Source: Lama guanicoe (lineage: Eukaryota). From it: a DNA stretch of 64,000 nucleotides. Positions 1 through 64,000 of this stretch are shown one piece after another; position 1 is the stretch's first letter; every line of letters starts with the position of its first letter. Under the pieces are notes generated by a model. That model was not told the DNA's origin, did no database searches, and worked only from the letters and a program-made list of their open reading frames with translations. The stretch spans positions 248,001-312,000 of the forward strand of contig MU053754.1 in assembly GCA_013239625.1 (NCBI GenBank), read 5' to 3'. Made by a program: the position numbers and the translations under genes.

Positions 1-340
1 TTCTTACTGTTTTCCATAATGGCTGCACCAAATTACATTCCATCAGCAGTGCAGGAGGGTTCACTTTTCTCCACATCCTCTCTAGCATTTACCATTTGTG
101 GACTTTTTATTGATGGCCATTCTGAGCAGTGTGAGGTGATATCTGATTGTAGTTTTGAATTGCATTTCTCTGATAATTAGCAATGTTGAGCATTTTTTCA
201 TGTGACTATCGGCCATCTGTCTGTCTTCACGGGAGAAATGTCTGTTTAGGTCTTCTGCCCATTTTTGGATTGGGTTGTTTGTATTTTGTCTTGAGTTGTA
301 TGATCTGAGTTTCTAAGTTTAGAGAAAATCTGTTGCATAA
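1..340 (-). mobile_element. L1 ORF2 3'-region fragment, cut by the window edge
   Basis: Antisense L1 text such as ttccataatggctgcaccaaattacattcc and tgcatttctctgataattagcaatgttgagcattttttcatg. It is the reverse complement of part of the plus-strand L1 at 21302. Confidence 0.9.
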
Positions 341-387
341 CCTTTGTACCCTTGGATACTGAACTGTGAATCATTAGACAGTGTTCC

Positions 388-801
388 TGTGATAGTTGGT
401 AGTATGTATCGACTTGAGGGGAGCACGAGGTGCCTAGATATTTGATCAAACGTTATTCTAGGTGTTTCTGTGAGGGTGTCCTGGATGAGATGAACATTTA
501 AATTGGTGTACTGAATAAAGCAGGGTGCCCTCCTTGTTGTGGTGGGCCTCGTCCAGTCAGTTGAAGGCCTGAGTAGAAAAAAGCCTGACTTTCCCCGGAA
601 TAAGAGGATTTCGTGCTTGACAGTGTTCAGACTGGTACATCAACTCTTCTTGGTTCTACAGCAGCTTCTGCTTTGCATCTGAGCTGCGAGATCAGCTCTG
701 CAGATTTTGGATTTCCAGTCTGCATAATCATCAGGCAATTGCATACATATATGTCTCTAGAGAACCCTATTTAGTCTCTGGAGCCACCCTGTCAACTTAC
801 A
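388..801 (+). mobile_element. MLT2-like (ERVL) solo LTR
   Basis: MLT2 hallmarks tgcctagatatttgatcaaacgttattctaggtgtttctgtgagggtgt and gtgggcctcgtccagtcagttgaaggcctgagtagaaaaaag, ending in a ctctggagccaccctg-type terminus. Confidence 0.8.
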
Positions 802-1302
802 CAGACATCATAAAAATGGGCTGAAGCCGTTTCCGAAAGCCCTCAGACCAGTGGTCGGGACGGCAGCATTCTATTGGTTTAAGACCTCGTTTGGAATGAA
901 GTGGCAGAATTCAGACTTCCTGCCTATGAACAAAGATTATTTCATTGCTTATCTTCCCTTTGTGCTCATATCCTTTCATTTAAATCAACAAACTGAAGCT
1001 CATACACAACAGCCATGATAGACAGGTTCTGATCAGAAAAGGTTCTTGCATAATCACATTGAGTTGTGTGAAGAAAAATGACTCTTTGGGGCACTTGGAG
1101 AGAGAGTCTGACCTGGAAATGTATGGGAATCACGGTCAGAAACATACCATTATTTGAGAAGCTGCTGAGTTCTGAAGTTACACTTTCATAATGGGAACAG
1201 AACAGAGCCTTTCTGTTTATTTTTGTGTTCAGTCAGAGCCCCATCAGTGCCAAGCAAGGCACAGATGGACAGACTCCAGGAGAGATATCAGAGCTTCTGT
1301 AT

Positions 1303-1616
1303 TCGGGGTCGGAGAACTTCTTCTCCAAGGAGCCAGTGAACGTTAGGCTTTGCTGGCCAGTGTTTGTCCCAGAGGATTGAGCCTCTCCCATTTGAGTGGG
1401 AAAGTTACCACAGACATTTCATGCACAGTGACGTGGCTGTGCTTCAATAACTCTGTATTTATGGACCCTCAGATTTGAGTTTTATATATGTTTCACATGT
1501 GACAAGATCGTCTTTTGCTTTGGGGGGAAAACTGTAAAAATGTAAGGACCATCCCTAGTGTGTAGACTGTGCGTAGTCTGGGTTTGGCTCATGGGGGTGC
1601 CGTTTTCCAAGCCCTG
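1303..1616. mobile_element. MER58B-like hAT-Charlie MITE
   Basis: Degenerate termini cggggtcggagaac and ttccaagccctg, with internal text tttcacatgtgacaagatcgtctt and aaaatgtaaggaccatccctag. Confidence 0.65.
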
Positions 1617-2074
1617 TTCTATAGAATCAGCTTCAGTAGAGCTTTCAATGTGCCTGTGTACACCAAGGGAAGGAAAAACGCCTTTGCACCCCCAGACCAA
1701 ATACTACAGAAAGCACTTAATTAAATGAACATCCCTACTAACCTTTACCCACATCTGCATTTATCTAATTAATGTGGCATAACAGTAACTAAAAAACAGT
1801 GGAAGGAGCCTTATTGTATGTGTATATGTATTAATGTCTATGTATATTTAAATGAGTATCAGTATTTCAGTCTTCCTCCTCTCTGAAAGGCGCCAATCGA
1901 AGTCAGTTATTCTACAAAACACCGTAGTTCTGGCCAGACCTCATCGTGAGAAATGTTACAAAAATGATCTTGGAAGTTTTTCAGGGGATTTTTCCTCCTG
2001 GTCTCAGGTTGGGCCCTGAATTGATGTGGGCGTCTGTCTCTTCATCATGAGAAGGGGACGTTGGTCTAGTTCAC

Positions 2075-2290
2075 CTGGAGGCAAACTTCTTCCTAAAAGG
2101 CCAGACAGCAGATACTTCATGGACCATACCATTTCTGTTGGAACTATACCCTTCTGCTGTGATGGCACTTAAAAAGGCTGTCACAGGATGGACAGTATGT
2201 CAGCAAAAGGCGGAGGCTGGGTCCCAGGATAATGAGTATTTACAGACACAGGCAGGGGACAAGATTTGGGCCATAGTTTTGTGATCTCTG
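2075..2290. mobile_element. MER58A-like hAT MITE
   Basis: Starts ggcaaacttcttcctaaaaggccagacagcagatact and ends gatttgggccatagttttgtgatctctg. Confidence 0.6.
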
Positions 2291-4555
2291 GTCTAGTTGG
2301 TCTTAAAATACCTTCGCGGACCTGGAAATCAGATGACTGTTGCTTCACTGAAGCGGACCACCGGGTGAGGGTTGGCCATGCTTTCTTCCTTTAACTTTTC
2401 AAGAAGTCAGTCTTATCTTCATTTTACAAATAGAAAAACTGATACGTAAGGAGCTCTAGTTGCATGTGGTAACTATATTTTTCCTTAACTAAATTCTTCC
2501 ATAAGAGAAATCATGAGCTCAGAAAAATCAATATGTTTTCATAAAGAGCAGTGACTCACTTGGAAGTAAGTTACGGAGAAGCATTGCCTACAATTATACC
2601 ATTTCTTATTTGTTGGTTATAGGGAATTTATGCGTGTTACACATTGTCAGCAACAAACTTCCTTTGCAGCGTTTTCTGTCTGCATCTCCAAGGTAAGGGA
2701 AGTGTTAAATTTCAATGAAGCACACTAGCGTATACCTCTGGTGGAACTCATGTCTTACTTCATGATTTCTTACATGTGCTATTCAAGGGGAAGCAGCTTA
2801 GAGGTATATAAACTCAGCATACCTTAAGCAAAATGTCTAATCATGAAAATCTCTGGAAATGTGTTTGAAGTCTCCCCAGCAGGGGCTTGAGTTCCTTGGA
2901 AGGGCTGAGGGCCATTCCTGAGCTCATTCGCCTTCACCTAGGGGTTCTGAGTACTGTCTCCACACAGTGACTGTCTTCATGGGAAGGCTTGGAGCCTCTG
3001 TGAACACACGTGTGGGTTTGGTGTCAATGGTTTGCTGGATGGAATGGTGTCTGAATGACTTCCATGGGTCATGTATTCCGAGGGAATGCCCTGTGAGGGA
3101 GGGGGGATGCACTTGTGAAAAACACACGGCAAAATGGCTCCCAGCACCTGCTGAATTAGCAAAAATTAAGCCAGTGAAGACAGAAACTTTTCCATAAATG
3201 AGCCCCAGTGGCTGACGACGGTAATTCTGTACCCGCTTGGCACACTGCGATGCAGAAAACTTCATGGATGCCTTTTCTTGATGAAACAGCTCAGTGAGAG
3301 TGTCTTCAGTGGTTTTAGGCTGAGGGTTTTCGGAAATCTTTTCTCGAATTAGCTTCTCAAGAAAATGGAGCTTGTAAAGAGTTGCAGCAAACCAGTCAGC
3401 AACCTCTGTGTGAAGCTGACTCTTCGTGTCAAGTTTTCATCCAAAATGCAGCACGTCTTGGTGGACGATAGACTAAATGCTGACGTTCGAAATTCCTGAT
3501 TTGGGATGAATTTTTCTAATGATCCATTGAAATGTTTAATTTAAAATCTTATAAAATCAATGAGCGGTTTGAGTTACATTTTAATGATCTCCGATTTCTA
3601 GTGTATAACCAAGTGGCCTGAAGGTATAATTAAGTTATGTTAAATAGTCGGTTACTTGATTTAATTTCGGTCTCCTCCACTAGATAAAACGTTCATTGAA
3701 GGCTGAGACTTTGTTACCCCAGCATATGTGGTTGGTTCTCAATAAATATTTGTGGAATGAATTTAAAAATGGATGAATGTTACATATGAATATTACATTA
3801 AGCTTTCTCTTACCTTTGTAAAATAATCAGTAAATATTTATTTTAAAGATTTCAATGGAAACACCTTGAGTTCATACTCTTTCATTCTAAAGTGCTAATC
3901 AAAGGGACTGTATTACCTGAAAAAGTCTAAGGTCCTTTTAGCTACACTAACATGTGCATATGTAAGTCAAGTGCGTATCAGCTCAGTGTTCCCGTGTTTG
4001 GTTCAGGGTCTATAACCATGCCAAAGGCACTTAAAACACCAGGGTTCCTTTGTATGGGACTTCATGAGACCCGAGGTTTGTTGTGGGAGCTCTATGTCTC
4101 CTGGTGTTTTTTTGTCTTTGTTTTTAACACCAAGAAAATGGGCTCCCTGAGATCATTCAGGGAGAGTATGTAGAGCAAAAAACAGAAGAGGAGCAAGTGC
4201 AGAAAGTGTGTATCTACCTTAAACATTGAAACATGCAAATAAGCAAGTATCTGTCAAGTTCCTAAACATCTGGGAATAAAATGAGATAAAAATGGGGCAG
4301 GCTTAGTAAGTCTGAAGGGTGGTATGATCTGGAGCATTGGATGGAAATTGTAACCAGGTCCTGCTCACACTAAGTGCAGTGAAAAGCAACGTAAGCCTTG
4401 AACATTGTTCTTTTGTCATTTTAACATGTTAACTAATCTGAGACATCATCTGTAATGTCAAGCCAGAGTATTTAATTCATATTTCACGAGATTTCTTCAA
4501 TTTGAGAAATACGGAAATAACTCAGTATTCTAACATAACCTTCATGTAACCAAAT

Positions 4556-4611
4556 ATGCATCAAAAATATGATATTTTAACTCATGCATCAAAAATACGC
4601 TATTTTAACCT
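4556..4611. repeat. 28-bp tandem duplication
   Basis: atgcatcaaaaatatgatattttaactc followed by atgcatcaaaaatacgctattttaacct. Confidence 0.85.
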
Positions 4612-5277
4612 ACCAGACTGGATAAAGTGAAAAGAAAATGCCAAGTATTGGTGAGAAAGGAGGCAACTCATACATAATTGGTGGGGTTTATACATTGTTA
4701 TAAAAAAATCATTGGGTAGTATCAATTTCAGCTGAAAATGTGCCCACTCTGCAAGTCAGGAACTCTAGGTTTGTGTCCATGAGAAGTGGACACATATTCC
4801 CACCAAAGGACTCGGACGGAACCGTTTACAGGAACTCTGTTCATTGTGCCCACAAACTGGAGAGACCCCAGATGTCCAGCATTAGATAATTGAATTGTTC
4901 TGTATTTTTCAACTGGAATATTACCTATTAGAAAAGGGAATAACTGCTTCATGCAGGAATCTGAATGAATATCACAAATACAGTATGGAGCAATAGAAGC
5001 AAGACACAGACGAGGACACATCTGTTTCCACTGTCAGGAATTGCCAAAACATTCAGGATGTCTGATAGGAACCTCCAGAGTAGTGGTGGACTTTGAGGAG
5101 ATGCCGATTGGAAAGGAAAATACGGGAGCTTTTAGGTGGTGAGGGCAACGTTCTGTATATTAATCTTGGATTTGGTTGCAGGGACGTATCTATGCAGAAA
5201 AAGTGATCAAGCTATGCTTACTTACCTTTTAATGGAAGCTACAGTGTAAATTATACGCACTGTATTATATATTTTTT
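4600..5277 (+). mobile_element. Ancient L1 (L1ME/L1MC-type) ORF2 end and 3' UTR fragment
   Basis: Decayed L1 motifs ccaagtattggtgag, caaactggagagaccccagatgtcc and ttctgtatattaatcttgg. Confidence 0.65.
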
Positions 5278-5291
5278 AGAATCCGTTATTT

Positions 5292-5647
5292 TTAAAATTT
5301 TTTATGTATTTTTACCGAAGTACAGTCAGTTTACAATATTGTGTCAGTTTCTGGTGTACAGCATAATGTTTCAGTCACGTAGGAACATACATACATTTGT
5401 TCTCATAGTCTTTCTCACCACAGGTGACTACAAGATACTGAATATAGTTTTCCTGTGCTGTACAGTAGAAACTTGTTGTTTATCGGATTTTGTGAGAATC
5501 CTCCTGTATTTGAGAACGAGAGACAGCCTCCCAGAGTTCAGTAGGTGTTCCGTGTGATTCGATGGGTTTGTAGGCGTCATTCTTGGTGTATTTGTGGGAG
5601 AGGGTGAGCTGTGAGTCTCTCTACTCTGCCGTCTTGGCTCCATCCCC
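5292..5647 (-). mobile_element. Internally deleted or spliced L1 retrocopy (5' UTR start joined to 3' UTR end)
   Basis: The minus strand begins GGGGATGGAGCCAAGACGGCAGAGTAG, an L1 start with a YY1-like motif. It joins at 5484/5483 to ATAAACAACAAG of the L1 3' UTR and an A-rich tail. Degenerate TSD agaatccgttattt (5278) and agaatccatccttt (5648). Confidence 0.75.
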
Positions 5648-7449
5648 AGAATCCATCCTTTAAAGTTGAGTGTTTTGATACCAATCTATTCTTTCCTTCT
5701 TCATTTCCAAATTGGAACTCTCACCATCTTAACTTCATGCATGTCAGCAGCATCTCTCGATGAAGAACTTGAATTGAAACATGTAGATTTTATAAGAGAG
5801 AGAAGTCTTCTAGGTGTCTCACTGCCCCTGTCAGTTTTCCTGGATTTCTGGACAAGAAGTCGTTGTTTCTGGATGATTGAAAGTGGGGCAGCGTGTGTGC
5901 TTCCCACAGCCCGAGTTATGGTTCCTGCAAGAGTCGAGCAGTCGTGCAATTACTGAGCAGTGTTTGTCAAGGCCACTCCATGTCCATCGCTGCTGGACAA
6001 CTGTGCCCTTCCTTGTGTAGGTTTTTGCCAGGGGAAAGGCTGCTATAATCATGCAGGACCAGGAGCAGTTATAGCAGCTCTCTGGACTCTCCTTTTCCTA
6101 ATGAATAGGACACACCTTCATCGTCAGGGACTGACCTTTAAACACTAATGTAAATCTTTCGGCCAGTTGTTTTATTAATTGCTAGAACCTAGCTCTCTGG
6201 GGTTGTTAATTCGCCCTACACAAGGACCACCTGCAATTAATCTTTCTCTAATTCTTGACACCATGGTTTACAATTATTGATTTCTTTTTAAAAACCAATT
6301 AGATATTTTAGTCTTTTACAAACTTACACAAAACTGCAGGTCCCTAAAATGATTTGAGTGTCCACAGAGAAGAGCCCTGAGCAACTGATCAAGGTTTGGT
6401 CTATAAAGCTTAGATTCACTGACATGCAAAAGTAGATTACCTGTTTAAGCGGAGAACATCCTTTGCAAGGGACGAATGAATCCAGGTACTGCATCCACAG
6501 GGCTGTGTTCGACCTGCCCCATGTTGTCAGATGCTCGGTCGGTGACTGACAAGGACAATTCAGACCTGTCTTGTACCTTATAAATCAGAGCTGACAGGTA
6601 CAGATTTGGCCCTCACTGACTCTCTCTGTCCCTACGTGTTCAGGACCAGGAAGAGCAGAGAAAGCACACAGACACCTTTACCCAATAGCTATTTCTATTC
6701 TGAACCACCCTCTGAAGCAAAATGGTACCTGTTCGTGCTCCAAGCCGACTGAAATATGATAGCGTGTCTCATGATTACAGGATGCATTCATTTCATGTTT
6801 TCCTTTTCTCAGTTCACTTTTCTCCTGTGTAAAGGAACCTTGGAGAAAAAAACTAACCTAAGGTAATTGACAGTAATTGACAGTCCTGACTGAGAGGAGC
6901 ACAGAGACAGAAACGCAGTGTTCTCAGGATTCATTCTGCTCTGTCTTTTGATCTCTCAGCCTCTTCTTCTGTCTCTGCTTAGTCTGTGCTAACCCATAAA
7001 TTTATCTCTCGGACCTCCATGTGCTCCGTCTCCGCAGCCTGACTGACTTACTCCTACAGCTCTCTGCCCTTTGACTTGGTACCCTGGATTTCTTGTCTTC
7101 TTTTGCCTGTGTTGGCACTTCTGGGAACATCACCCTTTTTTGTGACTAAAATCTTCTGCGAGGCTGCCAAATCTCCTTTTATTGAAATATCCTCATAGGA
7201 AGATTTATCAGTTCTTTCCTCATCTGGATCCTACTGTGAATGAACTTGGTCCTCAATGCTGGCAGATAAATATTTTGCCTTTGAGTATGTCTTCTCTGTT
7301 ACCTGAAGATTTAGGGGAAATTTATCCTGTGGAACAATACCTTTGGCCTTACAACTTTGTTTTTCTCAAAGATTAAAAATCTGTCCCAGTTAGCTTAAAA
7401 TGGCAATTAATATTTCTTTATCTTTACTAGAAAACATGGCATCCATATA

Positions 7450-7813
7450 TAGTTGATTTGAATAACACAGAGGTTAGAGGTACTGACACCCGGTATAGTC
7501 GAAAATCAGTGTATAATTTGACTTCCCCAGAGCGTAACTGTTAATAGCCAGCTGTTGCCTGGAAGCCTTACTGATACCATAAAGTTGATTTATACTTAAC
7601 TGTGTATGTTACATGTCTACCTACACATATTTTATGCATTCATGATAGACCTCTCCTGTAATCTTTTCGATATTTCTATGCTACGCAGTTCATCTGCAAG
7701 TTTTTTCAAATTTCTGTGAATCTCTGCACATTTTTCCGATATATTTATTGAAAATAAATCTGCGTACAGGTGGACCCACCTAGTTTAAACTCTTGTTGTT
7801 CAAGGGTCAGCTG
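7450..7813. mobile_element. Tigger2-derived MITE (Tigger2a/MER28-like, Tc1/mariner)
   Basis: The right end ttgttgttcaagggtcagctg is the reverse complement of the Tigger2-type TIR CAGTTGACCCTTGAACAAC. The left end agttgatttgaataacacagaggttag is a decayed TIR. Confidence 0.75.
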
Positions 7814-7869
7814 AATTAAAATATAAAGCATGTGCATTTATATGATTTATTTTTAAATGCCTGTTCACT

Positions 7870-8450
7870 CTTGAACCCATTCTAGTTGAATTTTTCCCAG
7901 TGTCAACAAAACTCGCCCTGTCAAGATTGCCAGTGATCTTCCTCATAGTAAATCTAATGGGCAGTCCTTCACCCTCATTTTATCTGATCCATTAACACTG
8001 TTGGACATTGTTAAATACTCCCTCCTACTTGATAAAATTCTCCTTTACTTGGATTCCAAGGAAACATGCTTTGCTGATTGTCTTCTGTCTGCTCTGGTCA
8101 GTTGTTAATCAATCTCCTTAAGTGGTTTGTCCTCTCCTGATCCTGAAAGTCGGCATGTGCCCCCGTGTTCCTGCTTTGGGCAGTTTCTTTCCATCCCCAT
8201 TCACTCCCCTGATGATTTAACCTCATCTCAAGTTTACAGGTTTACTCTGTGATTTTGACTCTCACACCATAAGACCCTCACCCTGAAATCCAGGGTCATA
8301 GAATTTTTCCTCTCAACATTTTCCGCTGGAAGGTCTTACAGGCGCCTCTCCCTTAACATGTTCTGTATTAAACTCACGAGCTTCCTCCTGAGACCTGTTG
8401 ATGGTCTTCACCAACAGAGGAAAAGACAGTTCTGTCCTGCCAGTAACTCA
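7870..8450 (+). mobile_element. L2 fragment (decayed RT region into 3' part)
   Basis: aaactcgccctgtcaagattgccagtgatcttcctcatagtaaatctaatgggcagtcc resembles the L2 RT segment ETALVKVTNDLLIAKSNG. Confidence 0.65.
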
Positions 8451-8629
8451 TACCTTTGGTTCTGAGTGCCTCTCCTCCGATTTCGTGCGCTTCAGTTCTG
8501 ACACTCCTATTTGCAATCTTCTTTGGGAGAACTGTCTGCTGAGACCTTAGTCAGGCTATTGGAAGCACATTCTCTGCAGTTTTCAAGTGCTGGGAGACTT
8601 GCTCTTATTTTCAAGATGGCTTGGAGGAT

Positions 8630-9410
8630 CTAAGTTGTTTGCATTTTCGTATAAATCTTAGAGTCTGCTGAAGAATTCCTACAAAGAAGCTCCTAATGGC
8701 TTATACTTGGATAACATTGAATCTATGCGTCATTTGGGGGCAGGGAAATTGACATGTCAAAAATAAGAAGAAATCTTACAATCCTTGAAAATGATAAGTC
8801 TCCCCATTAATTTATGTCTTTGTTAATTTCTCTGAGCAGTATTTTGTAGTTTTCAGTAGAGAGATCCTGGGCAACTTTTATTAAATTTATACCTAAGCAT
8901 TTTTGGTGGGTGATAACAGTGTAAATGATGATGGTTTTTTCAATGTCCTTTTCCAGTTGTATGCTACTAGCATATAGAAATACACACGATTTTTTTAAAT
9001 TAAAAAACATTTTTTAAAAATGGAGGTAGTGGGGATTGAACCCAGGACCTCATGCATGCTAAGCATGTGCTCTACCACTGAGCTTTACCTTCCCCCTGAC
9101 AAATGATTTTTGAGTATTGACTTTATATTTCTAAGATCTTGATAAATGACATATTGTAGTGTTTGTTTGATGGATTATTTAGTAAACTTCATGAAAGAAA
9201 TAATTTTAAATATAATTTGACTTCTTCCTTTCCATTTTTGTGCCTTTTATCTCTCTCTCTTGCCTTAGAACCTCCAGTACGGTGTTGATTAGAGATACTT
9301 AGAGTAGACTTCTTTTGTTCCCAGGCTTTGAGAAAGATCATGATGTTTAACAATTAAGTACGATTTTATCTGTAGATATTCTTTATTTGATTGAGAAGTT
9401 CTCTTTCCTG
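8630..9410 (-). mobile_element. Old L1M ORF2 fragment, interrupted by a SINE
   Basis: ORF 8807..9010 contains KCLGINLIKVAQDLSTENYKILLREINKDIN, matching the L1 ORF2p motif KYLGINLTKEVKDLY.ENYKTL.KEI. Confidence 0.85.
8996..9096 (-). mobile_element. tRNA-derived SINE (Vic-1-like, camelid)
   Basis: tggaggtagtggggattgaacccaggacctcatgcatgctaagcatgtgctctaccactgagc gives antisense A and B boxes. Degenerate TSD acacacgattttt / acaaatgattttt inside the L1. Confidence 0.85.
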
Positions 9411-12400
9411 GCTACTTTCTTAAACAACCCCTTTCATATATATCTTGTTCTTAGAGGCCATTTCTGGAGACCTGGCTTGAGACGAGTAGGCTTAGGAGAT
9501 TGTTGTAAGTCTGATGTGTCCAACATTGTTACGTAAAAGTAATAAAGAACACGTCTCCGTGTAGAGATTCGTTCTTTTATCTGTCATGCTGTTGAGACAG
9601 GTGCAGTGTACACAGCTAATGAAATCTCATAAGGCCAAAATGAATTTCAGAGTGTTTGCTCAGGCAGTTTTGGCTGTCCTACTTCTGTGTGCTTTGGCAG
9701 ATTAAATCATTTATTATTTAATAAATGACCAGTAATGACAAATAATAATTCAAAATATATTTTCTGTTGTTAGGGAGATAGGAGAAGACATCTACTCCAT
9801 GCCAGTGGGGGGGGGGGTTGCAGTCCGTAAGTCAGGGAGACTAGCAAAACAGGCTTTCTCTCATCCACAAAGGGTGATGAGTAGGTTACAGATGGAGGAG
9901 AAATCTTGTCCTTCAAGGATTCTGGCCGCTTCATCTTGCTTAGGTGTCTACAGATGGTCTCCACTCCAAATATGATGAGCTTGAAGAGAACTTCTCTCTT
10001 GTTCTTTTCTAATTAATTGGGTTATGAGTCAGTTTCTGTCTCTTTTGACCAACAGGCAAGCTGAAACACTCCAACTAAAGAAAAAAAACTGATTTTAAGA
10101 AAACTGTGAACAGTTAGACATTACTCATCCCGTGAGGTAGATTCTCATTGCTTCATGAACATCCCCAGGGAAATACCACCGTTTCACGGTGACACAAATG
10201 TGGTACTCGCGACAAGAAGTACAGCTTGTTTTTCGTGCGCATACAGCTCTGTGATTTATGCTAACGTTAGAAACAGGAACAAGAGTAAATGAAATCTCCA
10301 GGTAGTCAGAGCCTTAATTTTGTTCAGTAGTCTTAAACCCTTCCATCTCAATATTTGTGCAAACATTGTTACCAGGTAACCAGTTTCACTAGATTCAGTG
10401 CTGGCTGCTTTAATTTCCATTTTGCTCTGGCCAGTAGCATTATCCATAATCGATGAAATGGCCCCGAAGGAGGCAGGCATCAGAACGATGGCTTAGATTA
10501 CGTACCGATGGGCGTCCAAAAATGAAAGGTGCGTGGATTTTCAACATGGTTAAGATACAAGTGGGAGGAAGCTGTGACTTATCTAAGGAATAGATAAGTC
10601 AGTCTTGAATGAGAAACTGAAGGAATTTGGAAACATTAGATGAATATTTTATGCTTGTCACTTGAGTAAGACAGCTTAACGGAGATAACTAGTCACTTAG
10701 CAGGCACACTGTAATAGTTTTCTGGCAAGGTGGCCAACTTCACAGTAGTGCCAAATGTCTCTGAGTCTCTTCTCCATTTCTCCATCTTACAACGTGAAGC
10801 CGCAGTCAAGTGCTCATCCTTTTGCACCTGGAGAGCGTCATACTCAGTACATGGGTCCGTTCAGCCGCCATAACCTGGATCAGGCAGCAGACGCCATTTG
10901 CCTGGGCAGAAACCTGCAGTGGCGCCATGCTGCTTCCCAGAATGTAGATCTGTCGGGGTGAAATCAGTGCCCTCATGGCAAGTTAAATACTGGAATTTCA
11001 GACATGGCTTCTCCCCTTTCCTATGGCCAGTCCTCTTATTGTCCCTGGCTTATGTATAACACACCACTCACCCAACTGTCATGGCCTTCCTCGTGCTATC
11101 TCCCCTTCTGGAATGCATTTTGCCACCTCACGACGTTGCTTAGAGAGTTCTACTGTGGCTGGTTCAAATATCACCTGTCACCCGAAGGCCCTGTCCACCC
11201 CCAGCACTCACAAGCCACATCTGTTGTCCCCACAGAGCTTCGTTTATGGTCCCTGTCCCTGCCATAACTGGAAATTCATTCCTGGTTTCAAACATTTTGA
11301 GTTTTTAGTGATGGCGGAACATTGATGAGGGTTCATGGTTAAGTGAGGACTCTGGAAGTAGAGCTCAGTGGAGTAGTCAGGGAGAAAGATACTTGATTTC
11401 ATACACTTTGATGGTCTCTCTGCTTCAGTTTTCAGCCTCTGATCATCAATTTCTTCTATAAACTACCCTATTAAAGTGCTGGACAAACATCATGAAAATA
11501 TCAAGTACACAGTGAAACCATGATTTTTAAAAATTTGAGGTATATGTACCTCAACTAAAGTGTTGAATTTTCAGCCTCAATATCAGAGATTCATAAGCAG
11601 CAATCCTTGTGTAGTGTCAGGGAATCTGACTTTATAAGGTAGCCTTATGTTATTATGATAAAGGTTAAATACACACTTCTAGAATCACTAAAATTAATAG
11701 ACTGATTTTAAATTGGTCCAACAATAAGGGGATGATTATGCAAATAATGGCATATGTGAAATGCAGTGTTGTACAGTCATAAATATACGTAGTTTTAAAG
11801 AAATACATCAACCTGTTAATACACTTGCAGAAATAGAAAACACAGCATAGTATGTTTGCTTTCCATATCAGCAAGTGTTAGTGGAAACATACTTGAAGAG
11901 ACAAGTGGTAGTTGGCCATTTCATATTTTAAGCACAGTTTTACTCTGTAGCCAATCAGAGTGTCTAAGAGTAGCTCTAAAAACTAGCTGGGAACCTTGGA
12001 CAGCTCCCCTCCGCTTGTCTTTGCAAAGGAAAGAGGCTGTTCATTGGAAGAAGTCTTGAGCTGGGAGTAAGTGCGTGGTCTTTGCATTGAAAGGGGTTGA
12101 GTGGATCACACTTGTTTATCTTATCCGTCCCCTTAATGACAGGAAAAGCTTGAAAATGGTCAAGATAATAGTGGAGTATAGGTTTGAGGAAAACTCAGGA
12201 ATTCTGCACATAGGAAACGAGTCGGACAGGTAGTAGCTGGTGTGGAAGAGAGGACCCTTTTATTAGATGCTTGTTGAGGGCTATTAGGGCAAAGAGTTAG
12301 TGGTTCAACCCCGAGAGGCTTGTGAATTGATGAAACAAGGCACGTGACGGTTACGAGACATGGGATGAGAGCATTATATACGTGTCAGATTGTTGAACCG

Positions 12401-14469
12401 CCCCCCTCCCCTTTTCTCTGTCCACTGCATAGGATGCTGGTTCAGTGCCTGGGACATAAGTGCAGAGATTCCGTCCCTAAAGAAAGTAAATGTGACTGCA
12501 TCTAAATGATACCCCTCTGCATTCAAAGGACATCATAAATGCAACCAGCAAACATGCAGGTGGGTGATATATAGTTGCAACAGATACAAGTGACTAAGGA
12601 TTTGTATCTGAGATCTGTAAGGAATTGCTCCACTTCAATATGAAAGACCAGCCACCCTGTCTAAAAGTGGGGAGAGGGGACAGACCGATTTGTAGAGAAG
12701 AATGAGCCTGATGAGTACTTACCAAAATGTAAATTCACATAATAATGCGCTGTCACATTACTGCCACTATAAAACACGGCGGGAAAGCTACACACCAACC
12801 TTACAAACTTGGTTATCTCTAGGAAGAAAACAGAGGCACTGAGCAGAAGGAAAAGAGACCAGAGTGGGTGCCAGCTGTATCTGCAGCATTAAGAAATAAG
12901 AATGGAAAGGGGGTGGGGGGGTGGCAGTAAGGAAATCAGGAAAAACTGCTCAGGTGATTGTAAAGGTGCTCTTACATCATACGACTTTGTACTTTGTCTT
13001 CTGCCTCTTCCTACATTAAAAAGAGAAAGAGACTTTGCAGAATGAAATCATATGTTTATTAAGGTTGTTTCCCGTCAAACATGCCAAGAGGTGTGTTTAA
13101 CAAATACCGTGTGATTTGAACCTACCTTAAAGGGTAATTTTCTGTAAACATAGAGATAGCTGAGGAAATGACTACTTTCAAGCCTAGTTGAATATTTCCA
13201 TAAAAGCTAACATTACCTCTGTATTGACGGAAGTAAATTCTGTGGTATTCGGGGGGCTTGCCTTTGCTGCCAGAGCTCTGTAATGCAGCCGTGTGAATCT
13301 CACCATGCAAAAACGTTGAAAGTGAGGCAGAAAACATTCCTTCACAAAACTTGCTACAGTTCTTCTCAGAGGCAAGGTGTTTGGACAGAATGTTTCATCT
13401 TCCTTGGGCCATGATTATTTGTGAGGAACAACTTTGAATGATTTGAACTGTGCTTATCCATAAGGTATGTACAGAGGTGCCCAGCTCACCTGGACTCTGT
13501 CTGGTGTCCAGGCTAATACTCTGTGTACCAAGAAGTACCTGTAATGCTCATAGCAACGGCCTAAACCCCAGTGAGGAATTTGGAGGGTTTAGGTGTGATG
13601 ATTCCCACGGAAATGAAAGAAAATATAGGCAGACGTGGAAAATGGTCTCGGTGAACAGCTTTGAAACTAGCTACCTCTGTTAATAGAAACCTCCTTGCAG
13701 AGACAAAAACCTGAAGATGATGCCCCTAGTTTAAGATTCTGTTTTTAAACATCCAAGTATACCATGGCATCTCTTTTGTAGGCAGTGTTTTTAATTATTA
13801 TCCACCCAGGGAACCAAAACCAATTTTCCTAAAGAAGAAGAGAAATAGTATTGTTTTAAGAAAAGCTGTTTCATCTATCTTGGAAGGAAGGAAATTAATT
13901 TGCGCCCCCCTCCCCATTACTTCTTGCTTCATTGGGCTTCCCGGGGGCACCCTGCATTGACGGTCTGCTACGCTCTACAATAATGCTGTTCTTCTAGAGC
14001 ACTGCCCTGCTGTCTGGCTGCATTTTGGCGACTGCTTATGTTTATTTATGAGTCTTGCTTGGGAAAAGACTTGTGAAGTCTGGCTGGGAGTCCTCAGATG
14101 TATGTTTCCTCTTTCCCCGGGGTGGGCATTCCCAGGAGTGGCCAGAATGTACCAGCCTCCGGCATGAATTAACAGCACGGCATGTCATTGATAAGCAGAC
14201 TGGATGCTCCCCCAACATTTCATATTCGAGGGCAGCATGGGAAGAGGGGCATTGGGAAGTCTCCAGGTGCCCTGAACCCACTGGATTGAAGCAACCTTGA
14301 GAAGCAAGTCTTTGGCTGTTCTCGCAGAGGAGGGGTAATTATCGGGGGTAGAGCCGCATTACTTGTCCCCTGGAGAGAGGATGAGGACACTAGGCAGTGC
14401 CGGTAGTTACTCTCTCTGTAACTGAGGTTTTTGCTTCCTGAGACTAGCTTTCTTGCTTAGGTGAAGGGC

Positions 14470-15071
14470 TACATCCATTGGGGTTCTCCAAAACAATAGG
14501 AGGTGTATGCATATATATTATCCACAAACACACACACAGAGACACGCATCTATTACTTTATATATATGCACACACATATATATGAGAGAGAGATTTATTT
14601 TAAGGAATTGGTTCATGTAGTTGCAGGACTTGCCAAGTTCAAATTCCAAAGGATAGGATGGCTGGCTGGAGACTCAGGCAGGAGTTGATGTTACAGTCTG
14701 AGTCTCCTTGAGTCTAAGTTCTGTCTTCAGGGCTGACGCTCAGGCTGGAAACTCACATAGGGAATTGGTGTTGTGTTCTTGAGTCTGAAATCTGTTGGGC
14801 AGGCTGGAAAATCAGGCAGGATTTCTATGTTACAGTCTTAAGACAGAATTCCTTCTTCTCCAGGAACCTTCAGTTTTGAGCAGGTATAGCCTTCAGCAGA
14901 TTGGATAAGGTCCACTCATATTAAGGAGGGTAGTCTTGTTTGCCTAAAGTCAACTGATGGTAGATGTCAACACATCTTCAAAGATCCTTCTTAGCAACCT
15001 CTAGGCTAATGTTTGACCAGCCAGCCAGGTACCATAATATAGCCAAGTTGGCATAAAATCTGACCTTCACA
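14470..15071 (-). mobile_element. MLT2-like (ERVL) solo LTR
   Basis: gagagagatttattttaaggaattggttcatg at one end and ctaggctaatgtttgaccag...agccaagttggcataaaatctgaccttcaca at the other. Confidence 0.85.
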
Positions 15072-15189
15072 AGAAGCCATGGCATCATAAAAACAAGCAT
15101 TTCCAAAAAGGCAGCTCTTGAACAGGAGCCAAATCAATTTTTTTCCTCTCTCTCGCCTCTCTTTTTTTCTTTCTATGTTTCTATTCATT

Positions 15190-15489
15190 CTTTTTTTGTT
15201 TTTGTTTTTAACAGTTACAGTGTGTCAATTTCTGGTGTAGAGCACAATGTCCCAGTCATGCATGTACATACATATATTCATTTTCATATGTATCATTAAA
15301 GTTTATTAAAAGATACTGAATCTAGTTCCCTATGTTATAGAAAAAAACCTTTTTTTTAGCCTACTTTTATATGTAGTGGCTAACATTTACAAATCTCAAA
15401 CTCCCAAATTTATCCCTTCCCACCCCCTTTCCCCGGTAACCATAGGATTGTTCACTGTGTCTGTGAGTCTGTTTCTATTTTGTGGATGA
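15190..15489 (-). mobile_element. L1 3' end fragment (lineage-type)
   Basis: T-rich tail followed by tgtgtcaatttctggtgtagagcacaatg and ccccggtaaccatagg...ctgtgagtctgtttctattttgt. Confidence 0.85.
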
Positions 15490-15695
15490 AAACCACTTCT
15501 TCTTGAACCGAGCAGGGCATGAACTTCTGTTCATCGGCAGGTCAGTTCAAATGTCTGCTCTTGTAGCCGCCTGACTCTGAACACACGTCACCTGTAGCAT
15601 CCGCAGCTGGCAGCACTTGTGAAATGTAGGTGATCAAATACCTCCAGATAAATATTGGAGAGTCTCCTAGGAGTGATAGTCTGTCCCTGACATTT

Positions 15696-15835
15696 AAAAA
15701 AAAAGTTTTTTTTTTTCCAGGGGAGAGGTAATTAGATTTATTTATTTGGTTTTTCAGTGGAGGTACATGGGGATGGAACCCAGGACCTCACGCCTGCTAA
15801 GCATGTGCTCTGCCACTTGAGCTTTACCCTCCCCC
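15696..15835 (-). mobile_element. Vic-1-like tRNA-derived SINE
   Basis: Antisense tRNA-like head and a gaggtaattagatttatt tail. 15-bp TSD ctgtccctgacattt (15681) and ctgttcctgacattt (15836). Confidence 0.9.
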
Positions 15836-16559
15836 CTGTTCCTGACATTTGAATTGAGCTACTTTAAATGCTGTAAGAAAAGGGAATTAGCTATGGGATC
15901 GGCTTTTAATTAGAGACCAGGCATCCATACAGTACTGGGTATCCGTGAGATACTTAACTTTTGTTCAATCTCTCAGTGAATGACCAGCGGTTGAACAGGT
16001 GCAAGAAGACCCAGCAGGAGAGGAGAGCCTTTTAGGATTCTTCTTGTTCCTGAGGTCTGGGAGGGAGGTCTTGGTGGGCTGGGTAGCAGCTGTCCTTCAG
16101 TGTCCAGTTGTGAGTCAGCACGGCAAGGAACGGAGAATTCTCTACCGAATGGCTGTCAGAAATGCCTTCCGTCCAGGCAGCGCGTGGTGCCTCAGTTTGG
16201 TCTATCTGCTCCCTGTGCTGTCAGTTCAGACAGCTCGCGAAGTTTGCTTTGTTGTTGTTGTTGGCTTTCAGCTGGTGTTGCCTGAATACACGTGTCAGGA
16301 GGGGCACCCCACACGACCCAGTGTGGTCTGGCCACGGAGCAGGACCCTGCTTTGCTGTTCCTCAGGGTGCATGTTTATCCTTTCTGTTTCTGTAATAAGC
16401 CAAAGCCAGGCACGTCTGTATTCTGTCAGTAGGCGGTGAATTAAGTCCCTCGGTGGGCAGGTAGAGGGTGCTGAGCATACAGTGCTCACTGAGGAGGGAA
16501 TCTAAAGAAATTCAGGGTCTCCGGGCTGGTTTCTTAGCCTGTATGTCTCAGTTGCAAAC

Positions 16560-16870
16560 CCACCGTCTCTGTTCTCCATGGGGATGACGGCACCTTTCTT
16601 GTCAGCTGGCTTCCTATTCGGTGCCACCCATGGGGGCACCAGAAGGTGCAGGAAGGCAGCAGGAGGGGAGAGAGGATTTACTCTCTCCTGTTGTCCCCTC
16701 TTGCTGTCTGCATCACCGCAGCCATGGTTCTTGACTGGGTGGGCTCTGGTTCCGTGTTTCCCCTTACACACTGAGTGACTTCCCGGTGCAGTTTTCCAGC
16801 CCCAGTCTCCTTGCTCTATCCCATAATGGGAGCCCCGGACCACTCTGGTAAGCTCTGCCTGAGCCCACAT
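16560..16870. mobile_element. LTR33/LTR41-like ancient ERVL LTR fragment
   Basis: cagctggcttcctattcggtgccacccatgggggcaccagaagg...ggaggggagagagg resembles this LTR group. Confidence 0.45.
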
Positions 16871-17552
16871 CCTAGAAGAGCTAAGTCGGGTTGTATACGA
16901 CTGTGTTTACATTTTGTGTGGTGACGTCTACATGTTATGACGTAACCACCTGGAATTTTTCATAATTTCCTAGACATTCATCTTAAGTATCTACTTGGGG
17001 AAAATGAACAGGGTATCTTTCTTTTTAGCTTCCAGCGTTCCTAAAACTGCTTGATCAGTATTTGCTGAGGGCACAGGATAATCTGTTATCTTAGGAAGTT
17101 TCTTTGTAAATGTTAGCTTTCAGAAACTGAAATATTCATTCAATCCTCACATAACTAGAAACCCTGTCCTTTACCACCCACCCCTCCAGCCCCATCCATT
17201 TGTATCATCACTGAAAGCAGCTTAGCAAACATCAAAGTTCAATGCTGATTTTAATGGAAAGCCGGTCGGCTAATCACCGTAGTTTACAATCAGCACATTG
17301 CCGTTCGGAACCAGGACTGGTGAAGGGGGCTTCAGACATTTCACATCAGCTCCCGACATTTCTGTCTGGCTTAGAAACACTTCATAAAAATAGAGCAGCT
17401 GCGTGAGTAGTCCATTTATTGTGTTTGATGAAAACACTCCCATTTACGTTTTTAGGTCGACACACAAGACATTCATTCTACCTATGACTTACACGTTTTC
17501 GATTGAAAGCAAACAAAACAGTGCAAATTCTTGATGTTAAGAAACTATGCTT

Positions 17553-18609
17553 AAATTAAAATTTTTTAAAATTGTGGTAAAATATACGTAACATATTTAA
17601 TGCACCATCCTAGCCATTTAAAAATCTACAGTTCACTACTGTTAAGTATATTCACGTGATTGTGCTGCCAAGCTCTAGAACTTCGTTCAGTTTGCAAAAC
17701 TGAAATTCTGTATTCATTATGTAACAATTCCCCACACTCCTCTCCCCCCAGCCTCTGGCAGCCACCATTCTGTTTTCTTTCTCTGTGAATGGACTACTCT
17801 AGATAGCTCACATCAGTGGACTTATACAGTATTTCTTTCATGACTGGCTTATCTCACTAGTATCAGGTCCTCATAGTTCATGCATATTGTAGCAGATTTC
17901 AGAATTCCCTTCCTTTTTAAGGCTTGTAATATTCCATGGTGTGTGTAGACCACATGCATCTGTTGATAAGACACTTGGGTTGCTTTCATCTATTGGCTAT
18001 TGTGAAAACCACTGCTCTGAACATGTATATACAAATGTCTCTTCGAGACCCTGCTTTCAGTTCTTTTGCGTATATACCCAGAAGGAGAATTGCCAGATCG
18101 TATGGTAATGCTACTTTGAATTTTTTTTTGTAGAATCCCTGTAATATTTTCCATAGTGGCCACACTATTTACATTATCCCCCCAACAGTGCACAAGGGTT
18201 CTAATTTGTCCACCTCCTTGTCAGCGTTTGTTACTTTCTATTTTTTGATAGTCGCCGTCCTAATGGGTATGAGGTGGGATCACACTGTGGTTTCAATTTT
18301 CATTTCCCTGCTGATTAGTGATGTGGAGTCTCTGTTCATGTGCTTGTCGGCCATTTGTATATCCTTTTTGGAGAAATACATATATTCAGGTACTTTGCTC
18401 ATATTTTAATTGAGTTCTTTGTGTTTGTTGTTGTTGAGCTGTAGGAGTTCTTTATTTATGCTGGATATTAACCCCTTGTCAGGTATCAGATTTGCCATTA
18501 TTTCCTCCCATTTTGTAGGTTGCATTTCACTCTATTGATTGTGTCCTAAGATGCTCGGTTTTTAATTTTGATGTAATTCCATTTATCTATTTTTACTTGT
18601 ATTGCCCGC
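17553..18609 (-). mobile_element. 5'-truncated L1 (L1MA/L1MB-type)
   Basis: 3' end ttttttaaaattgtggtaaaatatac and antisense ORF2 text tatacccagaaggagaattgccagatcgtatggtaat. Approximate TSD aagaaactatgctt / aagaaactacttt. Confidence 0.9.
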
Positions 18610-19999
18610 AAGAAACTACTTTAAATAAATCAAAAATATTTCAGAATGTACCCATTAGCCTACCTCTCGCCAACATTATTAGTCGAATTATGACGAGAAG
18701 TCTAACCACTGATTTGAGTGCATAAGCCATTACAGTCTTACTCCTAATGGATGGGCATTGTGAGTACTGATGTTCCCATGTCCCCAAACTGGATTCAGAA
18801 GATACCCAATAAATCACATGTTTCTAGTCTCTTGTGTCGAGCAAACAAGACATTTTTGTGGCTGATTCAGCTCAGGCAACGTTACATTGCCCAATTGGAT
18901 CTAACACCTGTGTATAGGAAAAACCGTAAGCCATGTGCCCTGCACTTTTGTGTGCCACAGTTTCAGTTTAAAAATAAAACTCCTTTTACTCTGGGTCAAG
19001 TTCTTACAATAAGCAAGAAAACTAAATCAGCCATCCCTCACCCTAAATCAAAGTAGCAGAGATGATTAAGGTAATGACTTTTAAAGCGAATATCACTCTA
19101 TCATAGTACATAACCGTGCCAGAAGGTCCATTTGGAAGTGGCCCAGATGAAATAGGCAATAAAGCCAGAAATTATAATTCAGAGGGTCTCAGTGAAAACC
19201 CTCGGGTGTCATTTAGGCAAGTGGCTCTGGATTCGTAGCTGGAATACAAATGTCTCTTTGCGCCCCTTAGCCTTCAGCCAGAGTTTTGTCTCTGATGGGT
19301 CTGGTGTCACCTCTGGAAAACTCTGTGGCTACAAAAGCTCCAATTGGAGCCTTTGAGCTTGTTTATGGAAGGATGCTTGCTGAGGTATTTTGTATTTTGA
19401 ATTGCTCTTTCTATCTGGGGTCTGCAGAAATTTATTGAAAAATCTAGTTTTTAGCTACTGGATAAAATTATTTCCATACTGTCTATTCCTAATTAATTTG
19501 CCAGCCCTTACTAATTTTCCATAAGAAACCAGTTGCCCCAGTCCTTCCTAGACCGGGACCATGAACTTTGTGTCGTAGTCTCTTCATCTGTAGATTGCTT
19601 CTTTCTTGTGTCAGTTCATTAGGATCTGTGTCTGTTCTGTCCCTTGCGGTTCCAGGTGACCTGTCAGTCCAGTAGGTAAGTGAATGGGTATGATTGCGCT
19701 TCCACAATGCTTTATTTCCTAAAGCAGGTGGTGACAGGATTTGGCCCCTGGATCACAGTGTATAGATTCCTCCTCTAAAATTATCGATGTATTTCTCTGT
19801 TTGTATCCAATGAATGATTTAAAGGATTTAAAATCCAGGTTTCATGACCTATCTCTGGTGCAGAGATTCAAAGAGGGCTACTCAGGCATGCATATATGTC
19901 TCCTTTTTCTAATGGAGTTTTATGCTTTCTGAGGGTACAGATGGCATTTTACTGTTCCTTGTACCCTTTTCAGGGACAAGCACAGTTCCTTAGAGGCGG

Positions 20000-20370
20000 T
20001 TGGGGTGGTGGAGGCGGGGCATCCTCCCTAGACACTCCTGCAGGACGGAGGTGTCTCTTCCCCCACCTTCTGAGAGTGTTGTGTTGACAGATCTCAGCTG
20101 AATCTCTTCCAGAATCGATCTCATTTGAAGACAGCTGCTTCACGCAGGGTAGTGCCCCCACTCAACTGGCAGCCTGCCTTTAATACCTGGTCCTAGCAGG
20201 GGCGTAAATGCTGATCCTCCACCTCACTTCACGGTTCGGTCACCTTCAGAGCCCGTCCCAGTCCCAGAGACCTCCGTCAGATCAGCTGAGGTCTTTGATG
20301 ATGATTTTTGTGTCAACATCTTTCTCTGCCTGACCCTATGTCCTTCATGTCAAGAGTGCTCCTTAATTGG
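20000..20370 (+). mobile_element. LTR16-like ancient ERVL LTR fragment
   Basis: gacagctgcttcacgcagggtagtgcccc, atcagctgaggtctttg and tttctctgcctgaccctatgtccttc...caagagtgctccttaat. Confidence 0.6.
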
Positions 20371-20482
20371 GGGATTTGAGTATGAATTTTGGTGGGACAG
20401 GTCATTGAGGGGAACAGACAAGAAGTGGTACGGAGGAGAGAGGTCAGGCAGTGTCATAGTGGGAGGGGGCATTCCCACAAAT

Positions 20483-20840
20483 TGACATAGGAGGAGGGGA
20501 CAGGAAGTGACATAGAAGTAAGGAGAGGGGACAGGAAGTGAAATAGAGGTAGGGGAGGGGACAGGGAGTGACACAGAAGTAGAGGAGGGGACAGGAAGTG
20601 ACATAGAACTAGGGAGAGGGGACAGAAAGTGAACAGAAGTAAGGAGAGAGGACAGGAAGTGACAGAAGGAGGGGGACGAAGTGACATAGAAGTAGGGGAG
20701 GGGACAGGGAGTGACACAGAAGTAGAAAGAGGGGATAGGAAGTGACAGAATTAGGGAGGGGGACAGAAAGTGACAGAAGTAGGGAGGGGACAGGAAAGGA
20801 CATAGAAGTAGAGAGAGGGGACAGGAAGTGGCAGAAGGAG
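20483..20840. repeat. Purine-rich minisatellite, about 12 units of about 30 bp
   Basis: Approximate consensus GGGGACAGGAAGTGACATAGAAGTAGGGGAG, with unit starts at 20500, 20531, 20561, 20591, 20622, 20652 and onward. Confidence 0.95.
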
Positions 20841-21301
20841 AGGCAGGGCCATGGAGGGAGGTACGGGATCAGAGAGGGAAGGTGGGGTTAGGGTAAAAGG
20901 TAACAAAATTACAGTGATTTTAAAGGGTTACCCTTTGGATGATTATAAAACATTTTAATGGAAAGGTCTATATTTATACCATCAGAATTTAAAAAAAAAT
21001 ATGTGTTTGGCCATGAGAGTTAATATACCTTGATCACCATTATTAAAAGGTACAAGTGCAGCCAGCAGACATTTGCCAGCATTTTAAGAGTAAATCATGA
21101 GAAGTACTAAATTACATCCTTATGTCCAAAAGTGCCCATTGGTGTAAAAAGGTAGCAATTATCTGCTATAGCACCATACTCACTCATGATATTTTTGCCA
21201 TGAATTTGGAATACTGCACAGAAATGCATTAGAAACTAACTTCAGAGGCATTAAATTCTCAGCTGGACAGTACTGGCCTTTTTAAAAAAAATTCTACAAT
21301 G

Positions 21302-22474
21302 AAAAATAAACAAATGGGACCTAATCAAACTTACAAGCTTTTGCATAGCAGAAGAAACCATCAACAAAATGAAAAGACAACCTATGGAATGGGAGAAATT
21401 ATTTGTAAACTGTAAGACTGACAAGAAATTAATTTCCAGAATATTCAAAAAGCTCATACAGTTCAATATCCAAAAACAAAGAACCCAGTCAAAAAATGGG
21501 CAGAAGACCTAAACAGACATTTCTCCAAAGAAGACATACCAGTGGCCAATAAGCACATGAAAAGATAATTGGAAAAAAAATCAGCATTGCTAATTAGAGA
21601 AGTGCAAATCAAAACTACAATGAAGTATCACCTTGCACCAGTCAGAATGGCCATCATCAAAAAGTCTACAGATAACAAATGCTGGGAGAGTATGGGAAAA
21701 GGGGATCCCTCCTGAACTGCTGGTGGGAATGTAAATTGGTGTAGCCACTATGGAAAACAGTATGGAATTTCCTTAAAAAACTAAAAGTAGAGTTATCATA
21801 TGGTCCAGCAATCCAACTCCTAAGCATTTATCCAGAGAAAACTCTAATTTGCAAAAATACATAAACCCCAGTGTTCATAGCAGCCCTATTTACAGTAGGC
21901 AAGCCACGGAAGCAACCTAAATGTCTTTCGACAGATAAATGGAGAAAGAAGTGGTGTACACACACACACACACGCACAGTGGAATACTACTCAGCCATAA
22001 AAAAGAATGAAATGCCATTTCCAGCAACATGTATTGACCTAGATATGGTCATACTAAGTGAAGTAAATCAGACAGAGAAAGACAAGTACCATATGGTTGC
22101 ACTTATGTGGAATCTAAAATAGGATACAAGTGAAGTTATTTGTAAAATAGAAATAGACTCACAGACATAGGAAACAAACTTATGGTTGCCCAAGAGGAAG
22201 AGCAGCAGGGACAAATCAGGAGTTTGGGATTAGCAGATGCAAACTACTATATATAAAACAGATAAACACCAAGGACCTACTGTAGAGCACAGGGAACTAT
22301 GTTCAATATCTTGTAATAACCTATAAGAAAAAAATCTGAAAAATAATATATATATATATATATATATGGAACTTGAGTTACTTTGCTGTACACCAGAAAG
22401 TGACACAACCTTTTAAATCAATTTGTGTACTTCAATCAGTAAAATTAAACAAACAAACAAATAAATAAATAAAT
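21302..22474 (+). mobile_element. 5'-truncated L1 with ORF2 C-terminal remnant, 3' UTR and A-rich tail
   Basis: ORF 21871..22122 (MFIAALFT...EYYSAIKKNE...ILSEVNQ) is the L1 ORF2p C-terminus. Tail is (AAAC)n(AAAT)n. 14-bp TSD aaaattctacaatg (21288) and aaaattctgcaatg (22475). Confidence 0.95.
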
Positions 22475-24917
22475 AAAATTCTGCAATGCTTATTCTTTCT
22501 TGAGAACTCAGATGTTGACAATAAATATTTAATAAACCTCTGTTTATTGATTAAACAGATTCAGCTGTGGTCTAGACTCCAGTTCCCAGTGGTGCCAGTG
22601 GCCATTTTTACTACTCTCGCCAGAATGTGTAAGACACACTTCAGAACTGATTTATAGAAGCTCACTCTTGTAAAAAAATTGTATTGCGTGACGTTCATGC
22701 ATAATCCATGTTAATGTTTAATCAGTTGAGTATGATTATTTCTGTTTGGAAATAGGATTGTTTCCAAAGCCTGAGAGCCCTTTCCCAATTGAAAGAGTTT
22801 CTAGAAAAGTTGAGGATTTGTGATGGTCTTCATAGCAACCAGAAGCCACATTTACTTGCTTTCAACTGCAAACATGTAGAAAGAACAGTTTTGTGGAGCT
22901 GGACTTTTCAAAGTAACTGTATTTAATCTGTGAGCATCCAGGGATTGAATCAATGGCTCTTGTGATTTATATTCCTGCTCTGGTAACAGAATGTCTCCGT
23001 ATCCCTTGAAACTGCCTGCACTACATCTTAACACTAGTGGGTCTGTTTCATGGCTGGAGGAGATTTGAAAAGTGGGGTCATTTAAGAATTTCAGTGTCGG
23101 GCTCCGTCGTATCTAAATTTAGTAGTTTACCAGAGCCTCCTCTCCTTGCTCAGAATCCGTAATGGTCTTCTCTCCGTGGGCAATTCCATAAAAACAGCAC
23201 TTGGGCTGATAGAAAATACATCTAACAGCAAAAGTAGTTTGCAAGAAATCACAAACATCGTTTGCAACTAACAGGAAGAGGCAAGGCAGGGGCAGTTTTC
23301 CACGCTGCACAGCTCCCAAGGATGTGTGTGTATGCCTTTGTTACAGAGATTCAAAATCTGGACATATTTCTAATTGTCAGCCGTTCATCTTTGGACACTT
23401 TTTAAGCCTCTTTAATTTTTTAGGCATCATTTTAGCTCCCTTAATAGAACTGTCATGTGTGAATTCTTCTAGTACTCATTTGAAGCTTTTTTTTTTTTTA
23501 AATATTTGCAGTTGGCCTCTGGTCTTCTAGGTCATGATTTCCGCACATGGGGTCCTTGCTAACCTGCTTTGTTTTGTTAAATTATCCTTCCTCTGTTTAT
23601 CCTAAATTTTCTTCTTTCTAGTTGTGAGGGGAAGAGCGTCAGTGTGGCATACTGGGATTTGGCGACCAAGTCTGTGTTCATCTCAGTTCTACCTTTTATG
23701 AGTTTATGGACCTCAGTCATCTGCCCTGCCAGCTCTGGCTTTCACAGATGGAATCACAGTAATTCTTTAAGGCTTTCTGCATAGAGCAGCAGCCCTGGAC
23801 TTCTACTCGTTCTGGCTTCCCTTCCCTGGACCTTTTCCTGCTCTGTTATGACTCTATTGAAAAGCAGAGCTATAAGCAGGCACAGTGTTCTTACTACAGT
23901 GGGGTTTTTTTAACATTAAAAAAAATTCATAATGTCCAAGTTTTTCCTGGGAGAGGGGTGGGATCATCTCCCTCCCAGGCAGCAGGAACATGAAGGAGAT
24001 TCATGGAAGCATTTTAGGAGCCAGTCTCAGAGTGTCACACATCACTTCTGCTTAAAAATGATTGGCTAGAAGGTTGTCAAACCTACACATTTATATGTGT
24101 TTCCTATCAACTTTGTGGGGAACTTTCTCAGAGTTTTTAATATTTCGCCAATGCTTTATCAAGTTGCAGTATGGTCAATGCTCAGAAGGTGTGAGGGACG
24201 AGCCTTCAAACACATGAATTTATGTGGAACAGGGTCTTGAGGGCTGGGAAGAATCTGAGGCTTTATACCAGGGTCGTCTATGCCTCCATAAAAAATGGAC
24301 TGAAATTCCACCTGTGTGTTCTTGAGAGTCAGCTGGTGCTATAGAAAACACATTCAGCAGAAGAGAGGAAACCTTGTTCATCTGGATACCCTTCGCAGGG
24401 AGCGGATGTTTTGGACTTTCCCAGAGGGTCAGGACCATTCCAATAGCTAGATTTGCTGAATTCATTTGAGTATGCCAAACTGCTGTAACACCAGTCAAAC
24501 AGAAACGATTAAAGGTTCCTGTAGTCCGACAGAAGTTGTCTTCTCGCTAGCGGTCCAAGGTGGGTGCACCGAGTGAGCAGGCTTGGATGGAAGGGGATTG
24601 TCTGCTCCAAGCAGTCTTTGAGGGATCTGTCTTCGATTTTCGGTGTCCAGGGTTTTACTGCAAGGTCACCCCTCCCCCAGCAGCAGAAAGGGGGAAAACA
24701 TGACCGAGACTCACAGGTGATGTTTCTGAGCCAGGCTTGGAAGGGGCACACTTCTGCTGGCCAGCCACCGGGTAGGACGTCGTGAGGTGGCAGCACCCAG
24801 CTGAGAACAGGCCCCGAGGAAGTGCCGTTTGGTGCATTGCCAAAGAAGAGGCCAGATGAAGAAGGGAAAGAGGATTTGGTGAACAGCTGGCAGCCTTCAT
24901 CACGCCCTCATTGTAGA

Positions 24918-25095
24918 GAGGAGGGTTATAGCTCAGTGGTAGATCGTGTGCTTAGCATGCTCGAAGTCCTGGGTTCAATCCCCAGCACCTCCATTAAAAA
25001 ATAAGTACATAGTAAATAAATCTAGTTACCTCCAGAAAAACCCAACAGATTTTTTAAAAGATTAAAAGGAACTGAAAAAAATTTAAAACAGAAAA
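24918..25095 (+). mobile_element. Vic-1-like tRNA-derived SINE
   Basis: A box TAGCTCAGTGG (24929), B box GGTTCAATCCC (24972) and an A-rich tail. Degenerate TSD acgccctcattgtaga / acaccttctttgtaga. Confidence 0.9.
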
Positions 25096-25323
25096 ACACC
25101 TTCTTTGTAGACTTTGTAGACCCTTTAGCATGGAAATGGAAAAAGAAAACTCCCATTTGGGAGGATCTGAGTGAAATCCAGGGTGATAGTGGAACAAGCT
25201 GAAGGTCGGTGCCCAGGAAAACACGAGGATGTGGAAGTAAGTACCACCTCTTCTTGTTCGTGCCAGTATCAGGCAGCTCCGTTGTCCAAGGAGAGAGTGA
25301 GGGGCAGGCCAAAAATTCAGATA

Positions 25324-25978
25324 TGTCACACATGAAACACAAAGCTTCCTGAGTGAGGATGGGGACACTGAGTCCAGCAACAGCAGACGAAGCAGAACTG
25401 TGAATTCCCCGGCGGGAGAAGGGAAGATTTTAATATGGCAAAAGTGGTGAGACTAGTCAGCAGGTGGGAGAACTCATACAAGCCTTGTTCTCGTTCCAGG
25501 GTTTTATTTCTATAAACTGTACTCTGAATGTTACAGTACAAACATAAGTCTGTGTTTCAGAAATCACTATGTAGCCCCCCGACTGTGGGAACCAAGGAAC
25601 AAGCCTTGGGCCGGAATGGGAAACAAGTTGTAAAAAGCTGCAGACTCAGAGGTGAGAAGACTGGTTAGCCAAGGTCGGGTAAGGTCCCCAGAGGGGGGAA
25701 CCTAAGACACACACAGCCGCCTGAGTCCAGGAAAAATGCTGTGAAGCAGCCGTTTCTCATACGTTCCGCCCCGATAAGCTGTGAGGCTCGCTGGTGCCAA
25801 CACGAACATGATTTACCAACATAAAGGGTCTTCTGACCTTGAGCCAGACGCTGCCTGTAACCATTTCCTTTGTCATTCTTCTTTGCTATGTAAGACTGCA
25901 ACTTAATAAAGCTTCAGAGTAGCCATCCGCTCTCTCCGCATACGGTGTGCATGTGAACATCATATCGTGACACCAACA
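25324..25978 (+). mobile_element. Probable ERV solo LTR
   Basis: TGTCA...CAACA termini, AATAAA at 25905 followed by a short U5-like segment. No clear TSD. Confidence 0.55.
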
Positions 25979-26345
25979 CACTATTTATACATACTCTTGC
26001 ACCCCCTTCCCTTGGTCTTAAGTGTCATCTCTATGCACAGATACCAGTGCCTCTACTTACTTTCTAGTTCCTAATTCTCAACTCTGGCTGAATAGCTTGA
26101 CCTTGAGATACCACTGGGTCCCCCGTATTTTCCTTTGGAATAAGTTCAAATGGTCATGTTTAAAGAACAATGAATATATGTCCAGGGTGATACTAAATGC
26201 TGTACTTGGATCAATTTAACATTGAACTGGGAAATACCCATAGTTTACAGAAATGAAACTGAAGGATACAGGTTAAATAACCTTGTATAGGTCACAGAGG
26301 CAGCCAGGGATGCAGCTAGAACGTGAAACTCAAGCCATATTTTTT

Positions 26346-26906
26346 AAATATAATTTTTTTATTGAAGTGTAGTTGATTTACAAAGTTAGTTTCATGTGTA
26401 CAGCAAAGCAATTCAGTTATACATATACAGACATGTTTTTTCATATTCTTTTCCATTATGGTGTATTGTAGGATATTGTCTGTTATCCCTCCCCTGCCTT
26501 TCCCCATTGGTAACCATAATTTGTCTTCCGTGTCTGAGTCTGTTTCTATTTTGTAAATGAGTTCCTTTGTATTATATTTTAGATTCCACATATAAGTGAT
26601 ATCATATGATATTTGTCATTCTCTGTCTGATTTACTTCACTTAGCATGATAATGTCTAGGTCCATCCATGTTGCTGCAAATGACATTACTTCATTCTTTT
26701 TAATGGCTGAGTAGTATTCCATCGTACATATACACCACATCTTTATCCAGTCATCTGTCAGTGGACATTAAGGTTGTTTCCATGTCTTGGTGACTGTAAA
26801 TAGTGCTACTGTGAACACTGGGGTGCATGTGTCTTTTCAAATTAGAGTTTTCTCTCGATACGTGCCCAGGAGCGGCATTGCTGGATTATAGACTTGCCAT
26901 ATGATC
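26346..26906 (-). mobile_element. 5'-truncated L1 with a tiny 5' inversion
   Basis: Antisense L1 3' UTR and ORF2 end. 14-bp TSD caagccatattttt (26331) and caagccctattttt (26907). The terminal ~20 bp are in the opposite orientation. Confidence 0.92.
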
Positions 26907-27024
26907 CAAGCCCTATTTTTGTTGGGCTATAAAAATAGTTGTAATTTATTTCAGTTATGGGGGAAAAAAAACCAAAACCCTGTCACTCATTTGTGGGACA
27001 CTTGATAGGAGGCTCCGTCTAACA

Positions 27025-27081
27025 TTACCTGACCTGAGCCTTCTTACCTGACCTGATCCTTCTTACCTGACCTGATCCTTC
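27025..27081. repeat. 19-bp tandem repeat, 3 copies
   Basis: ttacctgacctgagccttc followed by two copies of ttacctgacctgatccttc. Confidence 0.95.
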
Positions 27082-27134
27082 TCAACCTCCAGGGCGGGCA
27101 TGTCTTGGAAAAACTTAATCCATTCTTCCTATTT

Positions 27135-27725
27135 TTTCTTTATTTTTATTTCTTAACAGTTTTATTGATGTATAATTTATGTACAAAACTGCACATACTT
27201 AATATGTATGTTTGATGAGTTTGTACATATTCCATGTCCCTATACACCAAGGTACCATGACCACGATCAAAGTAATAGACCTCTCAAAGTCTCCTTGGGC
27301 TTCTTCCGTTTTTGTTTTTGTTAATTCGTGGCTGTTGTAGGAACACTTAACGTGAGATCCACCCTCTTGACCACTTCTTAAATTCACAGTTGTGTAGTGC
27401 TAGCTGCTGGTGTTATGTTGTACAGCAGATCTGGAGGATCTGTTCGTGTCGCATAACTGAAAGTGAGGACCATTGAACAACGTCTTCCTGTTTTCCATTC
27501 CCGTCACTTCCTGGCAACTGTCTCTTCTCGTCTCTTATTCTATGAGTTTGACTGTTCTAGACATCACACGCCAGTGGAATCACGCCGTATTTGTCCTTCA
27601 TTGTCTGGCTTATTTCACTCAGCATCATGTCCTCCAAGTTCCTCCATGTTGTTCCAAATTGGAGGATTTCCTTCTTTAAAAAAGACTGAACAATATTCCT
27701 GTATGAATACACCACAAAATCCCTG
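27135..27725 (-). mobile_element. L1MA/L1MB-type 3' end fragment
   Basis: acagttttattgatgtataattt, gtctggcttatttcactcagcatcatgtcctccaagtt. The minus-strand ORF contains TTWRNLEDMMLSEISQ. Confidence 0.85.
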
Positions 27726-30294
27726 ATTTTTGAACTAGCAGTTGTAGTGACCCGTGTTATCATTGAGGGTCTGTGGGTCTCTCAGGCAGGTTGGTCTGGG
27801 GAGAATGTTCAAGAACCACCAGTCTGAAGTCTGGTAGACATAAGTGAGACTCCATTGGTGCATGGTCTTTGGTTCTCTGCTATGTGTTACATTCTGAGTT
27901 TTTATTCTTTCTTGTTATTTTCTTATTTCCTGCCTTTTACTTAATTGTTCAAATTGTCCTTCTCTGTTTTCCCCTGGGTATTTGAAAATTCTCCAAAAGA
28001 AAAAATGCTTGGATATTTCGTTCTAAAATAACATCATCTCTCTTCCCCTTAGTAATGATTTAGCACGATTTTTAGCATCATTTAGCTTTCCTCTGCTTAG
28101 ATTTTGGTTGAAATGAATTGATTTTTTTAGATCAAGATTATTGCAGCCATATTAGTTACAAAATAATGTGAAATGGGCAGACAGGAACAGGGGCAAAAGA
28201 GCTGCTTTCATGGAAACCATCCTTGCGGTTACTCCCCAGACATGTGGTGGGTCAGGCAAGACCTGGCTTGCCTAGAAACCTCGTAATCCATGATAAAGTC
28301 AAGTAAAAGTCACCGCTTTTGCTCATTACCGACGAGATTGCTTATGGTCTAACACATACGTGCTTCCATGATCATTATTAAAACTGAATAATGGAAACTG
28401 GCTTGTTTTCCAGGTTGTTGCAAATAATGGCTGATAGCAAGGTGTTAACAGTGAGTGTAGGCCCCAGCAGCAGTTCAGCTCATCATTACAAATGATTTTT
28501 GCATACGGCTCACACGGTACCTCCATTCAGCAACAAACACAATCCTGTAGATCGTGAGCATTGAAAAACTGGGTGACAGATGGCCACTACTCCTTTCCTG
28601 ATGTGTTTTGTGATGGAAATTTAGCCGAGAAGACACTAATAATAATGCTGTTAATGTAGTGTCTTTTCCCTAGGAGCTTCAAACACTTGACACACATTAC
28701 ATAATTAATGCTTAAATAGTACGCAAACACCCACAGGACGTGGGAGAGCAGAGAGGACTGACAGCCTCACTGCCTGGGCTGCAAACCACACACACACAGT
28801 CACAGGCAGACACGTTCCTAAAACAAGGTAACTGGTAAAGGAGTGGTTGCCCTTTCTTCCTGGACATCCGGAAAGTCGGGGGCAGTAGATTAGGAGGCAG
28901 CAAAGTAAGAAAGAGGTAGAACATAGAGGAAGAAGCAGGAGAAAAAAGGAGTGGAGGTGGGCAGGAGAGACTGGTGGGAGGGGAAAACCAGAGTGACCAG
29001 CCTTCTCCTCTCCCCCCAGAAATGCCCTCCACACCCTGATTCGTTCCGGTCTGCTGGGAGATGTGAACTTTTTCACAACCACCCCCAGGGAATTCTAATG
29101 TGATGCTATGTCCATCCTTATGCTTAAATGTTCCACTGTGACTTGTGAAGTCAATGCCAGAACTTAAAACCCACCTGTTACTTTGTCTGTTATTAAACAT
29201 CTCAGCTTGGGATGCCTGGTCCTTATTTGGCGAGGAGACGGGTTTTGGCTGCAAGTTTTCCAAACCATGAAGTCAAGTGTGACTTGCCTTACCAATTTTG
29301 TGATTTTTATTGGTGGTTGTAGCTAAAGCATTGCCTTTGATGACTAGTGCAAAACAGATTACCTCCTTGGCCAAAGGCGGGACCCAGGAATGCCGAGAAT
29401 CATAAAAACCCTGGGTTGAAGGAGAAATGTATTTCCCCACTCTCGGTACCTTTCATTCAAAATGCTGAAGTGAGACTTCAGAACATTGACTGATGGTTTT
29501 ATGAGTGCCTCTTTGTGTGAGGATGAAGAGATAAATAAGAAGTTTATTAACTGGAAAAGTACCTTTTGTCTAGTAAACCATAAATGGCTCTCTTGAGTGT
29601 TTGAGTCTGGAATGAAGCTATAGGTAGCTGAAATTTCTCCAATAAATCAATATGTAATTGATGCTGCCAGGACAGAACAGCTTGGGGCAGCTTTATTTCT
29701 AAGTCCTTCTGTTTGAAGTACAATCGATCCACTGCTTTCAATGATCGGGCCCAGGAAATGCAGCCCGAGCACCACGGCATCCACAGCTGAGCAGCTTCTA
29801 AACACGAGCCCATAAAGAGAGTTTAATCACTGTCTCAGAGCAGAAGGGAACTTGGACATTCGGCTCCTTGACTGGATTTCACTGTTGTAGCAGCAGTTTT
29901 TTAAAACTCTGAAATTTACTTCATCATGGGGACCTTTTCCTAGAGGCTGGTTTGAATGGCTCCATGTCCAGTATATCATTTTGCACTAGACACAGTGATG
30001 GATAATGTTTAAACAGGTGAGAGTATCTGCAGTCCAAGTGCAAGTGTGAATCTCCGCACGGGGAGATACAGTTGCACTCTGGTGGTCTACTTAGTGTACA
30101 CAGATGAGCGTTTTTCTCAAAGAGGAATTGAAATGATGCTCCTGTTTGCTGGTTTGGGCCTCTGTAGAATTCTAGTAATTCTTGGTATCAAATGATACTA
30201 AGAAAATAAATAGTGCAGATCACTATTGGTTGAATGAAACTCCTAAGGTGATTATTTAGTAACACCCGAAGTTCGTTGTCGCCGGGGTATAAAC

Positions 30295-30525
30295 CAGGTG
30301 TTCTCAGTCTGGGGACGACTGACATTTGAGGCTCGATGGCTTTTTGTTTTGGGGGCTGACCTGTGCACTGTGGGCTGTTGAGAAGAGTCCCTGGCCTCTG
30401 CCCACTGGTTGTAAGTAGCACCCTCTTCCTTCCCCCAGTAGTGAAAACAAAAAGTGTCTTCCTACATTGCCAGTTGTGTATGTGTGTGTATGTGTGTGCA
30501 AAATTGCCCCATTTGAGAATGACTG
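30295..30525. mobile_element. MER20-like hAT MITE
   Basis: caggtgttctcagtctgggg...ctggcctctgcccact...aaattgccccatttgagaatgactg. Confidence 0.75.
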
Positions 30526-31164
30526 ATGACATAACTTAACTTCCGTGATGCTTTCAATGGAAACGTATTTGCTGTGTCACTATTGATCTCCTTAAAATGA
30601 AATAGTCTTATGAGTTCTTTTCACAAATGTGGCCCCATTGTCACTGTCTTCTGCTAAATGTCTGTAACACACACTTTAGCGTTAAAGGTGTTAACAAAAA
30701 TGGGTTCTGTGGTTTTCATCCTGCACATCCCTGTCTCTTTTACGTGGGTACTTTCTATCCTCTGTTAAGACCAGTAGGCTGTTGATTCTGCTAGCTTGTC
30801 TTATATGCCCTTGAGCACGGAAAAGGTTACTTTTAGAAAAATTTAATTTTGAGAAAACAGTGTATGGTAACTGAAGTGTGGTTGGCACTAATTCATTGGT
30901 GTGATAAAAATGAAATTGAGGCTATGTTTTATTTAAAAGCCATTTAGTGTTAGAGGTCTTCAGGGATGTTGCATGTGTTAGTCACCGTGCGATTGGAGAC
31001 CCAGCCATGCAGGCAAGGCTCTGTGCTTTCAAAATGCAAGCTGGTACCTTTAAGCTCCGTGATGAAAGGGGACAACAGTAGCTTTCGCGGATTGAGTGGT
31101 GCAAAGCCCGTCAGGAACCAGGACGTCAGAAATGATTAGCGTCTGAGAGCTCCTGGAACTTCAG

Positions 31165-31310
31165 AAGCTCGGTTCCTAATTCAGCCCTGCCATTAATTGT
31201 CTGCTTGACCTTGGACCAAAATACTTCACCTCTCTAAGCATCAGTTTCTGCATTGTCACAGTGAGGTGGGGCGTTATTTTCCAGGGTTTTATGAGAAATA
31301 GTAAAAGACT
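31165..31310 (+). mobile_element. MIR SINE
   Basis: Core-like text tgaccttggaccaaaatacttcacctctctaagcatcagtttctgcattgt. Confidence 0.7.
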
Positions 31311-31578
31311 TCTGCAGGGTGGCTGTGTTTGGCACACATCGGGGCCTCCTAGTTGCTACTTCGCTTTCTCTGCACCGGCGTGCGGGCTCTGGGACTTGTT
31401 CTGGGAGAGAGACTGCAGAGGACAGGACCTGTGCCCTGTACTTGGCTGAAACCACGGGCATTTCGAGCTCAGGTGGCCATGGAAGAGTTCACAGGTGACT
31501 GATACTTGTATTCTGAAGGGCAGCTTGATTTCAGCTGAAAAAGTTGGGTCTGGAAGCCATCGAAGGATCTGCAGTTTC

Positions 31579-32372
31579 CTAGAACAGGAATGAAAAAATA
31601 TATATGTGTTGGCCTCTGTCCTTCCTGACACAGAGCTCAGAAATCCCTTGGAGTTTCCTGAGTAATAGGGGAGTCGTTTGTTCAGATAAGGGCATCCTTG
31701 TTGGGCTCCTGGTTGAGGGCTGCTCACAAGAAACAGCAAGCCGTGAGTAGAAGCTTGGAACTTCCAGCCCTACCCTCCATTCTCCAGGAAGGGTAGGGGG
31801 CTGGAAATGCAGCTGATGATGGATCATGTCTACCTGATTAAGTCTCCATAAAAAATCCCAAGGCTGTGGGGTTGGGGAGCGTCCAGGCTGGTAGACGGGT
31901 ACCCTCGGGAGAGGGCAGGGAAGCGCCCCGCCCCTTCCCACATGCCTCGCCCTGCGGTCTCTGCCCTCCGCAGCTTCATCTGTATCCTTCGTCACATCCT
32001 TGTACAGTAGATGGGTCAACAGTAAGTCAAGCGTCTTCCTCAGTTCTCTTAGCTGCTCTAGCAAATTCACCAAACCTGAGGGGGGACCTCCGACGTATAG
32101 CCCGTTGGTTGGAAGCACAGGGGACAACCCGGACTGGTGATGGTTGGCATCTGAAGTGGGGGTGGTCTTGTGGGGCTGAGCCCTTCACCGCTGGGATCTG
32201 ACATGCTCTCTCAGTAGGTGGTGTCAGAACTGACTTAGATTATAGGACACCCCGCCGGTGGCACAGAATCGTGTGGTGTGCACAAACCCCCTACATGTGG
32301 TGACAGAAGTGCTCTAAGTGTGGTGGCCGTGGGTCAGTAGAGGAGGAACACAGGAGTGTACGTTTTCTAAAC
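31579..32372 (+). mobile_element. MER21-like solo LTR
   Basis: cttcctgacacagagctcagaaatcccttggagtttcctgagtaataggg, gggggtggtcttgtggggctgagccctt and gtgtcagaactgacttagattataggacaccc. Confidence 0.8.
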
Positions 32373-32484
32373 CGGGAGGATGACAAACATGAAACTGTGT
32401 GGGCAGGTGGATTCATGGTCCTGAAAGATAAGGTATTTCATTGTTCCTGGGCTCGGGCCATTTCGGCCATTTCTTTTTCTTCTT

Positions 32485-32830
32485 TTTTTTTAATCTGATA
32501 GCTTTAGTGAAGTGTAATTTATATACCCTAGAGCTCGTCTGTTTAATGATTTTTCATCACATACAGAGTTGTGCAGCCGTCACCACAGTCCAGCTGGAGA
32601 ACGTTTCCGTCATCCCAAAAAAGAATCACGGATGCCAGAGTGCAGTCGGTCCCTGCCCCCACCCTCAGCCCCCAATTTCCAATTTCTGTGTCTGTAGACT
32701 TGCCTGTTCTGAACTTTCCATGTACGTGGAATCAAACACCATGTAGTGGTTTTTATCTGGCTTTTTAAAATTAGTATGTTTTGTGGAAGGTTTTGTAGCA
32801 GGTGTCAGTCAGTACTTCCACATTTTGCTC
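32485..32830 (-). mobile_element. L1MB-type 3' end fragment
   Basis: gctttagtgaagtgtaatttatatacc...cagagttgtgcagccgtcaccacagtc...gacttgcctgttctgaactttcc. Confidence 0.75.
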
Positions 32831-33593
32831 TTTTTGTTTTTAATTGATGTGGTGATATTGGGTGAGTTACTATAAAACCTTATTTGGCATCTCTCTGGAG
32901 GAGGTGTTGATAGGCCCGATCTCATGTCATTTTGCTGATGATAAAAATAACACACGTAGAGGGTCTTAGTTAGGCATCTGGCTCAAATGAAGAGCTGACT
33001 GTGCGTTAGTTTTGTCATGATGATCACGGTAGTTACAGTAAGTTGTCTTCTTTAATGCTGTTGCCACCACAGTCCTTTCCCATTCTGTGCACACAGCAGG
33101 GGGACCGCCCCTTGCTTGGCTTGCTTGTAAGACCTTTTACCAAATCTATTAGGACCATTTTTATAAAATTTATTGTATTCACTGCTAGACTGTGAAACTG
33201 GTTCCTAAAGCTGGGAGCTGTTTCAAGAAATGCTTGTTGAATTGAGGAAAGAAAGGGAGGATGGTGGACTCCCAGCGGGTAGCATGGGGATCTCGCGCAT
33301 GGTGGTCTCCAGTTAATAGGTGTTGAATGAATTCAAAAAGAGTCCAAAAGTTAAAATAGTGCATGCCTATAACCAGGGGTTGAATGACTTAAAGGCAAAT
33401 GGTCCTTACATGTTTGATGCTATGACCTGACAGTCTTTCTTTCCACTGGACTGTTATCTAGCCGTGGGGCTGGGATTTGAAGCAAAAATCAGAAATTGTT
33501 GGAAGTACTTGTTAAGTATTGTGAAATAGGAAAAATTCAGGTGTCGGATCAGGTGGCTTTCCCTCGGCAAAGACAGATGCGGAATCCTGGTAC

Positions 33594-34061
33594 TGTTACC
33601 GATCAGGGTCCCTGGACTCCTTCCTTGATCAGCAGAAATAGATAAGAGGCCAGACGAGGAATTCAGGAGAGGCTTTATGGGAACTCGTGCAGCAGCAGGA
33701 GGGAGTGAGAACAAGAAACAAGTGTCCTTGGTCCTTTCCTGAGAGGGGGATGAGCTGGTCCTTTAAATGGGGTGAGGGTGGGGGCAGGCCAGATGGTGGG
33801 GAAGGCCAAGAGGGTGGCATAGGTGGTCTGCCAGCCCCCTTGGTGGTGTGTGTGCAGGCATCCTACGTGCTACCTGCTTCTGCTCCCGGCACCTCAGAAG
33901 TGGCAGCTGGGTTTTTTGCCCTTTTGTATCTTACTGTTCATAGTTTGCCCCAGCTGTGTGTGCACTAGTTCTTTCTAGTCCCTTGCAGTTTCTTCGCATT
34001 CTGTTGCACCAGATGTCTGTCCAGGTGCAAGCACTCCAGTAAAGGGCCCCAGCCTATCTAA
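33594..34061 (-). mobile_element. ERV1-class solo LTR (family A)
   Basis: Starts TGTTACCG, 4-bp TSD gtac/gtgc, and is clearly homologous to 56057-56512. Confidence 0.85.
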
Positions 34062-36149
34062 GTGCAAGGAGGATCGGGGAGAAGACTTCAGTAGCATCAA
34101 CCATGTTTTCTTTTGAACACAGATTTGAGAAGCCTTTTCAGACTGCGGATCCGTAGCCCTCAGGGTCTGTTAAACCCCTTTGTAAGTCCTGGCGCTCACC
34201 CTCCTTGGAAATCATCCTGCATAAGGAGAGGTGTTACTGACACAAGCCTGTCTGCAAGGGGACAGCAGACAGGCACCCGGGAAGACTCAGATGCCCAAAC
34301 TTAAAGGGCAGGAAAAGGGTTCTCCAGACTCCTAGAAGCCTGACAAATACTGGGGCCTGGTTAGCAGTTTCAGAAAGGAACAATAGTTAAAAAAAAAGAA
34401 AAGTCTTGGGTTTTGCGATCTAGAGGACACATTTAATAGTGGAGGGAGTAAAAATGTTTTCAAAAATCAACATTTCTCAAATTAATTTTGTGTCATTCCA
34501 TTAAAGCTGTTTGTGATTTGGTAGGCCCTCAGGTGTGGGTTTAATTTTGTTTGCGTATGATGTATGTTTGCAGAAAGGTGTTATTCTTGAAAAGCCATCA
34601 AAATATAATTAAAAAGTCGGCAGAGGTGATGTCTCATCGCTGGCTTTGTTTATTTTTTTAATAAAAACGGAAACCCCAGTTGTGCTCTGTTTGGAGTTAT
34701 AATGACCACAAACCAAGACAGAAAATTCACACACTTGGAAAAATCGCACACTAGGTTTTCCTTCAAAACGGAGGTGGGTTTCACTGTGGACTCTTTGGGA
34801 GACTGGGGTTTCTTTCTATGTCACTTGATCCTGAACTCCTGAAATTGCTGGTTAAACAGACAGTGAAAACTCTAAGCTGAGCTAAGGGCAACCACAAAAC
34901 TCTCCTCTGGGTGGGTCTTTGTGCAGACTGTCCGTTCTCTCATGTTTTACCCGCCCCCTGTTTGCATCAGTGCCAGATAGTGACTCCTTTCGAAGTCCTA
35001 CTTAGTATCATGACCGTGAAGCCCTTCCTCCCGGACCCCCTCTGCAGGTCATTCTCCCCTCCCTCTGTACTTTGTGTGTCCCTTTCAGATCTGTGCATGC
35101 AGGTAAGGCTTACCTGTTAACTTTCCTATTCCACGTTCAGATCCTTGAATAGAAGAACCATGTTACTCATTCTTGCACCCTGGATTCCAGGTAAATGGCC
35201 TGAAGTTGGACATGTCAAGTCAGAATTCACTGAGCTGGGTTGTATTAAATCATGTTGATTACTGTAAGACTTTTTAGAAAAGTGTCTATTTACACATTTA
35301 AATTCCACTCATGTAAAATAGCTGTAGACTTTCTATCTCGAACTGTTTGCTCAAACGTTCACACTCTGTAGTGGCTAGACGTGGCTGCGTTGCTTGAAAC
35401 TGCCTTCCTGGTTCCTGCCTGTCTCCAAAGAGGGGAGTTATGTTATTAAAGGAGGCACTACAGCCTCTTTTGTTGGAGCAAATCAACAACATAAATTTTG
35501 GTGAGAATTGAAACGCTCTAAGTTTTCAAGGCTTAAATCTGAGAAGTGGGTTTAGGAGAGAGTTTTGCTGTTTTCATTATGGATTTGCATATTTTCTGTA
35601 TCACTGACAATGAAGAATCATTTTACAAAGATGAAAGATTTAGCACCTATAATTGAATGCGTGTATTCGACCACTGAGAAGCTGGAAGCACTCTCAAATT
35701 TCCTTCAGTGTCATCGAGTCTTAAATAAGTCATTGTTAGAATCTCCTCGAAGGATGACAGGGCTCGTGAAAATGAGGTGTTACATTCGAGTGGATGATGG
35801 GCTGTTGAAGTTTTTCTCCAAGTATACGATTTGGAGGTTTTAAGAAAATCCTCATTCCATTGGTGGATGGAAACCTGGCTAGATGGTTCCGTGCAAAGCT
35901 CCTTGTTGAGAAATCCTGTGTCTGCTGAAACGTGTGATTCTGTTGTATCTGGGGAGTTTGGTCAGCAAAGAGCAGTTAGGATTGTGGCTTCTTAATGTAA
36001 ATTCCACTTCTTGTGCGCCCCCTGTATTTGAATGCGGGCCAGGAGTCAGTCTGCCCGCCTCTGAGAGCTCTCCTGGGCCGTGTGTCTTCTGTCCCCTTGC
36101 ATTTTGGGGTGCTCAGTCTTCGGACCACTGTTTCTAGGTGACTTTATCC

Positions 36150-36400
36150 CGTTTCGTGATTCTAAACACTGGGTAAATTTTGACAGCTCCTCCTAATGCA
36201 GACTTACGTAAATATTCAAGTGTGTCCTCAACACGAACCTTTAATTTCATGTCTCAAATGAACAATTATTGTGATTTTCCCCCAACCTGCTCCCCACTCT
36301 GTTTCTTACCTCAGTAAATGGAATCATTCTCCAGCGAAATGCACCAAAACTTTGGATCAGCTTTGAATGCACTCTTTCTGTCCTCTGCCACCAAGCTCTG
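36150..36400 (+). mobile_element. L2 fragment
   Basis: catgtctcaaatgaac...cccaacctgctccccactctgtttcttacctcagtaaatgg. Confidence 0.55.
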
Positions 36401-38021
36401 TGTAGGATGTTCACATAGAACAAACTGTCCTTTACCTTGTAAGAGTCATCCTGGCATGCTGGAGACCAGTGGGCCGCTAAAACCTCACCATTGGGGCAGT
36501 CTGTGAAGTCTTTGTTGAGTTAATCTCCCATGTTCTGGCATGCCTGTGTCTCACTGGGGCATAAAGGAAACATGTCACCTCCTGCTGATAATGTGATGTC
36601 CTACATACTGGAGACGTGATGTCATAAAGATGTGGTCTCATAAGTACAGTGGACCAGTGTGATGCGGTGGAGAGTGCCAAGGTGTGTTTCCAGAGGACAG
36701 AGAGCTGCGGAGTCAGCATGGGAAGGTGAAAATGGTTTGATCATCCCAGATGATGGACGACTTCTGAAAAAGTGTTAACACCCGACATCACCTTGACCTG
36801 CCCCATTCAATAGACCATCTCTAGAGTAGTGGCTCCCCCTGGGGCTACTGTGGTAAGTTCATGGTGGTTCCTGGTTAGTTTCCATGACGCACTTGGTTTT
36901 TATGTAGACTAGACATGTGATTTGAACAAGGATAACATGGCACCCACTGCTCCAGCGTCCTTCGAGTTTTTTAATCATGGACTGACCTTTGCCATTTCTC
37001 CTGAGTGTATTAATGTTACAGATCTACTGTCTCGGCCAATTTAGGGGATTCCACTTGGCTTTTCCTATTATGACAACCTTTACGGTTCAAATCAGAGAAC
37101 CCACGTGAGGGAGGGGCCAACTATACGCAGTTACAGCCCAGTTATACACCTGGGAATTGGGGAAGATAACTTGGGAAGGCCTGTGGGAGCATTGGAGGCA
37201 CTATGAGGAGCAACTGGGTCAAAAGTCCTCACGTTGCCATCCTAAAGCTTTCTGGATGTTCCGTTCTCTGCAGTGCTCGAGCTGTTGTCTGTGGACACTG
37301 GTTAGGAAAACAAACAGAAACGTGGACTGTGCATTTTTGTGTCATATTACAGGGTATTGCCTCCAGTCAGTGGGTCTGTGAGCTGCCAGTCTCAGGATGG
37401 AGACTGAGTAAGAGACTGTGATTACTGTACGGAGGCAGTTGATGGCAGCTTTCTCCTTGACAGTTCTAGTTTCTTTTTATTAAAGAAATCGAGAGCCACC
37501 GCTCACCTCACAGAGCTGTGTGGGCCACAGATTCCCCAGGCATCAGACATGGTGCCTGCTACTCTGCGTTGATGCCAATTATGGTAACTAGCTTCACCTT
37601 GCTTCTGACAACCACGTGCCGGCTCCCTTCCCGTGCCGTTCCAAGAGCCAACCAGTGCCATCGATACTAGGGCATTCAGCTGTGTGGCTCCAGCATCCAC
37701 TCTCAACCCTGGCCCGTGGGTAACAGCCTCCGAGTCACTCCTCAGATATTCTGACGGCCCCGCACCTGTGTGTTCCTTACTGCTTTCGTGAAGGGGGCTC
37801 TTTTGAATCCTCCCAGAGCAGGGGTCAATGCCGCCATGCCAGTGAATCCTCTTAACTGGTATCCAGGATCATCTTCTACTCGGCTCCTCTGATCCCAGTC
37901 CTAAGATCCATCTCCACGCACGCCCCGGTAGCTGTCTGGGTGAGCAGCCCCTCTGGGATGCAGGCTGTCTGTTTCCACAGAGAAGGGCTCGCACTGTGAT
38001 GGGACCTGGATCTAGGACTGA

Positions 38022-38197
38022 AGCGGCGGGTTCTCCCAGTGTGGCCAGCATCACCGGGGAAAGACTGAGGAGCACAGACTCTCTGGACCCGCCCCGGCCC
38101 CGGCTGCATCAGAAGCTTTGAGCGGAGGGCTCAGGAATCTGTGCCTTCGCTCACCTTCCACGTGACTCTAGGTGTGCTCGCGCTGGAAGACCACAGG
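38022..38197. mobile_element. MER5A-like hAT MITE
   Basis: ggttctcccagtgtgg...gcatcaccgggga...caggaatctgtgcctt...ggaagaccac. Confidence 0.6.
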
Positions 38198-38744
38198 TCT
38201 AAGGAACACTAGGAAAGAAGGTGGTATGAACTGAGGAACATAAGCTGTGTTTTGAGAAGGTACCCCTTCCAGGTGAGACCACTGCATGGGAAGAATTGGG
38301 GCCACCTGACAGTGTTTCACAGGATGCGTGCATGTCAAGAGCCTCAGGCTGGTTGATTCGGGTGCTGCTCTTCCTGCCCCATGGGGCCCCGCTCTCACAG
38401 AGCAGCCCCATCATCTTCCAGTCATCTCTGCAGTCCTGCCTCCTGATTGCCCGCCCGGGTCCTGATTTCCAGCATAACCTGTCCTGCGGCTGCAGAAGCG
38501 TCTTCCTTCCAACTTTCCTGGAGCTCTCCTGGCTTTCGCCGCAGACTGTGAATGGAGAATTAGCCACCCTGAGCTTCTCGTGCTCTTTCTGCAAGGCTTC
38601 TGACGTGGTTGAACGCAGCTGCTCCACCAAGCAATCTGCCAATTATCGCTGGTCTCTGTTCCAATTAAGGGCAGAAGCCACGTGATCTCCCAAAGCCTCA
38701 TCTTCCCCCAACCCCGCAACTGATAGCACTTCTCTGCAGATGAG

Positions 38745-39228
38745 TGTTACCAAAGGCAAGTTCGTGCAGGACGCACAGTGAGGCCAGGCAGACCAGAATG
38801 TCGGAGTTTGCAGCAGAGAAGGCTTTATTTCAGGGCCGAGCACGGAGGACGGGGTGGTTCAGGCTCAAGAAAGCCATGAACTTCCTGAAGGGTTTCGGCA
38901 AAGTATATTTAAAGGCCAGGTAAGGGACGGGGTGGGGGGGCGCAGGGTAGGTGGTCAGCTCCCGCACAATCCTCTGATTAGCTGGTGTTGAGGCAGTGAG
39001 GCGGTCAACACTGTCAACCCCCAGGCTACAGAAGGTCTGGGGGCCTCGCTCTGGTTGTAGTTAATTTCTTCCCTTCATGGTGATTTTTAGCATCTGAAAA
39101 ACTCAGGAAATACGCGTGAGATAGCATTATGTGGATATTTCCGAGCGGAGCTACAGCAGAAGACATGGGGGAGGGGAGGTCTGTCCCAGGAAGGCCCCCC
39201 ACCCACACCAGGGTCCTGCTCGGTTACA
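38745..39228 (-). mobile_element. ERV1-class solo LTR
   Basis: TGTTAC...GGTTACA termini, TTTATT (antisense polyA signal) near 38824, TSD tgag/agag. Confidence 0.85.
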
Positions 39229-41780
39229 AGAGTGTTTGTCATTGTGAAGCCGCTGCCTGGGCAGTGTAAACAGCACCCTGTCTTCCCACCGGCCAGAGTC
39301 CCTCCTCCTTCACAGAGGTGGACAGTCCAAATCCTGCATCGTCTCCTTCGGAGGACGTCGGCTTTTCAGTCCAAGAAAGGGCCTGGGTTCCCTGGAGGGC
39401 AGCGCCTGAGGCCGACCTTGTGGACGGATGCTTCACGGGGCAGATGAAGCACACGGAAGCTGAGTGAGAGTTGGTGTCTTACAGAACTGGTCGCGGCGAG
39501 GCTGGAAAACCCACCGGCTGCTCAGGTAGACGGGACTTGTCTGAAGAGGAAGCGTGAGACCAGCAGAAGTCCCCGCAGGAGAGTGCAAGTACTGTTTGTG
39601 CATCCCATGGGAGCAGCCCCACAGGATATGAGTATTCTCAGCTGCCGTGGTGGTAAGTCCCATTTCACTACGCTGCGTGCTTTCTTTCAGAAGCATTTGG
39701 TCCTCGATGCTACTGGAAATGCATTCGAGGCTTATTACCATACTTGCTGCCTTACAGAAGCTGCCTGGACAGGGCCAGGGTGATAGTAGGCAGTGCCAAG
39801 GTTTACGAGTCTTGCAGGAGGCCACGTGATGAGAAATCTCTAACAGGGTTGCCCGTGTTCCCAAACCTAGTCCTCTGTCACTCCTCCTCACTGGTGGCCG
39901 GCAAAGGTGGACAATCCCAGCGGTATGACTGCCTGCCCGCTGGGACCCAGAAAAGTAAAGCTGCTGTTCCAGCAGCTGGGCTTGGATTTTGTCAGGCATG
40001 TCCGAAAGCAGAGTTCAGCTCAGGGAGGTGGTTGCCTCAACTGCATGGGAGGTTGCGTTCCAGGCCCAACAGGAAACAGCATCCATTGGCAACAGGGACC
40101 AGCGTCTCTGCACCAAGGACTTTATGACAGTGGAGGGCGGTCAGCTTCACAGATTTTTGTGAAGGAAGAGAGCGTTCCCTCCTGATTTAAGCCGTTTCTC
40201 TTTCTTCTTTGACTGAAATGTAAAAGGCAGTCGATCGTTTCCACCTGGCCTACCTCTGTCCCCCGTCAAATCAATTTTTTTTTAATTAGCAATTATGTAG
40301 ACAGGAGGACTGTAGCCTGTTCACTCAGAAAATGCGATATACCTTGACTTTATAAAGTCTCATCGCATAAGTCTTGGGAGATGGAGATGGTTTGATTTCA
40401 TCATTATGCTTTCTGTGACGTCATTGTAGTATTGCCTAGCTGTGGAAATGTCTGTGGGTCATTTTGAATTTGTCCATTCATGTTGTGTGTGTCAGACACC
40501 GTGCTAGGTGTGAGGGATACAGGAATGAGTTAAAAACACTGAAGACTTCCTTCTTGGACTTTTTTTCATCTTCATTTCGACTTTAGCTTCCTTTCAAATA
40601 ATTCCTTTGAGAACCTAACAGTATTATGATTTTTGTTGAAGCTAAGTAAATTTCCCTTCAGTTGTCGCCCAGGGTCCACACCCGACTTAACGGGTTATTT
40701 CTCAAATTCAGTCAAAACAGTAGTCTTGAAAGCCAGCTCTAAGTGAGTACTTAGCTTCTAAAGGAGATTGCTTTGGATTACCCGTCAGTTTCTCTCCATT
40801 GATCTGTTCTCTGGTCTCTGCTCATATTAATTATTTTGCTTTGATTACAGAATCAAATAGAAACTTCTTTGATATCTTTAAAATAAAAATGCAGTTAAGA
40901 ACCACAGAGTTTTTTTTTTCCCCCATACAGAATATTTTATGTTTTAGTCTAAGAACATTTTTTACAAAGTCATTCACTGAGTTGGCCAACCACTGATGCT
41001 GCTCTGCATTAATCTCACCTTCGCTGGTCTGGAGCCTCACACTGGATTTCTTTTCCAACCTGTTCTCCAAATGTGAGACTCTGTTTCATAACGAAGTGTT
41101 GAATTAAGCTGCTCAGCAATCACCTCATTGTTCTCTTAATTTTATTTCCTAAGATTCAGTGCCACTTCTATCTTCTTGTCTTGGCCAAGGACCAAAAGTA
41201 AGTTAATCGTTTTGATTTTTATCTTGGGTCTAATTAGGGGGAAAAGTCAACATACAGCGTTTGTTAATATACTCGGCCATATAGAGAAGTCTATTCCCGG
41301 GAGCTTTCTGATGAAATTACGTGAGATACATACTTTTGTACATGAATTTGAAATATTAGGAAGAGAACGCTGGCTGACTTCATCCTTTCTAAAATCCTTC
41401 CTGTGGTATTCTCTACTTACAGTCAAAATGTCATCTTTCAAATAATTTTTTACACCTAAACTAATGTTATTTTTAATGATATACATATCTATGTGTGTAA
41501 ACACAGCCACACTCCCCTTCACCCACATCCACATAGTTACAGAAATACATTAACTATGGGCTTTGGAAGCATATAGCTATTAAAAAAATAGATGTTTAGA
41601 GAATCCAGTGACACCGTGCACATTTCTTACGGTGTCTTGTTGGCATTTTCTGCCCCCGAGGTCCATGTCTTAAAAACAACTTTTAGACTCCCCATGGCTT
41701 ACCCAATCCTTAGGAAATAAATCATTCTTGAATGTAAATGTCAGTACTTGCTTCACTTAAAGGTTGCCTTGTAGTTAAAA

Positions 41781-41990
41781 TTTATATATATATAAATATA
41801 TATATATATAAATATATATATAAATGTCATGTGTATACAGTATATATAATAATATACATAATAACTAATGAATGTTGGTATAATATGTATCACAACTAAT
41901 TGTGTCTTTATAGATTATGTAGACTGCAAATATGATATATAATAGTGTATATGATGAGTAATGTATATCAGTAGATAATGTATATTACAG
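41781..41990. repeat. AT-rich low-complexity tract, degenerate (TA)n
   Basis: tttatatatatataaatatatatatatataaatatatatataaat followed by TA-rich decay. Confidence 0.8.
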
Positions 41991-42595
41991 TTCATGTTAC
42001 CCATGTATCTACACATCTGTCTTTATAAAAATCTTCCAGTCTTATCTTTTCTACAAAGTCTTAGGGAGAATTGCCACTTACGATTGGAGCACCTGTTACT
42101 CTGAAGTCAGCTGAAATAGCTTTTCTTCAACAACCGGGGGGGTGGGGTGGGGGGAAGACTAGGCTGAGATCCCATATACAGCAAAATTTTGCATAATCAA
42201 AGAAAGCAGAAAATCCTTGCAAAAAGCCAGACATCAGTTAAGCTTTCAGCATCTGATAGATAATAGAAGGAAGCCTATTCCAGCCCATAGGGTGATTAGG
42301 AGATCTAAGAAATCCTGCTGGCAGAAGTTGAGCAGTGCCCTTAATCATCTCCCCGTAGGAGAGGAGACGGGGCGGAGGATTAAAGGGTCATTCCCCAAGC
42401 ATCCAGAGCTTCTGAAGCGCCTAGTTTAATTAAAAGGTGAAGCAACTGTTCACGCAGTTGTCCAGAAGTTCACAAGTTAACACACTGGGTTGAAGCCGTG
42501 TTCCTGTTAATCATGGGAGAAAATGACAGGGTTTTTCTTTGGAAAATCTTGGCAGGGAAGCAGATTCTTAAATTTAGAGAAATCGAGTGAAATTT

Positions 42596-42724
42596 GTGGT
42601 GATGGAGATTACCTATACTTACTGTGGCGATCCTTTTATCATATATACACACATCACATCATTCTGTTGTGCACCTGAAGTGCATGTAATCTCACGTGTC
42701 AGTTAGATTTCAATATTGAAAAAA
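42596..42724 (+). mobile_element. Short L1 3' end
   Basis: gtggtgatggagatt...ttgtgcacctgaagtgcatgtaat...tttcaatattgaaaaaaaa. Degenerate TSD aaatcgagtgaaattt / aaatcaggtcaaattt. Confidence 0.7.
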
Positions 42725-43747
42725 AATCAGGTCAAATTTAATTTTTTTAAGTTGTGGATAAAAGAATGTTGATGAAAGATTCCAGTTTCAAATGCACTTC
42801 AGGATAATTAATGAAATACAATCGTAAATTTTAAAACATTGTTTAGCAAAATATTCTTGCAAGCACATGACCTTGACTTCTCTGTGATTATTGTCTAAAC
42901 ATATCTGTTGATTAAGGTCTTGCTTGTGAAGTCCTTGTCTGGTTCATTGAGAAGGGTGTTAACTTTTCTGTTCCCATGTGGTAACTGGAAATTGTGTTGT
43001 CTCTCTCCCACGCCTTTTCCTTCCTTCTTTCCTCCAATATTTATTTAATAAGCGACCATGTATCATAACACATTCTAAAATTTGAAAGGAGAAAATTGAT
43101 GAAGCCACAAAATATATCTTTATGAAATATTATGCTCCCCCGCCCACCCCCCCCGCTCCGGACAGAACTTTACCTGTAATGTGAGGAAGACTGCTGTGAA
43201 AGACACCTGGGGCACGAAGAGCAGTTGAAATTACGCTTTGGGGACTCAGTTTAAAGGGTCAGAAGTTACGTTTTCAGAGTGACTATTCGTGACTGGGGTT
43301 GAACACTTTTTCCCTACGAAGGGCAGATGGAGCTCTGGGATGCTCGCTTCATGTCTGAGGATTTGCTGTGCTGGGGTGGGGCTGGGTGGCCGCTTTTGGG
43401 TAGACTTTCGCTGTACGAGACGTGGCCTGCTGAGTGTTTTTGTGAACCTCTCCCTGTGGTGGGACTTTGGGTGCTAAGCGTGGCAAGACGTCTTGCTCTG
43501 CTTTCTGAGCCAGGTACCGTCTTCCAGGCTGAGGCGGGCACATTCCGATCCGTCAGCCAGCCCGGGGGGTGTTGAAGCCTTAGCTGGACTTCCCTTCCCC
43601 AGCGGTGTCTGTCCAGCTGTGGCCAGTCCCTTCCTCTCCAGGCCTTTGTGTCTTCGCTTAGCAGAAATCTCCCGACAGGAAGAGGGTACAGCCCTTGCCC
43701 ACCGAGGAGAAGCTTGACCTCTGCTGGAGTTTAGATTCTTGGTGGTG

Positions 43748-44389
43748 TTTTTTTTTTTTAATTGAAGTATAGATGATTTATAATATTATACTAGTTTCAG
43801 GTGTACAGCGTGATGTTTCAGTATTCTTATAGATTACGGGCCATTACAATTTATTCCAAAATAATGGCTCTAATTCCCTGTGCTGTGCAATATACCTTTG
43901 TTGCTTGTCTAATTTATACGTAGTAGTTTGTGGTTCTTAATCCTCTACCCCTATTTTGCCATGTCCTCCCTTCCCTCTCCCCACTGGTAAATACTAGTTT
44001 GTTCTCTATATCTGTGTGTCTGTTTCTGTTTTGCTGTATACGTTTGTTTATTTTTTAGATTCCATATATCTACATATAAAAGTGGTAACATACAGTCTTT
44101 CTCTGACTTATTTCACTAAGCATAATATTCTCTAGATCCGTCCACGTTGGTGCAAATTTCAGCATTTCACTCTTTTTTATGGCTGACTGATACTCCATCG
44201 TGTGTGTATATATGCACCGTATCTTCTTTATCCATTTGTCTGTTGATGGATACTTGTGTTGCTTCTGTATCTTATTTATTATAAATGATGTCACTATGAA
44301 CATCAGGGCTGCAGGTATCTTTTCAAATCATTTTGTGTTTCTGTTTTCCTGGATATATACCCAGGAGTGGAACTGCTGGATCATACGGT
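43748..44389 (-). mobile_element. 5'-truncated L1
   Basis: Poly-T followed by aattgaagtatagatg. The minus-strand ORF 44070..44303 contains PTWTDLENIMLSEISQ. Confidence 0.92.
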
Positions 44390-44789
44390 CGTGCTGTTGA
44401 TGACGTAGCTTGAAAGTAAAATCAGTTTTACTGCGGTGAACACAAAACATCTTCATTGTAGATTCCATTCTTCTCTGCTCCCCGAGTGGAGACATGACCC
44501 ACTCTCTAAACCATGCCCCTCATGGAAGTGTTTCCCTTTGTTCAAAAGACACCAACTTTGCTAAAACTATCTTTGTCAAGTAACTCTGTGCAGCAGAGTC
44601 CTCACAAGCAGGAAGAAAGCCATTCTTGGCAGGACCAGGGACAGTTAACTCAGGTTGGTTTCTGTGTCTCGCTCAGTTTTGAAGTTGAAGTCGATGACAG
44701 CATTGTCCTCACGCCCTCTTGGCAGGCGCGATATAGCACTTGCTGTGAGAGTAGCCCTGTTCTGGTCAGTCCTGCACTGTGATCCCTCA

Positions 44790-44895
44790 GAGTACAGAAG
44801 ACTTACGACCCAGAGAGATGAAGTGCGTTTCTCAAGCCCACGGTCGTCACGTGGCAAAGCCACAGTCGAACCGAAGAGCCTGTGAGTCCGCTCCT
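44790..44895 (-). mobile_element. MIR SINE fragment
   Basis: gacccagagagatgaagtgcgtttctcaagcccac...gtggcaaagccacagtcgaacc matches the antisense MIR core. Confidence 0.55.
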
Positions 44896-45723
44896 CATAG
44901 TCCTAACTGCTGATTTTATTTTCATGATCTCTCACTGGATACGAGGTGAATGCCTTTGTCGTTAAAGAAAGAAATGTCTAGAACACAGCGTCAGTGAGAC
45001 TGTGAACAGCAGAGCTCTAACCGCCGCTCTGGTGGTTTTATGAAAGACAGTGCTGCGTGGAATTTAGACCCGACACGACCCCTCATTAGTGAGATAATAA
45101 GCACTAATGCATGGAAAAGTGTCTCACGAGAGTGCAAACAGAAGCCTTCAGCTCCTCATCTCAGTGAGGAAGCCCGGGCTTCGTGGACTTAAACTGCTCA
45201 GCGATGCATGACGCAGGCTTTGCTTGGGGCGGTCGTCCTTATGTTCGGTGCATTTTCAAACGGAAAGGTACAGTTCACACAGACACATTGGGAAGTTGAG
45301 GTGGAAGTGGATCTTCTTTTATTTTAGAATATTAAAATGAAATACATCTTAGGTTGTAACTGCCACAATCAATTAATTTGAGGAGAATCATCCTTTAGTG
45401 ATTTGATGAGCCCCGTTGATGGCGGGGAACTAAGGCTGCTCGCCAGAGACCCCGCGCTTTCCTACCACGTTCAGCGTGGAAGCAGGAATCCCGCTCTTGG
45501 CGAGATGCTGCGGCCTGTGTCTTTGGGGGCAGCGGGAGCGTGTGAGAGGGGGATACGTGCAACGACTTGTAGAGATGTTTTGTAATCAGCTACATTTTTT
45601 AGATTTGGACTTTAAACAAAACAGTGGGAGCTATTCTGGTCCAGAAGGAACAGACAGTAACCCACTTCTTTAACCCAAGTGCCCCAGAATCCAAACAAGC
45701 CAAAGGACATGGTTTCTCCCTAC

Positions 45724-46398
45724 TGTTACCTGAAAACTGGGTTCACCTCTTGGTGGGAGTCCGGCCAGAACACACAACCAAGCCAAAGAGTGGGAGAAGG
45801 AAGGTTTATTTCTTCCAGCAAGTAAGGACAACACTGGGGATCTTTCCCAAAGCAGTGTCCCCCAGAACAGCAAAATTGGGGAAGTTTTAAGTGAAGGGTC
45901 CATGTATGTCCAGGAAGGGACCTGGGCATTGAATGCATGCTCATGCAGGGGCTTGAGCAGAGAAGAATTTGGCATAAAAGTGTGTAGAGTCTAAGCTTTA
46001 GTTAATTGAAACCACGAAGGTCAGAAAAGGTTAACGTCATTGTCCCTCTGGTTCTGACCAGTCTGGGTCTCAGTGTGAAGTCACCATCCTCCGCCTGGGT
46101 GGGGGCCCTGGAGCCTGCAGAGCGCAGGGATCTGTGTCCGGCTGTTGTGTAGATCCCCTGAGGGGGAACCAGCGCTTGGTTGTGGAGCTGAACTCTTGTC
46201 TGCCTGCTTTCCCTTTGTTCTGGCATTCCCCCACTTCCCTTAAGACCACGAGTTACTGAGACCTGTTCAAGGGCAAGCCTTGTGGCCAAGCTTTGATCAC
46301 AAACTGGCTTAGGCCCAGCGTGGCTTCTCTTAGGTCAGGAAAGCTATGCCTGGTTCCCTGGTTCTCTTTCTCCGGGGAACCCCTACCCTGCCTGCTTG
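45724..46398 (-). mobile_element. ERV1-class solo LTR
   Basis: Starts TGTTACC, TTTATT near 45805, perfect 4-bp TSD ctac/ctac. Confidence 0.85.
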
Positions 46399-46689
46399 CT
46401 ACTGCCAAAGCCCAAAGTACACATTCAGAGCCGATGACCTGAGTGTCAGCTGCACATAGGAGTTCTGTGCTCACCGGGGGAATGTGTGTGATGTGCTCAG
46501 GTGCCATTCTCCGTGCAGTACACAGCCCGAGCCAGACCCTGAGAAACTTCCCCCGTGGAATTCAGTTCCTCAGTTCCTTGTTCTTTATTTCTCCACCACC
46601 AGCAAAATCTAAGGAATATACTCATCTGCTGTTGCTGTTTGTTTTTCGGGAACAAATAGAACATCTAGAAAGGAGAGGTGCACGATTTG

Positions 46690-47134
46690 TGTCAATTGAG
46701 AAAGAAAAGCTTGCAACCTGAAAGCAGAGAGTTATGCCTTATTTGGTGGCCTTACTGAGGGTTGTAGCTGGAGAGGCAGCCTCTCGGGTAGCTCTGAGGA
46801 ACTGTTGCAGAGACGTCAGGGAGGAGCTAGGATATATGGGAATTTCTGCCAGGAAACGAAAAGAAAAGCAAAAAACATACAGGTGAACATCAAGAGATTA
46901 CTGCTAATTGTAAAAACAGCAGACATCTCAAGTTAATGATTGTAGTGCTTTTCTACGTGTGGGAAGATGCAAGAGTCTGGGGTCACTGACACGGTTCCTT
47001 TGACGTGCACCGTAGCTCTCTGGGGCCAGTGTCCTGTTTTTCTCCATCCTGAATCCCTTGGTGCAGGGGCTGATGGCCGGATGGCCACAGCATCCTTTGT
47101 GTAGTGAAATGGCAGGTGACATCCTTTGTCCACG
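46690..47134 (-). mobile_element. ERV1-class solo LTR
   Basis: TGTCAATTGA start, cttatt, cagcctctcgggtagctctgaggaactg and tgggaagatgcaagagtctggggtcactga. Possible TSD tttg/tgtg. Confidence 0.75.
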
Positions 47135-49119
47135 TGTGACTAAGATGAGACTGGACCCAGCCCTTGCATCCTGATGGTATGAGGGGCTTTCCAATCTCAG
47201 ACGTTTCCAGTCTCCTCCATGGATGGGAATCCTGCTCACCTTCCCTTGCATTTGGCAAGATCTCCTTTCTCACCAGGAGTGGCATCTCTCTGTCGTTAAA
47301 ATACACAGAAGTGTGACAAAAGCGTGTTATGTGGACGTCATCTTTTTTCCTCCTGGAATCTGTCCAGATTTTCAGCGCACACCTATGAAAAAGGAGCCTG
47401 AGCTTATGCTAAGAACCGGCCAGTTTCACCAACAAAACCACCCTGGTGTTTCCATCACGGCTTCTTCAACTTTCTGTCTGCTTTTAATTTTGAGGTTTGT
47501 TTTTATATAGACTTTATTTTCTAGGAAAAATTGAGCAGAAAGTACACAGAGTTCCCATACAAACCCCAGGTTTGATTTTAATGATGGTAGAATCTTTTAT
47601 TGTCCTCTAGGAAAAATAACGTTGAAAAGAAAGACTCTAACCCTGTTTTGCAAAAGGATAGAAGAGTGGCCATCAGATGATGGCTGATACTTGGCTGCCT
47701 GGAGCGGGTTTTATCCCCCTCAGGCAGGAACTTTGTCCCCCCAGGGAGTCTTTTCTTTGTCCCAATTTACCACTAGGTTGGATGTTTTCATCATCACGGT
47801 TTCCCTAGAGTGTCTCTTCCTCCCTCTATCAGGTCTGGGGTTTGCAGACCTTTTATCACCCCGGAGCGGTTTCCTACAAATGGATGGAACCACCTGTAAT
47901 ATCAAGTTATTGTCATTAAACCTAGTCTGTTCTCATGGCAGGAGTTATTACGTCTTGCAAAGAGAGACTTCGCAGACACATAAGTCATCGAAGCCGAAAC
48001 AAAAGAGCAAATAAACCACTTGGTCTGGGGATTGGAGGGTGGGGAGAGGTAGCATTCAACAGGGGAAGCTTTTCAAACTCCGACCATGAGCTTTGAACTC
48101 CACAACTTGCAGCATCTTTATGTCCTGACTGATCCCAGCCTGCTTTGAAAATTGTTTTATTTCCTACCATTCAGAGCCTGCTAGTCCATTTCCATGAGGA
48201 ATTCATCAATTGTGCGTCATCTTTCTGCATGTGCTTTTGAGTGGCTTGTATAGGTCTTGAAGACTTGCCAAGCCCAGGGTCATTAGCAAGACACAAGTTC
48301 CCCTTAGAAAGGGAGCTGCAGACACAGAATGACAGTGGTGCACATTTGAACCTGGAGGCAGTGTGGGGAACCTTCCCCCGTAAAAGCAGGCCTCTGGGCT
48401 CAGGATCATCAGCCACACAGTGAGCAAAGTACGGACACAGGTCTCCACCTGGGGAAGAAAAATGATCGTACCTGCAGAAGTGGTTTACAACCGACAGTGC
48501 TGTTCTTCAGGGTCAGGCGAAACAAAGATGCCTTTCACCTGCCCCGGCTCGCATCCTAATCCACTCTTTGTCAGTCCGTGTCCAGCCGTCTCCCCCCCTG
48601 CATTTGAGTTATCCCTAAAGCCGTGGCTGAGTCGTTCTGGAAGAAGCAATTTTATGACAGAGACATTGTCCGAGCAGAAACCCCGGTCCCTGGGAATTCT
48701 CCTATGGTAGTTACGAAAGTTCACGGTGACATGAGATGAAATCATGGAGACTTACAACTATGGAGCCAATGAAACAGGCGGTGATTCTAGGGGAAATGCA
48801 CGTCTTCCCGTTTGGGTCTCTCTTCCTATTAAAAATGGCATCATTGACTCAGCTGGGGAATGTATGGTGCAGCGAGGATTCCACTGGTTCCGTGTCCTCC
48901 TCCTGTCCCTCGTAATTACTTTTCTTTGTGGTTGTTGCCACCCGTGGTTCATAAATCATCATGTACAGGGAAGCAGTTGCCTCGTCACACAGCACTTCCG
49001 ATGGATGGAGACATCGTGTCTGCTGTCCCACATAAACCACTGTCCTCTTAGCAATATACGTGAGTAAAACGCTGAACGTAGGAGAAAAATGCTGCCTCCA
49101 GGCCTCATCAAGATTCAAG

Positions 49120-49400
49120 TCCAAGGTTCAGGAAGCTCCTTCTGTAAGGATCTGATTGTAAATTTTTTGAGGGTTTGCTGGCCGGGAAGCCTCATGCCGT
49201 GTTTCTGTGGGTGAAAGCAGACAGTACAGAAGTGAATGGAGGGCTGGCTGTGTTCAGGGGGCACAGGACGGGGCTGGCCGGATGTGCTCCCCCGCTCTGA
49301 CCCCCGGGTAGAAACTAAATGTCCCTTCAGGAGCCACTCCCGAACGTGGGCAGTGGCCGTCTGGAAGGCCGCGCACGGGGGCTGAGTCACAGCCAGCTAG
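49120..49400. mobile_element. MER58-like hAT MITE, GC-rich and decayed
   Basis: tctgtaaggatctgattgtaaattttttgagggtttgctggcc at the left end, with a GC-rich right end. Confidence 0.45.
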
Positions 49401-51293
49401 ATGAAAGCCAGTGATGACGTCTTCCGCGGCGGCCTTGGTGCTGGCTTAGGTGTCCCTACAATAACACAGATCAGGCCTTGCAGTTACTGATCCCATTCTA
49501 CAGGCCGAGAAGCTGAGGCAAAGCGACTCGGAGTCGTGTTTTCAAAATCTCACCGGTGAGAGGTGGATGTCTGTGTGGACATGGCTGAGCTTGGGCGGGA
49601 ATGTCCGCCAAGACGCTCGATGGTGCCCAGTGAGCAGGGTGCACACAGAGGTCTGCCTCTCCCCTCTAGCCTCTCCTTCGGAATTGTTTTTCCATCTCAT
49701 TTGGTAATGTTTATCTTCCAACCACATCTGTGTACATTCACACATAAATGTGTGTGTATGCACACACGTGTCTGTGTATGTCTGTGTGTGTGTGTGTCTG
49801 TATGGCATGTATTTACAGGCAGCATTCTCTAGTCACTCCCATGTGTGGCCTAACCACTAAATTGTATTAATTCAGCATCGTTGTGATTAAGGTAGCCTTG
49901 GATATTTAAACAGCCTTAGACTGTGGAAGTAGGTATTAAAGCTGTTAAATGTTTGACCTTTATAGTCCCTTAATGCGATTGCTCTGAACCAGTTTCAGGA
50001 GGAAATTTTGAGCAGGCAGCCACAGATGCACAGATGGGCATGTACCGTCACCCAAACTTCATACCTGGAGAAAAGTCGTAAGTTGTAACTCAGGGGGTCA
50101 AAAATGTGTTGAGGCTTACAGGCTCCATGAACTCTTAGTAAAATGATTCTACAGGAAAATTCCTCCATACACCACTAAATAGGTGTGATTTTGGTACCTC
50201 TCCTGTATCTTTTCCTTTTTTTCCATTTTTTACTATGTTTATGTATCTGGGTATGTATTTATCCCTGTCTTTCAATCATCTCTCCACTCATTGCCTTATT
50301 TTAATAAAATGCTATAAACATAATGCATGCATACATAGGCTCCTGTTTTCCCTCTGAATATTTTGTCACAAATACTGCCCTGTGTGGCTGAAAATTCCTC
50401 ATATGGTCATGATTTTTAATTTTCAGGTTTTGTCCAGAACTTGTTGGCTATGAATTTTTTGTTCATTTTGAAAAATTACGTGATCAGGATTTTGGTATCA
50501 TAATCAAAGCCACAAAGGTTTATTTAATATCAGGCTCAAACAGTGTGTCGGTTATCCTACTTGTTTGTGTTATGTTGAAGGGGAAAAATCAGCTGGTAAC
50601 GTTTAGCAGTCATGGAGTAAGTTAAGGGAATTTCTCCACGTTTCCAGCCAAGAGTGTTTTGCCGCTGTGTTATGGTTTAAAAGGTTATACAAGTGTTTAT
50701 CGGCTGTTAACCTCTTCAGCTGTGTTTTGCCATCTTTGGGGCCATCCTCTGTGCATCGCGCCTGGAATTGACGTATATTTGTTCAGAACAGAATGCCATT
50801 CAATTGGGCATCCTGGCTTGAAATGGAACAAGGTGGGAAAGGGTTCTGTGTTCTAGCAGTGGATTAGCACATTATGTCCTGGGGGAACACTGTGTTCAAA
50901 AGATTTGACAGATCGTGATCAATGAAGACAAAGATTATTTTCAGTGGTGAGTGGCTTAACCGTGTTGCTCAGTCTGCCATGGCCTACACACTGATTTGGG
51001 TGCTAAAAATAAGACAAAATTAAAACACACCAGGTCAAGAGATCCCTTTAGAGTCTGAGTCTAGAGAAAGTTGACGTGGAAGTTAACATATTTCTTTATT
51101 GCACTCATGCATATGTGTGCATGTAACACATGCACATACACCTGGCAATGTATTATCTATTAATGTCTCTGCCTAACACAAGCATGACAAGGACCTTTGA
51201 TGGTGCATGGTTGTGTTCTCATCCAAGCTCCCCTCAGCCATTTACAGAGACATTGATGAAGTTTTACTACCAGAGATGTGGCGTTGCACCAGT

Positions 51294-51800
51294 TGGGAAG
51301 GAAGAAATAGTCCTCTACCTTTTTAGGTCGTCCTGGCTGGTTTAAGAATTAAACTGACATGACTCGGATTAGCAGGAGAAAAACATGAAACAAAAGCTGA
51401 ATGATACGTAAACGTGGGTGAGACTCAGAGAAAAGAAAATGACCCAAACCCTCAGCTTAAAAACCATCTTAAGCTAAGGACAAAAGAGGATATTGGAGTA
51501 GTGGTTTGGGACTTCAAAGGGGAGGAAGGCAGTTCGCAGGGAGATGGAAAAGCTAGTGTTTGGTATATAGGTGGTGCTGTGTGAGGCAGACAGTGGGATG
51601 CGTGGTGGACTCCGATCCCTGGGCCCTGCTGAGTTTCCCCCACCACACCTGGGGACACCTCTCTTCTTGGAACAGGCCCTCTATCTAAATTATTTTAATT
51701 AGCTAAGGGAGTTGTCTTCCTGACTGGTTGTTTTCAGTTCAGAATAACCCGCATGCCAAAGAGACGTTGTATGGGGGGTGGCGAGTCTTACTCCCCTTCC
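51294..51800 (-). mobile_element. ERV1-class solo LTR (MER34/MER39-type U5)
   Basis: cctctacctttttaggtc...aattaaactgacatgactcggattagcaggagaaaaac, with TSD cagt/cagt. Confidence 0.8.
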
Positions 51801-52239
51801 CAGTCTTGGTGATTGTCCCTGTCTAGAATAAACAAATCTAAAAGGTCTGAAAATCGTGGCCAGAAAACTTGGGGAAATCTGGAGAAAGTCATACCTTCCT
51901 CAGAAAGTATGGGAAACGAGGAGACAAATCTTCACTATCAAAACGCCAGCTTTTGCGTTTCTCCTAGTACATCATCACTTGGGCTCCCACACCCTGCCCC
52001 CCTTCCCTTCCCCTTTAAGCAGCAGTCAGGGATCCCAGCTGGAAATAAAAAAGGGAAATCAGCCCCAGGCTTTTATTTTCCTGCAGGAAAAGGTTTTAAA
52101 TTAGGAGACAGGAGTAGAATGTAAAAATACGCGTGACATTTACATATGAAGCGGAAGACTTGGAAGAGTGGTGGGTAGTTTGTGATTTTAGCACATTTTT
52201 CTCCTCCGACCCCTCAGTTTAGTCCCCTTGGGGCAAGAG

Positions 52240-52420
52240 CAGAGTGTCTGGCCATGAATCCTGCCTGCTTGGGCAATACAATTTCCTCAGCTCTCCAGTG
52301 CAGATGGTGACAGACCTCATTTCACTTTGTCAATTGCTGGGAGGATTAAATAAATTAACCCTGATAAAGTGCCTAGAAGGCAGCGTGGTCGCGGTAAGCA
52401 CTGGACAGGTGTCATCTGTT
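52240..52420 (+). mobile_element. MIR SINE
   Basis: cttgggcaatacaatttcctcagctctccagtgcagatgg...gaggattaaataaattaacc...aaagtgcctagaag. Confidence 0.6.
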
Positions 52421-52783
52421 ACCGTGGACTGAAAGCCACAGACGTGTGTCCTGTGTCATGGCGCGTGCTGCTGCTGGAGTTAACATCCTCCAATTCCCTG
52501 TGTCTACAGTCTAGAGGAAAAGACAGCCTCTTTTCAGTCAGATTAGCATGCATACTGCTCCTTTAAATTTGGAGTTTGGAATTTTCTGGATGGTGGCCAT
52601 GTGCATAATGGGGGAATCTAAGCTGGTCTGGGATGCCTGAAACTTTCAAGAGATGAAGGAAGTCAAATAGTCATACGCAGAAAATGTCAAAGGAAGATAT
52701 TTTGGGCTGATGGGAGAGCGTTTCTTACCAGAGAATGGTGAGAAATAAAAGGGTTAATAATGTTCACCTTCTGACACCACAAA

Positions 52784-53358
52784 CGTCAGAGACCTGATTT
52801 TGTCACCCCAGCACATGCCGTTTTGGCATAAGGATTATTTGGAGCTGAAGGCAGTAGGGAACAGGGGACACAGGAGTCACTCAGCAGGCCGTACATTGCC
52901 TTTACAAAGGTAACACATTTTCATTTGTAAAACTGTCTTCTCCCATATTAAGAAGAGAACCAGTCTGAGTCCTGGGAGAAGACTCTTTACTGCAGAGGCC
53001 ACCGGCTTGAGTCTGCATTGCACACCTTACTAAACAACCTTTATCTACCATTAGTTTCCCTCATATTTATGTTCCCAACCCTGGCCATCCCTAGAAGCCC
53101 AAACTCTCCCTCCCTCCATTGTCTATAGTCACTTCACCGTTTATTGCCTTTTGTTAAAGTGATATATAAACTCGTAGGTCTAACTGCTACTTTGGAATTT
53201 TCATTTCTTTTCTGTGGAGCCCCACATACACATAAAATTATTAACATTGGTGAAATCTGTCTACATTTTCTTCTATTAATCTGGTTTTTGTTGGTTTAAT
53301 TTGCAGGTGGCAGGGACTGAACCTGAAAGGGTAGGGGAAATGTTTTTCCTCTGCTACA
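52784..53358 (+). mobile_element. MER34-like ERV1 solo LTR
   Basis: ttttggcataaggattatttggagctgaaggc near the start, TATA-like gatatataaa at 53161, and U5 ttaatctggtttttgttggtttaatttgcagg...ttcctctgctaca. Confidence 0.8.
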
Positions 53359-54086
53359 GGAGGAAGGGAGCTGGACTAATACTATTTGGGCTTTCGTGGG
53401 TGTCCCTGTGGTGAGGGGTATTGTCACCCCCAACCCCAACACCCTGGGAAACACTGGGCTAGCCTTCCTGGCGAAGGGGCCAGAGGGAGGACGTGGTGCT
53501 GCCTTAGAGTCCATGGTACCAGGAAGGGCAAATTCAGGCCAAGCTAGTGGGGGAGGGCTACCGGGTCCTAACTGGGACTGGAGTGATCAGCTCTCCAGGT
53601 TTCCATGGAGAATGCCAGCAGGGCAGTCCAGAGACCAGGCAGTCCAGGGACCAGGCAGTAGGGACCTTCAGAATGCACTGCCCAGGAGACCACGGGAGCC
53701 ACAGGAGGAGGCTGTGTCCAGCCACCTTGCCTCTTCCTCTCCATCTTGAGTTCAGAAAGCTCATACTCCACATCCTGGATACATGGGCAGTGGTCCTGTT
53801 CAGAGAACAGACCTTGGGAGTCAGTGCTCAGACCCTCCTAACACATTTCACACCAGACAGGGTTAAAGGGTAATTTTCCTCCACAAACACATGGGTACTT
53901 ATAAAATGCATAATATACAATATAGCAGTATGTATTAGGAGACAGAGTAGAAAGTCTACTTTTTTTTTGGCTGAGTATCCCTGTCAGTTGGAGAGCGAAA
54001 GAACTTTTGAGGAAAACCTCATAGTTTCTTTCCCCTAGTCTAGTAGAGGCAGCCCTTGCACCGGAAGGACTGTGACCTCCTCCTCT

Positions 54087-54256
54087 CAGTGTCTCAGGTG
54101 CCTGGGTCCGGGTTGTCCGAGGCCTGCAGCCTCCACAGCGGGAGGCTCTGGGTCGTGCAGAGTCTCCTGCCCTGCCCCCGAGCCCTTGAGTCAGCCCCGC
54201 ATTCTGACGGTACCCTTTGGTGATTTGTATGCCCATCAGAATTGGAGAAGCACTGC
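54087..54256. mobile_element. MER5-like hAT MITE
   Basis: cagtgtctcagg...ggtgatttgtatgcccatcagaattggagaagcactg. Confidence 0.6.
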
Positions 54257-55237
54257 TCTAACTGGTGATCAATAGTCGTTTGTAGGAAGAGTGAATAAAT
54301 GAGGGTGTACATGAATAAATAATCGAGTAAGTGGAACCATTAAGAACTCGCTAATGGCCTTTCTTTACTGTTGTTTAGAATGCTTAAACGCGGAGGCTGT
54401 GTTGCTGGCTTCTGCATCGGGCTTCTCTTAAAGAAAGCGCTCCCTGTTCCCCACCAGGCATCGGTCCAGACTGGACCACTTGGGCGGGGGCGGTGGCAGT
54501 GGCGCCGGGTTCCTTCCCTGAGTCTTGCCATCCGATACGCAGGAGAAGGTTCACTCAGCTCACCCTGTCGGTTTAAACTGCTGGTTCTTACAGAATCTAG
54601 TCCTTAGGATTTCAGCATCGAGGCCTGTGTGGCATGCTTTCTGTTTCCTTTTCATAACTGCAGAATTGTTTGCCTTGAACCCAGTCTCTGTCTTGTGTTT
54701 TATCTGGTGATTGTGTCGTAAGATGGCCCGTGTCCTTGTTTGCGGACACCTAGCGGGGGTTGTTTAATACTGTGCATTATTTTCATTTACATGCAGGTTC
54801 CGGGTGTCACTTGCTTTGTCCTTATGAGTTTCCCATAATTTTTGTCCTTTTTTTCATGTGTGAGATATTTTATTAGTTTTTTTCCCCTTTTCAGTTTTAT
54901 TATGTAGCATTGTTAACAGTTCGACTGCGCATACACATTGTATTGCATGTAAATACGTATCTACAGTATGCTGCACTTTTTGTTAGTTTTCATATAGGTA
55001 CTAATTATTGTTTCTAAGAACAGATTAAATCTTTAGCTTTTTTAACTTACATAGGAATAAATAAATAATAAATTTATCAAAGGAATAAAGCCAACTTCAA
55101 AATAAAAATCAACAGAATGCAGTAATCCAATCATAAAGGGCAGTCAAATGTGCTCACACATATTCAGGAGATCAAAATAATATTAGTTCTGCGCGTGGGG
55201 AAAAGTAAGAATGTCAAACTTGAAAAAAAGATTGTTT

Positions 55238-55736
55238 TCTTCTTTTTAAATTGACATGTAACTTTGCTTTAGTGTCAGATGTACAGCATAATGATGCCAT
55301 GTTTGTATGTATTGTGAGGTGTCCCCACGGTAGGTTTAGTTGATATCCAACACCTCACACAGTTAAATGTTCTTTCGTGTGATGAAAACTTTTTAAGATC
55401 CACTCTCATCAGCTCTCATTCAAATATGCAGTATTATTAACTACAGTCACTGTGCTGTACATTACATCCTCAGGTCCTATTTATTTTATAAGTGGAATTT
55501 TGTACATTTTGACCCACTTTCCCCTTTTTGACACCCCGTCCCCTGCAACCACCATTCTGTTCTCTGTATCTGTGAGTTCATTGTTTTGTTTGGTGTTTTA
55601 GCTTCCATGTGTAAGTGAGATCACTCAGTAGCTATCTTTCTCTGTGTGACTTAATTCGTGAAGCATAATGCCCTCAGCATCCATCCATGTTGTCACAGAT
55701 GGCAGGATTTCTCCTCTTTCGTGGCTCAGAAATATT

Positions 55737-55786
<50 letters not shown>

Positions 55787-55807
55787 TTCTTTGTCCATTC
55801 ATGTATC
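55238..55807 (-). mobile_element. 5'-truncated L1 (L1MA-type) containing a (TG)20 microsatellite
   Basis: Antisense L1 3' UTR, TSD agattgttt at 55229 and 55808, (TG)20 at 55743-55782. Confidence 0.88.
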
Positions 55808-55974
55808 AGATTGTTTCCAACAGTAATTGCTGTTCACTAGCTATTACATTGTGAGGCCTTTCCCAGAAGCCTCTCAGAAATGTTCTTTGTCCATTCATGT
55901 ATCAGATTGTTTCCAACAGTAATTACTGTTCACTAGCTATTACATTGTGAGGCCTTTCCCAGAAGCCTCTCAGA
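55783..55974. repeat. 96-bp tandem duplication (one mismatch)
   Basis: 55783-55878 and 55879-55974 are identical except aattgctg versus aattactg. Confidence 0.97.
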
Positions 55975-56056
55975 CATCCGGAGTGCACGCACTAGCGCCA
56001 GTGCTTCCCAGCTTGGTGGTCCTCGTTAAAGTGCCCTCCCTCCTTACTGGTTCTGC

Positions 56057-56512
56057 TGGTACCGGCCCAGGGTTCTTGGAGCCTTTCATCAGTAGAAGCT
56101 GATAAGAGGCCAGAGGAGGATTTCAGGCAAGGCTTCACGGGGACTCGTGCTGAAGCACAAGGGAGCGGAAGCACTAACAGGCGCCCTTGCTTGTTCTCTG
56201 AGAGTGAGGGGTGAGCCGCCCCCTTAAACGGGGCGAGGGTGGGTTGGGCAGAGGCGTGGCTCCGGGAGTCCGCCTGCTCCCTTGGTGCGGCGTGTGCAGG
56301 GATCTCGCCTGGCACCTGCCTTTGCTCCCAGCGCCTCAGACGTGGCAGTAGGGTTTGGCCTTTTTGTATCTTGTTGTTCATAATTTGCCCCAGCTGCACA
56401 CGCCTGCGGTTATTTCTAGTCCCTTGTAGTTTCTTCATGGTCTGTTGCTGGAGGGGACGTTTGTCCAGGTGTGAGCGCTGCAGCACTAGGTCCCGGGTCC
56501 CAGCCTGTCCCA
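56057..56512 (-). mobile_element. ERV1-class solo LTR (family A)
   Basis: TG...CA termini, TSD ctgc/ctgg. Shares gataagaggccaga and ttttgtatctt...gttcata..ttgccccagctg with 33594-34061. Confidence 0.85.
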
Positions 56513-57905
56513 CTGGAGTCTGTCATGTTAGGAAAACAGCCTTGTCGACTCCCTTTGTCAGTGAGTACATTCTGTCCCCTGCACCCCTCCGGCAGAGGGT
56601 TAAGGAGAATCCAGGCTGACCGTGTCAGTTCTTGCCTGAAGAACGCTGTCCTCTCCACCTTTGCCTTTTCAGTATCACATAAAATGCTTTCCCCTCAGAT
56701 ATTCGTGGACAAGGGAAATCGCTCTCTATGGAAGAAGGGAAGCCTTCTGTGGCCAGTACCTCTAAACAGCCTTCATGCCGGCTTATCTGTGGGACCAAGC
56801 AGTGAAGCTATGCATGTCCCCCCTCTGTCGCAGAAAACAAACTTCAAACCAAAGAAAACGTAACACGGCACAACAAGAAAAATGTCACTTGATGGCCGTG
56901 AAAGCAAATGCCTTTTGATTGGCGGAAAGGATGTATGTTTTTTTAAGTGAATGAGAAAACTCCAGCACTTGCAAACAGCGGAGTCTGGGCGCAGGAGTGG
57001 AGTGTGTGTTTGGAGTGGGCTCATGTTCCGTGTCAGAGCTGCACCACACTCCTTTCTCCTTCCTATCTCCCATCACCTACTTCGTAAATGGTTTTCTTCC
57101 TGAGAAAAGAAAGTCATTGTACTGATGGTGGCTAAGAGAGTTGTCAGATGAATCAGCAAATTAGAGCTGGTCAGAGACAGAAGGGAGGCCATTCAGGAGA
57201 CTGGGAAGAGAACAGTGCTGTTGACGGAGAGTGGGGAGACAGATGTCTGCAGGTCTACACCTCCATTATTCCGAAGTCTTCAAGAAACAGGCTCTTGACC
57301 TTTTTCCATGGAGCCAAGTAATCCATCAACCAGACAGATCAGTAGACAAACTCCAAACTGGCACTGTCCTGTCTTTTGTAGGGAGCAGACCGTCAAGAAC
57401 GTTGGCATTCACCCTTTCAAGATCTTTTCTTTCCTCTTGGGCTTTGGAAACCAACCTTCATGGAAGGAAATCTTTTGACCCAGGCCTATTAGTTTTCAGA
57501 ATGTTCAGCGTGACTCAATGTGACAATGAATGTAATTCATAGAAGTTGACTGTGTCAAAAGGTCTGACTGTTGCTGAAGGCTTGTGGTAGGTGAGGCCGG
57601 CTTACCCTCTGGGAAGGTACACCTGTATTTCCATCGACCGTCGTAGAATGCTGCCATCTGGCATTTCTGTAGGGGTTTTCCTTTGGATCACTGCCTCGGG
57701 GTCAGTGGTTATCAACAGAGTCTTGGAGTGACTGGAGACAGGGAGTAAGGAAGGGATGACATCCCACTGCTAAATACTTGCTGTGCGCTCGCAAAATGCA
57801 TCGCTTATGTTCCAAGGGTACAGTGGTTGCTTCTTTCTAAAGCACCAGTGTCCTGCTACCTGGGGCCAGTGGTACCACTGAAGTTTTCCATACGTAGGTG
57901 GATGG

Positions 57906-58125
57906 CAGGGTTTCTCAACCTTGTCTTGGCTGACAAGTGGGGCTGGATCTTTCTGGGCTGTTGGGGGGCTGTCCTGTGCATTGTAGGGTGTTTTGCAGCA
58001 ACCTTTGTGTCTGCTTACTAGATGCCAGTAGCGCCCATTTCCCTCAAATTTTGACTGTCCAAAATGTCTCCAGACGTTGCCAGATGTCCCTGGGAAGGAG
58101 GCATAGTCACCCCCAGGTGAGTCCT
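57906..58125. mobile_element. MER20-like hAT MITE
   Basis: cagggtttctcaacctt...gggggctgtcctgtgcattgtagg...aaaatgtctccagacgttgccagatgtccctggg. Confidence 0.85.
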
Positions 58126-58420
58126 GCCACCAGTCCTTACGTATCTTACTGGAGAACTGACTTACCAAAGCAGACAAACAGCAATGAACAACTTCTACAG
58201 GTTTGGACCTCTTCTGCTAACACATGCATACACGCAGGGATCTCCACCCAGGGATCTGCTGGTTTTTCTCTTCCAGGGGAAGAAAACTAATTGAATCATC
58301 TCATCAACAGTGAGATCTGAGTGATAAAGCTTTGCTTCTTCCAGGACAGTGTTTGAAAACGACACAAGGCTAAGTACTTAACAAAGGTTAAGGGAACTCA
58401 AGCAAATATTTATTGAGTGC

Positions 58421-59051
58421 TGTCAGGGAGGAAGACGACTTGATCTTTCTAGGTTCTTCTGGCTACGAATTAAATTGACATGAGACAGATGAACAAGAGA
58501 AATTCAGATTTAATTTTGTACATGTGGGAATCCCACTCACGTGAGAGTGTGAGACCACACATTCTCGAGAGGCTCACAGACAGGAGGGTAAAATGAAGGG
58601 TCCACCCCACCCTGAGTGAAGGGCCTTCAGAGACAGGAGGGTTGTTCACAGGAGGGGCAGAAGGAAGGCAGATCTTGGGTGATCAGACATCTGCCCTGCC
58701 GTACAGATGGGGGCCACTTAGATAGCGTTGTTCTCTGGTAGTAACTCTTCTCTGGGAAGAAGCCCCAGTTTAATTATTCTAAGGGAGGGGTCAGTACTTT
58801 CTCTGGAACCTGCAGGGACTGGATTGCCTCTGGCAGAAAATAATCCTCACGTAAAAGTGGCACGTTGTGTGGGCGCGGGTATCATTCAAGTGGTAGAGCG
58901 CATGCTCAGCATACACACGGTCCTGGCTTCGATCCCCAGGACCTCCATTAAAAATAAATCAGTAAACCTAATTACCTCCCCCTCAAAAAATAAAACCATA
59001 AATTTTGAAAGAAGTGGCACATTTTGAGGAGCCTCTGCAGGACCGTCCCAG
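58421..59051 (-). mobile_element. ERV1-class solo LTR interrupted by a SINE
   Basis: TGTCAGGGAGG start with aattaaattgacatgagacagatgaacaagaga (same U5 type as 51294), TSD gtgc/gtac. Confidence 0.8.
58870..59011 (+). mobile_element. Vic-1-like tRNA-derived SINE nested in an LTR
   Basis: gtggtagagcgcatgctcagcat...ggcttcgatccccaggacctccattaaaaat...aaacctaattacctcccc. TSD aagtggcacgttgtg (58855) and aagtggcacattttg (59012). Confidence 0.9.
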
Positions 59052-59515
59052 GTACTGGAAAAGCAAAGATAACTTAAGCGTGGACTTTGCTGCCAGCATT
59101 CCCTGGGGTGGGTGCGGTGGGCTTGCATAGGAGCTGGGAACACCTCCGGTTAGCACTGGGTCCACCTGCAGCTCAGGCTGATTCTATAAGTAAAGGACTT
59201 CTCGGAGATTGCACGCTAAGACATCCAGCTAGTATCTTGCTAATGTTTCTATTCGGATCACTCTCCGAAGAAATGTTGAGTATCTCGTATCAGTTACTTG
59301 CTCATCTTTTCCCTTGTGTTCCAGTGTAACAATATAGCTCTGTTCCGTTTGAAAGGAGTTAGGTCTGTTTTGGATGCGATTTCCTTTCCCTGATTGTGTA
59401 ATGGATCTGCTACTGTCTTTCTTCAGGAACAGAAGCAGGTCAGGTTTCCACATGCACCTGAAAGAGCAGAAAAGCGCAGCCGCTCAGCTGGAATCCGTTT
59501 CTTTATAGCAGCGTT

Positions 59516-59561
59516 CGCTAACACACTGCCTGAGTCCGCTAACACACTGGCCGAGTCCGCT
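59516..59561. repeat. 21-bp tandem duplication
   Basis: cgctaacacactgcctgagtc, then cgctaacacactggccgagtc, then cgct. Confidence 0.9.
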
Positions 59562-59975
59562 CTCCTCCTATAGGAACAAATCTTACGCTTGGCCATGTTT
59601 GTGATGGGTTTTGTGTGGTAGCTCCTCTCCTCCTGAGGGGCTGCGAGGGAAGGGCGAAACGATGCAGCTAATACAGAAGTGCTGGCTGAGCCAGCTGAGC
59701 CAAAACAGGTCCACGGTGCAGGTGGTTCCTTCCCCGTAAAGATGTCTGTCGTCACAGGCAGGATCCAGGCACAGAAAAGCAGCATCTGAGTCATGCAGAG
59801 ACTTTGGGGACAACACCGAAGTGCACACACATGCCCCCCACGACCCGCGCATACACACATTCACAGAGCCCTTACTTTTTCTTTCTCTTTTCGTAAAGGA
59901 TGCTTTTTCTTTCTTTTCTTTCCTTTTTTTTTTTTTTTTTTTTTTGTAAAAAATTTTTTTTTTTTTTTTGAAGCA

Positions 59976-60500
59976 TGTAACGGAGGAGAGGTTTTTTTCT
60001 TTCTGCCCTCCTAGGTTCAGTGGCTGGGGCTGAGAATCAAACCCATACAAGACAGGTTAATAAGAGAAAGAAAAAACAGCTTGGATGTGCTGGCGTTGGC
60101 AAAGAGAAACACGGCTCAAGGAGGTGGCCAGGTGCCTGAGGCTTATTTCCCGTTTCAGGCTAAACCAAGAAAAAGAGCTTCTGGTAGGAGGAGGCAGGTG
60201 ACGGGTGGAAATGTGTGGCCAACAGACTTGACTCTTTATGCAGGTGAGAGTCTCTCAGGTGGTAAAAGATACTTCAGGAGTAGCTTGCTTCCTGGTCAGA
60301 GACATCTTTACAAACGGGAATTTTCTTTCTGCCTGTAAACTTCCTGTCCAAGGGGGGAATTTCTATGCTCCATTTTGAGGCACTCTGAGCGAGGTAAAGA
60401 GCTTTCCTTGTGTCTGCTGGTTCTCAGTTGCCCGTAGCTCACAGACTCGCTCTGCCCAAGAGGCTTATCTGGGGGCCAAATGTGCTGGTAACTCTCAAAC
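59976..60500 (-). mobile_element. ERV1-class solo LTR (MER34/MER39-type U5)
   Basis: TGTAACGGAGG start with ctgccctcctaggttcagtggctgggg...aagacaggttaataagagaaa, TSD agca/agca. Confidence 0.8.
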
Positions 60501-61541
60501 AGCATAAGGGAAAAAGGCATTTCCAGGCACCCCAGGACCTTGACCGGACATCCCAGCACAGAAGGCACAGCCAGCATGACACTCACGTGCATCCTGCGAG
60601 CCGAGGGGAGACACAGGCACCCAACTCCCGCCTCTGCTGAGCAGTCGGGCAGGACCTGCCCCTCGGGAGAGGCTCCACGTTTCCTTCCCGCTGAGGAGCT
60701 TTGGCTCACAGGAGACACTTTCTGCAGTCAGCAGAGTCACCGCACAGGCTGGTGCTGAACTGAGCCGCACCAGGACGTAGCCAGGTTGTCTCCATCCAAT
60801 GGGAAGTCCCCAAGACGACCTTCAACTGGTCGCCTCAGTAAAACCTTTCCCAGGCCATTCTGTGATTCGTAGTTCTTCCTCTGCGCCCGCAGAAGTCTCC
60901 CTGTGGCTCTGAGGGGCACGGGGGAAATGTCTTAACTGGACTGAGGCGCTTTCTCTCCTTCCTTCCATGGTGGCTCCCAACCACTAAGTCGTTCATTTGG
61001 CGAAAACATTTCTTTCTCTGAGACTGTGTAAGTGGAGGAGGAAAAGTCAGCTGCTAACCCACGATGTTTTCCGTGGGTTGAGCCCAGGTTTTAAGTTTTA
61101 TCAGAGTGATATTTCAGGGGGTTCAGAAGTTCCACCTTCTGTTGCATTTCCTAGTTCATGTCTCTCTAGAGTCATTGTCACCCCGACCCTGGTCCAGCCA
61201 TAACAGCGCCCCGTGGAAGATAAAGCACACTGAGTCATCACGGCGGGGAGGACTGTGTGCCCTCCGTCTCCTGTCCTAGGAGCTCGTTTCACAAGTGAGA
61301 AGAGTGTCTCCCCTGCAGGAGCCTTCCAGGTGGCCCTCCGTGTCAGAAAGCACTTCTTCCTCCAGCGAGACCTTTGGGGCCTCGAAGCACGATGGTAAAT
61401 CACACAAGCACATGCACGCGCACGGTCCCCGCGGCTCTCAGACGTTGATGGACAGGCTGAAGAGCAGTGCTCACTTGAAGGCACCGGTGGGGACTTTCCT
61501 CGGGCTCCCGCGAGTTCCTGTCCCCACTCTGTCACACGCTG

Positions 61542-62165
61542 TGTTGCCGGGGACTAGGTTCTTGTCTCGCTGCAGAGAGAAGACAGGGAGGTTAAGAAAG
61601 TAAGTGGGGATTTATTAAGGGATGGAAAGTACTCTCTCAGGGGGAGAACTGGCAGGCTCAGGGGAGCAGCTGCCCTGAGTTTCTGCGGCAGGTTGGCCAC
61701 AGAGAGTGTAAAAACGAATGGTCGTTATGTTCATTGGAGAGGAAGGGTTCGTGGTCTTCCCTGGTTTTCACCCCAGCTCCGCCTTCCCAAGGAGAGGAGG
61801 GATTTTTGTCCTTAGTCTGGATCGGATGTGCCACGGCGTTGGTGCATGATGGGTACTTCTAATCTCAAGGCTGATTTTATTAAAAGGAAGGCATAATGAG
61901 CAAAGGGTTACATTTGGACACTGGCGATTCCTGCCTTTCCCCACCTTTCTTTGTTGGCCTCCAGGCCTGTTGTCACCCCAGAATGTGTGACTGCTTATCT
62001 GCCCAGAGGTTCCTGCTTTTCTTTCTCTGCCCAGGGACCCCTGCTGTTCACAAGGTGTATGGCTTCCTGCGTCCGGCCCTTGCCCCGCCTTTCCGCCCAG
62101 TTCCTGCCATTTGGCCTGCGTCCACCCTTTCTCTGCTCATTTCGAGCCATCTGCCTGCTCTGACA
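61542..62165 (-). mobile_element. ERV1-class solo LTR
   Basis: TGTTGCCG...CTGACA termini, TTTATT at 61611, TSD gctg/actg. Confidence 0.8.
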
Positions 62166-63479
62166 ACTGGCGGATGGTCACTTCCTGTTCAGGGGAGTCT
62201 TGTTGTTGCTGTTTCTGTTTTTCATTTTGCAGCACGAGGGATAAGGAATCTCAGTGAAGCGCAATTCTACTTTTGAGACCGACGACGGAGCCTGCCCATC
62301 CCCTGTTTATTAGCCTCTCTTGTTCAAGTTCTAGGCAAACATTTAAAAGTACAGCGAAAAAACACCAGGAATAGTCTCACAGAGCCATACTTCTAGTAGA
62401 ATCTTTGCCCCTACGTGGAATTTTTCCCCCCCTAGGGAAAGTCTTTTACTAGCAAAGGGTGACTCTCTAGAGTATGTTGCTATAGTTATACAAATATTGC
62501 AACAGAAAGTGAAATAAAACACACAGGAAAGGTTTATCATGGTCTGTAGTCTCTTTTTTGAAGTATTAATTATCATAAAATTATTCACATTCGTAGTACC
62601 TTAATATTTCTGATTGATAAAATTTTTAAAATAGTTTTAAGAGGTAGATTTCTAACTTGAGAGAAAATGTCCATTCTGCAGGAGCTGCAATGGATTTCCC
62701 TCCCTGTATTTTCATCTCGGGAAGCTGGATTCACTGCCCAAGATCACTCCATACTTGGTATGAGATTCGTTGGGAGCTGGAGGAACAGAATTGTCTCCTT
62801 GCCTCTGTGGTCCAATGTGTGTTTGTTACATGTTGAAAGATAATGAAAAAATACTTGGTGTAGGAGATAGCAGTCCTATTTTTTTTCCTCTCTGGTGGAA
62901 AAAAAAAACCAGACGGCACTTACTTAACACTCTCAGATATATAGCCCCACATATTTTGTCTGGTGAAAGGGGGAAAAAAAGATATTAGGATACATTCTGT
63001 GAGTTTTTGACAAACAACCTGATACAGCACATACTTTGCCAAGTCTGTCAAAGTGAAATAGTTTTGGAAATAGAGCAGGTGATATTTTATGTGTGCTTAG
63101 GTTAAAAAATGGAGTGGGTTTCCCTGAAATATGATTTCCAAGTTTTGAAGTCATTATGTGTGAAAGCACCCTGTTCTAAGGAAAAAGGGCTTCCCAGGGA
63201 GAGTTTGATGGGCAAAGGGTCAGACGCTCTTGTGACCTTCGTGTTTTGTCCGCATTCAGTAAGCTATGCAGAGACATCTTTTTATCAGTGTTAATGTCCT
63301 TTTTAAAAATTACTTGTTATAGAATTGTTTCTCTTCTTAGTACACTTTCCCTCTGTGCAGTGATTTTAAGAAACCATTAATGCTTCTATTTTTTTTTTGC
63401 AATTATAAGATTCCCGGCATTAAATATTAATGTTTCATTTTTTTCTGCATCTTGACCAATTTCTTAAGATACTGCAGTA

Positions 63480-63723
63480 ACTACGAGGTAAAACTATGGA
63501 GTCAGTCTGCTTGGTCACTTATGTTAGTTCTGCCCTTAAAATGTGTGGTCTCAGGCAGGTGACTTACGTTCTAGGTTATTCAGTTTATTTTTCTATAAAA
63601 TGGGGACACTACAAGGACCTATGTTATGGTTATAGTGAGGTTTTTCAGGAATACATACGAAGTGCACCGAATGTCACACGGGGTGCAGTGAGCAATACAG
63701 AAGTTTCTGCTATTATTGTGATT
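63480..63723 (+). mobile_element. MIR SINE
   Basis: tgtgtggtctcaggcaggtgactta...cagtttatttttctataaaatgggga...ttctgctattatt. Confidence 0.75.
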
Positions 63724-63794
63724 CCATAATGCACCTTTTGCATTTGCTTTGCAAGTGTCGGAAATCTTTTGGTTTTTGTTTTCTTATTTTTTAT

Positions 63795-64000
63795 TCAAAA
63801 AATTTTTTTTAATTGAAGTGTGGTCAGTTTACAATGTTGTGTTAATTTCTGATGTACAGCATAGTGATTGAGTTATACACACACACACACATATATATAC
63901 CTTTTCATATTCTTTTTCATTATAGTCTATTACAAGATGCTGAATATAGTTCTCTGTGCTGTACAGTAGGACCTTGTTGGTTATCTACTTGGTATATAGT
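63795..64000 (-). mobile_element. L1 3' end, cut by the window edge
   Basis: ttttttttaattgaagtgtggtcagtttacaatgttgtgttaatttctgatgtacagcatagtgatt...ctgtacagtaggaccttgttgg. Confidence 0.92.

Follow-up and report, generated by a model that had tools for sequence, protein, structure and literature searches.

A 356-bp L1-derived insert in Lama guanicoe that joins a putative 5′ UTR start to the 3′ UTR end, probably by RNA splicing

The 64-kb window of the Lama guanicoe genome (the whole stretch of 64,000 nucleotides that was analyzed) contains a minus-strand insert of SINE size that consists of two parts, a 5′ head that we read as the start of an L1 5′ UTR and the end of an L1 3′ UTR. We consider it probable that this insert is a retrocopy of an L1 RNA which was spliced from the 5′ UTR into the 3′ UTR and was moved in trans, such copies arising repeatedly from unspliced parents. 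In the proposed course of events, a full-length L1 would be transcribed from its own 5′ promoter, and the spliceosome would connect a donor at position 164 of the 5′ UTR with an AG that follows the ORF2 stop by about 140 nt. The remainder of the 5′ UTR would thereby be lost together with ORF1 and ORF2 as a single intron of several kb. The resulting polyadenylated RNA of about 360 nt would code for nothing, and its copying would therefore be carried out by the proteins of other L1s, which would reverse-transcribe it at a new site in a target-primed reaction leading to the 14-bp duplication. Most copies formed in this way would be dead ends.

Anatomy, insertion hallmarks and age of the insert

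According to a direct reading of the letters of the window, the insert (5647-5292, minus strand) comprises 356 bp. Its G-rich start lies at 5647, the head runs for 164 nt to G5484 (minus strand), and the 3′ portion of 192 nt ends at 5292 in a decayed A-rich tail. The individual features are as follows:

5648..5661, minus strand: copy of the target site duplication (TSD) preceding the element; starts at a TTT/AAAG endonuclease-like site, 11/14 against the other copy
5484..5647, minus strand: 164-nt head, putative L1 5′ UTR start; first bases of a high-copy repeat
5483..5484, minus strand: joint; G5484 is either the last base of the head or the G of the acceptor AG
5292..5483, minus strand: L1 3′ UTR end (last 192 nt), with the decayed A-rich tail at ~5313-5292
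5278..5291, minus strand: TSD copy behind the tail, pairing with 5648..5661

The initial annotation had described an insert of ~356 bp on the minus strand with a degenerate 14-bp TSD, in which 164 nt are followed by the L1 3′ UTR end and an A-rich tail, and this description was borne out. Its placement of the joint also holds with one refinement: G5484 is compatible with both sides, so that the joint has an overlap of 1 nt, and the loose contig ends described below begin behind 5484. A motif in the head starting at 5636 (minus strand) is presumably of the YY1 type. Head and 3′ UTR together account for all 356 bp, leaving no coding remnant, and the two frames of ≥78 aa that cross the joint had no match in Pfam.

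The insert carries the hallmarks of retrotransposition, i.e., a duplication, an endonuclease-like site and an A tail. The two TSD copies (5661-5648 and 5291-5278) are identical at 11 of 14 positions. In random trials, 80 out of 20000 windows of 66 nt contained such a match for the real 14-mer, and 180 out of 20000 14-mers reached this level against the actual tail region. The sequence TTT/AAAG at 5664-5658, at which the upstream TSD copy starts, resembles the L1 endonuclease site as described in passages of Larson et al. (2018; PMC5860796). Within 5278-5661 there was neither an Rfam match nor a tRNA call that would indicate a small-RNA head, which means that the insert is not a SINE of the Pol III type. 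Elsewhere in the window, tRNA-like heads are present at 9021-9092, 15758-15831 and 24921-24993, two of which were called as tRNA-Ala. They are similar to one another and to 58886-58995, and they probably represent a SINE family, presumably the camelid Vic-1 SINE.

In all four public sequencing runs inspected (X1, X3, X11 and X17), both ends of the insert were joined to the flanks. The flank contigs differed from the window at 0 of 389 positions in X1 and X3, 5 of 406 in X11 and 13 of 356 in X17. Since both ends were joined in all runs, the insertion is older than a split of ~3.7%, an age in agreement with the decayed state of the duplication and the tail.

The two sides of the joint

The 3′ part of the insert shares 71-79% identity with four L1 3′ ends of the window (139/177, 124/162, 110/155 and 123/160). 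Three of the L1 copies served as comparators for the acceptor side:

21290..22450, plus strand: 5′-truncated L1 with a broken ORF2 end; stop at ~22122, AG at the acceptor position at 22260-22261
63807..64000, minus strand: L1 3′ end; AG ending at 63985
43748..44385, minus strand: L1 3′ end; AG ending at 43909

The copy at 21290-22450 (plus strand) matches human ORF2p with E values of 6e-35 and 3e-27, and position 22261, the equivalent of G5484, lies 139 nt into its 3′ UTR. An AG before the equivalent position had previously been noted at 22261, 63985 and 43909; it is present as stated at these three sites and in addition at ~15361, and thus in 4/4 window L1s that hold the site. A fifth L1 piece (26356-26451) was not alignable across the acceptor site. 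The L1 3′ end at 26338-26890 (minus strand) apparently lacks the acceptor stretch, its 3′ UTR having been internally deleted there.

The acceptor position was also examined in the public runs, where 148, 159, 156 and 52 contigs, respectively, leave the alignment behind 5484. In the consensus of these loose ends an A directly precedes the common G in 4/4 runs, giving an AG at the acceptor. The consensus of two of the four runs contains the branch-like word TACTAAC, with a branch-type A 19 nt upstream of the acceptor, and the other two contain this word with one letter off. Two observations count against the splicing reading, namely that TACTAAC is absent from both window sibling L1s inspected and that there is no polypyrimidine tract at the acceptor.

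The remainder of the window contains several further repeats. At 55783-55974, directly after (GT)20 and bordering an L1 piece, there are two tandem copies of a 96-bp unit with 98% identity, a recent local duplication. A purine-rich minisatellite with a period of ~30 and 11.7 copies is located at 20488-20848, and two copies of a 440-bp repeat with 71% identity are found at 33604-34039 and 56068-56483. Pfam gave nothing for 150 of the 173 open frames of ≥78 aa in the window and for 12 read-through frames of the L1 pieces, and hence no host gene was identified in the window.

There is no second copy of the head within the 64-kb window. In the public runs, the summed contig depth over 5502-5633 was 3,300-96,000 compared to 10-18 in the flanks (flanks of run X1); this measure does not give a copy number and served solely as evidence of a repetitive head, i.e., the start of a high-copy repeat. 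Distant relatives of the head were found in four mammalian contigs (L001-L004), mammalian repeat DNA inside metagenome assemblies. From their own 5′ start, which in each case lies just behind an AT-rich cut-site-like stretch, they share 66-70% identity with the head and continue for 560-960 nt of GC-rich sequence, none of them reaching ORF1. We assume that they represent the L1 5′ UTR of a different mammalian lineage, and the head (5484-5647) would correspond to the start of such a 5′ UTR. Relative to L003, as judged by eye, L001 lacks ~60 nt and L002 ~190 nt. A strict head pattern gave 0 stretches in viral and metagenome contigs; a looser one gave 4 matches in metagenomes, 0 in viral contigs and 1 in genome contigs; the latter (L005), located in a bacterial contig, was taken as a chance match and dropped. 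The 3′ end pattern had 0 matches in viral contigs.

Among 1.84 billion protein representatives, only one of two matches was credible (P0001); the other (P0002), with 28% identity and repetitive, was dropped as chance. Word-indexed protein searches returned either nothing or P0001 alone out of 38 candidates.

With respect to the donor side, at least 11 of the 24 non-flank pieces listed (with 49,582 further pieces) end at 5484-5487, and at least 5 of these 11 carry ≥100 unmatched letters beyond this point, indicating that the family normally goes on differently from there. The alignment of P0001 with the translation of the window is gapless over 44 residues with 64% identity, and at the joint P0001 reads S-G-R where the window reads S-D-K. 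This implies a G at +1 and (A/C)G at +3/+4, with +2 being the wobble position, so that this same-family translation fits G/GN(A/C)G after the joint. P0001 also aligns with L002 across and past the joint (E 2e-4), and at the aligned place L002 encodes Gly-Arg by a GT-containing codon pair. In a MAFFT alignment, the joint falls directly before GT in L001, L002 and L004 and before GC in L003. Pairwise alignment placed it exactly before GT for L004 only (4/4 settings), and the best end was 3 nt earlier for L001-L003 (for L001 with a score of 50 vs. 48), which counts against the splicing reading. Taken together, these alignments make a GT donor in the direct parent likely. The initial annotation had proposed that one splice removed both ORFs. 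The union of a 5′ start with a 3′ UTR end, the AG at the acceptor, the insertion as a unit and the occurrence at more than one locus all stood; the GT at the donor is, judged from the relatives, likely. Its suggestion of a non-autonomous family corresponds to the less likely reading considered below.

Recurrence of the joint and alternative explanations

At least 8 of the 24 listed non-flank pieces run from the head across the joint and continue for 22-32 nt beyond it. They differ from the window by 12.5-16.3% and represent at least 3-4 other loci. This is a minimum derived from the matches listed, as contigs break inside these repeats:

X1 record 2, X3 record 26 and X11 record 11: crossing locus extending 32 nt past the joint, the sole one within the 31-letter bridging rule
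X1 record 3 and X3 record 27: crossing locus
X1 record 4 and X11 record 13: crossing locus, preceded in X1 by 769 nt of sequence of its own
X11 record 12: crossing piece with 916 nt upstream, which may equal the locus of X1 record 3

That just one of the 3-4 other loci satisfies the bridging rule of 31 letters, and that no RNA read was seen to cross the joint, counts against the splicing reading. The crossing alignments stop at 5452-5462, where ordinary tails too break relative to the window copy. Four further records were rejected as crossing pieces: X11 record 10 (5349-5506) may be an ordinary tail extended to the contig end, and X11 record 14, X17 record 18 and X17 record 19 reach only 4-14 nt past the joint. 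Run X17 is an RNA library, whose contigs cannot show expression. A different joint, from 5624 to 5317, was present in one contig each in 3/4 runs and connects an L1 3′ end to a following 5′ head; it points to another locus at which the two are nested or lie in tandem. The initial annotation had suggested counting independent copies with the same junction and had held that a unique junction explained by a microhomology deletion after insertion would speak against its idea; with at least 8 pieces from 3-4 other loci, the junction is not unique.

The least probable explanation, to which we give very little weight, is that a full-length L1 collapsed in the assembly or that unrelated pieces lie side by side. 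None of the contigs listed from the four runs spans the joint at the 5292-5647 locus itself, which is in favor of such an artifact, but a single duplication encloses both parts, and separately assembled runs show the same joint at other loci. Slightly better, yet still improbable, is an origin without splicing, in which short homology guided either a template switch that skipped the interior during reverse transcription or a deletion that took place after insertion. G5484 is common to both sides and AAAAT is found a few bases before it on each, the alignment with three distant relatives leaves the register uncertain by 3 nt, and according to passages of PMC6740152 the Persaeus SIDEs break at 5-bp direct repeats. 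A deletion after insertion, however, would not recur at 3-4 other loci. Moreover, GT makes up 3-4% of the dinucleotides in L001-L004 and AG 6-9% in the sibling 3′ ends, so that both would coincide by chance in ~0.2-0.3% of cases in exact register and in ~2% with 3 nt slack. At the position of a Lys in the window, P0001 carries Asn, and part of the AAAAT may therefore be private to the window copy.

The strongest competitor, though still rather unlikely in our view, retains splicing but supposes that one or a few spliced copies had kept enough of the promoter to be transcribed and, as master copies, founded a non-autonomous L1 family without ORFs that propagates itself, i.e., a bipartite LINE which the L1 proteins copy in trans. 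It would account for an identical joint at several loci and for a head that retains the very start of the element, and such families are known for RTE, Ingi, Vingi and R2 (PMC5786205) and CR1 (PMC6740152), as stated in passages of these papers. On the other hand, the joined pieces are about as distant from the window as the unjoined listed pieces, which differ from it by 13.4-18.2%, and joined copies are thus not clearly nearer to the window copy. This argument is weak because decay proceeds similarly in old families and the range is cut by the threshold of 80%, and the divergence values by themselves do not decide, fitting repeated splicing as well as an old master-copy family. In human SpIREs the promoter is weakened and the copies are dead ends, as reported in passages of PMC5860796. 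We favor repeated splicing from unspliced parents as the probable origin of the copies.

Comparison with known elements and implications

The following comparisons refer to passages of the cited papers. SpIREs are spliced human L1 RNAs that were retrotransposed, and they account for 131 of 6,609 full-length L1s (Larson et al., 2018; PMC5860796). The insert resembles them in the putative 5′ UTR donor, the AG acceptor within L1, the presumed retrotransposition of a spliced RNA, the recurring joint and the insertion hallmarks. The acceptors described for SpIREs are located in the 5′ UTR or in ORF1, with ORF2 retained (PMC5860796). The insert, by contrast, has its acceptor in the 3′ UTR and has lost both ORFs, for which reason its mobilization would have to be wholly in trans. 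As the acceptor site of the sibling follows the ORF2 stop by 139 nt, the insert belongs, by its sequence, to neither SpIRE class described there. In its build it is like the ORF-less bipartite LINEs or SIDEs, such as Bov-A, RTESINE and RIME (PMC5786205) and Persaeus (PMC6740152), which likewise consist of LINE 5′ and 3′ ends only, are SINE-sized and have no small-RNA head. Those elements derive from RTE, Ingi, Vingi and R2 (PMC5786205) or CR1 (PMC6740152) by internal deletion, and none is listed from the L1 clade in the passages of PMC5786205. Self-propagation is typical of them, and the insert is likened to them by build alone. HAL1 is, as cited in PMC5786205 and PMC4494074, an ORF1-keeping L1 derivative; it shares with the insert the status of an internally deleted non-autonomous derivative of a mammalian L1, but unlike HAL1 the insert has no ORF sequence at all, ORF1 included. 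The route also parallels that of processed pseudogenes, for which spliced polyadenylated RNA is copied in trans by L1 proteins (PMC5860796), with the difference that the template would be L1's own RNA.

A description of such an element was not found in the literature, in a search that did not extend to Repbase or Dfam. No such element appears in the passages of the camel transposable element paper PMC8605555 nor in those of bioRxiv 10.1101/2025.02.02.635956, and the motifs of the element were not found in the portions searched of the supplementary files of PMC5203782 and PMC8620236.

If it originated as proposed, the insert takes the splicing products of L1 to an extreme, with the entire coding body acting as one intron. 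It would offer a route from L1 to a short non-autonomous element without a small-RNA head. Because the copies encode nothing, they would escape cis preference, and their number relative to full-length copies would gauge the trans mobilization of L1's own ends in the germline. Repeat annotation would split such copies into 5′ and 3′ fragments and thus overlook them. L1-related splicing is released in testis according to PMC10901741. If the copies form no clade of their own, they would be a fossil record of L1 RNA splicing in the germline; if they do, they would constitute an ORF-less bipartite L1 family. In case they propagate themselves, they would represent a splicing-born, SINE-sized parasite of mammalian L1 that retains promoter start and tail and has its own transcription, a class that is not listed for the L1 clade in the passages of PMC5786205.
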